This document shows, piece by piece, positions 1 to 64,000 of a stretch of DNA of 64,000 nt; the first letter of the stretch is position 1; each line of letters starts with the position of its first letter. The translations under genes were made by a program, and so were the position numbers. The DNA comes from Bryobacteraceae bacterium (GTDB lineage: Bacteria > Acidobacteriota > Terriglobia > Bryobacterales > Bryobacteraceae): the NCBI GenBank assembly GCA_035295865.1, contig DATGIH010000526.1, forward strand, positions 14,066-78,065. The letters run 5' to 3'. The notes under the pieces were generated by a model, which did no database searches, was not told the origin of the DNA, and was given only the letters and a program-made list of their open reading frames with translations.

Positions 1-1
1 C

Positions 2-1636
2 CAGCGTGAATACCGGACTATTCTCGCGACAGGACTGCGATTGTTGGCTGCGGCGCATCCCAAAGTAGTCGCGATCGACATGGTTTTGGAGGACCAGGCA
101 GGAGCAGCCGAAGACGATCCGCTGGAGCGGGCAATGCAGGCGACGAAGAATCTCGTGCTGGTGGCGCATCTGGCTGGCGATCGTTGGGAGCATCCGCTGG
201 CGAGGTTCGCCAAGTGGGCCGCTGCCGTGGGCCACGACAAAGCCGACGAGCTTTCGCACGATGGCGTGACGCGGCAGATCCCGCTTGAGCAGCGAACCGC
301 GCGTGAGAGGCATTGGGCGCTGTCGCTCGAAGCGTTTCGCTTGGCGCGCGGAGAGCGGATTCTCGAGTCGCCCGAGGAAATTCAAATCGGAAACCTGGTA
401 ATTCCCGCCGCGAGATCCGGCAAACTAAATCGTCCGCTGCGCGTTCTTTATTCAAAACGGCCGGAACAGATCTCGATCAAGCAACTCAATGATGATCCGA
501 AACTGGCGGCACGATTCACGGACAAAACCGTTTTCGTCGGCGTAACATCGGACACCGCGACTTATGATCGCGTTGACACGCCCTTCGGAGGCGGCCGGAT
601 TCCCGGCGTTGAAGTGCACGCGCAGCTTTTTGAAACTCTGGAGCGCGGGCATTTTTTGACCAACGCACCGGAATCATCCGTGCTCGGTTTTTGCCTGCTG
701 GCCGCGATTCTTGCAGCGTTGATTTTTGTCTTTCTGAGTGGATGGCCCGCTTATCTCGCTGCCGGAGCGCTTCTCATCGTCGCACACACCACGCCGTTCC
801 TACTTTTCCAACAAGGGATCGTGTTTCCATACCTCGCCCCGCTGGCTTCCGCGTGGCTGACCGTGGCTGCCGCCGCCAGTTATCAGCATTTCGTGGTGCG
901 TCGCGCGCTGCGCACTTCCGAAACCGAACGGAAGCGCTATCAGCAAGCGATTCATTTCGTCACGCATGAGATGCGCACTCCATTGACAGCCATCCAGGGA
1001 TCGAGCGAGCTGATGGGCCGCTATAACCTCAGCGAAGAAAAGCGCAAACAGATGACCGAGATGATCAACCAGGAATCGAAGCGTCTGGCGCGCATGATCC
1101 AAACGTTTCTGGATGTGGAGCGGCTCTCGGACGGTCAGATGGAGTTGAAGCGCGAGCCGTTCACCGCCAAAGAATTGGTGGAGAACTGTGTGGCGCGAGT
1201 GCGTCCGCTGGGCGAGCGCAAGAACATTCGGATCACTACCGGTGAACTCGCGGGAGCGCTCGAAGGGGATCGCGAACTGATGGAATACGCTGTCTACAAC
1301 CTAATGACGAACGCCGTGAAGTACTCGAACTCGGACACCGAAGTCACGGTCCGCTGCGTCACGGAGGCCGACCGCGTCCGTATTTCCGTCCAGGATCAAG
1401 GAATTGGGATGGATGCCAAAGAATTGCGCCAGATTTTTCAGAAATTCTACCGGACCAAGCGCGCGGAAGCGTCCGGCGAAAAGGGTACCGGCATTGGATT
1501 ATCGATTGTCGAGCAAATTGTTCAGCATCACGGTGGAAAAATGGAAGTCACCAGCCAGCCCGGCCGCGGATCCTGTTTCACCGCTGTTCTTCCGGCCCAC
1601 ATGCGTGCGCCGCAGCCGCCCGCTGTGTCAGTCTAG
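2..1636 (+). CDS. CHASE2-domain sensor histidine kinase (5' end cut by window edge)
   Basis: The frame stays open from nt 2, with no stop upstream of the TTG at 41. It has a CHASE2-like extracytoplasmic N-terminus and hydrophobic spans (VLGFCLLAAILAALIFVFL, AYLAAGALLIVAH, LAPLASAWLTVAAAASY). Kinase motifs present: H-box FVTHEMRTPLTAI, N-box YNLMTNAVKYS, G-boxes DQGIGM and GTGIGLSIV. Confidence 0.85.
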   Translation, partial: QREYRTILATGLRLLAAAHPKVVAIDMVLEDQAGAAEDDPLERAMQATKNLVLVAHLAGDRWEHPLARFAKWAAAVGHDKADELSHDGVTRQIPLEQRTARERHWALSLEAFRLARGERILESPEEIQIGNLVIPAARSGKLNRPLRVLYSKRPEQISIKQLNDDPKLAARFTDKTVFVGVTSDTATYDRVDTPFGGGRIPGVEVHAQLFETLERGHFLTNAPESSVLGFCLLAAILAALIFVFLSGWPAYLAAGALLIVAHTTPFLLFQQGIVFPYLAPLASAWLTVAAAASYQHFVVRRALRTSETERKRYQQAIHFVTHEMRTPLTAIQGSSELMGRYNLSEEKRKQMTEMINQESKRLARMIQTFLDVERLSDGQMELKREPFTAKELVENCVARVRPLGERKNIRITTGELAGALEGDRELMEYAVYNLMTNAVKYSNSDTEVTVRCVTEADRVRISVQDQGIGMDAKELRQIFQKFYRTKRAEASGEKGTGIGLSIVEQIVQHHGGKMEVTSQPGRGSCFTAVLPAHMRAPQPPAVSV

Positions 1637-1671
1637 AAGTAGCTTTGGGGACGGGTTAAGATCGGTGGGCA

Positions 1672-3000
1672 ATGTCAGCGAACATGCAACGGCTATTAGT
1701 AGTAGAAGACGACAACTCCGTAAGAAGCACCATCACCACATTTCTGGAGCTGGAAGGATACGCCGTGGACGCCGTTTCCTCCACGCGTGAAGCTCTGGAA
1801 CGTTTGCGAAATGATGCTTATCCCATAGTCATTACCGATATTTATTTGGACGAGCGAACCGGTTTGGATGTTTTGGCTACCGCGCGCCAGAACAATCCGA
1901 AATGCGCCGTGATTTTGATGACCGCCCGCGGCACCATCGAAACCGTGATGAAAGCCACGCAGGGCGGCGCGTTCGATTACATCGCCAAACCGTTCGAGTT
2001 GGACCGCATGCTCGACACGGTGAAGCGCGCCGAGGCGTCGATCGGCGATCAGGAGCAGGAAAAGGAATCCGAAGTCGACGATCTGCCGCAAAGCGAGATG
2101 ATCGGCAGCTCCGCGAAGATGATCGAGATTTATAAGATGGTCTCGCTGGTCGCGCCGACCAATGCCACCGTTTTGATTGAAGGCGAAACCGGCACCGGCA
2201 AGGAAATGATCGCCCGGATGGTCCACAACAACAGCGCGCGCGCGAACCAGCCGTTCGTTCCAGTGGATTGCGGATCCATCGCGCCTTCGTTGATCGAGAG
2301 CGAACTGTTCGGCGCGTTGAAAGGCGCTTACACCGGCGCCGATCGCGATCGCATGGGCGTCTTTGAAGCGGCCAACAACGGAACCGTATTCCTGGACGAA
2401 ATCGGCGATCTGGAGCTCGGCTTCCAATTGAACCTGCTGCGCTTCTTGCAAGAGAAGGAAATCCGGCCGCTCGGGTCGGCGCGCGGAAAAAAAGTGGATG
2501 TGCGTGTGATCGCAGCGACGAATCGCGATCTGCAGAAGATGGTGGAAGAAGGAAAATTCCGCGAGGACCTTTGGTACCGGTTGAACGTGGTGCGCGTGAT
2601 CATCCCGCCATTGGTGGAACGCCGCGGCGATGTGCCGCTGCTCGCGCATTATTTCTTGAATCGCTACAACGATCGCTACAAGCAGCAGGCCAAGATTACC
2701 GAATCCGGATTGAAGACGCTCGAAAACTACAGTTGGCCGGGCAATGTTCGCCAGTTGCAGCACATGATGGAGCGCCTCACCATTCTAGCGCCGCACGGAA
2801 AAATCGATGAAGCCGCGGTGCGAGAAGCGATCGAGCTCACGGAACCGCGCGACATTGCGAGCGACACATTAGCCGATACGGAAACGGATCAAATCCGGCG
2901 TGTTCTTACGGCCACTGGCGGCAACAAAAGCCGTGCGGCAAAAATCCTGGGCATCGAACGCAAGACTCTCTACCGCAAGCTGGAACGGATGGGGCTGTAG
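1672..3000 (+). CDS. Sigma-54-dependent response regulator (NtrC family)
   Basis: Receiver domain (LLVVEDD, VITDIYLD). AAA+ activator core with Walker A GETGTGKE and the GAFTGA-loop variant GAYTGA. C-terminal Fis-type HTH (SRAAKILGIERKTLYRKL). Starts 36 nt after the kinase gene. Confidence 0.9.
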   Translation: MSANMQRLLVVEDDNSVRSTITTFLELEGYAVDAVSSTREALERLRNDAYPIVITDIYLDERTGLDVLATARQNNPKCAVILMTARGTIETVMKATQGGAFDYIAKPFELDRMLDTVKRAEASIGDQEQEKESEVDDLPQSEMIGSSAKMIEIYKMVSLVAPTNATVLIEGETGTGKEMIARMVHNNSARANQPFVPVDCGSIAPSLIESELFGALKGAYTGADRDRMGVFEAANNGTVFLDEIGDLELGFQLNLLRFLQEKEIRPLGSARGKKVDVRVIAATNRDLQKMVEEGKFREDLWYRLNVVRVIIPPLVERRGDVPLLAHYFLNRYNDRYKQQAKITESGLKTLENYSWPGNVRQLQHMMERLTILAPHGKIDEAAVREAIELTEPRDIASDTLADTETDQIRRVLTATGGNKSRAAKILGIERKTLYRKLERMGL

Positions 3001-3004
3001 TTTA

Positions 3005-3484
3005 CTAATTTAAGCTTCCGATGCGCGGCGTGGCCTCTTTGCTGAGGGCATGCATCACCGCTTTCACCTTGCGCGGATAATCGGGCAGTGGATTGTAGGT
3101 GCTGAGCTTGTTATCCAAAGTTTTGTCTTTATACAACTTCGAATTCGCGAGCTGATCGGCGACGAAATGAATTCCTTCCCGCACCGAAGAGAAGCTCTCG
3201 CGGCAGGAATCCCATCCAAACACGTTGTTGTTGCGATAATCCTTGCCGCCGCTGGATTCGATGATTGAGATGCTGGGAAGCAGGCGCCAATCCAGCGCGT
3301 TCTCGTCGGCGGCGATCAGAAAATCGGCCGCCGCGTCGCGCAAGGGGCAATCCCGCTGGCCGAAAAATTCCTGCAGGCGAACCAGGCGAGGGTCGTGACC
3401 CAAAAGCGCCTTCGGGATTTCGTGGCTGACACCGACAACGGCCGGCAATCCCAATAATCCGCCAACCAACAGAGCTTTTCTCAT
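3005..3484 (-). CDS. Secreted glucosaminidase-like domain protein
   Basis: Signal peptide MRKALLVGGLLGLPAVVG. The motif IIESSGG-x6-NNVFGW resembles the ESGWG...NNLFG core of mannosyl-glycoprotein endo-beta-N-acetylglucosaminidase domains. The call rests on this motif only. Confidence 0.5.
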   Translation of the reverse strand: MRKALLVGGLLGLPAVVGVSHEIPKALLGHDPRLVRLQEFFGQRDCPLRDAAADFLIAADENALDWRLLPSISIIESSGGKDYRNNNVFGWDSCRESFSSVREGIHFVADQLANSKLYKDKTLDNKLSTYNPLPDYPRKVKAVMHALSKEATPRIGSLN

Positions 3485-3669
3485 GGAATCTCCTTGTATT
3501 GCTTGTTCTTCTAGATGGATCTGCGTGTCGAGGCTATCGCTCGAATTCTTGGAAGTTGTTGAAAATTAGGACATTACACGGCCAGTAGGTATTAACATGC
3601 TTAGAATCAATAATTTAACAGCGGGCTGACAATTGATTCGGATACGGCTAGTATACCATGCACCGGTCT

Positions 3670-3948
3670 TCAGGACCGGGAGCGATGATGCTTGTATCCG
3701 CCGCCGACCATGCCTAAATCGATCACGGCGGCGAGCAAAATCCAGAGAAGATTGACGCCCTCGAGCGGCATCCCTTGATGGAACATCCACGCATAAACCA
3801 GCGTGGTGAGAGGTAAGAAGATAAATCCGAGGACGAGCAGCAATAAATTGTGGCGGTATGGAGCGGAGAGGTATGTGGACAGGAAGAACAGCAGCGCGAG
3901 CACCAGCCGCGGCGACAGCAGCACTAAGATCAGCAGGCAACAGGGCAC
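3670..3948 (-). CDS. Small integral membrane protein (unknown function)
   Basis: 92-aa ORF made almost entirely of three hydrophobic helices with a basic C-terminal tail (KHHRSRS). The start codon is uncertain, and it overlaps less plausible ORFs 3566-4003 and 3930-4277. Confidence 0.45.
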   Translation of the reverse strand: MPCCLLILVLLSPRLVLALLFFLSTYLSAPYRHNLLLLVLGFIFLPLTTLVYAWMFHQGMPLEGVNLLWILLAAVIDLGMVGGGYKHHRSRS

Positions 3949-4029
3949 GGTTCACCATCATACCGCCAAGCCATGAGACGCGGGTAATCGGGCATTGTTT
4001 CACTCTCCGAGCCGTGTAATCCTTGGGGA

Positions 4030-4890
4030 ATGTTCCGGTTTCTTGCTTCCAACCTCGTTTGCGTACTAGCCTTACCAGTGATGCTACCGGCGGCGGAATC
4101 GTACCAATCGGAAATCGCGCGATGGCGCGAGCAGCAAGAGCGCGAACTCAAAAGTGATACGGGATGGCTGACTGTCGCGGGATTGTTCTGGCTGAAAGAG
4201 GGCGCGAACACCGCAGGCAGCGCCGAGTCGAACGCGATCGTTCTGCCGCGTGGTCCGGCGCACTTGGGCGAATTCAAACTGCATGCCGGACAAGTGACGT
4301 TTCAACCCGCCGCTGGAGTTCCACTACAGGCAAAAATGTTAAAAGCGGATACCGCAGGCAAGCCCGATCCCATCGAATTCGACGGACTCACCATGTTCGT
4401 GATTCATCGCGGCGAACGCTACGGCATCCGGATGCGCGATCTGCAAAGCAAGCTGCGCAAGGATTTCACCGCGCGCCATTGGTTTCCGGTGAAGCCGGAT
4501 TATCGCGTCACCGCTAGATTCGTCGCCTACAATCCGCCGAAAATGATTACCGTTCCCAACGTTCTGGGCGAAACCAGCGAAATGCCGAGTCCGGGCTATG
4601 TCGAATTCAAGCTGGGTGGACAAGAACTGCGGCTCGACCCGGTGGTGGAAGACAACGATCTCTTTTTCATCTTCCACGACGAAACCAGCGGCCATGGTAC
4701 GTATCCGCCGGGCCGTTTTCTACACGCCGATTTTGCGAAAGACGGCGTGGTGACGCTCGATTTCAACAAAGCCTACAATCCGCCGTGCTCTTTCACGCCG
4801 TACGCGACGTGCCCGCTGCCGCCGAAGCAAAATCGGCTCCCGGTGAAGATTGAGGCGGGCGAGCAGTTCGCCGGACACGCTGGGCATTAG
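4030..4890 (+). CDS. DUF1684 domain protein
   Basis: Signal-like N-terminus. The W-x2-R...GWLTVAGLFWL start and the C-terminal YPPGRFL...LDFNKAYNPPCSF...CPLPPKQNRL...IEAGE block are typical of DUF1684. Confidence 0.75.
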   Translation: MFRFLASNLVCVLALPVMLPAAESYQSEIARWREQQERELKSDTGWLTVAGLFWLKEGANTAGSAESNAIVLPRGPAHLGEFKLHAGQVTFQPAAGVPLQAKMLKADTAGKPDPIEFDGLTMFVIHRGERYGIRMRDLQSKLRKDFTARHWFPVKPDYRVTARFVAYNPPKMITVPNVLGETSEMPSPGYVEFKLGGQELRLDPVVEDNDLFFIFHDETSGHGTYPPGRFLHADFAKDGVVTLDFNKAYNPPCSFTPYATCPLPPKQNRLPVKIEAGEQFAGHAGH

Positions 4891-4927
4891 TTCGCCCGCG
4901 CCATGCATCGCCAGGAGTGGCGACGCG

Positions 4928-4996
4928 GCACGCAGAAGTGCGTGCGCTACATGTGGCGCGAACACTCGTGTTTGCCGCGTTCGCACTCGTGCGAAC
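4928..4996. repeat. REP-like cluster of three palindromic hairpin units (copy A)
   Basis: Three hairpins: GCACGCA-gaag-TGCGTGC (4928-4945), GCGAACAC-tc-GTGTTTGC (4958-4975) and GTTCGCAC-tc-GTGCGAAC (4979-4996). They lie in the convergent intergenic gap 4891-5010. The same unit types recur at 7111-7201. Confidence 0.75.
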
Positions 4997-5010
4997 GCCC
5001 TCAACCTGGT

Positions 5011-5991
5011 CTACTTGGTCAGATAATTCCGATGCACCCAAGCATCGCGCTGCGCCCGGTCGCGCGTTTCGAACATTACGTTCTGCGATGTTTCCTTCAC
5101 GATCACTTCGGTGCGGCTGGTTAGATCAGTGACTTTGCCTTTTCCGGATTCCGCATCCGCCAGCGCAGTCTTCACCGCGTTCGCGCTCACCGGTTCGAAC
5201 TTCGCGCCCGGCTTATTGGTCGCCACCGCTTCCACTGAACTGGCGCGCAGCAGCTTCATCCAAAGTTTTGCGAACAGTTCGTGCGAACCGTAGACGTCGG
5301 CGCTGTTCAATTTGCCATCGATCGCGAAAGCATAGCCGATCACATCGCTCTTCCCTTTCACGATGCCGGCCAAGTCTTCGAGATACCCATCGATAGACCG
5401 CTGTACAGCCGGCGCTTCCAGCGTCATCGCGAAGCTGCTGGGAGACGGCGTCGCGCGCACATCCGTGCGCAGGTTGCTACTGAGCTGTGCCTGCGCCTCA
5501 GCCACGCGATTCCAGACTTCGCGCTGGTCCTGCTGCATCTTCACCGCCATCTTGAGTTGTTTGGACGCGATCGCCTGGTGCGCCTCGCCGAATGTGCGAA
5601 CATCTTCCGCGCCGCGCCGGGTCCAGCGGCCATGCTCGACACAGAACGAATTCAGGCTGACTTTGCCGGATTTCGATGGCAGAATCAGATCGTCCTTGAG
5701 CGTGCGATCCTGCGCGCCGCCTTTGACGATATCGCCGGATTCGATGAACACGTCTTCGTTCGAGACGTTCTCCACCGCCAGCTCGTTGACGTTGCGGGTT
5801 TCATAGACAACCACTTTGTGCTGGTCGATGGCTTCGTCCAGCGTGAGCAAACGTCTCGCCGAGGTGTCAGCGCCATGAATCAGAAAAATCGAGAGATTGT
5901 CGTGTGTGTACGGTCCGGACAGATGAGTTTGCGCGAAACAGAGAGCTGTGCTGGCGATCGCGAGCACACTCCGGGTTAGCATTCGTTGCAT
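5011..5991 (-). CDS. Secreted DUF6569 / ARPP-1-like family protein
   Basis: Signal peptide MQRMLTRSVLAIASTALCFAQ. Motif blocks match my recollection of the DUF6569/ARPP-1 family: NLSIFLIHG, LTLDEAIDQHKVVVYE, ESGDIVKGGAQDRTL, CVEHGRW and VIGYAFAIDGKLNSADVYGSHELFAKLWMKLL. An AAGGAGG SD sits upstream. Confidence 0.55.
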   Translation of the reverse strand: MQRMLTRSVLAIASTALCFAQTHLSGPYTHDNLSIFLIHGADTSARRLLTLDEAIDQHKVVVYETRNVNELAVENVSNEDVFIESGDIVKGGAQDRTLKDDLILPSKSGKVSLNSFCVEHGRWTRRGAEDVRTFGEAHQAIASKQLKMAVKMQQDQREVWNRVAEAQAQLSSNLRTDVRATPSPSSFAMTLEAPAVQRSIDGYLEDLAGIVKGKSDVIGYAFAIDGKLNSADVYGSHELFAKLWMKLLRASSVEAVATNKPGAKFEPVSANAVKTALADAESGKGKVTDLTSRTEVIVKETSQNVMFETRDRAQRDAWVHRNYLTK

Positions 5992-6071
5992 GAGCCTCCT
6001 TTAGGCGACCGGGTCGCCCTTCACACAATGAATGCCGTGCCGGAGAAATTTCTTTCAGTACAGAAAGGGGC

Positions 6072-7085
<1,014 letters not shown>

Positions 7086-7110
7086 CTAGTTTAGTCGTTT
7101 CTGATGTGGC

Positions 7111-7201
7111 GCACGCCCGTGGCGTGCAGCGTTCACACTCGTGTGAACGCCTTTGGATGTGGTGTTCGCAGGAGTGCGAACACGGCACGCAAAGTGCGTG
7201 C
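7111..7201. repeat. REP-like cluster of four palindromic hairpin units (copy B)
   Basis: Four hairpins: GCACGCC-cgt-GGCGTGC (7111-7127), GTTCACAC-tc-GTGTGAAC (7131-7148), GTTCGCA-ggag-TGCGAAC (7164-7181) and GCACGCA-aag-TGCGTGC (7185-7201). The last unit plus its flank (GGCACGCAaAGTGCGTGCGCTAC) nearly duplicates 4926-4950. Confidence 0.75.
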
Positions 7202-7202
7202 G

Positions 7203-8003
7203 CTACTTGATTGGCAGGGATGGGGCGGTGGATCCACCAACATCGGCGTAGGCTTCTTTGATCTTCACAACTTTGCTGTTAGCAAACGTTACAAAGGTGA
7301 TCTTGCCCGGGGGATCGCCGTAGACCCAATCTTCGGTTTCGGTGCCGTCTTTGTCGGTGCTGCGTTCTTTATGGCGCGGTTTGCCGAGCGCCATCACCAC
7401 CATTTCGCGATCCATCCCTTCGATCGCCTTGTTCTCTTTGATCGCCTTTTGGATCGGCTCCGGCAGCTTCTCCACGTAGTTTTCCGTGGCCGTTTCCTTT
7501 TCGAAATCGAGCACCGGTGCAAGGATCTTCTTGATGTCCGCGGCTTTCATCGGCGGAATCGGCTGATTAAATTTCAGCGCAATATTAGTGCCGCCGGGTG
7601 CATTCGAGTTTTGCTGCGTCGAGATGGGTCGCGTGGTGTTTCCCATCCCAACTTGGATGTGATCCTTCCAGCTTCCGTGGCCCTTCATGCCGCCGTTGAT
7701 CTCGAGCAGGATCTTGTCGTTTTCGATGGCCAGTTTCGTGATCTGCACCAGATCGCCCACGCGCGCCGCCGGACCGTTCTTTATGTTCGCCGCATCCCAC
7801 TTTTGCTTGTCCCATGTGCCGTTGCTATCGAACGGCAGCGGTTCTTTGGAACGCGGCAGCGGCGCTTTGACGGTGGCGTATTCAGAGAGCAGTCCGCGCA
7901 GAATTTCAATGCGATCGTCTTCGGTAAGTTTCTTGTCAGCGGCGGAAGCCAGCAGGCAGAACGCGGAAGGCAACAGGCAGTAGGCCGCAAATCTAGTTTT
8001 CAT
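7203..8003 (-). CDS. Secreted/lipoprotein-like protein with C-terminal SmpA/OmlA (BamE)-like segment
   Basis: I place the start at the ATG at 8001-8003 (MKTRFAAYCLLPSAFCLLASA signal). This ATG forms an ATGA overlap with the stop of the upstream CPBP gene. The C-terminal GMDREMVVMALGKPRHKE...DWVYG...FVTFANSKVVKI resembles BamE-like domains. The 474-aa ORF in the track is an Arg-rich artefactual extension. Confidence 0.6.
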   Translation of the reverse strand: MKTRFAAYCLLPSAFCLLASAADKKLTEDDRIEILRGLLSEYATVKAPLPRSKEPLPFDSNGTWDKQKWDAANIKNGPAARVGDLVQITKLAIENDKILLEINGGMKGHGSWKDHIQVGMGNTTRPISTQQNSNAPGGTNIALKFNQPIPPMKAADIKKILAPVLDFEKETATENYVEKLPEPIQKAIKENKAIEGMDREMVVMALGKPRHKERSTDKDGTETEDWVYGDPPGKITFVTFANSKVVKIKEAYADVGGSTAPSLPIK

Positions 8004-8857
8004 GGCGCCTCCCGGAGAAGGAACGCATCCTGATGTTGAATGGGGGCCTTCTGCAGAAAGAAGAACAGCGCCACCACAACCACGCTTGTGAGCCAACCGC
8101 CTTCGGGGCCATATTCGCCTCCGCTCCATAGTTCGCCAATTTTCCAGTGCAGGACGTACCCTGTAACTCCCATTGTAAACCCGCTGAGATTGGCGCCAAG
8201 CAGAGGTAACATCCAGTTCCAGCCGAAGTGCAGACCGATGGGCAGCCAGAGGTCGCCGCTCAACAGAAACGCGTAGCCCAGCGCGATTCCCCACAGCACG
8301 GTGTTGAATAGCGCGAGCCAGGTGAAATGCAGATTCTGGCTGTGCGCGAGTCCGAAAAGCACGCCCATCGGCAGAACCGTTGCGAACGGACCAATCGCTT
8401 TCACCAGCACTTGAAAACCGTAGCCGCGGAACAGCATCTCTTCGCCCACCGATCCGAACAATAGAACGATCGAAACCAGCAACAGGCTGGGCCAATGGAA
8501 ATGCGATTCCTTGGATGGCTCGAGATCGGCGGCGCGCACCAGGACCGGAGCGAGCAGAACGATCATCCCGGCGCCCGCGCCTCCCAGGATGCCTACCGCG
8601 AGATTGCGCCGTGACGCCGCCGTCCATCCGAGGCCGATATCGGCGAGCTGTCCGCGCTCATAGATTCTTAGGACCATGGCATTCGCAACGCCCGCCGCGG
8701 CGAACGTGCTGAGCGCCGCGATCACGAACGGCGAGCCCACCCAAATCATCGCCCAAGGAAAAATGTAGTAGCCCAGAATCGCGATCAGCGCGAAGACGCC
8801 GACGCGCAACAACGCGCCCAGATTTTTGTTCGTTGGATTGGTGGGGGCGGGCAGCAA
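8000..8857 (-). CDS. CPBP family intramembrane glutamic endopeptidase (CAAX protease-like)
   Basis: Polytopic membrane protein carrying the signature motifs GEEMLFRGYG and FGLAHS. Confidence 0.85.
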   Translation of the reverse strand: MLPAPTNPTNKNLGALLRVGVFALIAILGYYIFPWAMIWVGSPFVIAALSTFAAAGVANAMVLRIYERGQLADIGLGWTAASRRNLAVGILGGAGAGMIVLLAPVLVRAADLEPSKESHFHWPSLLLVSIVLLFGSVGEEMLFRGYGFQVLVKAIGPFATVLPMGVLFGLAHSQNLHFTWLALFNTVLWGIALGYAFLLSGDLWLPIGLHFGWNWMLPLLGANLSGFTMGVTGYVLHWKIGELWSGGEYGPEGGWLTSVVVVALFFFLQKAPIQHQDAFLLREAP

Positions 8858-8866
8858 TCCTTCATG

Positions 8867-9388
8867 TTACGTGAACAGCGAGATTCCCGCGATGCCGGCC
8901 GCTCCGGCCTCGATGCATCGCGGCGCGTTCGACGCCGTTACACCGCCTAGTGCATAAACCGGCAGCCGGACGCTCGCGCAGGCGGCTTTGAGCGCGGGCA
9001 GGCCAATCGGCACGACGGTTTTTGTCACGCTCTCGAACACTGGACCGTAGACGGCGAAGTCGGCGCCTTCATCCTCGGCCGCGCGCAATTCTTCCACCGC
9101 GTGGCAGGACACGCCAATCAAAAGTCCTGCCGGAGTAATGCGGCGGATCTCGCTCGGCGCAATGGATCCGGCCGGCAGATGGACGCCCTGAGCGCCGCAA
9201 GCGAGCGCGACGTCCACGCGCGTGTTCACCAGAATCCCCGCATTGCCTCTTACCGCAACCGCACCGCCCACGAGCGCCATCAATGCGCGAGCGGAAAGCT
9301 CCTTAGCGCGAATCTGGATCATCTCCACGCCTTGGCGCGCCGCGCGAGCGGCCACGTCGACGGAGTCCGTAATGCAGTACCGCTTCAT
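8867..9388 (-). CDS. thiE: Thiamine-phosphate synthase-like protein
   Basis: ThiE-like TIM-barrel pattern: MKRYCITDS, IQIRAKELS, GVHLP, IGVSCH, ADFAVYGPVF, PVYALGGV. Its start overlaps the modC stop. Confidence 0.7.
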   Translation of the reverse strand: MKRYCITDSVDVAARAARQGVEMIQIRAKELSARALMALVGGAVAVRGNAGILVNTRVDVALACGAQGVHLPAGSIAPSEIRRITPAGLLIGVSCHAVEELRAAEDEGADFAVYGPVFESVTKTVVPIGLPALKAACASVRLPVYALGGVTASNAPRCIEAGAAGIAGISLFT

Positions 9389-10455
9389 AGAACACGCAGG
9401 CCAGTGGCGGGAAATTCGACCACCCAGTCTTTCGCACCGCGATGCTTCTCAAACGCTGTCCGAGGAACATCCACCGCGATGCCGCCCGCGAATTCCAAGC
9501 GAACGTGCTCCAGCTTCTCGACGGCTCGTTCAAGCGTGGCAGGAATCTGGTTCATTCCCGCACGGCCGTTCCTCGGCAACGCCGCGAGCGACTCCGGACG
9601 AATGCAAATCCAAACGTGATCGCCGATTAACCGGCCCGGGAAATAAGGACCCGCCAACTCGAATTCCTGCAATCGCAAACGGCTTACGTTTCGCCCTGGA
9701 TCCAAGGCAAGAACTTCAGCCGGCAGCAGATTGTAGGTTCCCAACAATCGTGCGACGTCCACGTTAGCCGGCTGTTCGAAAATCTTCCGGGGTGTTCCGC
9801 TCTGGACGATACGGCCGTCGCGCAGGACCAGCATCTCGTCGCCGAGCTCAAGGCACTCCTCGAAATCGTGGGTGACCAAAAGAGCCGGGATTTGGAACTC
9901 GTCGCGGACCTGCCGCAGCGCCGCATATAGCTCCGCGCGTAACGGCGCGTCCAGCCCTCGCGACGGCTCATCCAACAAAACCAACCGGGGAGCGCCAATC
10001 AATGCGCGGGCAATGGAGCACCGCTGCTTCTGACCGCCCGACAATTCCTGCGGATGGCGCCCAGAAACGTCTTCCAAGTGAAATGTTTCCAGCATCGCGG
10101 CCACTTTGCGCCGCCGCTCCGGCCGCGGCGCGCGATTTAGCGCAAACTCCAGGTTCTCGCGCAACGTCATGTGCGGAAACAGCGCGTAATTCTGGAACAC
10201 GTAGCCGCAATGGCGTGCGCGCGCCGGCTTATATACGCCCGCGGCGCCGTCGAAAAGAATTTCGTCGTCCAACAAAATGCGGCCTTCATCAGGGCGAACG
10301 AATCCTGCGATGCAATCGAGCGTCAACGTTTTGCCCGCGCCGCTGGGTCCGAAAAGCACGGTGATTCCGGCGGCGGCTTTGAAGTCCACGTCGAGCGAAA
10401 AAGCCGCGGATTCCGCCCCCGGCGCAAACTGTTTGCGAATCCGCGCCTGCATCAT
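9385..10455 (-). CDS. modC: Molybdate-type ABC transporter ATP-binding protein with C-terminal TOBE/MOP domain
   Basis: Walker A GPSGAGKT, signature LSGGQKQR, Walker B LVLLDEP. The C-terminal ~110 aa are TOBE-like. 4-nt overlap with the permease gene. Confidence 0.75.
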   Translation of the reverse strand: MMQARIRKQFAPGAESAAFSLDVDFKAAAGITVLFGPSGAGKTLTLDCIAGFVRPDEGRILLDDEILFDGAAGVYKPARARHCGYVFQNYALFPHMTLRENLEFALNRAPRPERRRKVAAMLETFHLEDVSGRHPQELSGGQKQRCSIARALIGAPRLVLLDEPSRGLDAPLRAELYAALRQVRDEFQIPALLVTHDFEECLELGDEMLVLRDGRIVQSGTPRKIFEQPANVDVARLLGTYNLLPAEVLALDPGRNVSRLRLQEFELAGPYFPGRLIGDHVWICIRPESLAALPRNGRAGMNQIPATLERAVEKLEHVRLEFAGGIAVDVPRTAFEKHRGAKDWVVEFPATGLRVL

Positions 10456-11147
10456 AGTGCAGTTTGGCGCGGACCGTACGGGTTCGTAGTCAGGCGATTA
10501 GCGAGCGTCAGCACCAGGATCGCGATGGCGGAAATGATCAGCACTAGCACGCGCGCGGCTCTGCCGTTGTTCGATTCCACGGCGTCGTAGATGGCGAGCG
10601 CTACGGTTTGGGTGCGGCCAGGGATATTGCCCGCGATCATCAGCGTCACTCCGAAATCGCCGAGCGATCTCGCGAATGCCAGCGCGGCGGCGGCCAGAAT
10701 CGAACGGCGCGCCAGCGGCAGCGTCACGCGCCAGAACAACCGCGCTTCGGAGGCTCCCAAGGTCCGCGCGGCGCGTTCGTATGAGCGATCCACGCTCTCA
10801 AACGCCGCACGCGCCGACTTCACCAGCAGCGGCGTGGAATGAAACAGCGCCGCAACCACGGCTGCCTGCCAGGAAAAAACCAGCGGCTCGCCGAACAGCC
10901 ATTCGTAGAGTTTTCCCACGGGACTGTTGCGCCCGAGCACGACCAGCAAGTAATACCCGAGCACTGTCGGCGGCAGCACCAGCGGCAACGTCACGGCGGA
11001 ATCCAGAAGCTCCTTACCGCGAAACTGAGTGTTGGCCAGGATCCATGCCAAACCGAGCCCGATGACCAATGCAAACGCAGTGGAGAGGATGGCCACGCGC
11101 AGACTAAGCCACAGCGGGAACCAATCGATGGGCATCGGACGTCTCAT
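10452..11147 (-). CDS. modB: Molybdate-type ABC transporter permease
   Basis: Five to six TM helices with an EAA-like loop (SYERAARTLGASEARLFWRVTLPLA). I place the start at MRRPMPIDWFPLW. The upstream 22 codons in the track read through a dispersed repeat. Confidence 0.75.
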   Translation of the reverse strand: MRRPMPIDWFPLWLSLRVAILSTAFALVIGLGLAWILANTQFRGKELLDSAVTLPLVLPPTVLGYYLLVVLGRNSPVGKLYEWLFGEPLVFSWQAAVVAALFHSTPLLVKSARAAFESVDRSYERAARTLGASEARLFWRVTLPLARRSILAAAALAFARSLGDFGVTLMIAGNIPGRTQTVALAIYDAVESNNGRAARVLVLIISAIAILVLTLANRLTTNPYGPRQTAL

Positions 11148-11167
11148 GGTATCGCAGGCCCAAGTTA

Positions 11168-11200
11168 CCGAACCGCGACCGCAAGGAAGCGCAACCACGA
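11168..11200. repeat. Short dispersed repeat, copy 1
   Basis: CCGAACCGCGACCGCAAGGAAGCGCAACCACGA matches 22656-22689 (CCGAACCGCGACCGCGAGGGAGCGCTACCACGGA) at about 29 of 32 aligned positions, in the same orientation. Confidence 0.6.
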
Positions 11201-11236
11201 GCGGTCCGGGCACCGGTTTATGATACAGTCCCGACC

Positions 11237-11740
11237 ATGCGAGCCTGCCTGCCGATTTTCTTCCTCGCCGCGACCGTTGCGTTCACTCAAAAAATCACCA
11301 TCGAATTCGATCAGACGGCCGATTTCGCGAAATATCACACCTTCGCGATCCGGCATGGTGATCTGAATAGTAAGAATCCCGCGCTAAACAGCGAGCTGGT
11401 GAAAAAACAGATCGAGGCGGATATCGTCCGCTACCTGAGCGCGCGCGGTTTGCAGATGGTGACCGGTCCGTCGGACTTGAACGTTCGTTATCATTTCGGC
11501 ACGGCGCGCAAAGTGGAGCTAGAACAATATCCGGCCGGATGGCGAGGTTGGGGTACCCGCGTGGTGCGAGTGCCGTACACCGAGGGAACGTTGGTGCTCG
11601 ATCTGCGCGATGCAAGTGTCCATGCACTCGTCTGGCGCGGCATCGCGAGCGAAGAAAAAAGCGACCCGGCGAAGATCGAATCGAAGCTGGACAATATGGT
11701 GAAGAAGGCGTTTGAGAAATATCCGCCGAAGGTGAAGTGA
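11237..11740 (+). CDS. DUF4136 domain lipoprotein-like protein
   Basis: Signal peptide MRACLPIFFLAATVAF. The YHTFAI start and the late block GTLVLDLRDASVHALVWRGIA are typical of DUF4136. Confidence 0.65.
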   Translation: MRACLPIFFLAATVAFTQKITIEFDQTADFAKYHTFAIRHGDLNSKNPALNSELVKKQIEADIVRYLSARGLQMVTGPSDLNVRYHFGTARKVELEQYPAGWRGWGTRVVRVPYTEGTLVLDLRDASVHALVWRGIASEEKSDPAKIESKLDNMVKKAFEKYPPKVK

Positions 11741-11768
11741 GTGCGATTTTGATATTGCGACTGAAAAT

Positions 11769-12356
11769 ATGGCAACGAAGGAAGACATTCTTGAACAGCT
11801 CGTGGAAGAATTTTTGATTCACCGGGGCTATTTTGTCCGTCACAATGTCAAATATCTTCCTCGTAAAGACCACGTAGATTTCAACAGCAAACACGACTCG
11901 AATCATAGCGACATTGACGTCCTTGCGTTTCATCCGCGACGATCAGGTGCGGATCGAGTGTGGGCAGTCAGCTGTAAAAGTTGGCAAGCCGGCTTCGATC
12001 CAGCAGTGAAGATTGACGAAATCCAAAGGGACAAAATCGTGAGTGGCAGGCGCGCATGGAAAGGGTTTCGCGAATTGGTTAAACCTAAATGGTCTGAAGC
12101 ATTCATTGGAGCAGTCAAAAACGCTACCGGCGAATCTTGCTTCACATACGTCACTGCCGTAACGCGGCTGTATGGTGACAAGTCGCTTTGGGAGAACAAC
12201 CCTTCGTTCCGCAATGCCATGTGGAATAATCCCATAAGATTACTCACCCTTCGGGAGATGCTCGACGAAGTCTATAGAGAAATGAACACAACTCTTGCCG
12301 GAACCGAATTGGGTCGCACCCTCCAATTGTTCCGTGCGGCGGGTGTGCAGATGTAG
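11769..12356 (+). CDS. Hypothetical protein with restriction-endonuclease-like (Mrr/PD-(D/E)xK-like) N-terminal pattern
   Basis: The pattern LEQLVEEFLIHRGYFV...SDIDVLAF...RVWAVSCKSW resembles Mrr-cat-type nuclease cores (GY-x-V, D-x-D, x-C-K). The gene is visibly more A/T-rich than its neighbours, with many A/T-ending codons. Confidence 0.55.
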   Translation: MATKEDILEQLVEEFLIHRGYFVRHNVKYLPRKDHVDFNSKHDSNHSDIDVLAFHPRRSGADRVWAVSCKSWQAGFDPAVKIDEIQRDKIVSGRRAWKGFRELVKPKWSEAFIGAVKNATGESCFTYVTAVTRLYGDKSLWENNPSFRNAMWNNPIRLLTLREMLDEVYREMNTTLAGTELGRTLQLFRAAGVQM

Positions 12357-12391
12357 CCGATATACAAACTTCTCCGTCGGGCTCGGCGTAT

Positions 12392-14098
12392 TTATCTTAC
12401 GCCCGTATTGCTATAAAACAACCAATAACTATCCCCCACCCGCACCGTCGGCTCCGTCAACTCGGGCCAGAATTTGAATCCGGGATCGTAGGCGTACCGC
12501 GTTTCGCCGAAAATTCCGAGCTTCAGCGCGGTCAAGCCCACCACGTTCCACCCCGGCCTTGGACCATTCACGTCCAGCGGATGAATGAACGGCAATCCAT
12601 ACAGCTTTTGGATATCGCCCGATGGGAATTGATTGAAGTAGATCTCGGTCGCGCCGAGTTCTTTCAGCTTCGCGGCCAAACGCTTCGTATCCTGACACCA
12701 ATCGAGCTCGGAATCCACCAAAAAGGCTTCCGGCTTGCCCCCGGCCAGCAGGTTGAAATAAGCCAGATAATTCGGATGCGCGGCGAGCGACGTCACGGCG
12801 GCCAGCGCCAGCGTTACCACCACAGCCGCTTGCGCCAGCGCGCGATGTTTCACCAAATTCGCCAACCAAACAGCGGCGCACGCTCCCGCGATGTCGATCG
12901 CTGCAAATACCGGGAGCACATGCCGGCTGCCGATCCGGATCTGCGAAAAGAACGACGAGAAGATCAGGATACCCAACACCACGCTCGGCGCAATCCATCC
13001 ACGCGTTCCGTATTTCTTGCGCGAGAAGAGCAACACCAGGCCAATGATGCCGAGCGCCAGAATCGGCAGCGGCGTTTTCAGCGCGATCCCAACCAGATAA
13101 AACTGCGGCCAGCCCGTGGTGTTGACGGCTCCCATCAAGTACGTCAGGTGGCCGGTGGAATTGTGCTTTTCCACTTCATTGATGCCGCTGAACAACTCGG
13201 GTGCCGGAACACGGAAAGAAAAATCCGCCGTCTTTCCGAACGAAAACAGGTACCCGGCCCAAATCACCATCGCCGCGATCGCTCCGGCCGCCAACGCTTG
13301 GGGCAGCCGTTGCCACACCAGTGCGGGCAATTGCCGGATTCGCGCGCGTTCCATCACCAGCCAAATCACCAGCGCCACGGCGGCGACCATGGGGAAAAAC
13401 GCCAGGGTCGAAAACTTGGAGAGTACGGCCAATCCCAAAGCTCCACCGAACAAGGCCGCGCGCCGCCACACCGGATCTTCCATCCAGCGCCAGCCGCTGT
13501 AGATCGCGAGCCACAGCATCGCGGTGAGTCCCATGTCGGTAGTGGCCAATCCGCCGTGCGCCAAAATGGTTGGCGTCATGCTGACCAGGAACACCGCGAG
13601 CACGGCCGCGGAAGCGCTGCCCGAAATCCAGCGCGTACAGGAAAACGCGATCCAGCAAGTGATCCAGAAGAACGGCAGGATGCCCAGGCGCGCCAGCGAA
13701 AGATTGAAATCCTCGGCGCCGCGCATGAACAGGATCGCCAGTCCGTCGTCCCACATGCCTTTTTTGTTGAAGCCATGCGCGCCGAAAAGCTTGGGCAGCA
13801 CGGCGGTCATCACGCGCGCCAGCGGTGGATGCTGCGGCTCGTAGGTATAGGTGTGTTTCTCGATCCACTCCATGCCGCACGCAATGTGAGCCGGCTCGTC
13901 GAAGGTGTGGCTGAACACGGTGTAGGTCGAAACAATTCGGACGGTTGCAAGCGCGGCCAACCCGATGGCGATCGCGACAGCATGCCGCGCCAGAAAGGTC
14001 TCGAATCGCACCCAGTATCCGGGACTCGCAGATTTTTTCTCCTCCACCGTGACGGTCGCGCGAGATGTTGCAGCCGCGGCCTTGGCGCGCTTTGCCAT
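12392..14098 (-). CDS. Glycosyltransferase family 39 (ArnT/PMT-like) membrane protein
   Basis: At least 10 TM helices. First periplasmic loop carries the FDEPAHIACGMEW (DE-x-x-H) motif. Large C-terminal soluble domain. Confidence 0.8.
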   Translation of the reverse strand: MAKRAKAAAATSRATVTVEEKKSASPGYWVRFETFLARHAVAIAIGLAALATVRIVSTYTVFSHTFDEPAHIACGMEWIEKHTYTYEPQHPPLARVMTAVLPKLFGAHGFNKKGMWDDGLAILFMRGAEDFNLSLARLGILPFFWITCWIAFSCTRWISGSASAAVLAVFLVSMTPTILAHGGLATTDMGLTAMLWLAIYSGWRWMEDPVWRRAALFGGALGLAVLSKFSTLAFFPMVAAVALVIWLVMERARIRQLPALVWQRLPQALAAGAIAAMVIWAGYLFSFGKTADFSFRVPAPELFSGINEVEKHNSTGHLTYLMGAVNTTGWPQFYLVGIALKTPLPILALGIIGLVLLFSRKKYGTRGWIAPSVVLGILIFSSFFSQIRIGSRHVLPVFAAIDIAGACAAVWLANLVKHRALAQAAVVVTLALAAVTSLAAHPNYLAYFNLLAGGKPEAFLVDSELDWCQDTKRLAAKLKELGATEIYFNQFPSGDIQKLYGLPFIHPLDVNGPRPGWNVVGLTALKLGIFGETRYAYDPGFKFWPELTEPTVRVGDSYWLFYSNTGVR

Positions 14099-14187
14099 AA
14101 AGTCAGAATGCCGTACCAGTCTTGTGTTCGCAACCCGCGCCCGCGCCCCCTCGCTTACAACGCCTGAAATCCTGTTATTTGGGGGTT

Positions 14188-14196
14188 TGGTATAAT
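14188..14196 (+). promoter_or_regulatory. Candidate extended -10 promoter element (TGgTATAAT) upstream of phoH
   Basis: A perfect TATAAT at 14191-14196 is preceded by TGn. It lies 125 nt upstream of the phoH ATG in the divergent 222-bp intergenic region. No convincing -35 element. Confidence 0.3.
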
Positions 14197-14320
14197 TTAG
14201 TGCAGATGTTTTTTCTCTATCCGCCCTCGCGGATGAAGGTCGCCAGCCCCGCCTCTAACCGCTCGCATGGAACGCCAGCCTGTCCCGCTGTTCCGCAATG
14301 CATTTAAGCCTCTTTTTTGA

Positions 14321-15376
14321 ATGAAACTCAGCGTTCAGATCACCCGCGGCATTGAGTCCCTTTTCGGAACCCGCGACGAGAACATCCGGGTCTTGGAAAA
14401 AGGTCTCAGTGTCACCACCAGCCTGCGGAACGACTCGCTCGAGATCGAAGGCGAAGAGCCGAACGTCATCCGTGCGGCAAGCATTCTTGAGGATTACGTT
14501 GCGTTGGTCAAGGAAGGGCAGACCTTCCCGAACGGCGATTTGAATAGTTACCTGCGCGTGGTCACGGAAGATCCGGAAGTGACGTTGCGCAGCCTGGTGC
14601 ACAGTGGACGGCAACGGAACTTCGGTAAAAAAACGCTGGCGCCCAAAACCGTAAATCAGCGGCGCTACGTGGAAGCGATCGAGCGCCACGATCTGGTGTT
14701 CGGCGTGGGACCGGCGGGCACGGGCAAAACTTATCTCGCCGTTGCCATGGCAGTCTCGGCCCTGCTGAACAAACGCGTGAGCCGCATCGTGCTGACGCGC
14801 CCGGCGGTGGAGGCCGGCGAGCGGCTGGGGTTCTTACCAGGAAATCTGCAGGAAAAAGTGGATCCTTATCTGCGCCCCTTGTACGACGCGCTCTACGACA
14901 TGCTGGATGCCGAGAAAGTGGAGAAGCTGCTGGAGCGCGCCGTCATTGAAGTAGCGCCCATTGCGTTCATGCGCGGCAGAACGTTGAACGACAGCTTCAT
15001 CATCCTGGATGAAGCGCAGAACAGCACGCCCGAGCAGATGAAAATGGTGCTGACGCGCCAAGGGTTCAACTCCAAAATGGTGGTCACCGGCGACCTCACG
15101 CAGATCGATCTGCCGTCCGGCAAGCGCAGCGGTTTGATCGACGCGGCGGACGTCCTGCGCGGAATCGAAGGCATCAGTTTTGTGTACTTCGACGAGCGGG
15201 ACGTCGTTCGTCACAGCCTGGTGCAAAAAATCGTGAAAGCCTACGAGCGATATCAAGAGATCACGGGCGCCGGCCGGCAGCTCGCGCTCAAGCTATCGGA
15301 ACCGCCCGCTGAGGCGCTCCCTCCAACTCCGGAACCCCCCGCGCTCGTGCAGGGTCCCGAAATTCCGCTCAACTGA
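14321..15376 (+). CDS. phoH: PhoH family ATPase
   Basis: Walker A GPAGTGKTYLAVA, Walker B FIILDEAQN, and the TGDLTQIDLP motif. It heads the conserved phoH-ybeY-CNNM-era order. Confidence 0.92.
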   Translation: MKLSVQITRGIESLFGTRDENIRVLEKGLSVTTSLRNDSLEIEGEEPNVIRAASILEDYVALVKEGQTFPNGDLNSYLRVVTEDPEVTLRSLVHSGRQRNFGKKTLAPKTVNQRRYVEAIERHDLVFGVGPAGTGKTYLAVAMAVSALLNKRVSRIVLTRPAVEAGERLGFLPGNLQEKVDPYLRPLYDALYDMLDAEKVEKLLERAVIEVAPIAFMRGRTLNDSFIILDEAQNSTPEQMKMVLTRQGFNSKMVVTGDLTQIDLPSGKRSGLIDAADVLRGIEGISFVYFDERDVVRHSLVQKIVKAYERYQEITGAGRQLALKLSEPPAEALPPTPEPPALVQGPEIPLN

Positions 15377-15383
15377 GTTTGCC

Positions 15384-15836
15384 ATGTCATCGCAGCAGAG
15401 CGCTCTGCTTTTTCAAGTTGCAACTACAGGACTGTCTCGGCGCGGGTTGCGCGCGTTTCAGAAGCGCCTGCAACTGGAAGTGGGCGGCGGACATGGATTC
15501 TGCTGCTTGATCGCGGACGATGCCGAGCTGCGGCGGTTGAATCGGGAATTTCGCCGGAAGGATTATCCGACAGACGTGCTGTCGTTCCCTTCAGTAAAGC
15601 AAGCCGGAGACTTGCCCCACGGCGAAATAGCCATCTCTTACGATGCAGCTCGCAGGCAGTCGCAGGAATACGGACACTCCGTTGAACAAGAACTAAAGAT
15701 TCTCATGCTGCATGGTCTGCTCCACCTGCTCGGCATGGATCACGAAACCGACGGCGGCCACATGTCGAAAGCGGAACGAAAGTGGCGCATCCGCCTTGGC
15801 CTCCCGGCGGGTTTGATCGAAAGGGTCGGCGCATGA
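15384..15836 (+). CDS. ybeY: rRNA maturation endoribonuclease YbeY
   Basis: Zinc motif HGLLHLLGMDH and the TDVLSFP block. Confidence 0.92.
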   Translation: MSSQQSALLFQVATTGLSRRGLRAFQKRLQLEVGGGHGFCCLIADDAELRRLNREFRRKDYPTDVLSFPSVKQAGDLPHGEIAISYDAARRQSQEYGHSVEQELKILMLHGLLHLLGMDHETDGGHMSKAERKWRIRLGLPAGLIERVGA

Positions 15837-17104
15837 TCGGCCTGGCTCTGGCGGCGATTCTCCTGGTTGCGGCGGTGCTCTGCATCCTCACCGTGTTCCA
15901 AACCATGTACACGGATTCCCTGCGGCTGCGCGGTCCCGATCTTCCGGCGCTCGAATTCTTCAAAGAAACGCTGGAAGATCGCATTGGCCTGGAAACGCGC
16001 CACGGCGTGCTCGTGATCTCGATGATCAAGCACACGCTGCTTTTGTTGCTCGGAATCCTGTGCATCGCGGCCGCCTGGGGCGCGCCTGTCGGCTGGGAGC
16101 TTCTACTGGAAGCCTCGCTCTTCGGTTGGCTCACAATGCTGCTTTCCACCTACGTTCTCGCGCCGCTGCTCTACCGAAAAACCAGCGGCCATTGGCTGCT
16201 CCCGCTGGCCCCGATTCTTAAAACCTGCGCGCTGCTGGTGCGCCCGCTCACCGCCGTCCTGGGATTCTTCCAATCGCTGGTGGAACTCGCGGAGCCGGAA
16301 AAAGTTCAGGTGGAAGCTCCCGGGCCGGCCAACGATATCGACGCGCTGATTTCGGCCGGCGAGGAAGAAGGAATCATCGAAGCGCAGGATCGAAAGCTGA
16401 TCGAGAGCGTGGTGGCGTTCGGCGACAAAACCGTGCGCGAGATCATGACGCCGCGCCCGAAAATCGTAGCCATTGAAGCGAACCGGTCGCTTGAGAATCT
16501 GCGCGAGCTGGTAATCCATGAGCAATATTCGCGCGTTCCGGTTTACGAACACAGCATCGACAACATTATCGGATTCGTCCACGTGCGCGATGTGTTTGAG
16601 CTCGATCCTGCCGAACGCCGCGGGCGCTTGGTGCAGGAATTGGTTCGTCCCATTCGCTTTGTTCCGGAAACCAAGCCGGTCAACACTCTGCTGCGCGAAA
16701 TGCAGAATGACGGCGCGCATATGGCCATCGTGATCGACGAGTACGGCAACACAGCGGGCCTTGCCACCATGGAGGATATGGTGGAGGAGATCGTCGGCGA
16801 AATCCACGACGAGCATGAGCCGGAGCGCGACGTCCAAAAAGAAACGGAAGGGAGCTTCGTGGTATCCGGCAGCCTGGACCTGGACCGGCTGCGGGAGTTG
16901 CTTGGCTTCCGGCCGCGTGAAGAAACCGAATCCACTACCATCGGCGGACTCATCACAGAATGGCTGGGCCGCGTTCCGCGCGTGGGTGAGACGCTGGAGC
17001 GGGAAGGCATTCGCATGGAAGTGCTGGCAGGCGACGAATTGAAAGTGGACCGGGTTCGCATCTCGAAAGCCGAGGCGGAAACCGTCACGCAAGGGCAGGC
17101 ATGA
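15833..17104 (+). CDS. CNNM/hemolysin family transporter (DUF21 + CBS pair + CorC_HlyC)
   Basis: I place the start at the ATG at 15833, which forms an ATGA overlap with the ybeY stop. N-terminal 4-TM DUF21, CBS region (VREIMTPR...SRVPVY) and C-terminal CorC/HlyC-like domain. Confidence 0.88.
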   Translation: MIGLALAAILLVAAVLCILTVFQTMYTDSLRLRGPDLPALEFFKETLEDRIGLETRHGVLVISMIKHTLLLLLGILCIAAAWGAPVGWELLLEASLFGWLTMLLSTYVLAPLLYRKTSGHWLLPLAPILKTCALLVRPLTAVLGFFQSLVELAEPEKVQVEAPGPANDIDALISAGEEEGIIEAQDRKLIESVVAFGDKTVREIMTPRPKIVAIEANRSLENLRELVIHEQYSRVPVYEHSIDNIIGFVHVRDVFELDPAERRGRLVQELVRPIRFVPETKPVNTLLREMQNDGAHMAIVIDEYGNTAGLATMEDMVEEIVGEIHDEHEPERDVQKETEGSFVVSGSLDLDRLRELLGFRPREETESTTIGGLITEWLGRVPRVGETLEREGIRMEVLAGDELKVDRVRISKAEAETVTQGQA

Positions 17105-18024
17105 CGCCGTTATCCGCGGGATTCCGCTCCGGTTTTGTTTCTATCCTGGGCCGTCCCAACGCCGGAAAATCCACGCTGTTGAACACTCTGGTGGGCGGCA
17201 AGCTCGCAATCGTTTCTGAAAAGCCGCAGACCACGCGCACCGCCATCGAAGGCGTGGCGAATTTCGAGAACGCGCAAGTCGTCTTCCTCGACACGCCCGG
17301 CATCCACAAATCGAATTCGCTGCTGAACCAGCGCATGATGCACAGCGTTCGCGGGTCGCTTGCGGATCGGGATTTGCTGCTTTACCTCGCCGATTGCACC
17401 GCGAAGTTCAGCCCCGAAGACAGCGAGGCCCTGGAAGTCCTTCGCGATGTTTCGACGCCTGCTTTTCTTCTGCTAACCAAAGTCGACAAGCTCTCCGACA
17501 AACGAATGCTGCTTCCCCGCATCGAGCAGTTTAAAGCCGTGCGCGAGTTTGAGGAATACATTCCGATCTCCGCAGTGTCTGGCGAGGGGTTGCAAAGGCT
17601 GCGCGAAGCGATCGTCAAAAAGCTTCCCGAAGGTCCGGCTTATTTTCCGCCGGACTATCTCACCGACCAGCCGGAGCGCTTCCTCGCCGCCGAGTTGATT
17701 CGCGAACGAATTTTGCGCGAAACCCGGCAGGAAATTCCCCATGCGGTAGCCGTTGTCGTGGAGGATTGGAAAGATGAGCCGAAGCTCCTTCGCATCACGG
17801 CCACAATTTACGTGGAACGCGACGGCCAGAAAGCGATCGTCATCGGCGCGAAAGGCGCGAGTCTGAAGAAAATCGGAACCCTCGCTCGTGAGGAAATGGA
17901 GAAAATGTTCTCGCGCAAGATTTTTCTCCAGCTCTTCGTCAAGGTTCGTAAAGATTGGCGTGAGAATCCGGAATTTCTAAATGCCATTGACTGGCGAGCC
18001 ATGCGGGGTGGAGAATCAGAATGA
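17101..18024 (+). CDS. era: GTPase Era
   Basis: G1 GRPNAGKST, G3 DTPG, G4 TKVD, and a C-terminal KH domain. ATGA overlap with the upstream gene. Confidence 0.95.
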   Translation: MTPLSAGFRSGFVSILGRPNAGKSTLLNTLVGGKLAIVSEKPQTTRTAIEGVANFENAQVVFLDTPGIHKSNSLLNQRMMHSVRGSLADRDLLLYLADCTAKFSPEDSEALEVLRDVSTPAFLLLTKVDKLSDKRMLLPRIEQFKAVREFEEYIPISAVSGEGLQRLREAIVKKLPEGPAYFPPDYLTDQPERFLAAELIRERILRETRQEIPHAVAVVVEDWKDEPKLLRITATIYVERDGQKAIVIGAKGASLKKIGTLAREEMEKMFSRKIFLQLFVKVRKDWRENPEFLNAIDWRAMRGGESE

Positions 18025-18314
18025 TGCTGCGATTTCTCTCGCTCACAGTGGTGTGCGCTCTGTTGCTGATGCCTTTGCTCGCCCAAAAAGCCCCGGCCAC
18101 CGACGACGAGCTCACCGATCAGGTTCTCGTGAAGCTAGCAAGCGATGCGGATCTCGGCGGCGTGAAGTTCGACGTCACCGTACATCAGGGCGCCGTTACC
18201 CTGAAGGGCAAAGTTCGGACCGAGAAGCAAAAGACGAAAGCAGAGAAGGTAGCCAAGAAGGTAAAAGGCGTTACCAGCGTGGTCAATGAGCTAGTGATCA
18301 GTCCGCTGGATTGA
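18021..18314 (+). CDS. BON domain protein (secreted)
   Basis: Signal peptide MMLRFLSLTVVCALLLMPLLAQ. BON pattern VTVHQGAVTLKGKV...KAEKVAKKVKGVTSVVNEL. Confidence 0.8.
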   Translation: MMLRFLSLTVVCALLLMPLLAQKAPATDDELTDQVLVKLASDADLGGVKFDVTVHQGAVTLKGKVRTEKQKTKAEKVAKKVKGVTSVVNELVISPLD

Positions 18315-18371
18315 GCGCGACTTCGGCGCAACTCCAAAGCCAGAAGCCGTATTCACAAGGGTTTACAGTTC

Positions 18372-18401
18372 TTGACAGACATCCGGTAACCCTCGTAACT
18401 T
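18372..18401 (+). promoter_or_regulatory. Candidate sigma-70-type promoter (TTGACA-N18-TAACTT)
   Basis: A perfect TTGACA at 18372-18377 with TAACTT at 18396-18401, about 20 nt upstream of the GTG at 18422 that opens a signal peptide. Confidence 0.3.
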
Positions 18402-18421
18402 CTTCTGCGCCAAGTAAATTA

Positions 18422-19648
18422 GTGAAACTGTGGACAATATTTCTGTCTTTGGCGCTGGCCTTCGCGCAAACTCCGCCGGCGCTCAAAACAGTGGTCGGCG
18501 AAATCACTTCGCTCGACGCCTCCGCCAAGCAGCTCAAAGTGAAGGCCGACGATGGCACAGCCTACACCATCGATCTGGGCGACAGCACGAATTATCTCCA
18601 CCTGCCGCCGGGCGAAAAAGATTTGAAGAAAGCTAGCAAGATCGCGCTCTCGGACATCGTCGTTGGCGACCGGCTGTTGGCGCGCGGGGCGTTTACGGAT
18701 GAAACGAAGTCGATCGCCGCGCGAACCGTGGTCATCATGACCAAGGCGGATGTGGCGAAGAAGCAGGAACAGGATCGCGCCGAATGGCAGAAGCGCGGTA
18801 TCGCCGGTACCGTCACGGCAGTGAATCCGGATGCCAAGGAATTCACCATTAATCCCCACGGCCGCGATGCCAAGGAAATAGTGGTTGAAACATCCGCAGC
18901 CTCGTTTCGCCGCTATGCTCCCGACTCGGTTCGTTTCGCGGATGCCAAACCGAGCGCGTTCGCCGATATTCATACGGGCGATAGCGTCCGGGCTTTGGGG
19001 ACGAAGAACGACGATGGCACGCGCTATAAAGCCGAAGAGATCGTCTCTGGTTCCTTCGACACGATTGCCGCGACAGTAGTTTCCGTGAATGCGGCAAATG
19101 GCGATGTGGTGGTGACGGATCTCAAGACCAAAAAGCCTGTCACGATCCACACGAATTCGAATACCATGCTGCGCAAGCTGGATGAGCGTATCGCTACGTT
19201 CCTGGCGATGCGCATGCGTCCCGGTGCTGCGGCGGGCGGCGCTCCTGGTGCGGGTGGCGGAGCAGGTACAGCGGGATCCGCGGCATCCCGGCCCGCGCAA
19301 GCCGGAGCACCGGGATCTGGCGATACTTCAGGTCGTCCGCCATTCGTTGGCGGCGGAGCGCCAGGAGCTGGCGCAGGGCCCGGGGGCGCTGGTGGCGGTT
19401 ACGGTGGCGGGGCCGCGCGTGGCGGCGATCTTCAGCAGTTGCTCGAACGTTCTCCTCAATTGGCGCTCGCCGATCTCAAAAAGGGCGATGCGCTGATCAT
19501 TTCCAGCTCGAAGAGCGCGGATGGCTCTTCGATGACTGCTTTTTCATTGGTGGCTGGTGTTGAGCCATTTCTCGCAGCAGCTCCCAGAACAGCCGGTCAG
19601 GTGGATCTGGGTTCGTGGAGCATCGGTGCGGGCATGCCGGAGCAATAA
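18422..19648 (+). CDS. Secreted repeat protein (DUF5666-like beta-barrel repeats) with Gly/Ala-rich low-complexity region
   Basis: The GTG at 18422 gives the signal peptide (M)KLWTIFLSLALAFAQ. An alternative TTG at 18311 overlaps the BON stop. Repeated G-x-[IV]-T-[AS]-[LV] barrel-like units (VVGEITSLDA, IAGTVTAVNP, IAATVVSVNA) are followed by a Gly/Ala/Pro tract. Confidence 0.6.
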   Translation: MKLWTIFLSLALAFAQTPPALKTVVGEITSLDASAKQLKVKADDGTAYTIDLGDSTNYLHLPPGEKDLKKASKIALSDIVVGDRLLARGAFTDETKSIAARTVVIMTKADVAKKQEQDRAEWQKRGIAGTVTAVNPDAKEFTINPHGRDAKEIVVETSAASFRRYAPDSVRFADAKPSAFADIHTGDSVRALGTKNDDGTRYKAEEIVSGSFDTIAATVVSVNAANGDVVVTDLKTKKPVTIHTNSNTMLRKLDERIATFLAMRMRPGAAAGGAPGAGGGAGTAGSAASRPAQAGAPGSGDTSGRPPFVGGGAPGAGAGPGGAGGGYGGGAARGGDLQQLLERSPQLALADLKKGDALIISSSKSADGSSMTAFSLVAGVEPFLAAAPRTAGQVDLGSWSIGAGMPEQ

Positions 19649-19684
19649 ACGCGGCATGCAAATTCAGTAATCACAGGAATCGGA

Positions 19685-22654
19685 ATGTTGAAAAAAATAA
19701 TCGCACTCTTGCTGCCTCTGACGTTTTCCTTGGCGCTCGAAGCCCAGCAACTCGGAATCTTGAAAGGCACCGTGATGGATGAATCCGGCGCGCTGGTTCC
19801 CGGCGCCAAGGTCACCGTTTCGAACGCGGCAGGCCCGGTGAAATCCGCCGTCGCTAGTGACGCTGGATCGTATTCCATCGCCGGGATCCCGGCCGGAAAG
19901 TACTCCGTACAGGTATCCTCCCCGGGATTGGTTCAGTTCCAGCCGGCCACGGTCGACATCGCGGCCGGTGGAACCGCGACACTCGACGTCAAGCTGCGCG
20001 TCAAGCTGGAGAACCAGGAAGTCACCGTGCAGGAAAATGTCGGGCCTACCGTCAGCACCGATCCCTCGCAGAATGCAGGCGCACTGGTACTGCGCGGCGC
20101 GGATCTCGATGCACTTTCAGACGATCCCGACGATCTACAATCCGATCTCGAAGCTCTCGCCGGACCCTCCGCCGGACCGAGCGGCGGCCAAATCTACATC
20201 GACGGTTTCACCGGCGGAACGCTGCCGTCGAAAGATTCGATCCGCGAAATCCGCATCAATCAGAATCCGTTTTCCCCCGAGTTCGACAAGCTCGGCTACG
20301 GCCGCATCGAGATTTTGACCAAGCCCGGCTCGGATAAATTCCACGGCAACGTGAACTTCAATTTTGGCGACGACGCGCTGAACTCACGCAATCCCTACGC
20401 CGCCGAAAAAGCGCCGCTATTGTTGAAAGATTTTCAGGGAACGCTCAGCGGGCCCATCAACAAGAAGGCGTCTTTCTTTCTCGATGTGTCGGATCGCGAT
20501 ATCAACAGTGGCACCGTAATCAACGCGGTGATCGCGGGTGATAATCCGGAAGGTTCGCCCTTTAATCAAGTTTTCAAAGCGCCGCAAAATCGGCTCCGCA
20601 TCAGCCCGCGAGTGGATTATCAGCTTAGCCAGAACAACACGCTGACTGTTCGTTATGGCTTCACGCGAAACGATGCCGAAGATCAAGGCATCGGAAACCT
20701 CAATCTGGTTTCGCGGGGCTACAAAAACTACGATACAGATCACACTTTGCAGATCGTCGAAACTGCCGTTCTGAGCAGCAAGGTGATTAATGAGACGCGG
20801 CTTCAATTTTACCACGTCAATTCCGAACAGACCGCCGACACTCTAGCGCCCGCAGTAACCGTTGCAGGCGCGGTCAACAAGGGCGGCGCTCAGATCGGAC
20901 ACACCATCGATACCCAGAATCACTACGAACTGCAGAACTACACTTCGATCGCAAGCGGCGCGCATAGCTGGAAATTTGGCGTGCGCGTGCGCGCGGTCAC
21001 CATTAACAATACTTCGCCCAGCAATTTCGGCGGATCGTTTCTTTTCACCGGCGGCTATGGTCCAATCTCCGCGGGAGACACTTGCGATCCAACGGATCCG
21101 GGCAGCGGATGTATCAACCTTACTTCCATTCAGCGATATCAGAACGCTTTGGCCGGGTTGCCGGGCGGAATCCCGTCGCAGTTAACCATCAGCACCGGAG
21201 TACCGCTGGTAAATATCAATCAGGTGGACACGGGCCTGTTCGTGGGCGACGATTGGCGCGTCAAGCCCAATCTCACGTTCAGCCTTGGTCTCCGCTACGA
21301 GACGCAAACCAATATTCACGATAACCACGATTTCGCGCCGCGCTTCGGATTCGCCTGGGCGCCGGGACAACGCAAGAACAATCCGCGTCCCAAAACGGTA
21401 ATACGCGGCGGCTTCGGAATGTTTTATGACCGCTTTAGCGAACAAAATGCTGAAATCGCGGAACGCTACAACTTCGCCGGCAGCCTGGTGCAACAATACA
21501 CGCTCACCAATCCGGCCCTCTTCCTGCCGAACGCAACGCCCGCTCAGCTTCTTGCGGAAGTAATGAGTGCTTCGGGAACAACTCCCGTCGCGCAGACCAC
21601 GTATGGAATCGCCAAGGATCTCAATGCTCCGTATTCTCTGCAATCGGCGATCACGGTGGAGCGTCAGCTTCCCAAGAACACCACGATCTCCGAATCTTTT
21701 CTGCATACCGCCGGCCGGCACGAACTTCGCGAGCAAGACATCAACGTACCTGGGCTGCCAACCTTCGACGCGAGCAAGCCAGGTCCTGTGCTGCTCATGG
21801 AATCCAATGGCATATTCAACCAAAATCAGTTGATCACCAACATCCGCACTCAGCCCACCAGCAGAATCTCGCTGAACGGGTTTTACATGTACGGGCACGC
21901 GAAGAGCAACACGGATGGCGTTGGAACCATCGCGGCCAGCCCGTACAGCATGGCGGGCGAATATGGACCATCGTCTTTGGATGTGCATCACAGGGCGTTC
22001 ATCGGCGGATCCATCACAACCAAGTGGGACTTCCGGCTCTCTCCGTTCATCGTGATTAATTCCGGCGCACCGTTCAACATCACCACTGGTACGGACCCGT
22101 TCGACACGACCCTCTACACCACGCGTCCGGGCTTGGTCACCGATCCCAGCCTGGTGCCGGATGGAACGAAACTCGTCACTTATGGATCTTTGCTGCTCGA
22201 TCCCAATCCCAAACCGAACGCACCCGGTGAAGTTGTGCTGCCACGGAATTTCGGCCGCAGTCCCGGATCGGTTACCGTCAACTTGCGGCTGGCGAAGACC
22301 TTCGGATTCGGTCCATCGCGCGAAAGCTCATTCAACCCCGGCGGCGGTGGTCCGGGAGGACCTCCAGGAGGCGGCGGCCATGGTGGCGGAGGCGGCGGGC
22401 ACGGTGGACCTCCCGGCGTAGGCATGGGTGGAATGGGCGGAATGTTCGGCAACCCCACCACCGGCAAGCGCTACAACTTGACCTTCTCGGTGAACGCGCG
22501 CAATCTGTTGAATCACGTGAATCCAGGTCCAATTAACGGCGTTCTCGGTACGCCGCTCTTCGGCGAATCCAATTCGTTAGGCGGCGGCTTCGGAGCCTTC
22601 TCGCAGAACGGCAACAATCGCCGTTTGGAATTGCAAGCTCGCTTCCAGTTTTAG
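19685..22654 (+). CDS. TonB-dependent receptor-like outer-membrane protein with N-terminal CarboxypepD_reg domain
   Basis: Signal peptide, then GTVMDESGALVPGAKVTV (carboxypeptidase-regulatory-like fold), a plug region, a long beta-barrel, and the C-terminal OMP signature ending ...LQARFQF. Confidence 0.85.
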   Translation: MLKKIIALLLPLTFSLALEAQQLGILKGTVMDESGALVPGAKVTVSNAAGPVKSAVASDAGSYSIAGIPAGKYSVQVSSPGLVQFQPATVDIAAGGTATLDVKLRVKLENQEVTVQENVGPTVSTDPSQNAGALVLRGADLDALSDDPDDLQSDLEALAGPSAGPSGGQIYIDGFTGGTLPSKDSIREIRINQNPFSPEFDKLGYGRIEILTKPGSDKFHGNVNFNFGDDALNSRNPYAAEKAPLLLKDFQGTLSGPINKKASFFLDVSDRDINSGTVINAVIAGDNPEGSPFNQVFKAPQNRLRISPRVDYQLSQNNTLTVRYGFTRNDAEDQGIGNLNLVSRGYKNYDTDHTLQIVETAVLSSKVINETRLQFYHVNSEQTADTLAPAVTVAGAVNKGGAQIGHTIDTQNHYELQNYTSIASGAHSWKFGVRVRAVTINNTSPSNFGGSFLFTGGYGPISAGDTCDPTDPGSGCINLTSIQRYQNALAGLPGGIPSQLTISTGVPLVNINQVDTGLFVGDDWRVKPNLTFSLGLRYETQTNIHDNHDFAPRFGFAWAPGQRKNNPRPKTVIRGGFGMFYDRFSEQNAEIAERYNFAGSLVQQYTLTNPALFLPNATPAQLLAEVMSASGTTPVAQTTYGIAKDLNAPYSLQSAITVERQLPKNTTISESFLHTAGRHELREQDINVPGLPTFDASKPGPVLLMESNGIFNQNQLITNIRTQPTSRISLNGFYMYGHAKSNTDGVGTIAASPYSMAGEYGPSSLDVHHRAFIGGSITTKWDFRLSPFIVINSGAPFNITTGTDPFDTTLYTTRPGLVTDPSLVPDGTKLVTYGSLLLDPNPKPNAPGEVVLPRNFGRSPGSVTVNLRLAKTFGFGPSRESSFNPGGGGPGGPPGGGGHGGGGGGHGGPPGVGMGGMGGMFGNPTTGKRYNLTFSVNARNLLNHVNPGPINGVLGTPLFGESNSLGGGFGAFSQNGNNRRLELQARFQF

Positions 22655-22655
22655 C

Positions 22656-22689
22656 CCGAACCGCGACCGCGAGGGAGCGCTACCACGGA
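22656..22689. repeat. Short dispersed repeat, copy 2
   Basis: Begins 2 nt after the receptor stop codon. Near-identical to 11168-11200. Confidence 0.6.
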
Positions 22690-22745
22690 AGTTTGAGGGC
22701 GCGCTACGGTAGTTTGCACGCGCTTGCCGGCGCGACCCTGCTAAG

Positions 22746-22928
22746 ATGAATCGAACCATGCCGATTAGCAAGGATTTGCTGGACATTCTGGTGTGTCCTT
22801 TGTGCAAGGCGACTGTGGAGTTGAAGCCCGATCAGAGCGGCTTGAAGTGCGTCCAATGCAAGCGCGTTTACCCCATTCGCGACGACATCCCAGTGATGCT
22901 GATCGACGAAGCCAAAATCGAAGAATAA
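22746..22928 (+). CDS. Trm112 family protein (YcaR-like)
   Basis: LLDILVCPLCK...LKCVQCKRVYPIRDDIPVMLIDEA is the classical Trm112/UPF0434 zinc-ribbon pattern. Confidence 0.88.
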   Translation: MNRTMPISKDLLDILVCPLCKATVELKPDQSGLKCVQCKRVYPIRDDIPVMLIDEAKIEE

Positions 22929-22944
22929 GCGCACGGCGATCCAG

Positions 22945-23856
22945 ATGAGTACCGTTTTGGAGCGCCTCGCCCCCGGCGCGCGAGTTGCCGTCATCCGGTT
23001 GCGCTCCCTGGGCGATTGCGTTCTCACCACTCCCGCAATCTCGCTTCTAAAGCAAACGCGGCCGGATTTGAAGATCGGCGTGGTGGTGGAGGACGCCTTC
23101 GTTCCCATCTTCCAGGGCAATCCGGATATCGAGACGCTGGTTGCTCCGAAAATTTCTCAAATCGCACGGTTCCGTCCGGATCTGGCTCTCAACCTGCACG
23201 GCGGATCCACCAGCGTTCGTCTCACCGTGGCTTCGATGGCCCGTCTGCGCGCCGGATTCCAACACTTTCGTTTCCAGCCGATTTACAACGTCCACATTCC
23301 TCGGGCGCAGGAGATTCTGAACGTAGACCGAAAGGTCCACACAGCGGAGCACCTGGCATCCGCAATGTTTTTCCTCGGTGTTCCTGCGGCGCCCATCCCG
23401 CGCGCGCGTCTATTTGCTCCCAAGCGGAGCCGGCCTGGAGCCTATGCGGCGCTGCACCCGATGGCATCCGCACCCGATAAAATCTGGCCGCACTCGAACT
23501 TCCTGGCCTTGGCGGACCACCTGAAGCACTCGCTCGGTCTCGAACCCATCTTCATTTCGGGACCCGGCGAAAGCTTGCAGGCATTCAGCCGATACACTTG
23601 CTTTGAAGGTGCATCGCTCGAAGAAATAAAGTCCTTGCTCGCTGGGGCCTCTCTGTTCGCCGGTAATGACAGCGGTCCCGCGCACATGGCAGCGGCTTTC
23701 GGACTCCCGGTGATCGTGTTTTTCGGCTCGTCCGATGCCGATGTCTGGCATCCGTGGCAGACAGAGTCGATGGTCTTAAAGTCGGCGGCAGGCATTCAGT
23801 CCATCGGAGTCGCGGAAGCCGTCCAGGCTGTCGAGAAAGTGTTCGTCCACCAATGA
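22945..23856 (+). CDS. Glycosyltransferase family 9 (LPS heptosyltransferase-like)
   Basis: RLRSLGDCVLTTPAI N-terminal motif and the C-terminal GNDSGPAHMAAAFGLPVIVFFG motif. Confidence 0.85.
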   Translation: MSTVLERLAPGARVAVIRLRSLGDCVLTTPAISLLKQTRPDLKIGVVVEDAFVPIFQGNPDIETLVAPKISQIARFRPDLALNLHGGSTSVRLTVASMARLRAGFQHFRFQPIYNVHIPRAQEILNVDRKVHTAEHLASAMFFLGVPAAPIPRARLFAPKRSRPGAYAALHPMASAPDKIWPHSNFLALADHLKHSLGLEPIFISGPGESLQAFSRYTCFEGASLEEIKSLLAGASLFAGNDSGPAHMAAAFGLPVIVFFGSSDADVWHPWQTESMVLKSAAGIQSIGVAEAVQAVEKVFVHQ

Positions 23857-25673
23857 CGCGGCTGCTCCGTTATGTCCGGCCCTATCTCGCTCCGCTGCTG
23901 CTTTCGGTTGTGCTGATGGCCGCAGTCGGCGCCGCTCAGGGTTTCATGGCGCTGCTCATCGGACCGATCTTCGATCGCGTTCTCAAGCCCGAAACGCCGG
24001 ATTCCCCGGTTCCACTATTTACGATTCCGCTTTTCAACCACAAGGTTTATCTCCAGCAGTTCGTCCCCGCATCCATACACAATGTCTGGACCATGGTCGC
24101 GATCGCAATTCTCGGCGTATTTCTGATCAAAGGGCTGTGCGATTACTTCGGCAACTATTTTGTGAACTACGTCGGATTCTCCGCCGTCACCGACCTGCGG
24201 CAAAAAGTTTTTGATCGCGTTTTACGTCAGGACGCGCACTTCTTTGAATCGAACTCCACCGGCCGGGTCATGTCATCCATCATGAACGATCTGGAAAAGA
24301 TTCAAGTGGCCACTTCGCATATGCTGGCGGATTGGCTCCGGCAATCTTTTTCGGTGATTTTCCTGCTCTGTGTGGTGCTGCAAAAAGATTGGAAGCTGGC
24401 CATCGCGAGTCTGACCGTTCTGCCGTTCGTTCTGGTTCCGACATTGCGCATCGGCCGCCGCATCCGGCGGACCACGCGGCGCGCGCAGGACGACGCCGGA
24501 GAGGTGAACCAGATTCTGCAGGAGACCCTCAGCGGGCATCAAGTAGTAAAGTCGTTCGGTACCGAAGACCTGGAATCCAATCGATTTTTAGTCGCCGCGA
24601 ACCGGCTCAAAGCCACCAATCTCCGCTATGTCGCGCTGCAGGCGCTCTCGTCGCCGCTCATCGAATTCTTTGCCGCAGTGACGATCGTAATTTTGCTGAC
24701 CTACGCCCGCATCCAGATCAAGAATCATGCACTCACGCCCGGCGAATTCACCAGCTTCGTCATCGCGTTGCTGATGCTGTACGAGCCCGTCAAGCGGCTC
24801 ACCGGAATCCACAACATTTTCCAGCAAGCGCTCGGTGCGTCGCAAAAGGTTTTTGAATATTTGGATCGCGATCAGCAGATCGTGGAGAAGCCGGGCGCCG
24901 CCAAGCTGGCCAAATTTCAGCAGTCCATCGTACTCGACGACATCAGCTTCAAATATCTCAATGCACCCAACGGATTCCAGTTGCGAGGGGTGAAGCTGGA
25001 AGTGCGGGCGGGTGAAGTGGTGGCGTTAGTGGGTCCGAGCGGCGCCGGAAAAACCACGCTCGCGAATTTGGTCCCGCGCTTTTACGATGTTACCGAGGGC
25101 GCCGTCCGGATCGATGGCAAAGACGTCCGCGATCTGCAGCTTGCTTCGCTGCGCGAAAAGATCGGCATGGTGGCGCAGGAAACGTTTCTCTTCAACGACA
25201 CGGTCGCGAACAACATTCGCTACGGAAAACCCAAAGCCAAGGACGATGAGATCCGCAACGCGGCGCGCAGCGCCATGGCCGAAGAATTTATCGAGCGGAT
25301 GTCGCAGGGATATGAGACGATGATCGGCGAGCGCGGCGTTAAGCTAAGCGGCGGGCAGAGGCAGCGGCTGGCGATCGCGCGCGCGTTGCTCAAGAATGCG
25401 CCGATCCTGATTCTGGACGAAGCCACGTCGCACCTGGATAGCGAATCCGAGATTCTGGTGCAGCGCGCGCTTCAGACTTTGATGAGTAACCGGACGGTGA
25501 TCGTGATCGCGCACCGCTTGTCCACCATCCGGCGCGCCGACAAGATCGTGGTCCTCGATCAAGGACGCATCTCCGAATTCGGAACGCATGAAGAGCTGGT
25601 CAACCACGGCGGAATCTACCAGCGATTGCATGAGTTGCAGTATCTGGAACCCGATCCGCTTGTGAATCCATGA
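23853..25673 (+). CDS. msbA: Lipid A/lipid export ABC transporter, fused permease-ATPase (MsbA-like)
   Basis: I place the start at the ATG at 23853 (MTRLLRYVRPY), which forms an ATGA overlap with the GT9 stop. Six-TM exporter domain, Walker A GPSGAGKTT, signature LSGGQRQR, Walker B ILILDEATS. Confidence 0.85.
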   Translation: MTRLLRYVRPYLAPLLLSVVLMAAVGAAQGFMALLIGPIFDRVLKPETPDSPVPLFTIPLFNHKVYLQQFVPASIHNVWTMVAIAILGVFLIKGLCDYFGNYFVNYVGFSAVTDLRQKVFDRVLRQDAHFFESNSTGRVMSSIMNDLEKIQVATSHMLADWLRQSFSVIFLLCVVLQKDWKLAIASLTVLPFVLVPTLRIGRRIRRTTRRAQDDAGEVNQILQETLSGHQVVKSFGTEDLESNRFLVAANRLKATNLRYVALQALSSPLIEFFAAVTIVILLTYARIQIKNHALTPGEFTSFVIALLMLYEPVKRLTGIHNIFQQALGASQKVFEYLDRDQQIVEKPGAAKLAKFQQSIVLDDISFKYLNAPNGFQLRGVKLEVRAGEVVALVGPSGAGKTTLANLVPRFYDVTEGAVRIDGKDVRDLQLASLREKIGMVAQETFLFNDTVANNIRYGKPKAKDDEIRNAARSAMAEEFIERMSQGYETMIGERGVKLSGGQRQRLAIARALLKNAPILILDEATSHLDSESEILVQRALQTLMSNRTVIVIAHRLSTIRRADKIVVLDQGRISEFGTHEELVNHGGIYQRLHELQYLEPDPLVNP

Positions 25674-26575
25674 GCGCTCCCATTCGCAGCATGACGGGGT
25701 TCGCCCGCGTCCAGCGCTCCGCGCCACAAGGCGAAATCACGGTGACGCTCAAGAGTGTCAATCACAAGGGCTTGGACCCGCATTTTCACCTTGCAGCGGA
25801 TCTGGATGCGTTCGAAAACTCGTTGCGCGGCGCGCTCAAGAAGTCCGTGCTGCGAGGGCATGTAGATATCCGCTGTTCGGTGATGCAGCCTGGAAACGAC
25901 TCCGCCGTGGGCGGTCTGAATACGCCGCTCATGCAGGCCTGTCTCGCGGCTTTCCATAAAATGGCCGCGCAAGAAGGCCTGGAGGACGCAAAGCCCGACT
26001 TAAACCAGCTCATGCGCCTTCCTGGAATGTTTGGCGCTCCCTTGGAAACGGCGCCCGATCCGGAAATCGAAAAGCCGCTCCTGGCCGTGTTCGAAGAGGC
26101 GCTCGCGACGCTCAACCAATTCCGTTCGCGCGAAGGCGCGGAGCTCGCCGCATTGATCCGGAATTACAACCGCTCCATCGGTGCTGGAGTCGCCGAGATG
26201 GCCGAAATCCGGTCGCGCGCCACGCCCGCTTTTCAAAGCAGGCTGGCCGAGCGTCTGGCCGAACTGCTCGCGAACACCGCGCTCGATCCCCAGCGGCTGG
26301 CCCAAGAAGCGGCGATTCTCGCCGATCGCAGTGATATCGGCGAAGAGATTTCCCGTCTGCAGATACATTCGCGCCAACTCGACGAAATCCTCGACGCTGG
26401 CGGCGAAGTTGGTAAAAAGCTGGATTTTCTGCTACAAGAGATGAATCGCGAAACAAACACGATCCTGTCTAAGACCAGCGGCATCGGCGAGCTCGGCCTG
26501 CGCATCACCGACGTTGCACTGGCTGCCAAAGCCGCAATCGAGAAAATCCGCGAACAGTCTTTGAACCTCGAATGA
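25670..26575 (+). CDS. yicC: YicC/YloC family protein
   Basis: N-terminal SMTGFARV...LKSVNHKGLD and C-terminal DFLLQEMNRETNTILSK blocks. ATGA overlap on both sides. Confidence 0.88.
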   Translation: MSAPIRSMTGFARVQRSAPQGEITVTLKSVNHKGLDPHFHLAADLDAFENSLRGALKKSVLRGHVDIRCSVMQPGNDSAVGGLNTPLMQACLAAFHKMAAQEGLEDAKPDLNQLMRLPGMFGAPLETAPDPEIEKPLLAVFEEALATLNQFRSREGAELAALIRNYNRSIGAGVAEMAEIRSRATPAFQSRLAERLAELLANTALDPQRLAQEAAILADRSDIGEEISRLQIHSRQLDEILDAGGEVGKKLDFLLQEMNRETNTILSKTSGIGELGLRITDVALAAKAAIEKIREQSLNLE

Positions 26576-27189
26576 TCTCCGTATTCATTATCTCCGCCCC
26601 TTCGGGTTCCGGAAAGTCGACTCTGGTTCACCGTCTTATGAAAACGGTTCCGGAGCTAACGTTTTCAATCTCTTACACGACACGCCAACCCCGCGCCGTG
26701 GAAACCAACGGCGTGGACTACGTTTTCATCAGCCGGGCGGAATTCGAGCAACGCCTGGAAAAACAAGAGTTTCTGGAACATGCCGAGGTTTTTGGTAATT
26801 ACTACGGCACGCACATCAGTACCTTCGAACAAGCGAGTCATCAGGGCCGCGACCTGGTACTCGACATCGACGTCCAGGGTGCGAGACAATTGAAGGTAGC
26901 GATTCCGGAAGCGATTAGCATCTTTGTGCTTCCACCGTCCCGGGAGGTTCTCGAGCAGCGGCTCCGCGCCCGGTCGCAGGATAGTGAAGAGACGATCAAG
27001 CGGCGCTTGAAAGGCGCGGCGGAGGAAGTTCGAAATTATACGCAGTACGATTACGTGCTGATTAACCGCGAAATCGACGAGGCTGCGGCGCGCCTGGTAT
27101 CCATTGTAAAGGCCGAGCGGTTGCGCAAGGCGCGGATGGAAGAAGAAGTCCGGCCGATTCTCGAGAGTTTTGGTTTTGAAAAGAATTGA
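26572..27189 (+). CDS. gmk: Guanylate kinase
   Basis: P-loop SAPSGSGKST, TTRQPR and GVDYVF motifs. Confidence 0.95.
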   Translation: MISVFIISAPSGSGKSTLVHRLMKTVPELTFSISYTTRQPRAVETNGVDYVFISRAEFEQRLEKQEFLEHAEVFGNYYGTHISTFEQASHQGRDLVLDIDVQGARQLKVAIPEAISIFVLPPSREVLEQRLRARSQDSEETIKRRLKGAAEEVRNYTQYDYVLINREIDEAAARLVSIVKAERLRKARMEEEVRPILESFGFEKN

Positions 27190-27200
27190 GGTAAAGATCG

Positions 27201-27443
27201 ATGGCTGAGAGATTGAGAAACAACGCGATGTACGCCATTCCGGACGATATCGAGCAAAGCACGTACCGGTTCATCATCGTAGCCGCCAAGCGCGCTCGGC
27301 AGTTGCAGAATGGCGCTCGTCCGTTCCTCCCAACCACATCCAAAAAGCCCACCGTCACTTCCATGGAGGAAGTCCGGCGCGGTCTGGTGAAGTATACGGA
27401 TACGGTGAAGGGGCAACCGCAGGAATTTGCACCAGCTGAATAA
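27201..27443 (+). CDS. rpoZ: DNA-directed RNA polymerase subunit omega
   Basis: STYRFIIVAAKRARQLQ core. 80 aa, immediately after gmk as in many bacteria. Confidence 0.9.
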   Translation: MAERLRNNAMYAIPDDIEQSTYRFIIVAAKRARQLQNGARPFLPTTSKKPTVTSMEEVRRGLVKYTDTVKGQPQEFAPAE

Positions 27444-27462
27444 GCCGAATTGGGCCGGAGGC

Positions 27463-28689
27463 ATGGGCGCTGACACCAGGAACGTTGTGCTGGGCGTGGG
27501 CGGCGGCATAGCTGCTTACAAATCCGCTGAACTGGCACGCGCACTGATGGAACGCGGCCTGCGTGTGCAGGTGGTCCTAACCGACGCCGCGCAGCGTTTT
27601 ATTACACCACTCACTTTCGCAGCGCTCACTGGACGTAAAGTAATTACCAGTCTGTTTGCGGCGGACAGCTCGGAAGCAACATTAGCCAGCTCGATCGAGC
27701 ACATTGCCGTAGCCCAAGAGAACGACTTTCTGGTGATCGCCCCGGCAACCGCCGATATCCTCGCCCGCCTGGCGCATGGCCACGCGGACGATTTTCTGAC
27801 CACCACATACCTCGCATTCACCGGACCTGTTGTGCTCGCGCCGGCCATGAACAGCAACATGTGGGCCCATCCGGCCACGCAGGAAAACCTAGCGATTTTG
27901 CGCAAGCGCGGGCATCGCATCGTCGAGCCGGAAGAAGGCATTCTCGCCTGCGGGATGACCGGCCCAGGCAGGCTAGCCGAACCGGATCGCATTGCTGACG
28001 TAGTCGCGACACTTGGGCTAGCTGCGAAAGATCTGGAAGGCGAAACCATACTCATCACCGCCGGACCCACGCAGGAGGCGCTCGATCCCGTGCGGTTCAT
28101 CTCCAACCGATCCAGCGGAAAAATGGGCTATGCGTTAGCCGAAGCGGCCGCGCAGCGCGGCGCTCATGTGATTCTGGTTTCCGGACCCGTGCACCTTCCC
28201 GCGCCTTCGGGCGTAACGTTGATCCGCGTGCATACCGCGGTCGAGATGCATGACGCGGTTCTCGAGCATCTTAAAGAATCGACCATCATCGTGAAATCCG
28301 CCGCGGTCGCCGATTACCATCTGTCTCAGGTGCCTCAGCACAAAGTGAAAAAGACCGCGATGCGGATGTCGCTGGAGCTCGATCCTACGCCCGATATCCT
28401 TGCCGAGCTTGGCAAAAAGAAGGGCGATCGCCTGTTAATCGGCTTCGCGGCCGAAACCGAGAACCTCACGGAAAGCGCGCGTGGAAAGCTCGTATCCAAG
28501 AACTGCGATATGGTGGTCGCAAATCTGGTTGGCCACGACGGCACCGGATTCGAGGCCGATGAAAACGAAGCGATCCTGGTGCTGAGCACGGGTGAGACCA
28601 TCGACTTGCCGCGCGCCCCCAAACGCGAAGTGGCGGACCGCATCTTCGATCAAGTAACGAAACTGCGCCTGGCCCTCCACGCCCGATGA
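27463..28689 (+). CDS. coaBC: Bifunctional phosphopantothenoylcysteine decarboxylase / phosphopantothenate-cysteine ligase
   Basis: Flavoprotein N-domain (VVLGVGGGIAAYK, PAMNSNMW) and CoaB C-domain (ITAGPTQEALDPVRFISNRSSGKMG). The start is uncertain: ATG at 27463 or TTG at 27427. Confidence 0.92.
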   Translation: MGADTRNVVLGVGGGIAAYKSAELARALMERGLRVQVVLTDAAQRFITPLTFAALTGRKVITSLFAADSSEATLASSIEHIAVAQENDFLVIAPATADILARLAHGHADDFLTTTYLAFTGPVVLAPAMNSNMWAHPATQENLAILRKRGHRIVEPEEGILACGMTGPGRLAEPDRIADVVATLGLAAKDLEGETILITAGPTQEALDPVRFISNRSSGKMGYALAEAAAQRGAHVILVSGPVHLPAPSGVTLIRVHTAVEMHDAVLEHLKESTIIVKSAAVADYHLSQVPQHKVKKTAMRMSLELDPTPDILAELGKKKGDRLLIGFAAETENLTESARGKLVSKNCDMVVANLVGHDGTGFEADENEAILVLSTGETIDLPRAPKREVADRIFDQVTKLRLALHAR

Positions 28690-29456
28690 CGAAGGAAGAA
28701 GTCCGCAACCGCCTGCTTTTCTATCAGGATCTAGGCGTAAAAACCGTTTATCGCCGAGGCAAATCGCTAATCCCGAACCCCGAGCCCCCAGTCCCGAGTC
28801 CCCAGCCCCAATCCCCAAGCCTCAAACCCTTCGTAGCCCGAAGCGCTGAGGTGTTGCCCGTAGTACTTCCGCTCGCTCCGGCTCATGACAATCTGCTCAA
28901 AATCAGCGAAGATATTGGTGACTGCAAACGGTGTCGCTTGCATGAGGGCAGGAATCGGATCGTGTTTGGTTCCGGCAATGAACAGGCGAAACTGGTGTTT
29001 GTAGGCGAAGGCCCAGGGGCCGACGAGGACGCGCAGGGATTGCCGTTCGTCGGCCGGGCCGGACAACTTCTCACGCAAATGATCGAAGGGACTGCCTCGA
29101 AGGAAGGCATCCCGCTCAAACGGCCCGACGTGTACATCTGCAACGTTGTAAAGTGCCGGCCTCCGGAAAACCGCACGCCGCAACCGGATGAGATGGAGAT
29201 CTGCGGCCAGTTCCTTTTCCGCCAGCTTGAGGCGATTCGTCCCAAAGCGATCTGCGCGCTCGGTTCCACGGCGGCCAAAGCCATTCTCGGAACCAAAGAT
29301 GGGGTCACGCGTTTACGCGGAAAATGGATGCAGTGGCGCGATATTCCGTTGATGGTCACTTACCATCCTTCTTATCTTCTTCGCCCCTACAATCAGAACG
29401 CGAAGAAAGAAGCTTGGGAAGACCTGAAGAAAGTCCTGCATTTTGTCTACGATTAG
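28686..29456 (+). CDS. Family 4 uracil-DNA glycosylase
   Basis: [40 protein letters not shown] and HPSYLLR motifs. The N-terminal linker is Pro-rich ([16 protein letters not shown]). Confidence 0.9.
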
Positions 29457-30102
29457 ACAACACAAAGGCCTCTTCATCACATTCGAAGGCCCCGACGGCA
29501 GCGGTAAAAGCACCCAAGCTCGGTTGTTTGCCGAGCGGCTCCGGCGCGAAGGGCACACGGTGCTCGAGTCCGTGGAACCGGGTGGAACGCCGATCGGCCA
29601 GCAGATCCGGCGCATCTTGCTCGATCCCGCGAATCAGGAACTGCGCGCGGTGCCCGAACTGTTGCTGATGTTCGCCGCGCGGGCGCAAAACGTGGAGCAG
29701 TCCATCTTGCCTGCGCTGCGCGAGGGCCACATCGTCGTCTCGGATCGCTTCACGGATTCTTCCATCGCCTATCAGGGCGCGGCGCGAGGCCTCGGTTGGG
29801 ACACGGTGCTCGAAGTGGATCGCATCGCCTGCCATGGTTTAGTTCCCGATTTGACCCTCTGCATCGACATCGATACGGAAACCGGATTGGCTCGCGCGCA
29901 TTCCCGCAATCTCGGCAATGTCAGGCAAGAGGCTCGCATCGACGAGCAGGCCGTGGAGTTCCATCACAAAGTCCGTGATGCCTACCACGAGCTGGCCCGG
30001 TGCGAGCCGGATCGCGTGCGCCTAATCGATGGCAGCGCATCTCAAGAAGAGGTCGCGGCCAAAGTGTGGGATGTCGCCGCGCCCTTGCTAGCGAGCCTTT
30101 GA
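29443..30102 (+). CDS. tmk: dTMP (thymidylate) kinase
   Basis: FITFEGPDGSGKSTQ P-loop and DRF motif. TTG start overlapping the UDG 3' end. Confidence 0.92.
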   Translation: MSTIRQHKGLFITFEGPDGSGKSTQARLFAERLRREGHTVLESVEPGGTPIGQQIRRILLDPANQELRAVPELLLMFAARAQNVEQSILPALREGHIVVSDRFTDSSIAYQGAARGLGWDTVLEVDRIACHGLVPDLTLCIDIDTETGLARAHSRNLGNVRQEARIDEQAVEFHHKVRDAYHELARCEPDRVRLIDGSASQEEVAAKVWDVAAPLLASL

Positions 30103-30118
30103 CACGGGGCTGCCGTGT
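30102..30118 (+). terminator. Weak hairpin after tmk stop (possible terminator)
   Basis: ACACGG-ggctg-CCGTGT (6-bp stem) overlaps the TGA stop. It is followed by gttct, with no real T-run. Confidence 0.25.
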
Positions 30119-30120
30119 GT

Positions 30121-30196
30121 TCTAACATGGCCATGTGGATCTAACATGGCCATGTTAAGTTAACATGGCCATGTTAAACAAACATCGCCACCATGC
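30121..30196 (+). promoter_or_regulatory. Operator-like array: 3.5 tandem 19-bp units carrying the palindrome AACATGGCCATGTT
   Basis: Unit 1, 30121-30139: tctAACATGGCCATGTgga. Unit 2, 30140-30158: tctAACATGGCCATGTTaa. Unit 3, 30159-30177: gTTAACATGGCCATGTTAA, an 18-bp perfect palindrome. A degenerate fourth unit at 30178-30196 (AACATcGCCAcc) overlaps the ATG at 30193. Confidence 0.7.
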
Positions 30197-31347
30197 AAGC
30201 TATATCCAGCTCCGATTACCGGGGCATTCTTGCCAACCTCTTTCAAAAAAGGGGCTGGCGGATTCTCAGTCTTCCTGCTGCCGCGGCCAACGGTGCGAAC
30301 CTGGCCGTCCAGGCCGGCAAAAATAAGTACATCGTTCAAATCAGGTCGGCCTCGGAGGGCCGCCGCGACCGTCTGATCTCTGTGCTCTCACAAGCTGTTC
30401 TCGAAGCTCAGTCGTCCGCCCGCCGCTTTCCCTCGTCCATCACCCCCCTGGCAGTGGTTGCCTCCAAGCGCGTGCCAGAATCGGTCGCGGATCAGCTCCA
30501 AGCGTTCGTGGAACAGAACGCTCCGGGCGTGGCTGTCGGAGTCATCGATTCCAGCGGGTTTCGCTCCTTTCGTGGCGCTGGCCTCGAACCGCTAAACGCA
30601 TCTCCCGCGCGCCTTCCTCGGAAGCAACCGAACTCGCCTCAACCCCTGGCCAATCTGTTCTCCGATCTAAACCAATGGATGCTAAAAATCCTTCTCGGTC
30701 AGAGTCTGCCCGAAAACCTGATTCGCGTCCCGCGGCAGCCGGTCGAAAATGCATCGCAACTGGCTGAAGCTGCCGAAGTGTCGGGCATGAGCGGGTCGCG
30801 ATTCGTAAACCAACTCGCGGCGCGCGGATTCTTGGATGAGAATGCGACTGAACTCAAGCTCGTCCGTCTCGAAGAACTGCTGGACCTGTGGGCTGCGGAC
30901 AAGCGGACTGCCATAAATGAAATACCGGCTCGTTGGATCATCAAGGCCGGACCGGATCAATTACGCGATGCCGTCCGGCGATACAGCTCGAAAGCGATTC
31001 GGAACCAGCCTCAATGCTGTTTGGGCCTCTTCGCCGCCGCCGATGTGCTGGGGCTCGGATTCGTTCGTGGAGCCCTGCCGCATCTTTATCTGGAACGCAT
31101 GACGCTCGATGCGATGAACCGGCTCGGCCTCGACTTCAGCAAGTCCAACCGTCCCGCCGACGTGATGGTGCGCATTCCTAGAAATCCGCAAGCCATCTTT
31201 CGCGCATCCGTGCAACGCGAAGGAATCTCGGTATCGGACGTACTGCAGATATGGCTCGATGTTTCGGCGCATCCCGGCCGGGGACGTGAACAGGCTCGTG
31301 AAATACGCCGCCGTGCGTTGAGCCCGTTGTTTAAAAAACGCAGATGA
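30193..31347 (+). CDS. AbiEi-like wHTH regulator/antitoxin candidate with extra N-terminal endonuclease-fold-like module
   Basis: Central HTH-like segment ASQLAEAAEVSGMSGSRFVNQLAARGFL. The C-terminal part (LGLFAAADVLGLGF..., PHLYLERMTLDAMNRLGL, ISVSDVLQIWLDVSAHPGRGREQAREI) resembles AbiEi C-domains. The N-terminal YRGILANLFQKRGWRI...ANLAV...YIVQIRSAS looks like a degenerate Mrr-type core. No SD upstream. Confidence 0.5.
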   Translation: MQAISSSDYRGILANLFQKRGWRILSLPAAAANGANLAVQAGKNKYIVQIRSASEGRRDRLISVLSQAVLEAQSSARRFPSSITPLAVVASKRVPESVADQLQAFVEQNAPGVAVGVIDSSGFRSFRGAGLEPLNASPARLPRKQPNSPQPLANLFSDLNQWMLKILLGQSLPENLIRVPRQPVENASQLAEAAEVSGMSGSRFVNQLAARGFLDENATELKLVRLEELLDLWAADKRTAINEIPARWIIKAGPDQLRDAVRRYSSKAIRNQPQCCLGLFAAADVLGLGFVRGALPHLYLERMTLDAMNRLGLDFSKSNRPADVMVRIPRNPQAIFRASVQREGISVSDVLQIWLDVSAHPGRGREQAREIRRRALSPLFKKRR

Positions 31348-32150
31348 CCGCAGCCAATCCATTCGCGCGTCTGCTGATGGCGCTCCAACCCTGGCTCCCC
31401 CACATCGTGATCGTGGGTGGCTGGGCGCACCAACTCTATCGACTCCATCCGCATGCACAATCGTTGAACTATCCGCCACTGAGTACCTTGGACACGGACA
31501 TCGCCCTTCCTCAGCGCACTCCCATGGGAGAGGAGGACATCCGTTCCCGTCTGCTCGGCCACGGCTTCTTCGAAGAATTCATGGGCGAGGACCACCCGCC
31601 CGCCACTCACTATCACTTGGGAGGCGACTCTTCCGGCTTCTACGCGGAGTTCCTCACTCCGCTTATCGGCAGCGAACTCGATCGCAGCAAGAAACGCAAA
31701 GCGACGGCGCGAATCGCCGGTGTTGCTTCGCAGCGGCTCCGCTTCATCGAGCTTTTACTGGATCAGCCGTGGTCCATCGGCTTCGAGCAAAGCAGTTTCA
31801 GAACTTCGGTTCAGATTGCCAACCCGGTCGCCTTCATCGCGCAGAAAGTTCTCATCCATGGAAAACGTGCGCGCCCGGACAGAGTCAAGGACATCCTCTA
31901 TATCCACGACACGCTCGAAGTCTTCGGTGCACGGCTGCCCGATCTCCACGAGTTGTGGCGGACCGCGGTGGCTCCGAAACTGCAGACCAGCAGTGCCCGC
32001 AAAGTCCTAGCCGCACCAAAGGAGCTTTTCCCGGAAGTGACCGATGACATTCGGAGTGCGGCGGAGATTTCGGTGGAGCGCGCGCTTTCGCCGGAGGAAA
32101 TCAGAGCCGCATGCCACTACGGCCTGTCGAGAATCTTCACGAGGAACTAA
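31344..32150 (+). CDS. Minimal nucleotidyltransferase-fold protein (AbiEii/DUF1814- or GSU2403-like toxin candidate)
   Basis: ATGA overlap with the upstream gene. NTase motifs: IVIVGGWAHQLY (hGG-x-A), TLDTDIAL (D-x-D), and AQKVLIHGKRARPDRVKDILYIHD (K...R...KD..D). Confidence 0.55.
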   Translation: MTAANPFARLLMALQPWLPHIVIVGGWAHQLYRLHPHAQSLNYPPLSTLDTDIALPQRTPMGEEDIRSRLLGHGFFEEFMGEDHPPATHYHLGGDSSGFYAEFLTPLIGSELDRSKKRKATARIAGVASQRLRFIELLLDQPWSIGFEQSSFRTSVQIANPVAFIAQKVLIHGKRARPDRVKDILYIHDTLEVFGARLPDLHELWRTAVAPKLQTSSARKVLAAPKELFPEVTDDIRSAAEISVERALSPEEIRAACHYGLSRIFTRN

Positions 32151-32592
32151 ATCGCGAAACGATGAAGAGCCCGCCGCCGATCGCGATGGCGTCTTCGATC
32201 AGCGCCACCGTGATATCGGGAAGCTTCCCCTTCGCTACGATGCGGCGCCTCGCCTGATATCCGCCAAACGTGCCGATCAGTGCTCCAACGACGCCTGCAA
32301 TGGCACCCGGCCAGGCGCTGAGCGCGAAGCCCGTTAGCCCGCCCATAATCAGCCGGTCAATCAAGGGACCCGGCTTGGTTCGCGCTCCAATCCAGGATTG
32401 TTTGTCCAGCACTAACTCAACCAGCGCAAGACCGGTAGAGATGTAGACCGCCAGGATTGTTCCAAGAAACGCGAGTTTCGTATCGCCCAGTGGTATCCAA
32501 CCCAGAAATCCCGCCCAGCACACAAGGGCGGGAGCGGTGAAAGATCGAAGACCGGCGACGATCCCAATAGCGAACGCGAGCAGCAAGGGCAT
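32137..32592 (-). CDS. DUF4126-like membrane protein
   Basis: Four hydrophobic helices. The N-terminal IVAGLRSFTAPALV pattern fits my recollection of DUF4126. It lies 11 nt downstream of the K+ channel gene. Confidence 0.5.
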   Translation of the reverse strand: MPLLLAFAIGIVAGLRSFTAPALVCWAGFLGWIPLGDTKLAFLGTILAVYISTGLALVELVLDKQSWIGARTKPGPLIDRLIMGGLTGFALSAWPGAIAGVVGALIGTFGGYQARRRIVAKGKLPDITVALIEDAIAIGGGLFIVSRFSSS

Positions 32593-32603
32593 GCGCTGTT
32601 AGC

Positions 32604-33518
32604 TTAACTCACCACTTTCAACTCATCAATCCGGTTCACATCCAGAATCAGATCCCCGGCTGGATCTACACTAAACGCGGGCTGAAATTTCGCTCCCCAC
32701 ACAAACTGATCGTAGGTGTAGGAATATTGCGCGTGAACCGTTTGGCTGAAGGTATCGTCGAAGCCTTTGATCAGCACCAGGATCTCGGTGCTGGCTTTTT
32801 CCAGGTCCTCTGCCGTTTTTCCGTAAAAAGGACTCCTTTCGTCGATCGGATGGACGATGGTCCATGTCAGCGGGAAAAAATAGATATGCCGCCGCTCCAG
32901 CGGAAGATCGATGAAGTCGCGCTTCAGCTGCCCGGAAGCCATATCCACGGTCATCAGCAAAACCCGAGCCTCCAGATCCATCAGGACATTGCTACGGGCA
33001 TTTGTGATGCGGAACTGCAGGCTGCTTCCATCCTGATAAGGCGCAATCAGGAGATGATTGCTGAACAGAATGCGCGCTGAGGGCCGCGAAAATCGCCCAT
33101 AGAGCAGTCCAGTGGCAATCGCAAATACCATCAAGCCGGTCGCCGCTTCGAGTGCGGCCACCAGATTGGTCGCGACGCCTCGAGGAAAAATATTCCCGTA
33201 CCCCACTGTCGTCAACGTATGAATGCTGAAGAAAAACGCATTGACAAACGGTGCCATCTCCGGTTCCAGGCCCTGCAAATGTTCGATTCCGAGCATCATG
33301 TAAATGCCGGCGAACACCATGTTGATACACAAGAATCCAGTGGCGACCACCGCTAAAAAGCGCGGCCACGTGGTATCGATCAGCGCCAGGTACAGATTGA
33401 CGTCGCGCAGGTGCGTTCCCTTGCGGCGGACATTGAACGTGCCATCCGGATTGATGGCCCGGCGCAGCGCACCGCCAAATTGCGTAGTTAAACCTGGATC
33501 GAAAGATTCCTTTTTCAT
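32604..33518 (-). CDS. Inward-rectifier-type (KirBac-like) potassium channel
   Basis: I place the start at the ATG at 33516-33518 (MKKESFDPGL...). Two TM helices flank a pore helix with the selectivity filter TLTTVGYGN. The C-terminal beta-rich cytoplasmic domain is typical of Kir. The longer ORF in the track is an Arg-rich extension that overlaps the kinase gene. Confidence 0.85.
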   Translation of the reverse strand: MKKESFDPGLTTQFGGALRRAINPDGTFNVRRKGTHLRDVNLYLALIDTTWPRFLAVVATGFLCINMVFAGIYMMLGIEHLQGLEPEMAPFVNAFFFSIHTLTTVGYGNIFPRGVATNLVAALEAATGLMVFAIATGLLYGRFSRPSARILFSNHLLIAPYQDGSSLQFRITNARSNVLMDLEARVLLMTVDMASGQLKRDFIDLPLERRHIYFFPLTWTIVHPIDERSPFYGKTAEDLEKASTEILVLIKGFDDTFSQTVHAQYSYTYDQFVWGAKFQPAFSVDPAGDLILDVNRIDELKVVS

Positions 33519-33568
33519 AGCCGGGAATGAACTCAGAATAACCCAGCGCTGAACAGGAATGCGGATTC

Positions 33569-34909
33569 TTAGGAAGCGCTTTGGCGTGGGAGCATGACTT
33601 CGATCTTGGTGCCTTTGCCCGGTTCGGATTTGACGGCAATGTTTCCGCACAGCTCCCGCACGCGCTCGGTGATGCCTAGCAGGCCGAGCCCGTACGAAAC
33701 GCCGCCGTGTTGGTCGAACCCGACGCCGTCGTCTTCCACCGTTACGGCCAGTTGGCCGTTGGCATCTTTCAGGCTCACCTTGATGTTTTTGGCCTGAGCG
33801 TGGCGAGCGCAGTTGGTGAGACCCTCCTGCACGATGCGATAAAGATAGGTCCGATGCGGATCCGGCAGATCCCGCAAGTCGCCAGCCACATCCAGCTGAA
33901 TGGGAGTCTTGTAACGCCGCGAGTACTCTCTCGCCTGCCACTCGAGGGCCGGCCCCAGACCAAGCAGATCCAGCATAGCCGGACGCAGACCCATCGCGAT
34001 TTCGCGCGTGGTTTTGAGTGTGGTCTCCGCCAGTTTCTTCGCTTGGTCCAGATGCGCGTCCGCTTCGCCAGTCTGGGTGGCTGGACGGGTCCGTTCCAAG
34101 TTCCCCAGCTCCATCCGCAATGCGGTCAACAATTGGCCGATCTCGTCATGCAGCTCGCGCGATAGCGATTTTCTCTCCTGTTCCTGCGACGAAACCAGCT
34201 GCTGGGAAAGCTGGCGCAGCCTTTTCTCCGCCTGTTTAGTCGCGTCCTGATATTCTGCGGATTCCTTTTCTAACGAAGAAATGCGAAAAATGCTGGCGCC
34301 CGCGATGATCGCGCCCAGGCAGAGCGCCGTCAGCATGGTCTTCCAGATGTCGTTCTGCAGATTCTCCACTGCGCTGCTGAGTTCACGCCGGCGCGCTTCG
34401 AAATTCTCTTCGTTTAGCTTACCCACCTCTTCGGTGAAGGCAAAGATTCGTTTGCTCTGGGCCGCGAACAAGTCCCGTACGGATGCGGTCTGATTCTTCA
34501 CGGGGCTCTCTTGTGTCTCGGCACGCGTCGCGTCCCAGTAGTCGCGCAACGCCGTTTCCAGCCGCTCCAGCACCTTGCTCTCCTGCTGTGGACGCAATCC
34601 GCGCAATTGATCCAGATCGGCAGTCGTTTTGGCCCACAGCCCGCGCAGTTGGCCGGCATAATCTTCGTTGGAAATGGCGGAATCCAGCAGACGGTCGCGC
34701 CGCAGAATGTCCGCCCCCGCGGTATTGGTGCGGATGCCTTCCACCAATTGCTCAATGTGCCGGTAGCTGTCTTCCACCGACAGGATCTGTTGATGGATGC
34801 GGCGTGTCTCCTGAATGCTGGCCACGCCTGTCAGCCCCATGATCAGCAGCATGAAACCGAGCCCGAATACCGAGACCGGCCAGATACTCTGTTCCTGTAT
34901 TTTCACCAT
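33569..34909 (-). CDS. Sensor histidine kinase, HisKA_3 (NarX/LiaS/DesK-type)
   Basis: Two TM helices flank a helical sensor region. H-box SRELHDEIGQLLTAL. HATPase motifs QEGLTNCARHA, DDGVGF and GLGLLGITERV. No response regulator gene is adjacent. Confidence 0.88.
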   Translation of the reverse strand: MVKIQEQSIWPVSVFGLGFMLLIMGLTGVASIQETRRIHQQILSVEDSYRHIEQLVEGIRTNTAGADILRRDRLLDSAISNEDYAGQLRGLWAKTTADLDQLRGLRPQQESKVLERLETALRDYWDATRAETQESPVKNQTASVRDLFAAQSKRIFAFTEEVGKLNEENFEARRRELSSAVENLQNDIWKTMLTALCLGAIIAGASIFRISSLEKESAEYQDATKQAEKRLRQLSQQLVSSQEQERKSLSRELHDEIGQLLTALRMELGNLERTRPATQTGEADAHLDQAKKLAETTLKTTREIAMGLRPAMLDLLGLGPALEWQAREYSRRYKTPIQLDVAGDLRDLPDPHRTYLYRIVQEGLTNCARHAQAKNIKVSLKDANGQLAVTVEDDGVGFDQHGGVSYGLGLLGITERVRELCGNIAVKSEPGKGTKIEVMLPRQSAS

Positions 34910-34999
34910 TCCGCACTCATCTATCGGCCCAATCGCGGCGGCGAATTAGTGCCTTCCCCTTAATTGGCAACGGATTTTTGCGAACTTTGGAGTTAGCTG

Positions 35000-37492
35000 G
35001 TGCGTAACAACGGCATGGGCAACTTCCTGACCGATCTCCGCCATTCCATCCGCCTATTGATTAAATCCCCCGGATTCAGCGTGATCGCAATTGCCGCCTT
35101 GGCCTTGGGCATTGGCGCCAACACCGCCATTTTTTCCGTAGTGAATACCGTCCTGCTGCAGCCTTTGCCTTATCCCGAGCCGGACCGCATTGTGCGCGTC
35201 CAGCGCGTATACAAGAGCGGTGATATCGGAACGTCCACATCCCTTCCCAAATTCTTTGCTTGGAAGAACAACAACCAGACCCTGGATGCCCTGGCCATTT
35301 ACGATTTCGCAGGACCCGGGCTCAATCTGGGTTCGAGCGATCATCCGCAGCAGGTCAAAGGAATTCACGTTTCGCAGGACTACTTCCGGGTGTTCGGAGT
35401 CTCGCCCGCCATGGGCCGGACCTTCACATCGCAGGAAGATCAGCCGGGCGGCGCGAAAGTCGCGGTGGTCAGCAACACACTTTGGCAATCGCGCTTCGCC
35501 AGCGATCCAAACCTGGTTGGAAAGCCCATTCTACTCGGCGGCGATCCCTACACTGTAGTGGGTATTCTTTCCGCAGGGTTCCGTCCCGATCCGCCGGCAG
35601 AGGTCTTCCTGCCACTGCAAGCCGACCCCAACAGCAGCAACCAGGGTCATTATCTGCTCTGCGCGGGCCGGATGAAACCGGGTGTAACCCTGCAGGCGGT
35701 AAATGCCAACCTGAAAGTATCCGCCGACCGTTTCCGCGCGACCAACCAAGCGCTTATGGACGGGAACGAAAGCGCCGGCGCAATGCCGCTGCGCGACTCG
35801 CTGGTGGGCGATGTTCGAATGCCGCTTCTAATTCTGGTGGGAGCGGTGAGCTTTGTTCTGTTAATCGCCTGCGCGAATGTCGCGAACCTGCTGCTGGCTC
35901 GCGCGGCCGCGCGGCAACGGGAAATCGCTATCCGCACGGCAATCGGCGCCAGTCGTGGACGTCTGGTTCGCCAGCTGCTTACGGAAAGCTTGATGTTGGG
36001 CTTGCTCAGCGGATTGGCCGGCTTTGTTCTCGGGGCCTGGGGCGTTCGCGCGTTGCTGGCTTTGAGTCCGGGAAACTTGCCTCGCATCAATGACGCTCAG
36101 CATGCCGCGTCCATGGTCACGGCGCTCGATTGGCGTGTTCTGGCGTTCACGATCGGCGTCTCGCTTTTTACCGGCGTTCTCTTCGGACTTTTTCCCGCGG
36201 TGCAAATATCCCGCATGGACGTGAACTCGTCGCTGAAAGAAACCAGCGGGCGTTCGGGAACCGGCCTCCGTCAAAATCGTGTGCGAAGCATACTGGTGGT
36301 CAGCGAGATGGCGTTGGCCGTGATTCTGCTCACTTCCGCCGCTTTCATGATCCGCAGCTTCCTCGGATTGCGTTCCGTGCAGCAAGGCTTCGACCCGCAC
36401 AACGTCATCACGATGCAAACATCCATGACGGGCGGTAAGTATGATTCCACCGCCAAAGCCGACAATATGATCCGGCAAGTGGTGCAACGCATTGAGTCCC
36501 TGCCTGGCGTGCAATCCGCAACAGCGGCCATCAGCCTTCCGGTGGAAGGCAGCATCGACATCCCGTTCATCATCGACGGCAGGCCACTCGACAAAAACAG
36601 CCCCTTCCACGGCGACGAGCAATGGCGCTGCGTGAGTAATCATTATTTCGCCACCTTCCATGTCGCTCTGCTGCGTGGCCGCGCTTTTGACGATCGCGAC
36701 AACCTAAAGTCAGCGCGGGTGATGATCGTCAACCAGGCATTCGCCAAGAAATATTGGCCCAACGACAACCCAATCGGGAAAACGATGACCATCGGAAAAG
36801 GCCTCGGGAAGGATTTCGAAGATCCTTCGCGGCAGATTGTCGGAATCGTTGGCAATGTTCGTGAGAGCGGATTCAGCGGAGCCCAACAGGAAGTGATGTA
36901 CGTTCCGCAAAGCCAAATCTCGGATGGCCTCACCAAACTCGCGAACGGCGTGCTTCCGTTGAGCTGGGCTGTCCGCACCGCCATGGATCCCGCGTCCCTC
37001 AGCACAGCCATTCAGCACGAATTTCTCGCCGTCGACGGTCAGTTGCCCGTTTCCAACATCCGCACCATGGAGCAGGTGATTTCGGAATCCTCGGCGCGGC
37101 AAAATTTCAATACGCTGCTGCTGAGTATTTTCGCCGGACTTGCGTTATTGCTGGCGGCAATCGGAATTTACGGTCTGATGTCCTACACGGTGGAACAACG
37201 CTCGCAGGAGTTTGGAATTCGGATGGCCTTGGGCGCTGGGACCGGCGAAATGCTAGGCATGGTGGTACGCCAAGGCATGCTGTTGGCCGGTATCGGCTTG
37301 ATCATCGGTTTGGGCTCGGCGTATGCAATTTCAAAAGTGCTCGCCAAAGTTCTGTCGGGGATTCAGGTGAATGATCCCGTGGCCTACACCACTGTCGCGC
37401 TCACCCTGATTTCCGTCGCATTCTTCGCCACCGTGATTCCGGCACTGCGCGCCACGAAAGTGGATCCGCTCCACGCGCTCCGCTACGAATAG
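35000..37492 (+). CDS. ADOP family duplicated ABC permease (MacB/FtsX-like)
   Basis: N-terminal DLRHSIRLLIKSPGFSVIAI, two MacB_PCD-like periplasmic domains and two FtsX 4-TM modules, ending ATKVDPLHALRYE. The start may instead be the ATG at 35015. Confidence 0.88.
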   Translation: MRNNGMGNFLTDLRHSIRLLIKSPGFSVIAIAALALGIGANTAIFSVVNTVLLQPLPYPEPDRIVRVQRVYKSGDIGTSTSLPKFFAWKNNNQTLDALAIYDFAGPGLNLGSSDHPQQVKGIHVSQDYFRVFGVSPAMGRTFTSQEDQPGGAKVAVVSNTLWQSRFASDPNLVGKPILLGGDPYTVVGILSAGFRPDPPAEVFLPLQADPNSSNQGHYLLCAGRMKPGVTLQAVNANLKVSADRFRATNQALMDGNESAGAMPLRDSLVGDVRMPLLILVGAVSFVLLIACANVANLLLARAAARQREIAIRTAIGASRGRLVRQLLTESLMLGLLSGLAGFVLGAWGVRALLALSPGNLPRINDAQHAASMVTALDWRVLAFTIGVSLFTGVLFGLFPAVQISRMDVNSSLKETSGRSGTGLRQNRVRSILVVSEMALAVILLTSAAFMIRSFLGLRSVQQGFDPHNVITMQTSMTGGKYDSTAKADNMIRQVVQRIESLPGVQSATAAISLPVEGSIDIPFIIDGRPLDKNSPFHGDEQWRCVSNHYFATFHVALLRGRAFDDRDNLKSARVMIVNQAFAKKYWPNDNPIGKTMTIGKGLGKDFEDPSRQIVGIVGNVRESGFSGAQQEVMYVPQSQISDGLTKLANGVLPLSWAVRTAMDPASLSTAIQHEFLAVDGQLPVSNIRTMEQVISESSARQNFNTLLLSIFAGLALLLAAIGIYGLMSYTVEQRSQEFGIRMALGAGTGEMLGMVVRQGMLLAGIGLIIGLGSAYAISKVLAKVLSGIQVNDPVAYTTVALTLISVAFFATVIPALRATKVDPLHALRYE

Positions 37493-37503
37493 TTGGCGGT
37501 TTC

Positions 37504-37833
37504 TTACTTCGCCGCTTCGGGCTCGGTCGCCGGCGTTGTGGATCCTCGGTGGCACGTGTAGCAAGTGACGTGCATCTTACCGTCCGGGAACTTGCCGTTG
37601 ATGTCCTTAGCCAGGTTGATCATGTGGCGCGCGACTTCTTTGTGATGCTTTTCGTCGCTCGCAAAATCTCCCGGGACGTGGCAGAAATCGCACTTCTGTC
37701 CGAGCGCGGCGCTAAAGGCTTTCATGGTGGGGATCAAATTCTCATCCGCTGGAAGGATCTTCAAGTTTTTCGGCGCCGGATGTTGCGCGAACGCAAATGC
37801 CGCCAGGAGTAGTGCCGTAACGGTTAGTTTCAT
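37504..37833 (-). CDS. Small periplasmic c-type cytochrome (two CxxCH motifs)
   Basis: Signal peptide MKLTVTALLLAAFAFA. Heme motifs CDFCH and CYTCH. The overall pattern resembles the reaction-centre cytochrome c subunit-like family. Confidence 0.75.
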   Translation of the reverse strand: MKLTVTALLLAAFAFAQHPAPKNLKILPADENLIPTMKAFSAALGQKCDFCHVPGDFASDEKHHKEVARHMINLAKDINGKFPDGKMHVTCYTCHRGSTTPATEPEAAK

Positions 37834-37970
37834 AGCAGCCTATTATGACACGGCTCGCGTCGGCTTGCATGTTAAATCCTTTATCTCCCTCACTTCGGGG
37901 CGGCTGGCGCTGCTTGGGAACAATCCACGTTGTTTGAGCGTTATACTTCAGGGAGCCGGGAAAAAATCTT

Positions 37971-38993
37971 ATGAGTTTCCTTTCCAAGCAATTCATCGAT
38001 GTAATTCAGTGGACCGAGCCGGAGGACGGCATTCTGGCCTACCGCTATCCCATGGAAGACATGGAGATCCAGAACGGGGGCAAGCTAACGGTTCGCGAGT
38101 CCCAGGCAGCTGTTTTCGTGAACGAAGGCCGCATCGCCGATGTGTTTGGGCCGGGTCTGTACACACTCACAACGCAGACTCTCCCGATTCTCACGTACTT
38201 GATGAATTGGGACAAAGCGTTCAAATCGCCGTTTAAATCGGACGTGTACTTCTTCTCGACTCGCGTCGAGACCGATCAGCGATGGGGCACCGCGACGCCG
38301 ATCACGATTCGCGATAAGGAATTCGGCGCGGTTCGCATGCGCGGATACGGGATTTACGCTTACCGGATTATCGATCCCAAAGTTTTCCACCAGAAGATTA
38401 GCGGCACGCGGGATATCTACCGCGTGGCGGACCTGGAAGGGCAACTGCGCAACACTATCGTCGCGCGCATGACCGATACGTTCGCGCAAAGCACTGTTCC
38501 GTTCCTCGATATGGCCGCGAGCCAGCAGGAGCTGGGCGAAAAAATCACAGCAAATCTCAAGCCGGCGTTCGCCGATTTCGGATTGTCGCTCGAAAGCTTC
38601 GTCGTCGAAAACATCTCGCTGCCGGACGAGCTGCAAAAGATGCTCGACCAGCGTATCAGCATGAACATGTTGGGCGACATGGGCAAGTACACGCAGTTCC
38701 AGGTGGCGCAATCCATCCCTGTGGCCGCCGCGAATGAAGGCGGCGGAGGCGTTGGGGTGGGCGTCGGATTAGGCGCCGGACTTGGATTGGGACAAGCATT
38801 CGGCCAAGCAGTGACGAACGCAGTGCGTCCGCCCGAGCCTGGCGCTCCGCCATCGTCGCCAACGCCCGCGGCACCAATAGGAGGCGCGCCCATAGCGCCG
38901 GCGCCCGCTGCCGCGACGAAGTTCTGCGTCAATTGCGGGAAGCCAATCCCGAAGACCGCGAAGTTCTGTCCGGAGTGCGGCGGCGCACAATAG
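37971..38993 (+). CDS. SPFH/Band-7 family protein with C-terminal zinc ribbon (YdjI / 'virion core protein'-like)
   Basis: N-terminal FIDVIQWTEP...ILAYRYP and an SPFH-like core. A Gly/Pro-rich linker is followed by the C-terminal FCVNCGKPIPKTAKFCPECG zinc ribbon. Confidence 0.8.
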   Translation: MSFLSKQFIDVIQWTEPEDGILAYRYPMEDMEIQNGGKLTVRESQAAVFVNEGRIADVFGPGLYTLTTQTLPILTYLMNWDKAFKSPFKSDVYFFSTRVETDQRWGTATPITIRDKEFGAVRMRGYGIYAYRIIDPKVFHQKISGTRDIYRVADLEGQLRNTIVARMTDTFAQSTVPFLDMAASQQELGEKITANLKPAFADFGLSLESFVVENISLPDELQKMLDQRISMNMLGDMGKYTQFQVAQSIPVAAANEGGGGVGVGVGLGAGLGLGQAFGQAVTNAVRPPEPGAPPSSPTPAAPIGGAPIAPAPAAATKFCVNCGKPIPKTAKFCPECGGAQ

Positions 38994-38999
38994 GAGAGC

Positions 39000-39073
39000 T
39001 AAAACGGGGACACCATGGGCAAGCGTCCGAGATCGGATCCGGCCAAGCGAAATCCAATGGCGTCCCAGTTTTG
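39000..39073 (+). repeat. Long-stem hairpin element, copy 1 (terminator/attenuator-like)
   Basis: The left arm AAAACGGGGACACCATGGG pairs imperfectly with the right arm CCAATGGCGTCCCAGTTTT. Shares the blocks CGGGGACAyCATGGGCAAGyGTCCG and AAATCC(C)AATGGyGTCCC with 41806-41875. Ends in TTTT. Confidence 0.6.
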
Positions 39074-39107
39074 TACAGCCCGATCACTGTGCTAGCCTTC
39101 TAAAAAC

Positions 39108-39455
39108 ATGAGCGGTCTTGAATGGATCGTGGAAGCACACGGCTGCAGTCCGGCGGCGCTCACCGATCAGCACTCGCTCGAAACGCTTTTCGGCGCGCTC
39201 ATCGGTGAGCTGGACCTGCATCCGCTCGGTAAAACCAACTGGCATCAGTTTCCGCACACCGGCGGAATTACGGGCGTGACGCTGCTTTCGGAATCGCACA
39301 TCGCATGCCATACTTTTCCGGAATACGCGTCGCTGTGTCTCAATATTTTCTGCTGCCGGCCGCGCGCCGGCGCGGATTTTGAATCGCTCCTGCGCGAACA
39401 TTTGGGCGCGTCGCATGTATCGGTGCGAAAAGTCGACCGCCCCTACGAATCATGA
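39108..39455 (+). CDS. speH: S-adenosylmethionine decarboxylase proenzyme (small bacterial class)
   Basis: Self-processing site context LLSESHIACHTFPE. Size (115 aa) fits the short prokaryotic AdoMetDC class. Confidence 0.8.
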   Translation: MSGLEWIVEAHGCSPAALTDQHSLETLFGALIGELDLHPLGKTNWHQFPHTGGITGVTLLSESHIACHTFPEYASLCLNIFCCRPRAGADFESLLREHLGASHVSVRKVDRPYES

Positions 39456-40090
39456 GCGCGCCCGCTGCGAATTGTCCCAATTGCGGCGCTCCGGTTCATT
39501 TTCGCTGGTCGAGCGCCGTGCAAACCACTTGCGAATTCTGCCATTCCATTTTGGTCCGCACCGACGTAAACCTGGAAAAAGTGGGCGAAGTCTCCGACTT
39601 GCCTCCCGACGCCTCGCCAATCCAAATCGGAACCGAAGGCGTGTATCAAAACAAAGCCTTTGTCGTAATCGGTCGCATCGTTTACGAATACGAACAAGGC
39701 TACTGGAACGAATGGCACCTGGTTTATAACGACAGCACCAACGGCTGGTTGTCCGACGCCCAACTGGAATACGATCTTTCCTGGCAAACACAACCCCCGG
39801 CGCACATGCCTGCATCGAGTGAAATCCAGTGGGGCGCCCAATTCCAATCGAACAGCAAAAGCTACACCGCCACATCGCTGACCAAAGCGCACTATAGGGG
39901 CGTCCAAGGTGAACTGCCCTTTCAGTACTGGGATAAATCCGATCTGCTTTTCGCAGATCTCCGCACGCCAACGGGAGATTTCGCCACCATCGACTACAGC
40001 GAAGATCCGCCGCTGCTTTTTGAAGGACGCGCCGTCGAATTCGACGATCTGCATTTCAAAAACCTGCGGCTGTTTGAGGGATGGTCCTGA
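39452..40090 (+). CDS. DUF4178 domain protein with N-terminal zinc ribbon
   Basis: CPNCGAP...CEFCHS ribbon, then a DUF4178-like block (GVYQNKAFVVIGRIVYEYEQGYWNEWHLVYNDSTNGWL). ATGA overlap with the AdoMetDC gene. Confidence 0.7.
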   Translation: MSAPAANCPNCGAPVHFRWSSAVQTTCEFCHSILVRTDVNLEKVGEVSDLPPDASPIQIGTEGVYQNKAFVVIGRIVYEYEQGYWNEWHLVYNDSTNGWLSDAQLEYDLSWQTQPPAHMPASSEIQWGAQFQSNSKSYTATSLTKAHYRGVQGELPFQYWDKSDLLFADLRTPTGDFATIDYSEDPPLLFEGRAVEFDDLHFKNLRLFEGWS

Positions 40091-41403
40091 TGGCGAGTTC
40101 AATCGTCACACCACCCGTCGTCAAACCGAAATCTCTCAACTGCCCCGGATGCGGCGCGGCGGTGGAAATTCGTGGATTCGCGCACACACTCAACGCAGTC
40201 TGTCCGAACTGTCTGAGCGTTTTGGATGCCACCAACCCCCAGATCGAAATTCTCCAGCGATTCCAGCGCAAAGAGCGGATCCAGCCTAAGATCCCGCTGG
40301 GTACGCGCGGCAAGCTCGCGAACATCCCGTATGAAGTGATCGGATTTCAGCGGCGCGAAGTGCAGTCCGACAGCGACGTGTATTGTTGGGATGAATACTT
40401 GCTATTCAATCCCTACTACGGATTTCGCTACCTCACGGAATACCAAGGCCACTGGAACGTGGTGCGTGTGCTCGGCGCGCTCCCAGTCGAAACCGTGTCT
40501 ATCGGCAAGCCCTCAGTCGAATTTCAAGGCCGCCGCTACCGCCATTTCGACAGCCTGCAAGCCCGAACCAACTACATCCTGGGCGAATTCCCCTGGCAGA
40601 TCCGCGTGGGCGATGTGGTGGATGATCGCGATTTCGTTTCGCCGCCGTACATGCTTTCCGCCGAGACCACGTCGGGCGAACTCACCTGGTCGTTCGCCGA
40701 ATATACGCCGGGCAAACAAATCTGGGCTGCCTTCCAACTTCCCGGATCGCCGCCGGCGACGTCTGGAATTTTCGCCAATCAGCCGTCGCCCTATGAAGGA
40801 AGACCCGGCTCGGTGTGGCGCACCTGGCTCTGGCTGACTGTGGCGCTAGTCGCCATCGCTCTGATCTTCAGCATGATTTCCTCGAACAAGGAAGTCTTCC
40901 AGAACACTTACTTGTTCACGCCCGGATCGAAAACGGATGCCTCGTTCGTCACGCCAACATTTGAGCTGACCGGCCGCACTTCAAACGTGGAAATTGAGGT
41001 CCACACGGATCTCAACAATAATTGGGCCTATTTTAATTTCGCGCTCATCAATGAAGACACCGGCCAGGACTTCGATTTCGGCCGTGAAGTGAGTTACTAC
41101 CGCGATAGTGACGGCAGCGAAGGCAGCCCGAAAGATTCGGCGATCGTCTCGCGCGTTCCGTCCGGAAAGTATTATCTTAGGGTCGAGCCTGAAATGGAAT
41201 CCAGAACCTTTCAATCCATGAGCTACGAACTCACCATTCGCCGCGACGTGCCCACCCACTTGTTCTTTTGGATTGCAGGCCTACTGCTGTTGATCCCGCC
41301 GATATTTGTTTCAGTCCGCGCCGCAGGCTTCGAAGCTGCGCGCTGGCGCGAAAGCGATTATGCGTCGTCCACCTCGAGCGGCGGCGGAGGAGATGACGAT
41401 TGA
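40081..41403 (+). CDS. Membrane-anchored DUF4178 domain protein with N-terminal zinc ribbon
   Basis: CPGCGAA...CPNCLS ribbon and a DUF4178-like block (YEVIGFQRREV...YCWDEYLLFNPYYGFRYLTEYQGHWN). Two TM helices bracket a ~130-aa outer domain. 10-nt overlap with the upstream gene. Confidence 0.7.
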   Translation: MVLMASSIVTPPVVKPKSLNCPGCGAAVEIRGFAHTLNAVCPNCLSVLDATNPQIEILQRFQRKERIQPKIPLGTRGKLANIPYEVIGFQRREVQSDSDVYCWDEYLLFNPYYGFRYLTEYQGHWNVVRVLGALPVETVSIGKPSVEFQGRRYRHFDSLQARTNYILGEFPWQIRVGDVVDDRDFVSPPYMLSAETTSGELTWSFAEYTPGKQIWAAFQLPGSPPATSGIFANQPSPYEGRPGSVWRTWLWLTVALVAIALIFSMISSNKEVFQNTYLFTPGSKTDASFVTPTFELTGRTSNVEIEVHTDLNNNWAYFNFALINEDTGQDFDFGREVSYYRDSDGSEGSPKDSAIVSRVPSGKYYLRVEPEMESRTFQSMSYELTIRRDVPTHLFFWIAGLLLLIPPIFVSVRAAGFEAARWRESDYASSTSSGGGGDDD

Positions 41404-41588
41404 AATCCCCACTGTTCCTGATTTACGGCATTATGCTGATCGGCGGCGCCACTTATGCGCACATCCAGGGCTGGGCCCCGACTCGCATCAACCAGCAACG
41501 CGTGTCACCCAAAAGCATTCGCGATAACCCTGGTGCGTACCGCTCCATGTACGGCGGCGGCTATTCTCGATACATCGGAGGTAAATGA
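41400..41588 (+). CDS. Small single-pass membrane protein
   Basis: The TTG start overlaps the preceding TGA. One TM helix (LFLIYGIMLIGGATYA) and a Gly/Tyr-rich tail. Supported mainly by its tight packing in the operon. Confidence 0.4.
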   Translation: MKSPLFLIYGIMLIGGATYAHIQGWAPTRINQQRVSPKSIRDNPGAYRSMYGGGYSRYIGGK

Positions 41589-41591
41589 TCC

Positions 41592-41804
41592 ATGACCGAA
41601 TTCCATCCCGGCGCTTTGTTGAACGCCATCGTATACGCCGCGCTCGGCATCTTGATTTTCGCCGTGGCCTTCATCGTCATCGACAAGGTGACGCCCTACC
41701 ATCTCTGGAAAGAGATCGTGGAGGACAAAAACATCGCGCTCGCGATCCTGATCGGGGCCATGTCCATCGGCATGTGCATCATCATCGCGGCGGCAGTTCA
41801 CTAA
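41592..41804 (+). CDS. DUF350 domain membrane protein (YjfL-like)
   Basis: 70 aa with two TM helices. ALLNAIVYAALGILIFAVAFIVIDKVTPY...IALAILIGAMSIGMCIIIAAAV is typical of DUF350. Confidence 0.7.
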   Translation: MTEFHPGALLNAIVYAALGILIFAVAFIVIDKVTPYHLWKEIVEDKNIALAILIGAMSIGMCIIIAAAVH

Positions 41805-41805
41805 T

Positions 41806-41875
41806 AAATCGGGGACATCATGGGCAAGTGTCCGGCACGCCCCATTTCGCAAATCCCAATGGTGTCCCCGATTTT
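41806..41875 (+). repeat. Long-stem hairpin element, copy 2 (terminator/attenuator-like)
   Basis: AAATCGGGGACATCATGGG ... CCCAATGGTGTCCCCGATTT form a ~19-bp near-perfect stem around a ~30-nt loop, followed by a T-run. Starts 2 nt after the DUF350 stop. Confidence 0.65.
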
Positions 41876-41889
41876 GCAGTCCACACAGC

Positions 41890-43380
41890 ATGACTCTTGC
41901 TCTCTTTCTCTCCGTTTTCCTGATTGCCGCCTGCGGCCTCATCTATGAGCTGATCGCCGGAACGCTCGCCAGCTACCTGCTCGGCGACAGCGTCTTCCAG
42001 TTCTCCACCATCATCGGCTGCTATCTGTTCGCAATGGGAATCGGCAGCTATCTTTCGCGATTCCTGCGCCGCGGCTTAGTCGCCCGATTCGTATCCGTGG
42101 AGCTGATGGTCGGCCTGGTCGGCGGATTCTCATCTTCCCTGCTCTTTCTCGCTTTCGCTTACACCGAAGCGTTCCGTCTGATTTTGTACATCGTGGTGAT
42201 CCTGGTTGGAACGCTGGTCGGCCTCGAAATTCCGCTGCTGATGCGGATTCTGAAAGAGCGTTTCCAGTTCAGCGAGCTGGTCTCGCAGGTCCTCACGTTC
42301 GATTATTTAGGCGCGCTCGGCGCGTCGCTTCTGTTTCCCATTCTGCTTGTTCCGAAACTCGGCTTGGTTCGCTCTGCGCTGGTCTTCGGAATCTTGAACG
42401 CCGGCGTAGCGCTGTGGTCGACCTTTCTTTTTCGCGAACAGCTCGGTCCGGGCTTGGGTCTGCGCGCCGGGTGCATCGCCGTGCTCGCCATGCTCGGCGC
42501 GGGAACCATTTTCGCCGACCGCATCTCATCCGCCGCCGACAACAATCTCTACGCCGACGAAGTGATCTTCAGCCGGAACACGCGCTATCAGCGGATTGTT
42601 CTGACGCGCTGGAAGGACGACCTGCGGCTGTTCCTCAATTCACACCTGCAGTTCAGTTCGCGCGATGAATATCGTTATCACGAGGCATTAGTACATCCGG
42701 GGCTTGCGGCGCTTCCGGGAGCGCGGCGCGTCCTGGTTATGGGCGGCGGGGATGGCTTAGCGGTCCGCGAGATTCTGAAGTATCCGACGGTGGAAAGCGT
42801 GACGCTGGTGGATCTCGATCCCGAAATGACCGGCCTCTTCTCCACACACTCGGTGTTATCTTCGTTGAACGGACATTCGCTCACTGCGCCGCGCGTTCAT
42901 GTCATTAACGCGGATGCCTTTCGCTGGCTGGACACGAATCCGGATCGCTTCGATTTCATCGTGGCGGATTTTCCCGATCCGACGAGTTATTCGCTCGGAA
43001 AGCTTTACACGACGACTTTTTATCGGCTGGCCGCCAAACATCTTAGCGCCGGCGGGCTTCTTGTGGTCCAAAGCACGTCACCGCTCTTTGCGCGGCAGTC
43101 GTATTGGTGCATCGTCGAAACGGTAAAGCAGGCGGGACTCCGGACGTATCCCTATCACTTATATGTGCCCTCGTTCGGCGAATGGGGATTCGTGATCGGC
43201 AGCCAAGCTCAGTATGAATTTCCGCAGCAGCTTCCGAGCGGTCTTCGATACCTGACGAACGTTCGCGACATGTTCGATTTCCCGAATGACATGAAGCCGA
43301 TCGCGGTGGAACCGAATTATCTGAACAATCAGATTCTGGTCCGCTATTACGAGCGCGAATGGAAAGACATCGCGAGGTGA
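41890..43380 (+). CDS. speE: Polyamine aminopropyltransferase (spermidine synthase-like) with N-terminal multi-TM domain
   Basis: About 7 TM helices precede the catalytic domain, which carries VLVMGGGDGLAVREI, LVDLDPEM and ADFPDP motifs. Confidence 0.85.
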   Translation: MTLALFLSVFLIAACGLIYELIAGTLASYLLGDSVFQFSTIIGCYLFAMGIGSYLSRFLRRGLVARFVSVELMVGLVGGFSSSLLFLAFAYTEAFRLILYIVVILVGTLVGLEIPLLMRILKERFQFSELVSQVLTFDYLGALGASLLFPILLVPKLGLVRSALVFGILNAGVALWSTFLFREQLGPGLGLRAGCIAVLAMLGAGTIFADRISSAADNNLYADEVIFSRNTRYQRIVLTRWKDDLRLFLNSHLQFSSRDEYRYHEALVHPGLAALPGARRVLVMGGGDGLAVREILKYPTVESVTLVDLDPEMTGLFSTHSVLSSLNGHSLTAPRVHVINADAFRWLDTNPDRFDFIVADFPDPTSYSLGKLYTTTFYRLAAKHLSAGGLLVVQSTSPLFARQSYWCIVETVKQAGLRTYPYHLYVPSFGEWGFVIGSQAQYEFPQQLPSGLRYLTNVRDMFDFPNDMKPIAVEPNYLNNQILVRYYEREWKDIAR

Positions 43381-44855
43381 CTCGCCGCACTATTCTGGCG
43401 GCGGCTCCCGCGTTGATTGGTCTGGCGAAGAAAACAGACCGCCCCATCACCGGCAGCTTCGTCAACGACGCATTTCTGACTGGCCACCGATTGCGCGATC
43501 ATGCCACGTTCCAAAAGCCGGCGCATCAGCAGCGCGTCCCGATCGTAATTATCGGCGGCGGTATCGCCGGATTAAGCGCGGCTTGGGAACTCGACCGCCG
43601 CGGCATCCACGATTTTGTTTTGCTCGAAATGGAACAGCAAGCCGGCGGTAACTCGCGCTGGGGCGAAAACGAAATCTCGAAATTTCCCTGGGCTGCGCAC
43701 TACGTTCCTGTGCCCGCGAAAGGCGAGTCGCTCGCCCGCGAGCTTTTCGAAGAACTCGGCGTGTTCCGCGATGGCAAGTGGGACGACCGCGTGCTCTGCT
43801 TCGATCCCCAGGAGCGCCTCTTCCGCTACGGCCGCTGGCAGGAGGGCATCGAACCGGAAGCGGGAGCAAGTCCGGGCGATCGCGATCAGTATCGCCGCTT
43901 CAGTGAGAAGATCAACCAGTTCCGCGCCTCCGGCGAGTTCACCATTCCGATGCAGCGCGGCGCAAAGCTCTCGCCGCTCGACAAACTTTCGATGGCGGAT
44001 TGGCTTTCGAGTGAGCGCTTCGACTCGCCGTCGCTCCGCTGGTATATCAACTATGCATGCCGCGACGATTACGGCGCGCTCGCCCGCGATACTTCCGCGT
44101 GGGCCGGCATCCACTATTTCGCATCGCGCGATCCGGAGGAGAAGGGACCGCTTACCTGGCCCGAAGGTAACGGCTTCATCGCGCAGGCTTTGATCAAGAA
44201 GCTAAGCCGCTACATTTACACCGGCTCTGTGGTTTATCACGTCACGCGCGATCTGCACGTGCTGACCGAGCAAACCGAATACATCGCCGAAAAATTGATT
44301 TTCGCAGCGCCAACATTTCTTGCGCAGTATTTGGTAGAAGGCGCGCCGCCGGCGGCCGGCTTCCAATACTCGCCCTGGCTCACCGCCAACCTGACGCTCG
44401 ATCGAATTCCGGATCAAAAAGGCGCGGAACCTGCCTGGGACAACGTGATCTACGATTCCCCCGCGCTTGGTTACGTGAACGCAACACACATGAGTGTCGC
44501 CACTCACACCGAGCGAACGGTTTGGACGTTCTACTGGTCGCTCGCTGAGTACACGCCGCCTGCAGCTCGGACGCTCCTATTGGCCAAGGATTGGAACTAC
44601 TGGAAGGAAGCGATTCTAACGGATTTGTCACGCGCCCACCCGGATATCCGGCAGTGTGTGAGCCACATCGACATCATGCGGATGGGCCACGCGATGATTC
44701 GTCCGGCATCCGGGTTTATGTTTTCGGGCGAACGCGAGCGATGGTTAAAAGCGCAAGGCCGAATCCACTACGCAAATTCCGATTTGAGCGGATTTTCGAT
44801 TTTTGAAGAAGCGCAGTACCGGGGCGTAAGCGCTGCTCGGGACGCTATCCGCTAG
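43377..44855 (+). CDS. Tat-exported FAD-dependent oxidoreductase (amine-oxidase-like)
   Basis: The GTG at 43377 forms a GTGA overlap with the speE stop and gives the twin-arginine signal (M)TRRTILAAAPALIGLA. Dinucleotide fold VPIVIIGGGIAGLSAAWEL. Confidence 0.75.
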   Translation: MTRRTILAAAPALIGLAKKTDRPITGSFVNDAFLTGHRLRDHATFQKPAHQQRVPIVIIGGGIAGLSAAWELDRRGIHDFVLLEMEQQAGGNSRWGENEISKFPWAAHYVPVPAKGESLARELFEELGVFRDGKWDDRVLCFDPQERLFRYGRWQEGIEPEAGASPGDRDQYRRFSEKINQFRASGEFTIPMQRGAKLSPLDKLSMADWLSSERFDSPSLRWYINYACRDDYGALARDTSAWAGIHYFASRDPEEKGPLTWPEGNGFIAQALIKKLSRYIYTGSVVYHVTRDLHVLTEQTEYIAEKLIFAAPTFLAQYLVEGAPPAAGFQYSPWLTANLTLDRIPDQKGAEPAWDNVIYDSPALGYVNATHMSVATHTERTVWTFYWSLAEYTPPAARTLLLAKDWNYWKEAILTDLSRAHPDIRQCVSHIDIMRMGHAMIRPASGFMFSGERERWLKAQGRIHYANSDLSGFSIFEEAQYRGVSAARDAIR

Positions 44856-45255
44856 CGCCCTTCTGCTCCTGCTCTTCCACGAAATCCAAGATGTCGTAGC
44901 GTGGGACTTTTCGATCGGGGAAAAAGCTGTTCACAGCTTCCACCTCATCCTGGTACGTTTCAAACACCGTATTCAGCTTCAGAATATCCGGCAGCCGTCC
45001 CTTGGTGTCGTTCAGATGCAGAAGCACGAGCTTGCCCCCGGCTTCCCGAAATCGTAACGCGGCGTTCACCAAAGTCCCGAGCCCCGTGGAGTCGATGTCG
45101 GAAACATCCTTCAGATTGACGATTATGTTGTGCCCGTCCGCGAACGTCTGCAGCCGCTGCCGCATCGCCGAATCCTCGGGCCCTAGTACCACGCGCCCCT
45201 TAAGGTCCAGGATGACAATTCCTTCATTCTTCCGTTCTTGGATTTCTAACTTCAT
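44845..45255 (-). CDS. STAS domain anti-sigma-factor antagonist (SpoIIAA-like)
   Basis: I place the start at the ATG at 45253-45255 (MKLEIQERKNEGIVILDLKGR). Phosphorylatable-serine context DVSDIDSTGLG. No partner kinase or phosphatase is nearby. Confidence 0.8.
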   Translation of the reverse strand: MKLEIQERKNEGIVILDLKGRVVLGPEDSAMRQRLQTFADGHNIIVNLKDVSDIDSTGLGTLVNAALRFREAGGKLVLLHLNDTKGRLPDILKLNTVFETYQDEVEAVNSFFPDRKVPRYDILDFVEEQEQKGASG

Positions 45256-45444
45256 GGTGGGCCTGCGTTCACCGGATCGAAAGCACGCCTTCGGCCAATC
45301 CGCACATGCCTTCGATCTCATTGCAACGACACAGCAGGGTCGGCCTGGCGTCGCCATCTTTGTCAGACAAGTGGCGAACTTTTGACACGCGTGGAGTGCG
45401 AAGTTACACAGGTCGATCCTTGGGTTATGCTTGATGAACGCTTT

Positions 45445-46254
45445 ATGCGGCATTGGCTGGTTCCAACGGCTTTTTTCTTAGCCGCACCCTGCCTGCATGC
45501 GGTGGAGCTTCGAAAAGAAACAGCGGACGAGTTCGACAAATACATTTCGAATCTGGAATCCCGGCTCAGCCCGCGGTGGCACGGCGAGAATTTTCTCTGG
45601 TCCGATACATCGCCGCAGCGCGACCAGCTACAAAAAGGCAACGTCGTAGTGCAACCGGCCCATGGTAACGGAACCGTCACGCTCAAGAACGCGTTGATCC
45701 AAGACTGGATGGGCGCCATCTTCATCCCATCCGCCAATCTCGCCTCGGTGCTGGCGGTGGCCCAGGATTATGCGCGTCACGCTGAAATCTACAAGCCGGA
45801 AGTGGCCGCCGCTATCCTGCGGTCACGCACGGGAAACGATTTCAGCGTCTACATGCGCATCGTGAAATCGAAATTCTTTCTGACGGACGTGCTGAACACC
45901 GAACACGAGATCCATTTCGTCCCGCTCGATGGAAAGCGCGTTTACAGCAAGGCATACAGCACCCGAATCGCGGAGGTGAATGACCCCGGCTCAGAAAAAG
46001 AGCGCGAGCTCCCGGTTGGCAAAGACAGGGGATTGCTTTGGCGGCTCTACGGTTACTGGTTCTATGAAGAGCGCGACGGTGGAGTGATCGTGGAATGCGA
46101 ATCCATCACGCTCACGCGCGACGTCCCGTTTGGAATGGGACACTTGCTCTCGCCGATCGTCCACGGTCTGCCGGCCGAATCGCTGCGCAAAGGCTTAGAA
46201 TCCACTCGCCGCGCAGTGTTGAACCACCCGCAATCCCAAAACCCCAATCCCTAA
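45445..46254 (+). CDS. Secreted hypothetical protein
   Basis: Signal peptide MRHWLVPTAFFLAAPCLHA. No motif I can assign with confidence. The C-terminus (QSQNPNP) runs into the C-rich heptamer tract. Confidence 0.55.
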   Translation: MRHWLVPTAFFLAAPCLHAVELRKETADEFDKYISNLESRLSPRWHGENFLWSDTSPQRDQLQKGNVVVQPAHGNGTVTLKNALIQDWMGAIFIPSANLASVLAVAQDYARHAEIYKPEVAAAILRSRTGNDFSVYMRIVKSKFFLTDVLNTEHEIHFVPLDGKRVYSKAYSTRIAEVNDPGSEKERELPVGKDRGLLWRLYGYWFYEERDGGVIVECESITLTRDVPFGMGHLLSPIVHGLPAESLRKGLESTRRAVLNHPQSQNPNP

Positions 46255-46280
46255 TCCCTAATCCCTAATCCCCCAACCCC
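46231..46280. repeat. Heptamer microsatellite (AATCCCT)n / G-quadruplex-type tract on the gyrA sense strand
   Basis: Sequence: caatcccaaaaccccaatccctaatccctaatccctaatcccccaacccc. It contains seven C-runs of 3-5 nt with 2-4 nt spacers. It spans the last codons of the + gene and the whole 25-bp gap before the gyrA stop. Confidence 0.8.
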
Positions 46281-48811
46281 TACTGCAGCGGCAACTGTCC
46301 CTCACCGCCGTTCGCCGTCCCGTTCTCATCCGGGACCACCGAAGCGGCGGCCGCCAGGTCGCCATCGTCCATGCGAACCAGCCGCACGCCTTGCGTCGAC
46401 CGGCCGGCTTGCCGGATCTCGCCCGATTCCAGGCGAATGATCTTGCCGTCCTTGGTGATGATCATCAGATCGGTGTCTTCCTTCACCGAAAGAATCGCCA
46501 CCACTTTGCCGATCTTGGGCGTCACCTTCATGTTGATCACGCCCTTGCCGCCGCGCGCTGTTAGCCGGTAATCCTCAAGCGGGGTGCGCTTGCCGTAACC
46601 GTGCTCGGAGATCGAAAGAATCAATCCTTCTTTCTCCACCACTTCGGCGCCGATGATATGATCGCCTTCCGCCAGATCCATCGCTCGTACGCCGCGCGCC
46701 GGACGGCCCATCGCGCGCACTTCTTTCTCGTGGAAGCGGATCGCTTTGCCGTCGTGCGTTCCCAGGAAAATGTAGTTTTCGCCGTTGGTCAGCCGCGCGC
46801 CCAGCAGCTCATCGTTGTCATCCAGCGACACGGCGATAATCCCGCGCGACATCGGATTGTCGAACTCCGTCAGCTCGCACTTCTTGATCACGCCTTGCTT
46901 GGTTACCATCACGATGTTCTGTCCGGCGACGAAATCCTTCACCGGCAGGAAAGTTTTCGCGGCTTCATCCGGCTGCAGATTCACCAGGCTCGATACATGT
47001 TTGCCCTTGCCCGTGGTTCCCGCATCCGGAATTTCATAGATCTTCAGCCAGTAAACGCGGCCCTTGGTGGTGAACACCAGCAGATAGGCGTGCGTGGACG
47101 CGACCACGAGATGCTCAACCACATCCTCGGTGCGGGTCCCCATCCCGATGCGGCCCTTGCCGCCGCGGGATTGCCGGCGATACGTGTCCACCGCGGTTCT
47201 CTTCAGATACCCGCCGTGCGTCACCGTCACCGCGACATCCTCCACCTGGATCAGATCCTCCAGATGAATCTCGCCGGTGTCTTCGATGATTTGCGTGCGG
47301 CGCTCGTCCCCGAACTCCTTCTGGACTTCCTTCAACTCCTGCACGATGATGGAGCGCAGTTTTTTGTCGGACGCCAGAATCTCAAGGTACTCGGCGATCT
47401 CCACTTGAATGGCGGCCAATTCGTCGATGATCTTCTGGATCTCCATGCCGGTCAGGCGCTGGAGCTGAAGTTCGATGATGGCTTGCGCCTGCTTTTCGGT
47501 GAACTGGAAGCGCGCGATTAATCCGTCGCGGGCCTCTTTGGGAGTCCCGGCCGCGCGGATCAATTTGATCACGGCATCCAGATTCTCGATGGCTTTCTTG
47601 AATCCGAGCAGGATATGCTCGCGTTCGCGCGCTTTGCGCAGCAAGTAGTCCGTGCGGCGCCGCACCACTTCGATGCGGTGATCGATGAAGCGCTTCAGGA
47701 CGTCCACCAGACCAAGCTCGCGCGGCTGCCCGTTCACGATGGACAGCATGATCACGCCGAAATTGATCTGGAGCTGTGTGTGCTTGTATAGGTTGTTCAG
47801 CACCACTTCGGCCTGCTCGCCGCGCTTCAGCTCAAACACGATCCGCATACCGTCGCGGTCGCTCTCATCCCGGATTTCCGAGATCCCCTCAATCTTTTTG
47901 TCGTTTACCAGGCCGGCCGTAGTCTCAATCAGCCGGGCTTTGTTCACCTGATAGGGAATTTCGGTCACCACAATCGCTTCGCGATCCTTGCCGAATGCCT
48001 CGGTGGCGGCCTTGGCGCGCAGCTTCAACGTGCCGCGGCCTTTGGTGAAATAATCCAGGATGCCTTGCCGCCCCAAGATATATCCGGCGGTCGGGAAATC
48101 CGGACCCTGCACCAGATTCACGATCTCACTCGCGTGGGTGTCCGGCTTCTGCACCAGCAAAATCGTAGCGTTGATAATTTCGGTGAGGTTGTGCGGCGGA
48201 ATATTGGTCGCCATGCCGACCGCGATTCCTGACGATCCGTTGATTAGCAAATTCGGCACGCGCGTCGGCAAAACTTCCGGCTCGACGCGCCGTTCGTCGA
48301 AGTTCGGGCGAAAATCCACGGTCTCTTTATCCAGATCTTCGAGCAGCGCGGTATCGATGCGCGAAAGCCGGGCTTCCGTGTATCGATAGGCCGCCGGCGG
48401 ATCGCCATCCACCGAGCCGAAATTTCCCTGCCCATCGATCAGCGGATAGCGCAGCGAAAAATCCTGCGCCATGCGCACCAACGCGTCGTAAACCGGAATG
48501 TCGCCGTGCGGATGGTAATTGCCCAGCACCTCACCGACGATGCCCGCGCACTTGCGGTAGGCGCGGTTGAACGACAAACCCATCTCGGACATGGCGTACA
48601 GAATCCGCCGGTGGACGGGTTTCAAACCGTCGCGAATGTCCGGCAGTGCGCGCCCGATGATCACACTCATCGCGTAATCCAGATACGACCGGCGCATCTC
48701 ATCTTCGATATTGATGGGGATGATGTTCTGCCGGCCCTCACCGCCTAAAGGCATTTGCGAGCCGCCCGTGGGCGGCGTAGTCGGGGTATTCGGATCTTCC
48801 GGATTAGCCAA
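46280..48811 (-). CDS. gyrA: DNA gyrase subunit A
   Basis: [16 protein letters not shown], the active-site tyrosine context [10 protein letters not shown], the HPHGD QRDR region, and C-terminal beta-pinwheel repeats. Confidence 0.98.
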
Positions 48812-48949
48812 GCTTTAACTCCTTGAAAACACAGGGCTGGACAGCCCAAGAATGGTGCCTGCTTTAAACCAATATTTTACCAGAACCGGCCTCCCCGCCA
48901 CCGGCTTTTTTCGCGGCCATTTTCCGCGATAAACTTGGTGTTCGTTCCC

Positions 48950-49474
48950 ATGCTGAAACACGGATTCGACATGCACCGCGTCTTCCTCTCGGCTCCGGGC
49001 GACCTCGAACGAGAGCGCGAGGCTTGCCGCGCCGCAATATCGGACGTCAATTCCGCAAGCGCCATGCCTGCGAAGATTTTGCTCGTTACGGTCGGCCTGA
49101 CCAGCGACGACGCGATTGTTGGCTATCGGTCGGCTGTGGCCGAGAACATTCGTGCCTCCGCCTACTATGTGCAAGTCTTCGACGACGATTGGGGGCCCAA
49201 GGATCTTTTCCGGAAGATGTTCTTTCTCGCGGTCGAGTGCCGCGACGATCCAAATTTTCCGATGCAGGAGTTGGTGGTGTTTTTGAAAGACGCCCCGCGC
49301 GAACAGGATCCGGAAATTCTCGCATTTCGCAAAGAGCTGCGGGAGCAGTCCTGCGTGCGTGCCTATGTATTCGACAATCCCGAGGCCTTGAAGAAACAGT
49401 TGGAGCAGGTGTCGAGCGAGTGGGTCCGTCAGCTCATCGCGGCGGGTCCCGGTGAATCCAGCCATTCACAGTGA
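48950..49474 (+). CDS. Hypothetical protein, DUF4062-like N-terminus
   Basis: HRVFLSAPGDLEREREACRAAI resembles the (V/I)F(I/L)S-x3-DL-x2-ER start of DUF4062 domains. The start is ambiguous (48935 TTG, 48950 ATG or 48971 ATG). The 3' end overlaps the convergent oxygenase gene by 41 nt. Confidence 0.4.
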   Translation: MLKHGFDMHRVFLSAPGDLEREREACRAAISDVNSASAMPAKILLVTVGLTSDDAIVGYRSAVAENIRASAYYVQVFDDDWGPKDLFRKMFFLAVECRDDPNFPMQELVVFLKDAPREQDPEILAFRKELREQSCVRAYVFDNPEALKKQLEQVSSEWVRQLIAAGPGESSHSQ

Positions 49475-49964
49475 ATCGGCTGTCGGCGAATGCTCGGGAT
49501 GGCGCGTGTACTGGCAGCACTTCGTGAACGGCGTTGCTCGGAAAAAGCACAAGGGTGTCGCCGCACGGCTCGACGGGGTTTGACGCAACGATCAACTCGC
49601 CGCCCGAAAAGCGCCGCGGCTCGCTGTGCAGAAAATAGACGAACGTTACGGCGCGCGTATCGTCCGGACCTCCGTCGATATGCGCTCGAAAGTAATCGCC
49701 GTCGTTCGAAGCCGCGATCTGATGCTCAATCCGGCCCTGCGGCGATATCCGCCTGAGCCGTTCCAAGAATGTCCCGACGCGTGGCTCCAGCGTCTCCAAC
49801 ACTCTCGCCCGCCGCACTCCTTCCACCACCGCGCGGCCTCCGCCGATCGACACGGTGGCTAAGGTGAAATGCGATTCGCGAGCCAGAACGGAATCGAGCA
49901 GCGCCAGCCGCGCTTCGCCCAGGAAGCCCGGGATGATCGTCAGACCAGGGGCGCCGGGTGCCAT
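49434..49964 (-). CDS. 2OG-Fe(II) oxygenase (prolyl-hydroxylase-like)
   Basis: The H-x-D...H facial triad is candidate HIDGG and HEV, followed by RFTVNGW. The FVYFLH...FSGGEL core is typical of the 2OG-FeII_Oxy_3 type. Confidence 0.75.
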   Translation of the reverse strand: MAPGAPGLTIIPGFLGEARLALLDSVLARESHFTLATVSIGGGRAVVEGVRRARVLETLEPRVGTFLERLRRISPQGRIEHQIAASNDGDYFRAHIDGGPDDTRAVTFVYFLHSEPRRFSGGELIVASNPVEPCGDTLVLFPSNAVHEVLPVHAPSRAFADSRFTVNGWIHRDPPR

Positions 49965-50422
49965 TCCATGAAATAGTTCATCGGATCTTCGCGCACGATC
50001 TGAAATCCGAGCCGACGGTGGAACTTCAGCGACCCGGGATTGAACCGGTCCACCATGGATTTGATCGGCAGCTTTGCGTTTTGCGCTTCCTGTTGCAACC
50101 GCTGCACCAGCACGGTTCCCAAACCCTTGCTCTGCACGTTCGGATGTAGGGCGATGTCCACCAGCAGAAAAGCGCGGTCCCCTGGCGCCACCCAGAGCCG
50201 ACCCACGGGCTTTGAATCGAGCAGCACCAGGTGATAGCAGGAGTTGGGAAATTGTTGCGTGTAGGAAGAGAGCTGCGCATGGAACTGCATCCGTAGCAGA
50301 TGCTCTTGTTGCGCGGGCGTCAGTTGGGTTAACGCAAAGAGCGGTCCCCGGATGGCCCGGTACAATTCGTACAGGAAGATTTCATCTTGCGCGAGAGCCG
50401 GACGAACCGCGAGAGTCGACAT
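49940..50422 (-). CDS. GNAT family N-acetyltransferase
   Basis: Acetyl-CoA binding motif-A-like QSKGLGTVLVQRL and the C-terminal FHRRLGF block. Confidence 0.8.
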   Translation of the reverse strand: MSTLAVRPALAQDEIFLYELYRAIRGPLFALTQLTPAQQEHLLRMQFHAQLSSYTQQFPNSCYHLVLLDSKPVGRLWVAPGDRAFLLVDIALHPNVQSKGLGTVLVQRLQQEAQNAKLPIKSMVDRFNPGSLKFHRRLGFQIVREDPMNYFMEWHPAPLV

Positions 50423-50452
50423 GTCGGACGAGCGCCGGGAGGGCCGCTGATG

Positions 50453-50980
50453 TTACGGCCGCGCTGGATAAATGCCTTGCAGCGCGATGCAGAAGTTGAG
50501 CACCAGGTACGGCATCATATTGTTGTGCGGCTGGTTATTGCCGATCACCCCGAGCATATTCTGATTCATGTTCACCAGCGGCGAGGTTGCCGTGGAGTAA
50601 ATCTGCGTTGCGGGGCCGGTGCACAGCGCATTACCGCCAGGAGATCCGCTGTTGGGAGGCGCGTCGTCGGGATCCGTCATGAAGTTGTGGTTGTGCCTCG
50701 GCATTTCGTTCAGCTGCAGCGTGACGAATTGACTTCCTCCGTTTTCCCCAATGCTGTACTGGCTAAGCCCTGAGCCGCTTCCCTGGCTGATCGACAGGTT
50801 GCCTTGCATATTCGGCAACGCGAAGTTGGACTTACCGTCGCCGCCGTAGTAGGTCCCGATCAAGGAGAAGAGCGCTGTGTTGGAGGAAATGGGGATGATT
50901 TGGCCATCGCAAAGCGCCCAGCCTTTGGGAGCGAAATTGCAACCGAAAACCCGAACTTCCGCGACAAATTGATCAGACAT
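50453..50980 (-). CDS. Phage tail collar domain protein (MdpB-like), paralog 3
   Basis: I place the start at the ATG at 50978-50980, preceded by an AAAGGAGA SD. Motifs: NFAPKGWALCDGQ...ISSNTALFSLIGTYYGGDGKSNFALPNMQG, EMPRHNH, and C-terminal PYLVLNFCIALQGIYP. Confidence 0.85.
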   Translation of the reverse strand: MSDQFVAEVRVFGCNFAPKGWALCDGQIIPISSNTALFSLIGTYYGGDGKSNFALPNMQGNLSISQGSGSGLSQYSIGENGGSQFVTLQLNEMPRHNHNFMTDPDDAPPNSGSPGGNALCTGPATQIYSTATSPLVNMNQNMLGVIGNNQPHNNMMPYLVLNFCIALQGIYPARP

Positions 50981-50993
50981 TCTGGTCTCCTTT

Positions 50994-51500
50994 CTAATTC
51001 CGGCTGGGGAAAACGCCAAACAGGCAGATGACCCAGTTCATAACAAGATAAGGCGACTGATTCGGATGCGCCTGGCTGCCGCCAGTCATGCTGATGTCCG
51101 AGGGGAACATTAGCGCCGGGCTATTGAGCGGGCCATATATGGTTAAGCTTCCGGCGGTGTTCGCCAGCAAATTGTTGGTCGGACTGACATTGTTTTGTAC
51201 AGCATTAATTGCTTGCACAAAATGCGGATGCGCCGGCATCTCGCCGGTGGTGAGCGTGTGGTTGATTTCTCCGCCCTTCTGGCCCTGCACGAAGCCACCG
51301 CCAAAATGCATCGCCGCCGACCCTTGCAAATTCGGAAGCGCAAAAGTCCGCTGGCCGTCGCCGCCGTAGGTGGTTCCAAGCAGCGCGAAAAGAGCCTGGT
51401 TACTGCTGATCTGCAAGAGTTGGCCGTTGCACTGTGCCCAGTTTTTGGGCGCGAAATTAAAGGAAACCAATTTCAATTCGCTGGTATATGGAGTAGGCAT
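50994..51500 (-). CDS. Phage tail collar domain protein (MdpB-like), paralog 2
   Basis: Motifs: NFAPKNWAQCNGQ...ISSNQALFALLGTTYGGDGQRTFALPNLQG, EMPAHPH, PYLVMNWVICLFGVFP. An AGAGGA SD sits upstream. Confidence 0.85.
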   Translation of the reverse strand: MPTPYTSELKLVSFNFAPKNWAQCNGQLLQISSNQALFALLGTTYGGDGQRTFALPNLQGSAAMHFGGGFVQGQKGGEINHTLTTGEMPAHPHFVQAINAVQNNVSPTNNLLANTAGSLTIYGPLNSPALMFPSDISMTGGSQAHPNQSPYLVMNWVICLFGVFPSRN

Positions 51501-51521
51501 GAATTCCTCTTCTTTTCCGCG

Positions 51522-52040
51522 TCAGTTCTGAGTGGGAAAAACACCGTATAGCGAAATCACCCAAGTCATAGTTAAAAACGGCTGCAGGTTGTTGTGGGGA
51601 ATGCTCCCTCCCGCCGGTGTTATGGCGGCGGCTGGGTTCATGGCACGTAGCGGCGTCGGGCTGGTGACATAAACCTGAGTCGCGGCCGCCGCGAGCGCGT
51701 TGTTCTGTGGAAAGTTGCTGTTTCCATTCACGTTCGACGCGTTCAACGGGTGGTTATGCGTAGGCAATTCCTGCGTGGTCAGCGTGACATTTTCCGTGCC
51801 GCCGCGCTGGCCGATAATGAACGGAGTTCCCCCGAAATTTCCCTGATGCAACGGTGAGCGGCCCTGCAAATCCGGCATTTGAAAGTTCTGTTGGCCGTCA
51901 CCGCCGTACGTTGTGCCAATGAGTTGGAACAGAGCCTCGTTGGAAGAGATAGCGATAGTTTGGCCGGAACACATTAACCAGCCGTTAGGCGCGAAGTTGA
52001 ACGCCACAAGGCGGCATTCACCAATATAAGGGTCGGACAT
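51522..52040 (-). CDS. Phage tail collar domain protein (MdpB-like), paralog 1
   Basis: Motifs: NFAPNGWLMCSGQ...ISSNEALFQLIGTTYGGDGQQNFQMPDLQG, ELPTHNH, PFLTMTWVISLYGVFP. An AAGGAG SD sits upstream. Confidence 0.85.
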   Translation of the reverse strand: MSDPYIGECRLVAFNFAPNGWLMCSGQTIAISSNEALFQLIGTTYGGDGQQNFQMPDLQGRSPLHQGNFGGTPFIIGQRGGTENVTLTTQELPTHNHPLNASNVNGNSNFPQNNALAAAATQVYVTSPTPLRAMNPAAAITPAGGSIPHNNLQPFLTMTWVISLYGVFPTQN

Positions 52041-52435
52041 CCTGGAAAAGCTCCTTCTTTGGATTTCGACACAAGTTGGAGTAGCTTGATTACGTTATCA
52101 CTATTCCGAAAGCCTGGCAACGATATTTTTCAAGGTCCGGGCCACTGTGATGCGACCGACGATCGGAGCTTGTGAAGGATCGTAAATATGTTTCATCCTG
52201 CTCTGGAGATTTAAGCCCCAAGCAACTGAAAATCATTGCACGACGCCAGATGTACCTCTGGCTCAGTGATTCGCCGGCACGTAATGCCTTATGAATTATC
52301 GGCGAAATACACTAGTACTTATTCGACATTCAAACTCGGTGAATCTTCACAATGTACGCAGATTTCCGTGATAGACTTTACAAGCGACGCTTGGAGCAGG
52401 TGACTTCCGGCTTCGGTGCACGAGGAGGGTTCGTA

Positions 52436-55400
52436 GTGTTTAATCGAAAAGCGTTCTCATCTTTATTCTTGATTCTCGTCATAGCGCTGGTTGTTTCGAC
52501 AGGCGCGGCGAGTGCGGCAGTGGTCTGCACGCCCGGCTCGGGTACGGTTACCTGCACAGGCGGCCCCGGAGCTTCCGTCAGCTACAATAACCACACCGCT
52601 GGCACCACCGCGGACGGCTCTCCCTTCCCATCCACCATCCCAGTGACAGGAGGCTCCGGCACGGTTTCCAGCGTCACGGTGACATTGAATGGCTATAACG
52701 CATCTCCCGCCATCACGGGCTCCGGTTCGGCCGATGTCGGTATTTTGCTCACCGACCCCAACGGCAGAAATTTCCAATTCATTCGCGACGTCGGTAGGGG
52801 CACCAACGGCCAGACTAACTTAACGGTCAAGATACAGGACGGGGCCACGCAAATTCCCAGCGGCACGAACACTTGGACCACCAGCGGCACATTCGGCCCG
52901 ACCGCAAACGCAGGCGCCTTCGAAAATAGTCCAGCTTACGGCCTCGGTACGATCAACTCGGCGGCGCCGCTGGGAACTTCCACGTTCGCCAGCGTTTTCA
53001 CCGGCGAGCCCGTCAATGGAAATTGGAACCTCTATCTGGCCGATGATGGGACGGACGCCGCGGTCAGCTGGTCAAGCTGGGACATCACCATCAATTTCAC
53101 GGCCGCATCCAGTCCCAGCACTACGACGCTGAGCCCGAGCAATTCCACGCCTTTCACCTCCGGGACGAACAGCACTGTGACATTGACGGCCACGGTCACG
53201 TCGGGAGCGACGGGAACCGTCACGTTCAAGGACGGGAGCACCAACCTAACCTGCATCGGTGGAAATCCGGCGGCGCTCAGCGGCGGCAGCGCGACTTGCA
53301 GCACATCCTTTTCCACCGAAGGAATCCACGGGCTCTCTGCGAACTATTCGGGCGATGGAACCTTCGTGGCCAGTTCGGGCACCGCGAACATTTTCGCCAT
53401 GAATCACGCATCGAACCCGGTCAGCGGGACGTATTGCAACGCCGGAACCATTTCAAGCGATGGCGACTCGGAAGCCGGGTTCTCTCACACCGCGCCTTAT
53501 CCAACGGTAATTTTCGTGGGCGATGGCGTGAACACGGATATTACGAACTCGGTTTCCACCGTGTCGGTGAAGCTGTCGAACCTCACTCCCGGAGCTTCCA
53601 CCGACTTGCACATGTTGCTGGTGTCACCCGACCACTCGCACGCCCTCGATTTCTGGTCGAATGCCGGAGGATCTTCGGGGAACGGCGTCGGAGCTTACAA
53701 CATTCAAGATGGCGGTTCACAGCTACCCTGTGCATCCACGCTTACGCCCGGCACTTACGGGCCGACATCCTGCAGCGCGGACAGTAATCCGACTTCCGAC
53801 GGGTTCACACCCGGGCCGCCTAATCCGGCCCCGCAAGTGCCTGCCAGCTTCTCGCTCGCCCCGCCCGCAGGTTCAAGTAGCTTTGAAACCGCCTTCAACG
53901 GCGCCACCGCGCACGGTGCATGGTCGCTTTATATTTCGAACGAGTCGGGTTCGACCACTACTACGGCTTCCGGCGGTTGGTGCCTCAATATCACGGCCGC
54001 CACGGGACACCCGACAACCACCGCGGTCACCCCGAATCCGACCTTTGCCGCCTTGGGCCAGACGGTAACCTTTACCGCGACGGTATCAAGTTCACCTGCG
54101 GTAAATCAGGGAACTGTGACGTTCACAGAAAACGGCGCGCCCCTGGTGGGCGCCTTAAACAATGGGGTCGCCGGCGTTTCGGCAGGTGTGGCATCGGTCA
54201 CAACGAACCAGCTTCCGGAAGGCGATCATACCGTCACAGCCACGTATCACGACTCCTCGAACACATACAATGACAGCCTCGGCACCACTTCCATGCGCGT
54301 GGATAAGACCACCAGCACTCCTACACTTTCCGGCGCCACCTGGAGCTACTGCAATACTGGTGCGGTCACCATTCCGGCCGGCACTCTTACGGTCAACGAT
54401 ACCGGACCCGCGCAGCCGAACCCGTCGAATATTTTCGTCACTAATCTGCCAGGCACCATTTCAAACGTGAACGTCACGTTGAAAGGCCTGCACCTGGCCC
54501 ACGGCGCGAGCGATCTGGAGTCCCTGCTGGTGGGGCCGAACGGTGCAAATCAGCCTACCGCCGCTCAAACTCTGGACTTCTTCTCACTCGTGGACAACGG
54601 CACGGCGTTTGGCCCGCAAGACACCACCTTCGAGGATGGCTCGTCGCTGTCGTGCAATTCGGTCACCGCCATTTTTGCCACGAACGGTCCAACAAGTTGC
54701 GGTGCGACCTCGTACACGGCTAGTCTCTTTTACATGCTGCCCAGCCCCATCCACCAGGGCACCCCCACGGGCTCGTCTACGTTTGCTTCGGCCTACCAGA
54801 ACACGATTCCCAACGGCACCTGGAGCCTCTACTTCGACCAGCCCCAACACGATACAGGCAGCGGTTTGAACGGCGGCTGGTGTGCCAATTTCATCGAGAA
54901 TCCCGTCACCGGCATCGGGACCACGTCGCACACCGGTCCTGCGCCCAACAACCATATGCGGCAGGGCGGAACCGGCACGGTTACTTTGAGCTTGCTGAAC
55001 AACGGCGACTCCAACAGCCTGGGTTCGACGGGCGATCCGGACCAAGCCGTGGCCCACGCAATGACCGTCACGGGCACCCTCCCTGCGGGGCTGTCATTTG
55101 GAACTTTGCCCACCACGCCATGGAACTGCATAGGTGTTACCAACTCAGTGACCTGCACGAATTTGAGTGCGATCGCCGCCGGGTCCAGTTATCCGGCGCT
55201 CAATCTGCCGGTGGTTGTAGCTTCGAACGCCCCTGTCACGGCTACGGTGAGTGGATTCACGTTCGGCGGCGCCGGCATGTCAGCGGGAACTTTTTCGAGC
55301 GATACCATCACCATCGATCCGGCGCCCATCCTGGCCATTTCCAAGAACCACCTCGGAACGTTCACGCAGGGCTCAACCGCAACCTGGACCCTCCAGGTTT

Positions 55401-56908
55401 CGAATACCTCCGCCACCACAGCGGGCGCAACCGACGGTTCCACCGTAACGGTCACCGATACTCTGCCAACCGGTTATACGCTCTCCTCGGGAATAGGAAC
55501 AAACTGGAATTGCTCCGGAACTTCCACAGTTACTTGTACAACCACGGCTGTTGTCGCCGGCAATGGAGGAAGCTTCCCATTGATCACTCTCACAGTGAAC
55601 GTACCGGCCGGCTCTCCGACTTCGGTCAGCAATAGCGGCAGCGTATACGGCGGCGGCGATCTCGTTCACACCGTGAGCAATCAGGCGATCTCAAACACCG
55701 ACACAGTGAGCGTGGTGCAGGTTCCAGCGAAGATCGTCATCAACGGCAGCCAAACGCAATCGACCGGAGTCAACACCGCGTTCGGAAGTTTGGCCGTCAC
55801 GATTGAAGACGCGAGCAATGTCGTCATCCCGAATTACTCTTCGGTAGTGTTCACGGCCACAACGGGAAGTAATGGCCAGAGCGGAACCTTCGGCAATACA
55901 ACTGGAACCACGACCATTAGCGCGAACGCGAGCGGGATTGCAGATCCCGGCACGTTCACCGCGAACGGAAAAGTGGGTACATATTCCGTTGGCGTCACCG
56001 CCGGAAGCGCGACGACCAGCTTCACTCTGACGAACACGGGAACCGCGGCGGTGATTACGAACGTCACGTCCACCACTGCAAACGGATCGTATACCGTCGG
56101 CGCGATGATCAACGTCACGGTCACGTTTAACAAAACGGTGAACGTGACGGGTACGCCGCTGCTGGCTCTCAATTCGGGCGGAACTGCCAGCTTCAGCTCC
56201 GGATCGGGATCGGCGAATTTGTCGTTCATTTATACGGTCGCAGCCGGTCAAAATAGTTCGCGCCTGGATGCTACCTCGACTAGCGCGCTGTCGCTCAACG
56301 GCGGAACCATCCAAGACACCAGCGGCACGGCCGCGGTCCTGACACTGCCTACGCCTGGTGCGGCGGGGTCGTTGGGAGCGAATAAAAACATCGTGATCGA
56401 CACGACATCGCCGACGGTGGTCAGTTACTCGGTGGATTTCGGCAGCCAGGCGTACAACCTGACTGGCGCATCGCGCACCACGCATCTTCCTTGGAGCGTG
56501 ACGGGAGTCACCGTAGTATTTTCGAAGCCAATCGCCACCGCAAACGCGGCGAGCCTTGGCGGGATTTCCGCCACGGGGTTGTCTGGCCTCGGAACATCCA
56601 CCCTAACCTGGACCTTCCCGGCGATCACCAATGCTACACTCAGCACCACGCTCGCCGGCAGCGGACCCAATGCAATCAAGGACGCTGCGGGCAACGCGTT
56701 GTCGGGAGGGGCTGGGTTTAGTCAGTCCTTCAGCGTTTTGTATGGCGATTTCAATGGAGATGGTGTAGTGAATGCGAGCGACCTAACATTGGTCAACAAC
56801 GCTACGCACGCTCCTTATAACATCTTCGCGGATTTGAATGGCGATGGTGTGGTGAATGCGACCGATGTCAACATCGCCCGTACCAGAATTGGTAATTCCC
56901 AGCAGTGA
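52436..56908 (+). CDS. Giant secreted surface protein: three P-domain-like modules, Ig-like and DUF11-like repeats, C-terminal dockerin
   Basis: The GTG at 52436 follows a GGAGGG SD and opens the signal peptide (M)FNRKAFSSLFLILVIALVVSTGAASA; the track ORF starts at 52352. P-domain-like ends: NGNWNLYLADD, HGAWSLYISNESG, NGTWSLYFDQ. Ig-like TVTFKDGSTNLTC. DUF11-like TWTLQVSNTS...VTDTLPTGYTL. Dockerin duplicate GDFNGDGVVNASDL / ADLNGDGVVNATDV. Confidence 0.85.
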   Translation: MFNRKAFSSLFLILVIALVVSTGAASAAVVCTPGSGTVTCTGGPGASVSYNNHTAGTTADGSPFPSTIPVTGGSGTVSSVTVTLNGYNASPAITGSGSADVGILLTDPNGRNFQFIRDVGRGTNGQTNLTVKIQDGATQIPSGTNTWTTSGTFGPTANAGAFENSPAYGLGTINSAAPLGTSTFASVFTGEPVNGNWNLYLADDGTDAAVSWSSWDITINFTAASSPSTTTLSPSNSTPFTSGTNSTVTLTATVTSGATGTVTFKDGSTNLTCIGGNPAALSGGSATCSTSFSTEGIHGLSANYSGDGTFVASSGTANIFAMNHASNPVSGTYCNAGTISSDGDSEAGFSHTAPYPTVIFVGDGVNTDITNSVSTVSVKLSNLTPGASTDLHMLLVSPDHSHALDFWSNAGGSSGNGVGAYNIQDGGSQLPCASTLTPGTYGPTSCSADSNPTSDGFTPGPPNPAPQVPASFSLAPPAGSSSFETAFNGATAHGAWSLYISNESGSTTTTASGGWCLNITAATGHPTTTAVTPNPTFAALGQTVTFTATVSSSPAVNQGTVTFTENGAPLVGALNNGVAGVSAGVASVTTNQLPEGDHTVTATYHDSSNTYNDSLGTTSMRVDKTTSTPTLSGATWSYCNTGAVTIPAGTLTVNDTGPAQPNPSNIFVTNLPGTISNVNVTLKGLHLAHGASDLESLLVGPNGANQPTAAQTLDFFSLVDNGTAFGPQDTTFEDGSSLSCNSVTAIFATNGPTSCGATSYTASLFYMLPSPIHQGTPTGSSTFASAYQNTIPNGTWSLYFDQPQHDTGSGLNGGWCANFIENPVTGIGTTSHTGPAPNNHMRQGGTGTVTLSLLNNGDSNSLGSTGDPDQAVAHAMTVTGTLPAGLSFGTLPTTPWNCIGVTNSVTCTNLSAIAAGSSYPALNLPVVVASNAPVTATVSGFTFGGAGMSAGTFSSDTITIDPAPILAISKNHLGTFTQGSTATWTLQVSNTSATTAGATDGSTVTVTDTLPTGYTLSSGIGTNWNCSGTSTVTCTTTAVVAGNGGSFPLITLTVNVPAGSPTSVSNSGSVYGGGDLVHTVSNQAISNTDTVSVVQVPAKIVINGSQTQSTGVNTAFGSLAVTIEDASNVVIPNYSSVVFTATTGSNGQSGTFGNTTGTTTISANASGIADPGTFTANGKVGTYSVGVTAGSATTSFTLTNTGTAAVITNVTSTTANGSYTVGAMINVTVTFNKTVNVTGTPLLALNSGGTASFSSGSGSANLSFIYTVAAGQNSSRLDATSTSALSLNGGTIQDTSGTAAVLTLPTPGAAGSLGANKNIVIDTTSPTVVSYSVDFGSQAYNLTGASRTTHLPWSVTGVTVVFSKPIATANAASLGGISATGLSGLGTSTLTWTFPAITNATLSTTLAGSGPNAIKDAAGNALSGGAGFSQSFSVLYGDFNGDGVVNASDLTLVNNATHAPYNIFADLNGDGVVNATDVNIARTRIGNSQQ

Positions 56909-56927
56909 GGACTGAACGGAGACTGTC

Positions 56928-57581
56928 ATGAAAAATAAAATGCAATACTTCCGGCTTGGATTATTGGTGCCTGCGTTCGCTGCTCTGCTGATTTCTTCGA
57001 CGCCGCTACGCGCGGACTTCATCTTTAGCCTCGATCCGGTCATCACCGCCCAAGCAGGTTCGACTGGAAACGTTTTCGACGTCCTGTTGAAAAATCTCGG
57101 AGCATCGACGGTCACCGTAGGAAGCTTCTCATTCGGCATCACGACGGCGAATACCGATATCACGTTCACTAACGCGGATACCTCCACGACAGCTCCCTAC
57201 ATTTTTGCTGGAGATTCGTTCGACGACATGAACGGATTCACGCTTTACACGAACTCTCTACCCGGTCAAACGGTGGAGGCTGCTGACGCATCAGCCAGCT
57301 TGGTAGGGGCCAGCGTCGGAGCCGGTGTGACCGTTGGAGTAGGCCGCATTATGTTTGACATTGCGAACGGCGCCACTCCTGGCCCGTTCGCTGTGACCTT
57401 CGAGGCATCGCCCACGACTGGCCTTTCCGATACCAACGGCAACGGTCTTGACTTCACCACAACGGACGGCACGATTACCATCACGCCCGCCACAAATCCT
57501 GTTCCCGAACCAGCGCAGGCCACCCTGCTGTTCTGCGCTTTCGCGGGAATCGTGCTTTTAAGCAAGCGCCGCCGCCCGTAA
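56928..57581 (+). CDS. PEP-CTERM anchored protein with cohesin-like domain
   Basis: Signal peptide. A ~150-aa beta-rich domain follows (AQAGSTGNVFDVLLKNLG..., VGRIMFDIANGATPGPFAVTFE, DFTTTDGTITI) that resembles cohesin modules. C-terminal VPEPAQATLLFCAFAGIVLLSKRRRP is a PEP-CTERM sorting signal. Confidence 0.75.
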   Translation: MKNKMQYFRLGLLVPAFAALLISSTPLRADFIFSLDPVITAQAGSTGNVFDVLLKNLGASTVTVGSFSFGITTANTDITFTNADTSTTAPYIFAGDSFDDMNGFTLYTNSLPGQTVEAADASASLVGASVGAGVTVGVGRIMFDIANGATPGPFAVTFEASPTTGLSDTNGNGLDFTTTDGTITITPATNPVPEPAQATLLFCAFAGIVLLSKRRRP

Positions 57582-57608
57582 ACGCCCGATCTTCGTTACA
57601 ATGCACGG

Positions 57609-59186
57609 ATGCCAATCCGTAAAGCTGCTTTCCTAATCGCGCTCACCGCCGCGATTCTCGGCGCCGCCGAATCCGCCAAAGACAAAGCCATGAAGGCCGA
57701 TCTCGCCGGCCAGATCGACGCCATGCGCGATCAGGTGCAGATCATGGTGGACACCATCTTCAGCTTCGGCGAGCTCGGCTTTCAGGAATACGAAACCTCG
57801 AAATACTTGACGACCATGCTCGAAGCGGAAGGATTCACCGTGGAGCGCGGCATCGCCGGAATTCCCACCGCGTGGATGGCCACTTGGGGATCGGGCAAGC
57901 CGGTGATTGCGCTCGGCTCCGATATCGATTGCATCCCGCAAGCTTCACAGAAGCCCGGCGTGGCGTATCACGATCCGCTGGTCGAAGGCGCGCCCGGACA
58001 CGGCGAGGGTCACAATTCGGGGCAAGCGGTGAATATCGTGGCGGCGCTCGCGGTGAAGCGGCTCATGGAACGCGAGCACATTCAAGGCACCATCAAGATC
58101 TGGCCGGGGGTCGCCGAAGAGCTGCTCGGATCGAAAGCGTATTACGTCCGCGCCGGATATTTCAAAGACGTCGATGTCACGCTCTTCTCGCACGTCAGCA
58201 GCAAATTCAACGCGCCTTGGGGTGAAACGCTCGGCAGCGGATTGGTTTCCGTAGAGTATCTGTTCAAAGGCGAGAGTTCGCACAGCGCGGGAGCTCCCTG
58301 GCGCGGACGCAGCGCGCTCGACGCGGTAGAACTGATGGACTCCGGGTGGAACTTCCGCCGCGAGCATCTGCGCTTGCAGCAGCGGTCGCATTACGTGATC
58401 ACCGATGGCGGCGATCAGCCGAACGTGGTGCCTCCAACGGCCGCCGTCTGGTATTACTTCCGCGAGCTGGATTATCCGCACATCAAAGGACTGTGGGAGA
58501 TCGGCGACAAGATGGCGCAAGGCGCGACATTGATGACCGACACGACGTTCACCGAGCGCGTTCTCGGCGAGGCATGGCCCGTGCATATGAATAAGCCGAT
58601 CGCGGAAGCCATGTACGCGAACATCAAGCAAGTCGGACTGCCGACGTGGACGGAGGACGATCAGAAACTGGCGAAGGCGATCCAAAAAGAGCTGAAGGTG
58701 AAAGAGGAGGGTCTGGCGACCAAGATCGACGAACAGAAACCGCCTCCGAAAGAGGAAGAGAAGATGGGCGGCGGTTCAGACGACATCGGCGACATTTCGT
58801 GGACCGTGCCGACCGTCACGCTTTGGTTCCCGTCGAACATCCCGAATATGCCCGGCCACAATTGGGCTGACGCGATCGCGATGGCGACGCCAATCGCGCA
58901 CAAAGGCGCGGTCGCAGGCGCGAAAGTGCAGGCGATGACGATGCTCGATCTGCTGACGCATCCGGATCTGGTGCAGCAGGCCTGGGATTACTACAAGAAT
59001 GTTCAGACCAAAGACGTGAAGTACACGCCGCTGATGCGTCCCGAAGATAAGCCCGCGATTTGGCTGAACGAAAAGCGGATGGAGAAGTACCGGCCGCTGA
59101 TGAAGCCGTTCTACTACGATTCGAAGAAGTACAAAACATACCTGGAGCAGTTAGGGATCAAGTATCCCACTGTCCGGACTCAGTAA
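57609..59186 (+). CDS. Secreted M20 family amidohydrolase (AbgB-like)
   Basis: Signal peptide. Metal-binding context GHGEGHNSGQ and overall M20D/AbgB-like layout. Confidence 0.7.
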   Translation: MPIRKAAFLIALTAAILGAAESAKDKAMKADLAGQIDAMRDQVQIMVDTIFSFGELGFQEYETSKYLTTMLEAEGFTVERGIAGIPTAWMATWGSGKPVIALGSDIDCIPQASQKPGVAYHDPLVEGAPGHGEGHNSGQAVNIVAALAVKRLMEREHIQGTIKIWPGVAEELLGSKAYYVRAGYFKDVDVTLFSHVSSKFNAPWGETLGSGLVSVEYLFKGESSHSAGAPWRGRSALDAVELMDSGWNFRREHLRLQQRSHYVITDGGDQPNVVPPTAAVWYYFRELDYPHIKGLWEIGDKMAQGATLMTDTTFTERVLGEAWPVHMNKPIAEAMYANIKQVGLPTWTEDDQKLAKAIQKELKVKEEGLATKIDEQKPPPKEEEKMGGGSDDIGDISWTVPTVTLWFPSNIPNMPGHNWADAIAMATPIAHKGAVAGAKVQAMTMLDLLTHPDLVQQAWDYYKNVQTKDVKYTPLMRPEDKPAIWLNEKRMEKYRPLMKPFYYDSKKYKTYLEQLGIKYPTVRTQ

Positions 59187-59195
59187 ATTCGCAAC

Positions 59196-60848
59196 TCAGA
59201 GAGTTGCGCCACTTCCCTTTTGCAGATGATCGGCTAGGCGGTAGGCTAGAGCCTGGATCGTCGCGGTGGGTTGTTGGCGGGCGCAGGTTACCAGGCTGCT
59301 GCCGTCCACTAAATACAAGTTGGGAACGTTGTGCACGCGATTCCACTTGTTCACCACGCTCAACTTCGGATCGTCGCCCATGCGGCAGCTTCCCATCAGG
59401 TGCCGGGAGTATGACGTTTCCCCGAGCGTGGTGGGATCGTGCCAGACTTTCGTCGCGCCGGCGGCCAGCAGAATTTCTTTCTGCCGCTCGATCAGAAAAT
59501 CCGCCGCTTTCAAATCATCCGGATGATTCTTGAACGTCACACGCAGCGCGGGCAATCCCCAGGCGTCCTTCACTTTGTCATCCAGTGAAATACTGTTCTG
59601 TTCCACCGCAAGGCAACTGACGTGCCCGAGACTCCCGCCGCAGTGCGTGTAATATTGCGCGAGATTTCGTTTCCATTCCGAACCCCACTGCGGACCATCG
59701 GGCGGCATACCGCCGATCGCGTAACCGGCCGGATAGTAATCCATGCGGCTGTCGAGTCCACCGCCTCCGTAAAAACCACGCTTCGGATCGGTACGGTAAA
59801 AATCGTGCAGTACGCGCGTCACTACGACGCTCTTGTATTCGTTTAACGGATGATCGAACAATCCGAACGCGAGTCCGCCGTTGTCGAACATCAAATATTT
59901 TCCGACGTTGCCGTGCGAGTTTCCCAGGCCATCGGGAAAAGCGTTCGACTTGGACATCAGCAACAGGCGCGGAGTCTCGGCGCCATTCGCGCAAACCACA
60001 ACTGCTTTGGCGCGCTGGAAAACTTCACGGCCGTCCGCGTCGAAATAGATGACGCCGGTGACGCGGCCGTCCTTTCCTGTTTCGATTTTGCGCGCATACG
60101 AGTTCGGACGAATCTCGCAGCGTCCGGTTTTCACGGCAGCCGGAATCACGGCAGCCAGCGTGCTCGATTTCGCGCCCACTTCGCATCCGAACGCCTCGCA
60201 GTACCCGCAGTGGACGCAGCCTGCACGTCCTTTATATTGCTGCGATAGAACAGCAACCGGAGCGGGGAAAGGATGCAGTCCCAACTTTTTCGCGCCGCGC
60301 TCAAACAATACGCCGGACGATTTCACCGGCATCGGCGGCAACGGATATGGCTTGCTGCGCGGTCCATCGAAGGGGTTCGATCCGCCAAGTCCGGAAATGC
60401 CTAGGTCCCACTCGGCTTTCGTGTAGTACGGTTCGAGATCGTCGTACGTAATGGGCCAGTCGCGCAGATCCGCGCCGGGAATGGCGCCGAGCGTTGATCG
60501 TTCACGAAAATCTTCCGGATGAAAGCGCCAATAGTTCGACGTGAAGTGGACCGATCCGCCACCCACCATGCAGCCGTACTCCACGGCTTGTTGCTGCACG
60601 GCTTGGTCCGACGGCGTTTTGCGAAAAGTATTGAGCTGCTTCTTCGGATTATTGGTAAGTCCGGCGCGGAACATCACGGCGACTTCGTCATGCTTGAAAT
60701 CTTTTTCATGGCGCCACGGTCCCTGTTCCAGCGCGACTACACGGAAGCCTGCGGTGGATAGCTCCTTCGCCATTACACCGCCGGCTGCTCCGATACCGAC
60801 CACGATGAAATCCACCGTTTCGGCCGGACGAAATTGCGCCATGCTCAT
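59196..60848 (-). CDS. GMC family FAD-dependent oxidoreductase (gluconate 2-dehydrogenase flavoprotein-like)
   Basis: VDFIVVGIGAAGGVMAKEL dinucleotide fold and the C-terminal GSCRMGDDPKLSVV block. Confidence 0.85.
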   Translation of the reverse strand: MSMAQFRPAETVDFIVVGIGAAGGVMAKELSTAGFRVVALEQGPWRHEKDFKHDEVAVMFRAGLTNNPKKQLNTFRKTPSDQAVQQQAVEYGCMVGGGSVHFTSNYWRFHPEDFRERSTLGAIPGADLRDWPITYDDLEPYYTKAEWDLGISGLGGSNPFDGPRSKPYPLPPMPVKSSGVLFERGAKKLGLHPFPAPVAVLSQQYKGRAGCVHCGYCEAFGCEVGAKSSTLAAVIPAAVKTGRCEIRPNSYARKIETGKDGRVTGVIYFDADGREVFQRAKAVVVCANGAETPRLLLMSKSNAFPDGLGNSHGNVGKYLMFDNGGLAFGLFDHPLNEYKSVVVTRVLHDFYRTDPKRGFYGGGGLDSRMDYYPAGYAIGGMPPDGPQWGSEWKRNLAQYYTHCGGSLGHVSCLAVEQNSISLDDKVKDAWGLPALRVTFKNHPDDLKAADFLIERQKEILLAAGATKVWHDPTTLGETSYSRHLMGSCRMGDDPKLSVVNKWNRVHNVPNLYLVDGSSLVTCARQQPTATIQALAYRLADHLQKGSGATL

Positions 60849-61339
60849 TTCGAGATCTCCGCGTCGTAGTAGCCGAACGGCGGTTCCCAGGTCATCCGAT
60901 GCTCGACGCCCAGGAACTTGATTCCCTCCGGCTGGCCGAAGAATCCGAGAATCGTGTGCTGCCGGACCTGTTGAAAGAAATCCGTTTTCTCAATCGCTTT
61001 CAGCAACGCGATCTTCTGGTCATCTGACAAGCTCGTGATGGAGGTGGATCCAGGAAACATCTCCGCGCGTTTGGCTTGGGTTTGCGCGAGGCCAGTTCTG
61101 TAGAGCTGCTGCTTGTCTTGATCGAAGCCGGCGAGCGAGCGATCGATGAACAGAATTACGTTCGCGGATTCCGCGCCTGGCCCGCCATCGGCTGGAATAA
61201 TCTGATCCGCGATGGTTTTGATTTCCCCCGCGTCCGCCGCGTTGAACCAAACGAACTGGTTCGAGGGAGCAGGCTGGGCGCGCAAGATCTCCGCCCAACA
61301 GGCAGCGGCCAGCCCCCATTCGCGTCGAGTGATGTTCAT
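60845..61339 (-). CDS. Gluconate 2-dehydrogenase subunit 3 family protein (Tat signal)
   Basis: Twin-arginine N-terminus MNITRREWGLAAA. Small size and a 4-nt overlap with the GMC gene, as in two- or three-subunit membrane dehydrogenases. Confidence 0.65.
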   Translation of the reverse strand: MNITRREWGLAAACWAEILRAQPAPSNQFVWFNAADAGEIKTIADQIIPADGGPGAESANVILFIDRSLAGFDQDKQQLYRTGLAQTQAKRAEMFPGSTSITSLSDDQKIALLKAIEKTDFFQQVRQHTILGFFGQPEGIKFLGVEHRMTWEPPFGYYDAEISK

Positions 61340-61349
61340 GGATCACTCA

Positions 61350-62192
61350 TTATACGCCGCACCAACTTGAAAGATCGCGCTTCAGCAAGGCGCCAAGCTT
61401 TTCGACATCGGCGCGATAGAAATTACTTAAGAACGCTCGATCGGCGGACTCCATCGCCACAGCCGGCGCGCCAGCTTCCAGATACCGCCGCGACATGTCC
61501 GGGCGGAAGCGCGTGTCCACTTCCAGGAAGCGAAAAATGTCCGCCAGCATTCGCAGCGGTTTCGACTTGTACTCCTCGTACCAATAGATGCGGACTTGCT
61601 CTTTTGGAAAAACGTCGAGCACGCGTTTGACCTGATCGTGATAAAGACCGAGATCGAGGAACGGGTGGAAAATATCGAATCCGCCGCCGCGCTGCTCCAG
61701 CCCTTTTTGGATCGCCTCGCCAAACGAGAGACTCGATCCCTCGCTTCTTCGGTTGTGCAGGTACATCGAGAAGACCATGTCCACCGGATTGCGCAAGATC
61801 AAAATGATCCGTGCCTTCGGGAGATCGCGCCGGATATTTGCCGCGGCCGATTCCGACCAGAGATAGCAAACGCTCGCTTCTCCAATGGCCTTCTGGTCCT
61901 CGGCTTTGCGGAACAATCGCAAATAATCGGACCATTCGGTGACCATTCCGCCGAACCGCTTCTCGCGCATCGGCCCGTTCAAGTACGCACGCAGCGTGGG
62001 CCCATCTTTTTCCGCGCGCGGCCGCAGCCATTCACTGAAGTTTTCCAGGCGAATCTCGGAAGCGAAATAGTTCGGCTCCTTGATGCGGCTCATGTGGATA
62101 TCCGGATGCTGATCTAAATAGTGATAGAGGGAAGTTGTGCCAGACTTCGGCGCGCCGGCTATGAAAAAGTTCGGAAGCTTAGGAGGTTTCAC
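61350..62192 (-). CDS. Sulfotransferase family protein
   Basis: 5'-PSB motif FFIAGAPKSGTTSL and 3'-PB-like RNPVDMVFS. Confidence 0.8.
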   Translation of the reverse strand: MKPPKLPNFFIAGAPKSGTTSLYHYLDQHPDIHMSRIKEPNYFASEIRLENFSEWLRPRAEKDGPTLRAYLNGPMREKRFGGMVTEWSDYLRLFRKAEDQKAIGEASVCYLWSESAAANIRRDLPKARIILILRNPVDMVFSMYLHNRRSEGSSLSFGEAIQKGLEQRGGGFDIFHPFLDLGLYHDQVKRVLDVFPKEQVRIYWYEEYKSKPLRMLADIFRFLEVDTRFRPDMSRRYLEAGAPAVAMESADRAFLSNFYRADVEKLGALLKRDLSSWCGV

Positions 62193-63754
62193 TCAGGTGC
62201 CGGCTCCAACAGAACGCGGTGATGCGGATAATCGAACGTGACCACGAATCGCCGCAGGATTTCTCCGCCTGCCAACGCACCGATATCGGGACTTGCGAGC
62301 GCTCCTTCCTTCGCGCCGGGCGCGAGGCCAGCGTTGAGATCGCGCAATACATACGGCCCGAGCTGAAGCTCCGCAATGACAATGCCGACGCGTTTCGTTT
62401 CGCCTGCAGTGCCGAGAATAGAGCCCGCACCGTTCGTGGATGTTAATGCGTTTGCCGCGGCGAATGAGTTCGACAGCATGAGGCCGCCCGCACCGGTATC
62501 GAGGAAGCACTTCGTTTCGATGGGACTCCCGCTGGGCAGAACGATCTTGACCGGGACGAGCGGCCAGTTTCCGAGAAAACTCAAAGGGAGGGAAGCCGCG
62601 GGTTTTTGCGGATCGAAGAACGCAGGATCCGCGAACGTGACTTGCTTACGCTGGTAATCGACGCGCACCACCAATCGGCTGAAGACGTCGTAACCCAGCA
62701 GGCCATTCCATTCGCGGCCGAGTGACGGCAATGCCGCCGCGGAGTCCAACACTGTTACGCTCGGCAAAGGAAAATCGAGGTTCGGCAAACCGAGGACCAC
62801 GTTTTTCGCGATCGCAAGACTGGTGGCGCCGTTCGCGCCGACGGCCCGCATGGCGCCATTCGACGCCAATTGAATCTTCTGCGCGAATTCTTTGGTGACG
62901 ACCGAGCTTCCTGCCCCGCTATCCAGGAAAAACCAACCCATCTCGCCATTGACGCGCACCGGAAGAAAGATATGCTCGCCGTAAACCTCCACGGGAACCG
63001 TAGTTTGATGCGCGCCGTTCGCGAACCGAAACTGCGCCGCCGCCTCGGCTGGCCTTGTGAACAAATTCGCCGCGAGCGTTGGATTAGTGTCTACGCGCTC
63101 GACCGTTGTAGTGATATCGAACTTCGCATCTCCGGACGATTGCACGGTGCGCGCGGGAAACTTGATCCCGTCCGAATCGAGCCAGTCCACGATTGTGAGC
63201 GTGCGTTTGTTGCCGAGCGGTCCCATTGTTTCTTCGCGCTTCGGCAGCAAGGTGTTTTCGTCAAGGAAAACCGTCACCGGATTTCCTCCCGCCGGTTCGA
63301 GCCGAATCACATAAGCGAATTGCGCCGCATCCCGGCCGATAAAAACAATCTCGCCTGCCAGCCGTCCCGCAAAAAAGAAGGACTCGCTCGCCTCATAAGC
63401 GCTCGAAATCGCGCTCCGCAGATTGCCGCCGGACAAGTCGTGCACCGATCCGCTCGCATCCATCGCCCAGCCTTGCTTGCCGTCGAAGATGTTCTCCTGG
63501 TGAATGGCGCCGCCCAGATCGATGGTCATGTGAAATTCGCCGCGCCACGTACTCCAACGCTCGAACGTGCCTTTTACGCCGCCGGTTTCGATGGTTCCTT
63601 GCGTGTGAACCGCGCGCAGCTTTTGGAGTTTTTCGCGCCCGCCGAGCGCGGCAGCCCAATGATCGAGCAGTTGTTCTTTGGTGAGATCGGCGCCGGAACT
63701 CTGCGCCATGAAGCCCAGTAAGCACGAAGCCGCGCAGAATACCCCGTTTCGCAT
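62189..63754 (-). CDS. Secreted protein with two retropepsin-like aspartic protease domains
   Basis: Signal peptide. Two catalytic-type motifs, FFLDSGAGSSVV and FLDTGAGGLML, lie about 130 aa apart after a ~230-aa N-terminal domain. Confidence 0.7.
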   Translation of the reverse strand: MRNGVFCAASCLLGFMAQSSGADLTKEQLLDHWAAALGGREKLQKLRAVHTQGTIETGGVKGTFERWSTWRGEFHMTIDLGGAIHQENIFDGKQGWAMDASGSVHDLSGGNLRSAISSAYEASESFFFAGRLAGEIVFIGRDAAQFAYVIRLEPAGGNPVTVFLDENTLLPKREETMGPLGNKRTLTIVDWLDSDGIKFPARTVQSSGDAKFDITTTVERVDTNPTLAANLFTRPAEAAAQFRFANGAHQTTVPVEVYGEHIFLPVRVNGEMGWFFLDSGAGSSVVTKEFAQKIQLASNGAMRAVGANGATSLAIAKNVVLGLPNLDFPLPSVTVLDSAAALPSLGREWNGLLGYDVFSRLVVRVDYQRKQVTFADPAFFDPQKPAASLPLSFLGNWPLVPVKIVLPSGSPIETKCFLDTGAGGLMLSNSFAAANALTSTNGAGSILGTAGETKRVGIVIAELQLGPYVLRDLNAGLAPGAKEGALASPDIGALAGGEILRRFVVTFDYPHHRVLLEPAPE

Positions 63755-63788
63755 CTTTCTTCACGTATATCACGTGTTAGAATCCTTC

Positions 63789-64000
63789 ATGGCCGATCCA
63801 TCCATCACGCGCAGACAGGCCGGTCAGATCCTTGGCGCGGCCGCCGCAACACCGCTTCTCGCTGGGGAAACGCCGGACATCTGCTTTTTGAGCGCGGTGG
63901 ACATGGCTTCGCTGATCCGGCGCAAGAAGCTGAGTGCGCGCGAAGCGATGGACGCGCATCTAAAGCAAATTGATCGTTTGAATCCGAAAGTGAATGCGAT
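63789..64000 (+). CDS. Amidase family protein, 3' end cut by window edge
   Basis: The ATG at 63789 opens MADPSITRRQAGQILGAAAATPLLAG (Tat-like). Next comes LSAVDMASLIRRKKLSAREAMDAHLKQIDRLNPKVNA, the typical amidase-signature-family N-terminus. The frame stays open to the window end and is absent from the ORF track because there is no stop. Confidence 0.6.
   Translation, partial: MADPSITRRQAGQILGAAAATPLLAGETPDICFLSAVDMASLIRRKKLSAREAMDAHLKQIDRLNPKVNA

Follow-up and report, generated by a model that had tools for sequence, protein, structure and literature searches.

The Collar domain (Pfam PF07484) is found at the tail-fibre tips of phage T4 (gp12 and gp37; PDB entries 1ocy and 2xgf) and of cyanophage A-1(L) (8kec), where homotrimeric tips end long shafts in the virion. 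In the virophage DSLV2, three consecutive PF07484 proteins (QIG59353-55) are reported to assemble into a stable, lipopolysaccharide-binding heterotrimer (PMC12724248). RhiB, from the rhiABC(D) operon of Rhizobium, has been assigned to both COG4675 and PF07484 (PMC6969944, PMC13133039), and COG4675-type collar proteins occur in soil metaproteomes (PMC5579227). Iyer, Abhiman, de Souza and Aravind predicted in 2010 that dioxygenases, sulfotransferases and acetyltransferases encoded beside tail-collar proteins use these as substrates (PMC2938197). Throughout the literature we searched, the function of the COG4675 'microcystin-dependent protein' is still labelled unknown.

Here we describe a bacterial locus in which three collar genes most likely encode three different subunits of one binding protein resembling a phage tail-fibre tip. 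Its proteins share the Pfam Collar domain of the T4 and A-1(L) fibres, and in both groups an HxH pair follows the collar and a C-terminal strand motif returns after a variable segment. Unlike the phage tips, they are stand-alone tips of 170 aa, and the cellular operon that encodes them as three diverged paralogs also contains a GNAT.

The collar locus and its relatives

The window, as we call the whole 64,000-nucleotide stretch that was analysed, carries five genes at 49434-52040, all on the minus strand. These are the collar genes col1 (51522-52040; 172 aa), col2 (50994-51500; 168 aa) and col3 (50453-50980; 175 aa counted from the ATG), a GNAT N-acetyltransferase (49940-50422; 160 aa) and a prolyl-hydroxylase-like 2OG-Fe(II) oxygenase (49434-49964; 176 aa). 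Gaps of 21, 13 and 30 nt separate col1 from col2, col2 from col3 and col3 from the GNAT gene, and the oxygenase gene overlaps the 3' end of the GNAT gene by 25 nt, which makes translational coupling of the two likely. Each collar gene has a ribosome-binding site of its own, AAGGAG upstream of col1 and col3 and GAGGA upstream of col2. On paralogy, lengths, coordinates, spacing, overlap and individual Shine-Dalgarno sequences, the original prediction was correct throughout. A promoter-like element, TTGCCA-N17-TAACGT (52092..52120, minus strand), can be read some 45 nt ahead of the start codon of col1. It falls in a block, TTGCCAG...AGTGATAACGT, that is the best-kept stretch of the upstream intergenic region in the relatives L081, L084, L089 and L083; a promoter consensus scan did not include the element among its reports. 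The genes are chromosomal, lie beside gyrA and probably constitute a single operon of a soil acidobacterium that is itself probably Bryobacteraceae-like.

All three collar proteins match PF07484 at 84-87.5 bits against a gathering score of 24 (E = 5.6e-25, 5.7e-24 and 7.3e-25 for col1, col2 and col3), passing the profile check that had been proposed for them. The identity of col2 and col3 to col1 is 49% and 45%, respectively, and 53 columns are invariant among the three, including H95, H97, H149, N151 and the motifs quoted in the original prediction. The three histidines are invariant in 245 of 245 homologous proteins and N151 in 244 of them. An HxH pair follows the collar in each window protein and, by analogy with T4 gp12 and gp37, these pairs would be expected to form a metal site on the three-fold axis. 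In an AF2 monomer of col1 the collar domain has a pLDDT of 83-91 and the remainder is poor; its best Foldseek matches are the A-1(L) tail fibre and T4 gp12, and the Foldseek and PDB sequence matches of the collar proteins are phage tail-fibre tips only (8kec, 1ocy, 2xgf). They are at most 35% identical to proteins of phages. As the 170-aa proteins comprise collar and tip and lack a shaft, the proposed cellular, non-phage 'fibre-like' complex holds good as to its cellular setting, free of phage genes, while 'fibre-like' is too strong a label.

Of the operon's genes the GNAT evolves most slowly, with 77-93% identity to its relatives as against 52-85% for whole collar proteins and 42-82% for their central segment of about 50 residues. 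This fast-evolving segment may form the ligand-binding surface. An N-terminus of the form M-[A/S/G]-x-P-[F/Y] is kept in all three clades of collar protein described below. A homologue search at E <= 1e-10 gave 17,644 cluster representatives, and homologues of col1 are mostly named 'microcystin-dependent protein' by JGI. Collar triplets were found in 80 genomes spanning at least 11 phyla, among them Acidobacteriota, Pseudomonadota, Bacteroidota, Verrucomicrobiota, Planctomycetota, Chloroflexota, Bacillota, Actinomycetota, Gemmatimonadota and Eremiobacterota.

Enzymes beside the triplet

The GNAT matches Acetyltransf_1 (PF00583) at 43.6 bits against a cut-off of 20.7 (4e-11). In 48 of 53 well-flanked loci a homologue (E <= 1e-8) is encoded no more than 4 kb from the triplet; the other five lack it, as does the stretch seen beside P0297, one of the fused collar proteins described below. 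This subfamily accompanies the triplet through differing gene orders and in at least 10 phyla, which bears out the predicted link between the two. Three collar genes of Acaryochloris shift expression jointly with an acetyltransferase (PMC11633204). RimI (TIGR01575) was considered as the identity of the enzyme and rejected, at 23.7 bits far under the cut-off of 86.4. Judged by its sequence the GNAT is not RimI, yet it may act like an N-alpha-acetyltransferase.

The oxygenase matches 2OG-FeII_Oxy_3 (PF13640) at 59.5 bits against a cut-off of 27 (6.4e-16). The HxD...H iron triad (HxD as HID, the distal His in VHEV) and the 2OG-binding Arg (RFT) are readable in its translation; its PDB sequence matches are weak (PKHD-type hydroxylases, chain 4iw3 and EGLN1). 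Its proposed link to collar triplets holds only within a narrow lineage, and it is not a general partner: none of the 80 genome loci has the gene, it comes after the GNAT solely in the lineage surrounding the window (L083, L084-86, L087-88), and the relatives L001 and L089 lack it. We regard it as a lineage-restricted accessory gene.

It is possible, if less probable than modification of the collar proteins themselves, that the collar trimer is real and the enzymes act on something else, such as a small molecule, a sugar ligand or a giant adhesin, or that the oxygenase is a mere neighbour. The GNAT could be assigned to no specific family: we found no NCBIfam equivalog for it, and its matches, to YncA and to puromycin and phosphinothricin acetyltransferases, are weak and diverse. 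The absence of the oxygenase from the 80 loci points the same way, as does the lack of any collar module fused to a GNAT or an oxygenase among the best 150 representatives. Against this, the GNAT subfamily travels with the triplet between phyla and gene orders, the GNAT-oxygenase pair still adjoins the collar genes in L087 although the downstream context there differs, and the two enzymes are likely to be translationally coupled. The small conserved residue at the collar N-terminus would suit an N-alpha-acetyltransferase substrate, a circumstantial point.

Three clades and their single-chain fusions

The clade analysis covered 245 collar proteins from 81 loci, namely the 80 genome loci and the window. 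They fall into three clades, with a mean identity of 59-62% within and 47-50% between clades, and the window contributes one protein to each (col1 to clade 1, col2 to clade 0 and col3 to clade 2). One member per clade is present in 72 loci and two full sets in a further two, and in these 74 of 81 loci the predicted obligate set of three paralogs is recovered. Collar genes are duplicated as entire triplets, and the clade-2 gene stands last in the triplet in 72 of the 74 loci.

Perhaps the most telling relatives are single chains of about 500-560 aa that contain three full collar modules joined by linkers of 1-10 residues. The order of modules is clade 1-0-2 in 7 of 14 such fusions, matching the window operon, and one three-module fusion is present on two independent assemblies. 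Of 11 multi-module proteins examined, giant ones included, 10 have a multiple of three collar modules in every group. The three-module chains and the multiples of three support one trimer built from three different modules, and the chains are the strongest available argument for the 1:1:1 stoichiometry that the original prediction had proposed and that the one-per-clade sets also back.

An unlikely alternative to this heterotrimer is that the paralogs form three separate homotrimers, each with its own ligand specificity, as a small repertoire of binding proteins. The complete set of HxH, His and Asn residues in every paralog means that each could form a metal site of its own. T4 gp12 and gp37, known collar-domain fibres, are homotrimers, and phage fibre tips are what the PDB matches of the collar proteins consist of. 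One relative, L087/L088, keeps intact only the clade-2 gene, with a remnant of a second collar gene and the GNAT and oxygenase genes; a single subunit may therefore suffice, or the locus may be decaying. Across the three subunits, central-segment length shows no covariation (r = 0.02-0.12) and little variance. Set against these points, a repertoire should differ in copy number, yet nearly all loci hold one gene per clade or two sets. Single chains of three different, closely linked modules, and the multiples of three in giant proteins, would be hard to explain by homotrimers, and a heterotrimer of this kind has a published precedent (PMC12724248).

Probable surface partners, proposed model and known systems

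At other loci we observed two conserved partners that the original prediction had overlooked, giant adhesins and the small protein DUF6916 (PF21880). In 31 of 48 well-flanked loci the triplet has a gene of at least 900 aa within 3 kb, frequently on its own strand at a distance of 10-60 nt, and the giant neighbours tested are adhesin-like, with Big_9, cadherin, RTX or T9SS domains. In the window the giant neighbour is a divergently transcribed protein of 1518 aa (52352..56908, plus strand) with Big_3_5, P_proprotein and dockerin matches in Pfam and no homology to the main giant family of other triplet loci. The same divergent giant gene is retained in L081, one further relative locus, L083, L084-86, L087 and L089-90, and it is a probable functional partner of the collar operon. 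Of 53 well-flanked loci, 43 encode DUF6916 no more than 5 kb from the triplet, and a Tat-signal DUF6916 lies within the cassette of at least 23 loci. No window ORF matches DUF6916 at E < 10, and it is absent too from the close relatives L001, L009, L016 and L048.

Direct reading of the N-termini of the collar proteins (MSDPYIGE, MPTPYTSE and MSDQFVAE) reveals no hydrophobic segment, in keeping with the predicted lack of signal peptides. As the lineage also lacks DUF6916, no export route is visible in the window. These absences would agree with an intracellular role in place of surface binding, whether as a sensor or decoy of tail-fibre components from phages or as another cytoplasmic one, and so would the GNAT, which is cytoplasmic as judged by its sequence; such a role is less probable still than separate homotrimers. 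Against it, PADLOC defence models match neither the collar proteins nor the GNAT. Sec signals, a PEP-CTERM or a dockerin-like end occur in some of the fused relatives, collar triples are built into giant extracellular adhesins in other bacteria, and the Tat-signal DUF6916 belongs to the cassette elsewhere; a collar-domain protein has also been detected in the exoproteome of Ruegeria pomeroyi (PMC4949626).

That the genes are a prophage or tailocin remnant is scarcely credible, even with a family named for phage tail fibres and full-length relatives on four IMG/VR 'viral' contigs: a Pfam scan of 36 ORFs besides the three collar genes, spread across the 64 kb, found no capsid, terminase, baseplate or integrase family, as had been predicted, and the Pfam-matched ORFs are cellular (gyrA, GAPDH, ABC transporters, histidine kinases and others); no phage gene recurs among the neighbours in the 80 loci; the best phage relatives are about 35% identical as against about 50% for cellular copies between phyla; and in the examined part of the long IMG/VR contigs L091 and L093 the cassette reads as host flank because an integrase gene separates it from the upstream part and cellular genes (APS kinase) follow.

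We tentatively propose the following model, towards which, taken as a whole, we lean by a small measure. The products of col1, col2 and col3 would be subunits A, B and C of a single trimer of the phage tail-fibre-tip type, each with an N-terminal collar domain, an HxH pair with a second His and an Asn, and a variable central segment. The HxH pairs of the three subunits would create a shared metal site on the three-fold axis, and the central residues would provide the surface that binds the ligand. The complex could act as a lectin- or adhesin-like knob, a cellular binding module that works with giant extracellular adhesin-like proteins, for which the 1518-aa Big_3_5/dockerin protein is the candidate partner in the window. 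The GNAT would be a dedicated partner whose most likely task is cytoplasmic acetylation of the subunits, with the strictly conserved Met-(Ala/Ser/Gly) N-terminus, once Met has been removed, as the favoured site. The accessory oxygenase, added in a narrow lineage, possibly hydroxylates a conserved proline.

A wider version, doubtful when all of its parts are taken jointly, would make this a widespread bacterial machine, in which a metal-containing heterotrimeric tip is put together and N-acetylated in the cytoplasm, exported folded by way of the Tat-signal DUF6916 or, in lineages such as that of the window, by another route, and then caps or cooperates with giant adhesins as a knob, having elsewhere been fused into them as three tandem modules. 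The conserved GNAT and the Tat-signal DUF6916 of other loci point to a dedicated, so far undescribed route of maturation and export. Collar-domain proteins of the COG4675 kind are very common, and if the triplet is a heterotrimeric module tied to giant adhesins, a testable role would follow for thousands of unannotated genes from soil, plant-associated and aquatic bacteria. It would also be an example of a phage receptor-binding fold adopted by cells, and the three-chain and single-chain forms would offer a natural pair in which to study the evolution of asymmetric from symmetric trimers.

Among cellular systems, RhiB and other COG4675 MdpB members resemble the window proteins in being non-phage collar-domain proteins. 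The rhi operon, however, has a single collar gene, the unrelated RhiA and RhiC and quorum-sensing control, whereas the window has three clade-specific collar genes and a GNAT; RhiA, RhiC and LuxI/LuxR do not occur beside them, the neighbours being the GNAT, the oxygenase, gyrA and the giant Big_3_5 protein. The neighbourhoods described in 2010 likewise join tail-collar proteins, 2OG dioxygenases and acetyltransferases in bacterial operons. The window differs from them in that its core enzyme is the GNAT and its oxygenase, a PF13640-type enzyme, is lineage-restricted. Neither a Beta-hydroxylase/PhyH dioxygenase nor a sulfotransferase/PAPS synthetase of the 2010 type adjoins the collar genes in the window, where the nearest sulfotransferase (61350-62192) lies 9 kb away; in L093, a single distant locus, an APS kinase is found close to the cassette.

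In gene arrangement the window resembles DSLV2, which also has three consecutive, co-directional short PF07484 genes (196-247 aa). These are viral and lie beside capsid genes, without the GNAT, DUF6916 or giant adhesin. The suggestion that the locus represents entirely new biology is anticipated in part by the DSLV2 heterotrimer (PMC12724248) and by the 2010 prediction of collar-protein modification (PMC2938197).

Organisation of the collar operon

The genes col1 (51522-52040), col2 (50994-51500) and col3 (50453-50980), encoding proteins of 172, 168 and 175 aa, are tandem paralogs on the minus strand that all match the Pfam Collar profile PF07484 at E ~1e-24. They are followed on the same strand by a GNAT (49940-50422; 160 aa; Acetyltransf_1, 4e-11) and a 2OG-Fe(II) oxygenase (49434-49964; 176 aa; 2OG-FeII_Oxy_3, 6e-16). 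With intergenic distances of 21, 13 and 30 nt and a 25-nt overlap between the oxygenase and GNAT genes, the five-gene operon agrees in full with the original prediction in its coordinates, gaps, overlap and motifs. Col2 and col3 share 49% and 45% identity with col1, and the alignment of the three has 53 invariant columns, the HxH pair among them; NCBIfam holds no family for the collar proteins.

The operon is bordered downstream by gyrA and, divergently upstream, by the gene for a 1518-aa protein in which Pfam recognises Big_3_5, P_proprotein and dockerin domains. Directly 3' of this giant gene lies that of a PEP-CTERM-like protein (56928-57581, plus strand; 217 aa) with a signal peptide and the end VPEPAQATLL...KRRRP, and relatives keep the pair beside the collar operon. 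Beyond the oxygenase, a convergent 179-aa ORF (48935-49474, plus strand) with no Pfam match keeps its position in the related loci L001, L083, L084 and L089 and not in L087; a 216-aa ORF overlapping it (48815-49465, minus strand) is probably spurious. A TTGCCA-N17-TAACGT element upstream of col1 (52092-52120, minus strand), the best-conserved block of the divergent intergenic region across four relatives, is a candidate operon promoter. Between 48700 and 52500, neither intrinsic terminators nor sigma-70 promoters scored above chance, and Rfam yielded only a chance-level match (aceE-II, E = 0.39).

Conservation of the triplet and its partners

The collar finding is more general than was originally recognised. 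With one genome scanned per species, at least 595 collar loci were found, and nearly every one of the best 80, which we analysed, has three tandem collar genes. These 80 loci come from Acidobacteriota, Alpha-, Beta-, Gamma- and Deltaproteobacteria, Bacteroidota, Verrucomicrobiota, Planctomycetota, Chloroflexota, Bacillota (Paenibacillus), Actinomycetota, Gemmatimonadota and Eremiobacterota. Together with the window they supply 245 collar proteins, which spectral clustering divides into three clades (UPGMA did not separate them) with mean identities of 59-62% within and 47-50% between clades. Exactly one member of each clade is present at 72 loci, in the order 0-1-2 in 56, 1-0-2 in 14 (the window included) and 1-2-0 in 2, while two loci carry two complete clade sets. 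Seven loci are exceptional: five reflect a contig end or a merged ORF call (L002, L028, L072, L073, L079), L023 has an extra fourth collar gene and L045 has the order 1-0-1. Every one of the 245 proteins has H95, H97 and H149, and 244 have N151; collar paralogs of Solibacter have been reported to show a signal of positive selection (PMC3174227).

A conserved partner of the triplet is the GNAT. Of the 53 loci with at least 4 kb of flank on both sides, 48 have a homologue of the window GNAT no more than 4 kb from the triplet, either directly downstream or upstream in a divergent unit, so that the predicted linkage extends well beyond this lineage; the other five lack it, as does the flanking stretch available for the fused collar protein P0297. 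The GNAT also evolves most slowly of the operon's genes: its identity to relatives is 77-93%, that of the collars 52-85% and that of the collar central segment 42-82%. A second conserved partner, the ~100-aa DUF6916 (PF21880), occurs at 43 of the 53 well-flanked loci; neither the window nor its nearest relatives have it. Its model is a small β-barrel (pLDDT 86) with no significant fold match in the PDB, the best being Psb28 (E = 0.035) and Mu gp44 (0.15). Finally, 31 of 48 well-flanked loci have a gene of at least 900 aa no more than 3 kb from the triplet, and in many cases it shares the triplet's strand and is only 10-60 nt away. The domains of the giant neighbours tested (Big_9, cadherin, RTX repeats, a T9SS sorting domain, FG-GAP or HYR) are adhesin-like, and in the window's own lineage the divergent neighbour is always a giant protein of the Big_3_5, Flg_new_2 or dockerin type.

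The oxygenase, in contrast to the GNAT, did not bear out the predicted linkage. Even with the threshold relaxed to E < 1, none of the 80 genome loci yielded a homologue, but the gene is kept directly after the GNAT in the closer metagenome relatives L083, L084-86 and L087-88, and it is therefore a lineage-restricted addition outside the core cassette. Its downstream context differs in L087, while in L089 and L001 the oxygenase is absent and the GNAT is followed directly by the convergent gene that follows the oxygenase in the window. The protein carries an HxD...H triad and weakly resembles PKHD-type and prolyl hydroxylases. The core unit is the triplet with the GNAT, usually accompanied by DUF6916 and a giant adhesin, and the oxygenase is a local extra.

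Fused collar proteins and the proposed assembly

Perhaps the most revealing comparison is with collar proteins that carry several modules in one chain. A search of 1.84 billion cluster representatives at E ≤ 1e-10 returned 17,644 proteins, of which the best-ranked are multi-module collar proteins. About 25 single chains of 500-600 aa contain three complete collar modules, and two-module chains of ~340 aa are far more numerous. The modules are joined by linkers of 1-10 residues with no internal start, and these are therefore true fusions; that of P0297 is encoded on two independent assemblies. The clean fusions all derive from this search; the longer apparent fusions of the first homologue search (P0021, P0067, P0094) were left unused, as their scrambled stretches look like frameshifted gene calls. 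Examples of natural three-module chains are proteins P0292, P0294-P0299, P0311 and P0321 and locus L105 (2918-4453), and a 1657-aa Big_3_5/I-set/RTX protein is encoded after P0297. The module order in 7 of 14 three-module chains is clade 1, 0, 2, which is the gene order of the window. Of 11 multi-module proteins examined, giants of 1,094-5,991 aa among them, 10 have their collar domains only in groups whose size is a multiple of three, and the one group of five, in a giant protein, is probably a missed sixth. The giants with embedded collar domains (P0291, 4832 aa; P0333, P0337, P0349; P0409, 5991 aa; P0300, P0313, P0319) are FN3-, cadherin- or VCBS-type proteins in which these domains are grouped in three or six.

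A putative extracytoplasmic role of the collar complex is supported by the fused relatives, some of which carry Sec signal peptides, PEP-CTERM or dockerin-like ends, by the triples embedded in giant adhesins and by DUF6916 proteins with a Tat signal. At no fewer than 23 triplet loci one DUF6916 copy bears a twin-arginine signal (e.g., SRRKFLRAG followed by a hydrophobic stretch), usually next to the GNAT and to another DUF6916 copy that has no signal, which suggests export of a folded partner. Examples lie at L005 7857-8336(-), L008 8571-9053(-), L033 8485-8967(-) and L060 12956-13399(+). No export route for the collar proteins is visible in the window. Its organism probably has a working Tat pathway, since an amine-oxidase-like flavoprotein (43359-44855, plus strand) has the twin-arginine-type N-terminus RRTILAAAPALIG.

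We propose the following as the most likely arrangement. By a Rosetta-stone argument, the fusions, the multiples of three and the strict one-per-clade gene content suggest that three non-identical collar modules build one trimeric unit. In the AF2 monomer of col1 the collar domain is confident (pLDDT 83-91) and the remainder poor; by fold the model matches the tips of phage fibres (8kec, T4 gp12 1ocy and gp37 2xgf). The three proteins would assemble 1:1:1 into a trimer resembling such a tip, held together by a predicted metal ion at the HxH site, with the fast-evolving central segments as a putative ligand-binding surface, and the module may cooperate with the giant extracellular adhesin. At the extreme N terminus each of the three clades retains M-[A/S/G]-x-P-[F/Y], and N-alpha-acetyltransferases (RimI/J/L, NatA) use such N-termini after methionine removal. 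Because the motif suits these enzymes, we infer that the GNAT is probably a maturation enzyme, which would acetylate the collar N-termini once methionine is removed; that the collar subunits themselves are its substrate is a tentative assignment, which we would sooner doubt than assume.

Only three columns are conserved inside every clade and different between clades, so no clear asymmetric interface signature emerges. Central-segment lengths, compared between clades as a possible sign of co-assembly, correlate at r = 0.02-0.12, with a standard deviation of only 1.4-2 residues. One close relative, L087 (6023-8004)/L088, retains an intact clade-2 collar gene alone and a clade-0 remnant beside an intact GNAT and oxygenase, representing either a decaying locus or a lone subunit able to function. 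This counts against the proposed arrangement, as do the absence of the GNAT from five well-flanked loci and from the P0297 flank and the lack of homology between the window's giant neighbour and the commonest giant family. On balance, we slightly favour the reading of the triplet as a heterotrimeric, adhesin-linked binding module.

Relation to phage and known systems

A phage as present context is excluded: as predicted, none of 36 non-collar ORFs scanned across the window with Pfam is a phage structural or integration gene (those with matches are ordinary cellular genes), the best phage relatives, minor tail proteins, reach only ~35% identity, and 14 of 2.9 million viral contigs match, four over the full length. 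In the parts examined of the two long full-length matches, L091 and L093, an integrase gene stands between the upstream end of the contig and the triplet with its GNAT, with cellular genes after it, and the cassette is read as host flank. L093, from IMG/VR, also carries an APS kinase gene (4369-5094, plus strand) ~1.8 kb upstream of its GNAT-triplet-giant cassette, on the same side of the integrase gene; the giant there is a DUF4347/fn3/IPTL-CTERM protein. None of the defence-system models of PADLOC covers the collars, the GNAT or DUF6916.

No description of the triplet-GNAT-DUF6916 cassette was found in the literature searched, although its components surface individually. The rhi operon, expressed in the rhizosphere, encodes RhiB, a collar protein of COG4675 (PMC13133039, PMC6969944), COG4675 proteins occur in soil metaproteomes (PMC5579227), and the Ruegeria pomeroyi exoproteome includes a collar-domain protein (PMC4949626). 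The expression of three collar genes in Acaryochloris shifts together with that of an acetyltransferase and of adjoining hypothetical genes (PMC11633204).

The cassette is widespread, uncharacterised and directly testable. The triplet is a real finding but no new category, because enzymatic modification was predicted in 2010 and the heterotrimer has a viral precedent. Iyer et al. proposed that dioxygenases, sulfotransferases and possibly acyltransferases act on the tail-collar proteins encoded with them, with hydroxylation followed by sulfation (PMC2938197), which makes a sulfotransferase (PF00685; 61350-62192, minus strand) 9 kb from the collar operon of note. The precedent for the heterotrimer is the virophage DSLV2, in which three consecutive PF07484 proteins form a heterotrimer that binds lipopolysaccharide (PMC12724248).

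Follow-up and report, generated by a model that had tools for sequence, protein, structure and literature searches.

A two-gene acidobacterial cassette pairing a dockerin-tailed giant protein with a candidate cohesin-fold PEP-CTERM anchor

Exosortases are thought to process PEP-CTERM proteins and to deliver them to the cell exterior or the exopolysaccharide layer, and the role of these proteins after processing is poorly understood. Cohesin and dockerin modules that do not belong to cellulosomes are on record from all domains of life, and one account describes their function as unknown (PMC5244752, citing Peer et al., 2009). A stretch of 64,000 nucleotides from a Bryobacteraceae bacterium, a soil acidobacterium (hereafter the window), brings these two questions together in a one-to-one gene pair that is well defined, recurs and is open to experiment: does a small PEP-CTERM protein hold the giant protein encoded immediately upstream of it through a cohesin-dockerin contact?

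The gene pair and its surroundings

The pair consists of a giant open reading frame (ORF) followed on the same strand by an ORF of 217 codons. The features to which the text refers are as follows.

52041..52435 (no strand): divergent intergenic region separating the Collar-gene operon (- strand) from the giant gene (+ strand)
52436..56908 (+): giant secreted protein, the putative dockerin-tailed cargo, 1490 aa from GTG 52436
52436..52516 (+): Sec-type signal peptide of the giant, MFNRKAFSSLFLILVIALVVSTGAASA, read from the sequence
52520..53101 (+): P-domain-like module 1, motif NGNWNLYLADD, aa 57-250 in the numbering of a 1518-aa product
53144..53389 (+): Big_3_5 Ig-like domain (Pfam PF16640, E 4e-21, best stretch aa 265-346)
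53402..54001 (+): P-domain-like module 2, HGAWSLYISNE, aa 351-550, from hhalign with modules 1 and 3
54323..54901 (+): P-domain-like module 3, NGTWSLYFDQ, aa 658-850, from hhalign
56561..56731 (+): conserved pre-dockerin segment, X-module-like (...LSGLGTSTLTWTF...LAGSGPNAIKDAAGNALSGGAGFSQSF), from the alignment of giants
56732..56905 (+): C-terminal dockerin with two 12-residue Ca-loop signatures (Pfam Dockerin_1)
56909..56927 (+): intergenic spacer of 19 nt with a GGAG ribosome-binding site
56928..57581 (+): cohesin-fold PEP-CTERM protein of 217 aa, the proposed anchor
56928..57014 (+): signal peptide of the small protein, MKNKMQYFRLGLLVPAFAALLISSTPLRA, from the sequence
57015..57488 (+): predicted cohesin-fold beta-sandwich domain, aa 30-187 (AF2 and Foldseek)
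57498..57578 (+): PEP-CTERM sorting signal, made of VPEP, a 17-residue hydrophobic helix and KRRRP, from the sequence

A sequence-only reading of the window had placed the start of the small gene 19 nt past the stop codon of the giant gene and had described an A/T-richer control region of 311-395 bp shared with the collar operon, and both descriptions are correct. The GGAG of the spacer sits 6 nt before the ATG of the small gene, and a sequence scan detected no terminator-like site between or after the two genes. The divergent region measures 311 bp to the ATG and 395 bp to the GTG of the giant gene, its G+C content is 0.46-0.47 vs. 0.58 for the window, and three Collar-domain genes and a GNAT gene lie on its opposite side. 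On its + strand, no sigma-70-like promoter match was found and sigma-54-like matches occurred at chance level. The window contains a single dockerin signature, a single cohesin-like ORF and a single PEP-like tail, all mutually adjacent, and for this reason the pattern is judged not to be due to chance.

The giant protein and its dockerin

The first ATG of the giant ORF, at 52352, would give a product of 1518 aa (52352..56908). Initiation at the GTG, 7 nt upstream of which lies a GGAGG, yields an N-terminus (MFNRKAFSSLFLILVIALVVSTGAASA followed by A) that aligns with those of homologues (MVNRKTHSSYLAVVGLALAVSTGAANA...), so that the length of about 1490 aa given by the sequence-only reading is the right one. 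Judged by eye, the signal peptide combines a basic n-region, a hydrophobic core and an ASA/A site. Pfam assigns to the giant two Big_3_5 stretches, the second of which lies between P-domain-like modules 2 and 3, Dockerin_1 and a marginal P_proprotein. The stated lack of a subtilisin catalytic domain is confirmed, as Peptidase_S8 has no match in the giant at E<=1. Neither the giant nor the cargo proteins sampled contain a GH or CBM domain by Pfam.

Three modules of about 195 aa, with their motifs at aa 222, 521 and 821 of the giant, had been read as resembling proprotein-convertase P-domains. They are genuine, mutually homologous repeats (hhalign probability 98-99%, E 3e-13 to 5e-22; for module 2, 98.9% against module 1 and 99.4% against module 3), whereas their assignment as P-domains is only marginal. 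In module 1, P_proprotein matches aa 209-246 over the last 39 profile positions only (E 2e-4, 21.7 bits vs. a cut-off of 21), and this family is the sole one of Pfam to be matched in 10 of 18 module sequences (best E 8e-5). The AF2 model of module 3 is weak (pLDDT 62.8); Foldseek with this low-confidence model gave no match at E<=1e-3, and among the matches listed furin and Kex2 had the top TM-scores normalised to the query (0.34-0.39), at E about 1. The module profile retrieved nothing from the PDB sequences. The accompanying claim that P-domains are unusual in proteins lacking a protease is not supported: many homologues have PF01483 without PF00082.

The duplicated calcium-loop dockerin reported at the end of the giant (GDFNGDGVVNASDL...ADLNGDGVVNATDV) proved significant in Pfam, where Dockerin_1 (PF00404) covers aa 1464-1508 (E 2e-9, 38 bits vs. 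a cut-off of 22.9), and the only PDB sequence matches in this region are dockerins (e.g., 2y3n_B, E 3e-4). Loop 1 (DFNGDGVVNASD, 56747-56782) and loop 2 (DLNGDGVVNATD, 56831-56866) are EF-hand-like, with D or N at positions 1, 3, 5, 9 and 12, and are spaced by 16 residues; their register is gap-free in 24 lineages, each time at the extreme C-terminus. Because the two putative helices are asymmetric (VNxA in the first, VRxRxG in the second), a dual binding mode cannot be assumed. Paralogues of the giant that lack a dockerin end in other C-terminal tails, so the dockerin behaves as an exchangeable C-terminal targeting module, and none of the paralogues carries a PEP-CTERM signal in cis.

The small protein: predicted fold and sorting signal

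In the small protein, a signal peptide is followed by a single globular domain and then by a VPEP/TM/KRRRP tail. The signal peptide appears in the AF2 model as a helix of low pLDDT at residues 13-22; among relatives A29 hardly varies, and the N-terminus of the mature protein, after “ARAD,” is likewise conserved. The model as a whole has a pLDDT of 89.5, with block means of 88-98 across aa 30-187. When it was compared with the PDB by Foldseek, the best 50 of 107 matches (E<=1e-3) were all cohesins, of types I, II and III (best E 3.8e-10), and type I cohesins reached TM-scores of 0.70-0.82 normalised to the target. The cohesin-like domain of the sequence-only reading is thereby upheld by the predicted fold but not by sequence profiles. 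At E<=1, Pfam Cohesin (PF00963) matches neither the small protein nor any of 51 close relatives, and only two of 145 wider relatives (best E 0.029); the family profile searched against PDB sequences gave just an insignificant match to cohesin 5aoz (E=1), and hhalign of the family with the CipA cohesin 1aoh gave a probability of 0.3%. Homology of the small protein to cohesins is suggested on the basis of the predicted fold. As a side observation, the sole piece aligned with the CipA cohesin pairs PYIFAGDSF with VFLFAEDSG, which is a lead and not evidence.

The family is large, with 53 close homologues and, in a library of 50%-identity cluster representatives, 444 that score E<=1e-30 and 1119 that score E<=1e-10. 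Among its longer members no natural cohesin-dockerin fusion was found, their extensions being leader or read-through sequence.

The tail of the small protein reads VPEP-AQATLLFCAFAGIVLLS-KRRRP (C-terminal end ...NPVPEPAQATLLFCAFAGIVLLSKRRRP), and P193, E194 and P195 are invariant or nearly so among relatives. The small protein itself scores below the cut-off of the PEP-CTERM family PF07589 (E 0.53, 10.9 bits vs. 20.7). Its assignment is nonetheless borne out at the level of the family, as PF07589 is matched at E<=1 in 40 of 51 close relatives (best E 5e-8) and in 121 of 145 wider ones (best E 3e-8); TIGR02595 matches 25 of the 51. Several PEP-CTERM families of NCBIfam match the small protein or its relatives weakly, all far below cut-off. 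The best of them, NF033947 “cistern,” scores 15 bits vs. a cut-off of 60 for the small protein and has a weak, full-length similarity to the family (best E 1.8e-5, below cut-off). No exosortase was matched by Pfam among the 38 ORFs scanned in the window.

Recurrence, rival readings and known systems

The pair is strongly syntenic and passes the synteny check proposed with the sequence-only reading. A dockerin-ending ORF lies immediately upstream and on the same strand in 27 of 30 distinct loci found via the cohesin-like gene, with a spacing that ranges from an overlap to about 55 nt, and this order persists down to about 35% identity of the cohesin-like protein. The named loci belong to Bryobacterales/Terriglobia MAGs, many loci lie on fragmentary metagenome contigs, and some giants are split by frameshifts. 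In one further locus, a dockerin-bearing Peptidase_S8 is encoded two genes away from the cohesin-like gene, and in two loci found via the dockerin the cohesin-like gene is directly downstream. No fetched locus has a second two-loop dockerin signature; where one is found, a cohesin-like gene adjoins it. The roughly 24 non-redundant pairs form two clades, one in which a dockerin with “NATD” accompanies a cohesin with “FDDxNGF,” the other in which the remaining dockerins accompany “LFGPxI.”

What the dockerin gene carries upstream of its tail is unrelated from one locus to another: FG-GAP plus PASTA, three or 17 PASTA domains, Sortilin/BNR-like, MBG plus PASTA, Big_2 or Big_3_5. Giants with unrelated cargo align only over their last 113-187 aa, i.e., the pre-dockerin segment and the dockerin (43-63% identity), and across them only this X-dockerin tail and the cohesin-like gene are conserved; the pre-dockerin motif recurs in loci L032-L035. 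The GH39 that neighbours the pair in L037 is a separate downstream gene. As a search query, the X-dockerin tail returned only proteins of <=202 aa, mostly fragments, and not the giant of the window itself; two such short matches on long contigs are pieces of frameshift-split giants. Relatives retain the anchor and the X-dockerin tail and vary the cargo, so that the cassette acts like a general-purpose display module made of a plug and a socket.

These observations bear on several ways of reading the pair. That it owes its existence to chance juxtaposition or to an annotation artefact, and forms no functional unit, is extremely improbable: in its favour stands a general caution about fragmentary contigs and split giants, whereas order, strand and spacing are conserved in 27 of 30 independent loci and each ORF has a ribosome-binding site and encodes a signal peptide. 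Chance juxtaposition is effectively refuted by the synteny data. The two proteins might also be co-expressed and never bind each other, the small one being a PEP-CTERM protein of the matrix or surface that acts on its own and whose generic beta-sandwich resembles a cohesin, and the dockerin-like tail of the giant serving Ca2+-dependent stabilisation, polysaccharide binding or another receptor encoded elsewhere. Such an arrangement would agree with the lack of a sequence-level link to cohesins, with the weak full-length similarity to “cistern” and with a few family members that have no adjacent dockerin gene (L016, L029/L030 and P0198). We nevertheless consider it unlikely, because the fold matches specifically cohesins and no other sandwiches among all 50 matches listed, because adjacency prevails in 27 of 30 loci while no locus offers a second dockerin signature, and because an X-dockerin tail and a cohesin-like gene as the sole conserved elements across unrelated cargo are hard to explain without direct functional coupling.

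A third possibility keeps the contact and changes its purpose: the small protein would be an export adaptor and not a static anchor, a periplasmic cohesin-dockerin contact carrying the cargo in trans along the PEP-CTERM/exosortase route, possibly with later release into the exopolysaccharide matrix. The giant indeed has a Sec signal only, no paralogue has a PEP-CTERM signal in cis, and the gene order and the tight spacing or overlap suggest stoichiometric co-production. On the other hand, we know of no precedent for piggy-back export by an exosortase, and the adaptor shares every inferred step of static anchoring and adds one more. PEP-CTERM genes have been linked to floc and matrix formation (PMC9850573), which is in keeping with an adaptor, but nothing in the data separates the two. 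We regard the adaptor as quite improbable.

Static anchoring is the reading that we favour and hold to be fairly probable: a PEP-CTERM/exosortase-sorted single-cohesin anchor holds dockerin-tagged cargo in a diderm, without carbohydrate-active enzymes. The data show which domains the two proteins contain, the predicted fold of the small one, the conserved gene order and the swapping of cargo; we infer the binding, its Ca2+ dependence, the exosortase processing, the final location of the pair and the function of the cargo. In keeping with this reading, the giant gene is missing in L016 and the PEP tail of the cohesin gene there is truncated. The product of the second gene would be exported by the Sec route with a divergent cohesin as its only globular part, and its PEP-CTERM tail would pass it to an exosortase. 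The product of the first gene would be a very large, all-beta, adhesin-like secreted protein without an anchor of its own, made of three P-domain-like jelly-roll modules, Big_3_5 and other Ig-like repeats, an X-like segment and a two-loop dockerin. This dockerin would bind the cohesin of the small protein in a Ca2+-dependent manner, and the anchored cohesin would thus keep the giant at the surface, where the cargo probably functions in adhesion or matrix binding. The profile-missed cohesin family would then be the cell-side receptor and the dockerin an exchangeable address tag.

The cassette points to a widespread, undescribed Gram-negative way of hanging interchangeable proteins on the cell surface. 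A broader version of this idea is tentative and, in our estimation, falls slightly short of an even prospect: in acidobacteria, and perhaps in other PEP-CTERM diderms, a large profile-invisible cohesin family (at least 444 clusters at 50% identity, E<=1e-30) may supply exosortase-sorted receptors that localise in trans any X-dockerin-tailed protein, a general system for display or piggy-back sorting that is unrelated to cellulose degradation and in which the cargo, be it adhesin-like giants, PASTA arrays, FG-GAP propellers or subtilases, can be swapped freely. If the cassette works as proposed, hundreds of PEP-CTERM proteins that count as “hypothetical” in the abundant Acidobacteria of soils would acquire a function, and protein-assembly engineering would gain new orthogonal cohesin-dockerin pairs.

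With PEP-CTERM/exosortase substrates such as the floc-associated PepA, the small protein shares a signal peptide, a small size and a PEP motif followed by a TM helix and a basic cluster. It stands apart from them in its proposed role, since we know of no described PEP-CTERM family annotated as a cohesin or as a receptor for partner proteins, and a search of a literature library found no paper joining PEP-CTERM with cohesin or dockerin. Non-cellulosomal cohesins, namely that of Archaeoglobus fulgidus (2xdh) and the cohesin-like modules of Clostridium perfringens GH84 (2jh2, 2w1n), are among the fold matches and resemble the present case in that their cohesin-dockerin modules occur away from cellulose degradation, in proteins whose function is either non-cellulolytic or unknown. 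These modules and those in the survey by Peer and colleagues (2009) were reportedly found by scoring with cohesin sequence models, with which the small-protein family, in contrast, does not score, and none of them is known to have been described with a PEP-CTERM signal.

Unlike a cellulosome, the giant and the sampled cargo include no dockerin-bearing carbohydrate-active enzymes or CBM scaffoldins. The dockerin is type I-like, with two duplicated Ca-loop and helix segments as in type I cohesin-dockerin complexes, but is shorter, with its 16 residues between the loops. The cohesins of the SLH-anchored OlpA and OlpC of Clostridium thermocellum (PDB 3ul4, 4dh2) are among the best fold matches (E 3e-9 to 4e-8), and in both systems, here by proposal, a single cohesin tethers dockerin proteins to the cell surface, through non-covalent SLH anchoring in OlpA and OlpC and through a PEP-CTERM tail here. 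ScaE of Ruminococcus flavefaciens, whose cohesin (2zf9) is also among the Foldseek matches, is presented in one source as a sortase-anchored, single-cohesin anchoring scaffoldin that takes X-dockerin-tailed partners, among them a peptidase and proteins that are not enzymes (PMC12484212). Like ScaE, the small protein combines a single candidate cohesin with a C-terminal sorting signal for a dedicated transpeptidase and a putative attachment to the surface. ScaE depends on LPXTG and sortase, is attached to the peptidoglycan of a Gram-positive bacterium and forms part of a cellulosome, whereas the protein described here bears a PEP-CTERM/exosortase signal in a diderm, is missed by Pfam Cohesin, is accompanied by no carbohydrate-active enzyme or CBM and has its partner in the same two-gene cassette. 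The proposed anchor would thus be analogous to the sortase- or SLH-anchored anchoring scaffoldins of cellulosomes and, if so, would extend the anchoring-scaffoldin principle from Gram-positive sortase and SLH systems to the exosortase of diderms.

The gene pair and the giant protein

The two genes under study, together called the cassette here, are tightly spaced on the forward strand within 52.3-57.6 kb of the window, and the second of them begins 19 nt after the stop codon of the first, as the sequence-only reading had reported:

up to 56908, likely start GTG 52436, forward strand: giant gene, an ORF for a dockerin-tailed secreted protein
from GTG 52436, forward strand: Sec-type signal peptide of the giant, the product beginning MFNRKAFSSLFLILVIALVVSTGAASA followed by A
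56928-57581, forward strand: small-protein gene, a 217-aa ORF with GGAG ahead
residues 57-250, 351-550 and 658-850 of the giant (1518-aa numbering, read from ATG 52352): three P-domain-like modules of about 195 aa each

A GGAGG lies 7 nt 5′ of the GTG at 52436, and the N-termini of homologues align with that of the GTG-start product (e.g., MVNRKTHSSYLAVVGLALAVSTGAANA). Because these features and the signal-peptide start agree, the sequence places the start of the giant gene almost certainly at this GTG, from which the previously proposed size of 1490 aa follows. A dockerin signature, an ORF of the small-protein family and a PEP-like tail occur exactly once each in the window, adjoining one another.

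The dockerin tail was borne out: Pfam Dockerin_1 matches the extreme C-terminus of the giant (E 2e-9; 38 bits, cut-off 22.9), and dockerin chains were the only matches of this terminus among PDB sequences. The giant also contains two Big_3_5 Ig-like domains (Pfam, E 4e-21) and has no Pfam match to Peptidase_S8, in agreement with the claim that it lacks a subtilisin catalytic domain. The three P-domain-like modules, interspersed with the Big_3_5 domains, hold up as real repeats, being mutually homologous (hhalign probability 98-99%), but the match to the P-domain itself is marginal (P_proprotein, 21.7 bits against a cut-off of 21). P_proprotein is the sole Pfam family that the modules touch, with matches in 10 of the 18 module sequences (E 8e-5 at best), and the module profile had no match among PDB sequences. 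Foldseek with the poor AF2 model of module 3 (pLDDT 62.8) returned nothing significant, the top TM-scores among the listed matches being those of furin and Kex2 (0.34-0.39, E about 1). "P-domain-like" is a fair label for these modules, whose P-domain membership is putative. The view that P-domains without a protease are unusual had to be abandoned, as many homologues from Acidobacteriota and Actinomycetota carry PF01483 and Ig-like domains without PF00082; some PF01483 homologues are annotated "subtilisin-like proprotein convertase family protein" purely from PF01483. Several homologues of the giant match DUF11 (PF01345) after module 3. The architecture suggests a large surface protein that is adhesin-like or binds matrix, with no sign of an enzyme.

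The small protein: predicted fold and sorting tail

The small protein has a signal peptide and a single globular region and ends in VPEP-AQATLLFCAFAGIVLLS-KRRRP. Its proposed likeness to cohesins stood by fold and failed by sequence. Pfam Cohesin at E<=1 was absent from the small protein and from its relatives (0/51) and was matched in two of the 145 wider relatives (E 0.029 at best); the family profile gave one insignificant match among all PDB sequences, the R. flavefaciens cohesin 5aoz (E=1), and hhalign against the verified CipA cohesin 1aoh returned a probability of 0.3%. On the other hand, the AlphaFold2 model, based on a 51-homologue alignment, had a mean pLDDT of 89.5 (block means 88-98 over residues 31-190) and yielded 107 Foldseek matches in the PDB at E<=1e-3, the best 50 of which were all cohesins. 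Among them are CohA2 of C. acetobutylicum (E 3.8e-10; target-normalised TM 0.80-0.82), OlpC and OlpA, which are anchoring proteins with a single cohesin, CipA cohesins, ScaB, ScaC and ScaE of R. flavefaciens, a non-cellulosomal A. fulgidus cohesin and C. perfringens cohesin-like modules. Because the predicted structure matches cohesins although the sequence tests are negative, the small protein is regarded here as having a cohesin fold and as belonging to a family missed by current profiles. This family is large: its profile, run against 1.84 billion cluster representatives, gave 444 matches with E<=1e-30 and 1119 with E<=1e-10, and of the 150 matches listed nearly all measure 190-240 aa.

The PEP-CTERM sorting tail was supported at the family level. 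The small protein's own PF07589 score is under threshold, with the motif complete by eye; P193, E194 and P195 vary little or not at all across the family, and PF07589 is matched at E<=1 in 40/51 close relatives (best E 5e-8) and 121/145 wider ones (best E 3e-8), TIGR02595 in 25/51 close relatives. The 38 window ORFs scanned, mostly housekeeping (e.g., gyrA, gap, gmk, tmk, and coaBC), include no exosortase gene, a result for 64 kb that has no bearing on the whole genome. A 125-aa protein, P0436, has precomputed matches to both Dockerin_1 and PEP-CTERM, and could be a dockerin anchored directly via PEP-CTERM, or a fragment.

Conservation of the pair and exchange of cargo

Related loci were gathered by exact-protein look-up and by scanning genome and metagenome collections for patterns, a non-random sample in which many loci are short metagenome contigs; the named ones belong to Bryobacteraceae, Bryobacterales, Terriglobia, "Candidatus Acidiferrales" and unclassified Acidobacteriota MAGs. 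In 27 of the 30 distinct loci found via a cohesin-like gene (a member of the small-protein family), the ORF directly upstream, on the same strand, has a two-loop dockerin at its end, so that the pair is syntenic in related genomes; in a few of the 27 (L018, L021, L008, and L015) this ORF is degraded or interrupted by the edge of the contig. The two genes are separated by anything from an overlap to about 55 nt, and the pairing is kept down to about 35% cohesin-like identity. Two loci reached via the dockerin, L036 and L037, have a cohesin-like gene directly downstream.

The exceptions among the 30 loci are L016, L029/L030 and P0198. The cohesin-like gene of L016 (5929-6558, 58% identity) has no giant upstream and a truncated PEP tail (VPEPAEGELVICGLAMADSPS*), and comes after a 1117-aa protein resembling a winged-helix/Ser-Thr-kinase/TPR regulator by sequence; it looks like a decaying orphan. 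In L029 (3299-4600, equivalent to L030 5734-7035), a 433-aa variant without an upstream dockerin gene fuses the cohesin-like domain to a C-terminal domain other than PEP-CTERM (about 180 aa, Cys-containing, no Pfam match). P0198, a distant family member, lies two genes upstream of a Peptidase_S8 protein of 958 aa that also matches TSP_3 and Dockerin_1, possibly a true dockerin-tagged subtilase and candidate cargo. In L008, L015, L036 and L037 the giants are interrupted by frameshifts or by errors of assembly. On the long-contig assemblies of the latter two (L036 1278-4229; L037 2246-7474 and 7511-9166), the giant gene is broken into several same-strand ORFs, and the cohesin-like ORF of L037 continues past the PEP-CTERM helix into a gene for GH39; both features are probably assembly indel errors rather than biology. 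L020 has tandem cohesin-like genes (1444-2067 and 2168-2581) 3′ of one dockerin-tailed gene; the second is incomplete at the contig edge and matches the family profile with E 4e-41.

The dockerins align gap-free in 24 lineages, always at the protein end (...WGDFNDDGVVNASD-x16-DMNGDGVVNxxDVxIVRxRxGTSLP). Between the window giant and those of L024, L031, L010 and L032, the last 113-187 residues alone align (43-63% identity), a part made up of a conserved X-like segment and the dockerin. The rest of those giants, or cargo, differs between loci and comprises FG-GAP repeats with PASTA, three PASTA domains, 17 PASTA domains (protein >2650 aa), Sortilin/BNR-like repeats, MBG with PASTA, and Big_2 or Big_3_5. 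Among 120 listed homologues of the giant's own cargo, 26 end in this dockerin, 94 in various other tails and none in PEP-CTERM. Given the synteny and the tail-limited alignment, evolution retains the X-dockerin tail with the PEP-CTERM cohesin-fold gene and exchanges everything else. Synteny and modularity are the strongest evidence for the cassette. Among the homologues P0211-P0296 of the giant, dockerin-less paralogues of the cargo region have several recurrent C-terminal tails (e.g., ...NPTNGFINFTPLAFSGTF, ...SANGGA..G.I.KLNQLQ, and ...RILGGAAPVAPLATAAANNTTGAKP), which may be other acidobacterial C-terminal sorting/anchoring modules.

Divergently upstream of the giant, window 49940-52040 on the reverse strand contains three Phage-Tail-Collar-domain genes in tandem (each with E about 1e-24), together with a gene for a GNAT acetyltransferase. 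The Collar arrangement recurs in L003-L005 (with the GNAT gene), L006/L014 and L011, which make up at least three further lineages with cohesin identities as low as 40%; it is absent in L001, L007, L010 and L024. A 525-aa M20-type peptidase-like gene (57609-59186, forward strand, N-terminus signal-peptide-like) begins 27 nt past the small-protein gene with no terminator-like site found between them, and may be co-transcribed with the cassette; in other loci examined the downstream neighbour varies (RecQ helicase, Y1 transposase, and periplasmic binding protein). Window 41-3000 on the forward strand encodes a histidine kinase with CHASE2 and, after it, a response regulator of the sigma-54-dependent type (Response_reg, Sigma54_activat, and HTH_8). 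RpoN dependence is reported for a PEP-CTERM gene of another bacterium (PMC9850573), but the kinase-regulator pair lies 50 kb off and no sigma-54 promoter match was found ahead of the cassette.

Anchoring model and known systems

Both proteins carry signal peptides for export by Sec. In the proposed mechanism, an exosortase would recognise the PEP-CTERM signal of the small protein and direct it to the outside of the cell or to the exopolysaccharide layer. The giant's dockerin would then bind the cohesin in a Ca2+-dependent manner and retain the cargo, a step modelled on the anchoring scaffoldins of cellulosomes, which attach through sortase (ScaE, LPXTG) or SLH modules (PMC12484212). A single binding orientation with the second repeat dominant is plausible, because the two dockerin helices are asymmetric in sequence (VNxA after loop 1, VRxRxG after loop 2).

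The two proteins might instead be merely co-expressed, the dockerin having another role or partner; we consider this unlikely, because the fold matches are specifically to cohesins and the pairing is conserved across unrelated cargo, which is hard to account for otherwise. The model does not account for the passage of the cargo across the outer membrane, which leaves some room for an unlikely variant, in which the pair is an export adaptor rather than a static anchor, makes contact in the periplasm and carries the cargo along the PEP-CTERM route. Chance or artefact is scarcely credible in view of the synteny.

Non-cellulosomal cohesins and dockerins occur in all domains of life, with a function stated as unknown (PMC5244752, quoting Peer et al. 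2009). The component parts of the anchoring arrangement are known, but their combination, the family of hidden cohesins and the logic of the cassette appear to be undescribed, since PEP-CTERM never occurred together with cohesin or dockerin in a search of 8.3 million full texts. The closest functional analogue is ScaE of R. flavefaciens, a protein with one cohesin and a transpeptidase sorting signal that accepts X-dockerin partners; proteins of the SLH-anchored OlpA, OlpC and SdbA type come close as well. Unlike these systems, the host here is a diderm, the predicted attachment is by PEP-CTERM/exosortase (LPXTG/sortase in ScaE, SLH in OlpA, OlpC and SdbA), the cohesin fails the family sequence model, carbohydrate-active enzymes are absent from the cassette, and the cassette is a dedicated two-gene unit with exchangeable cargo.
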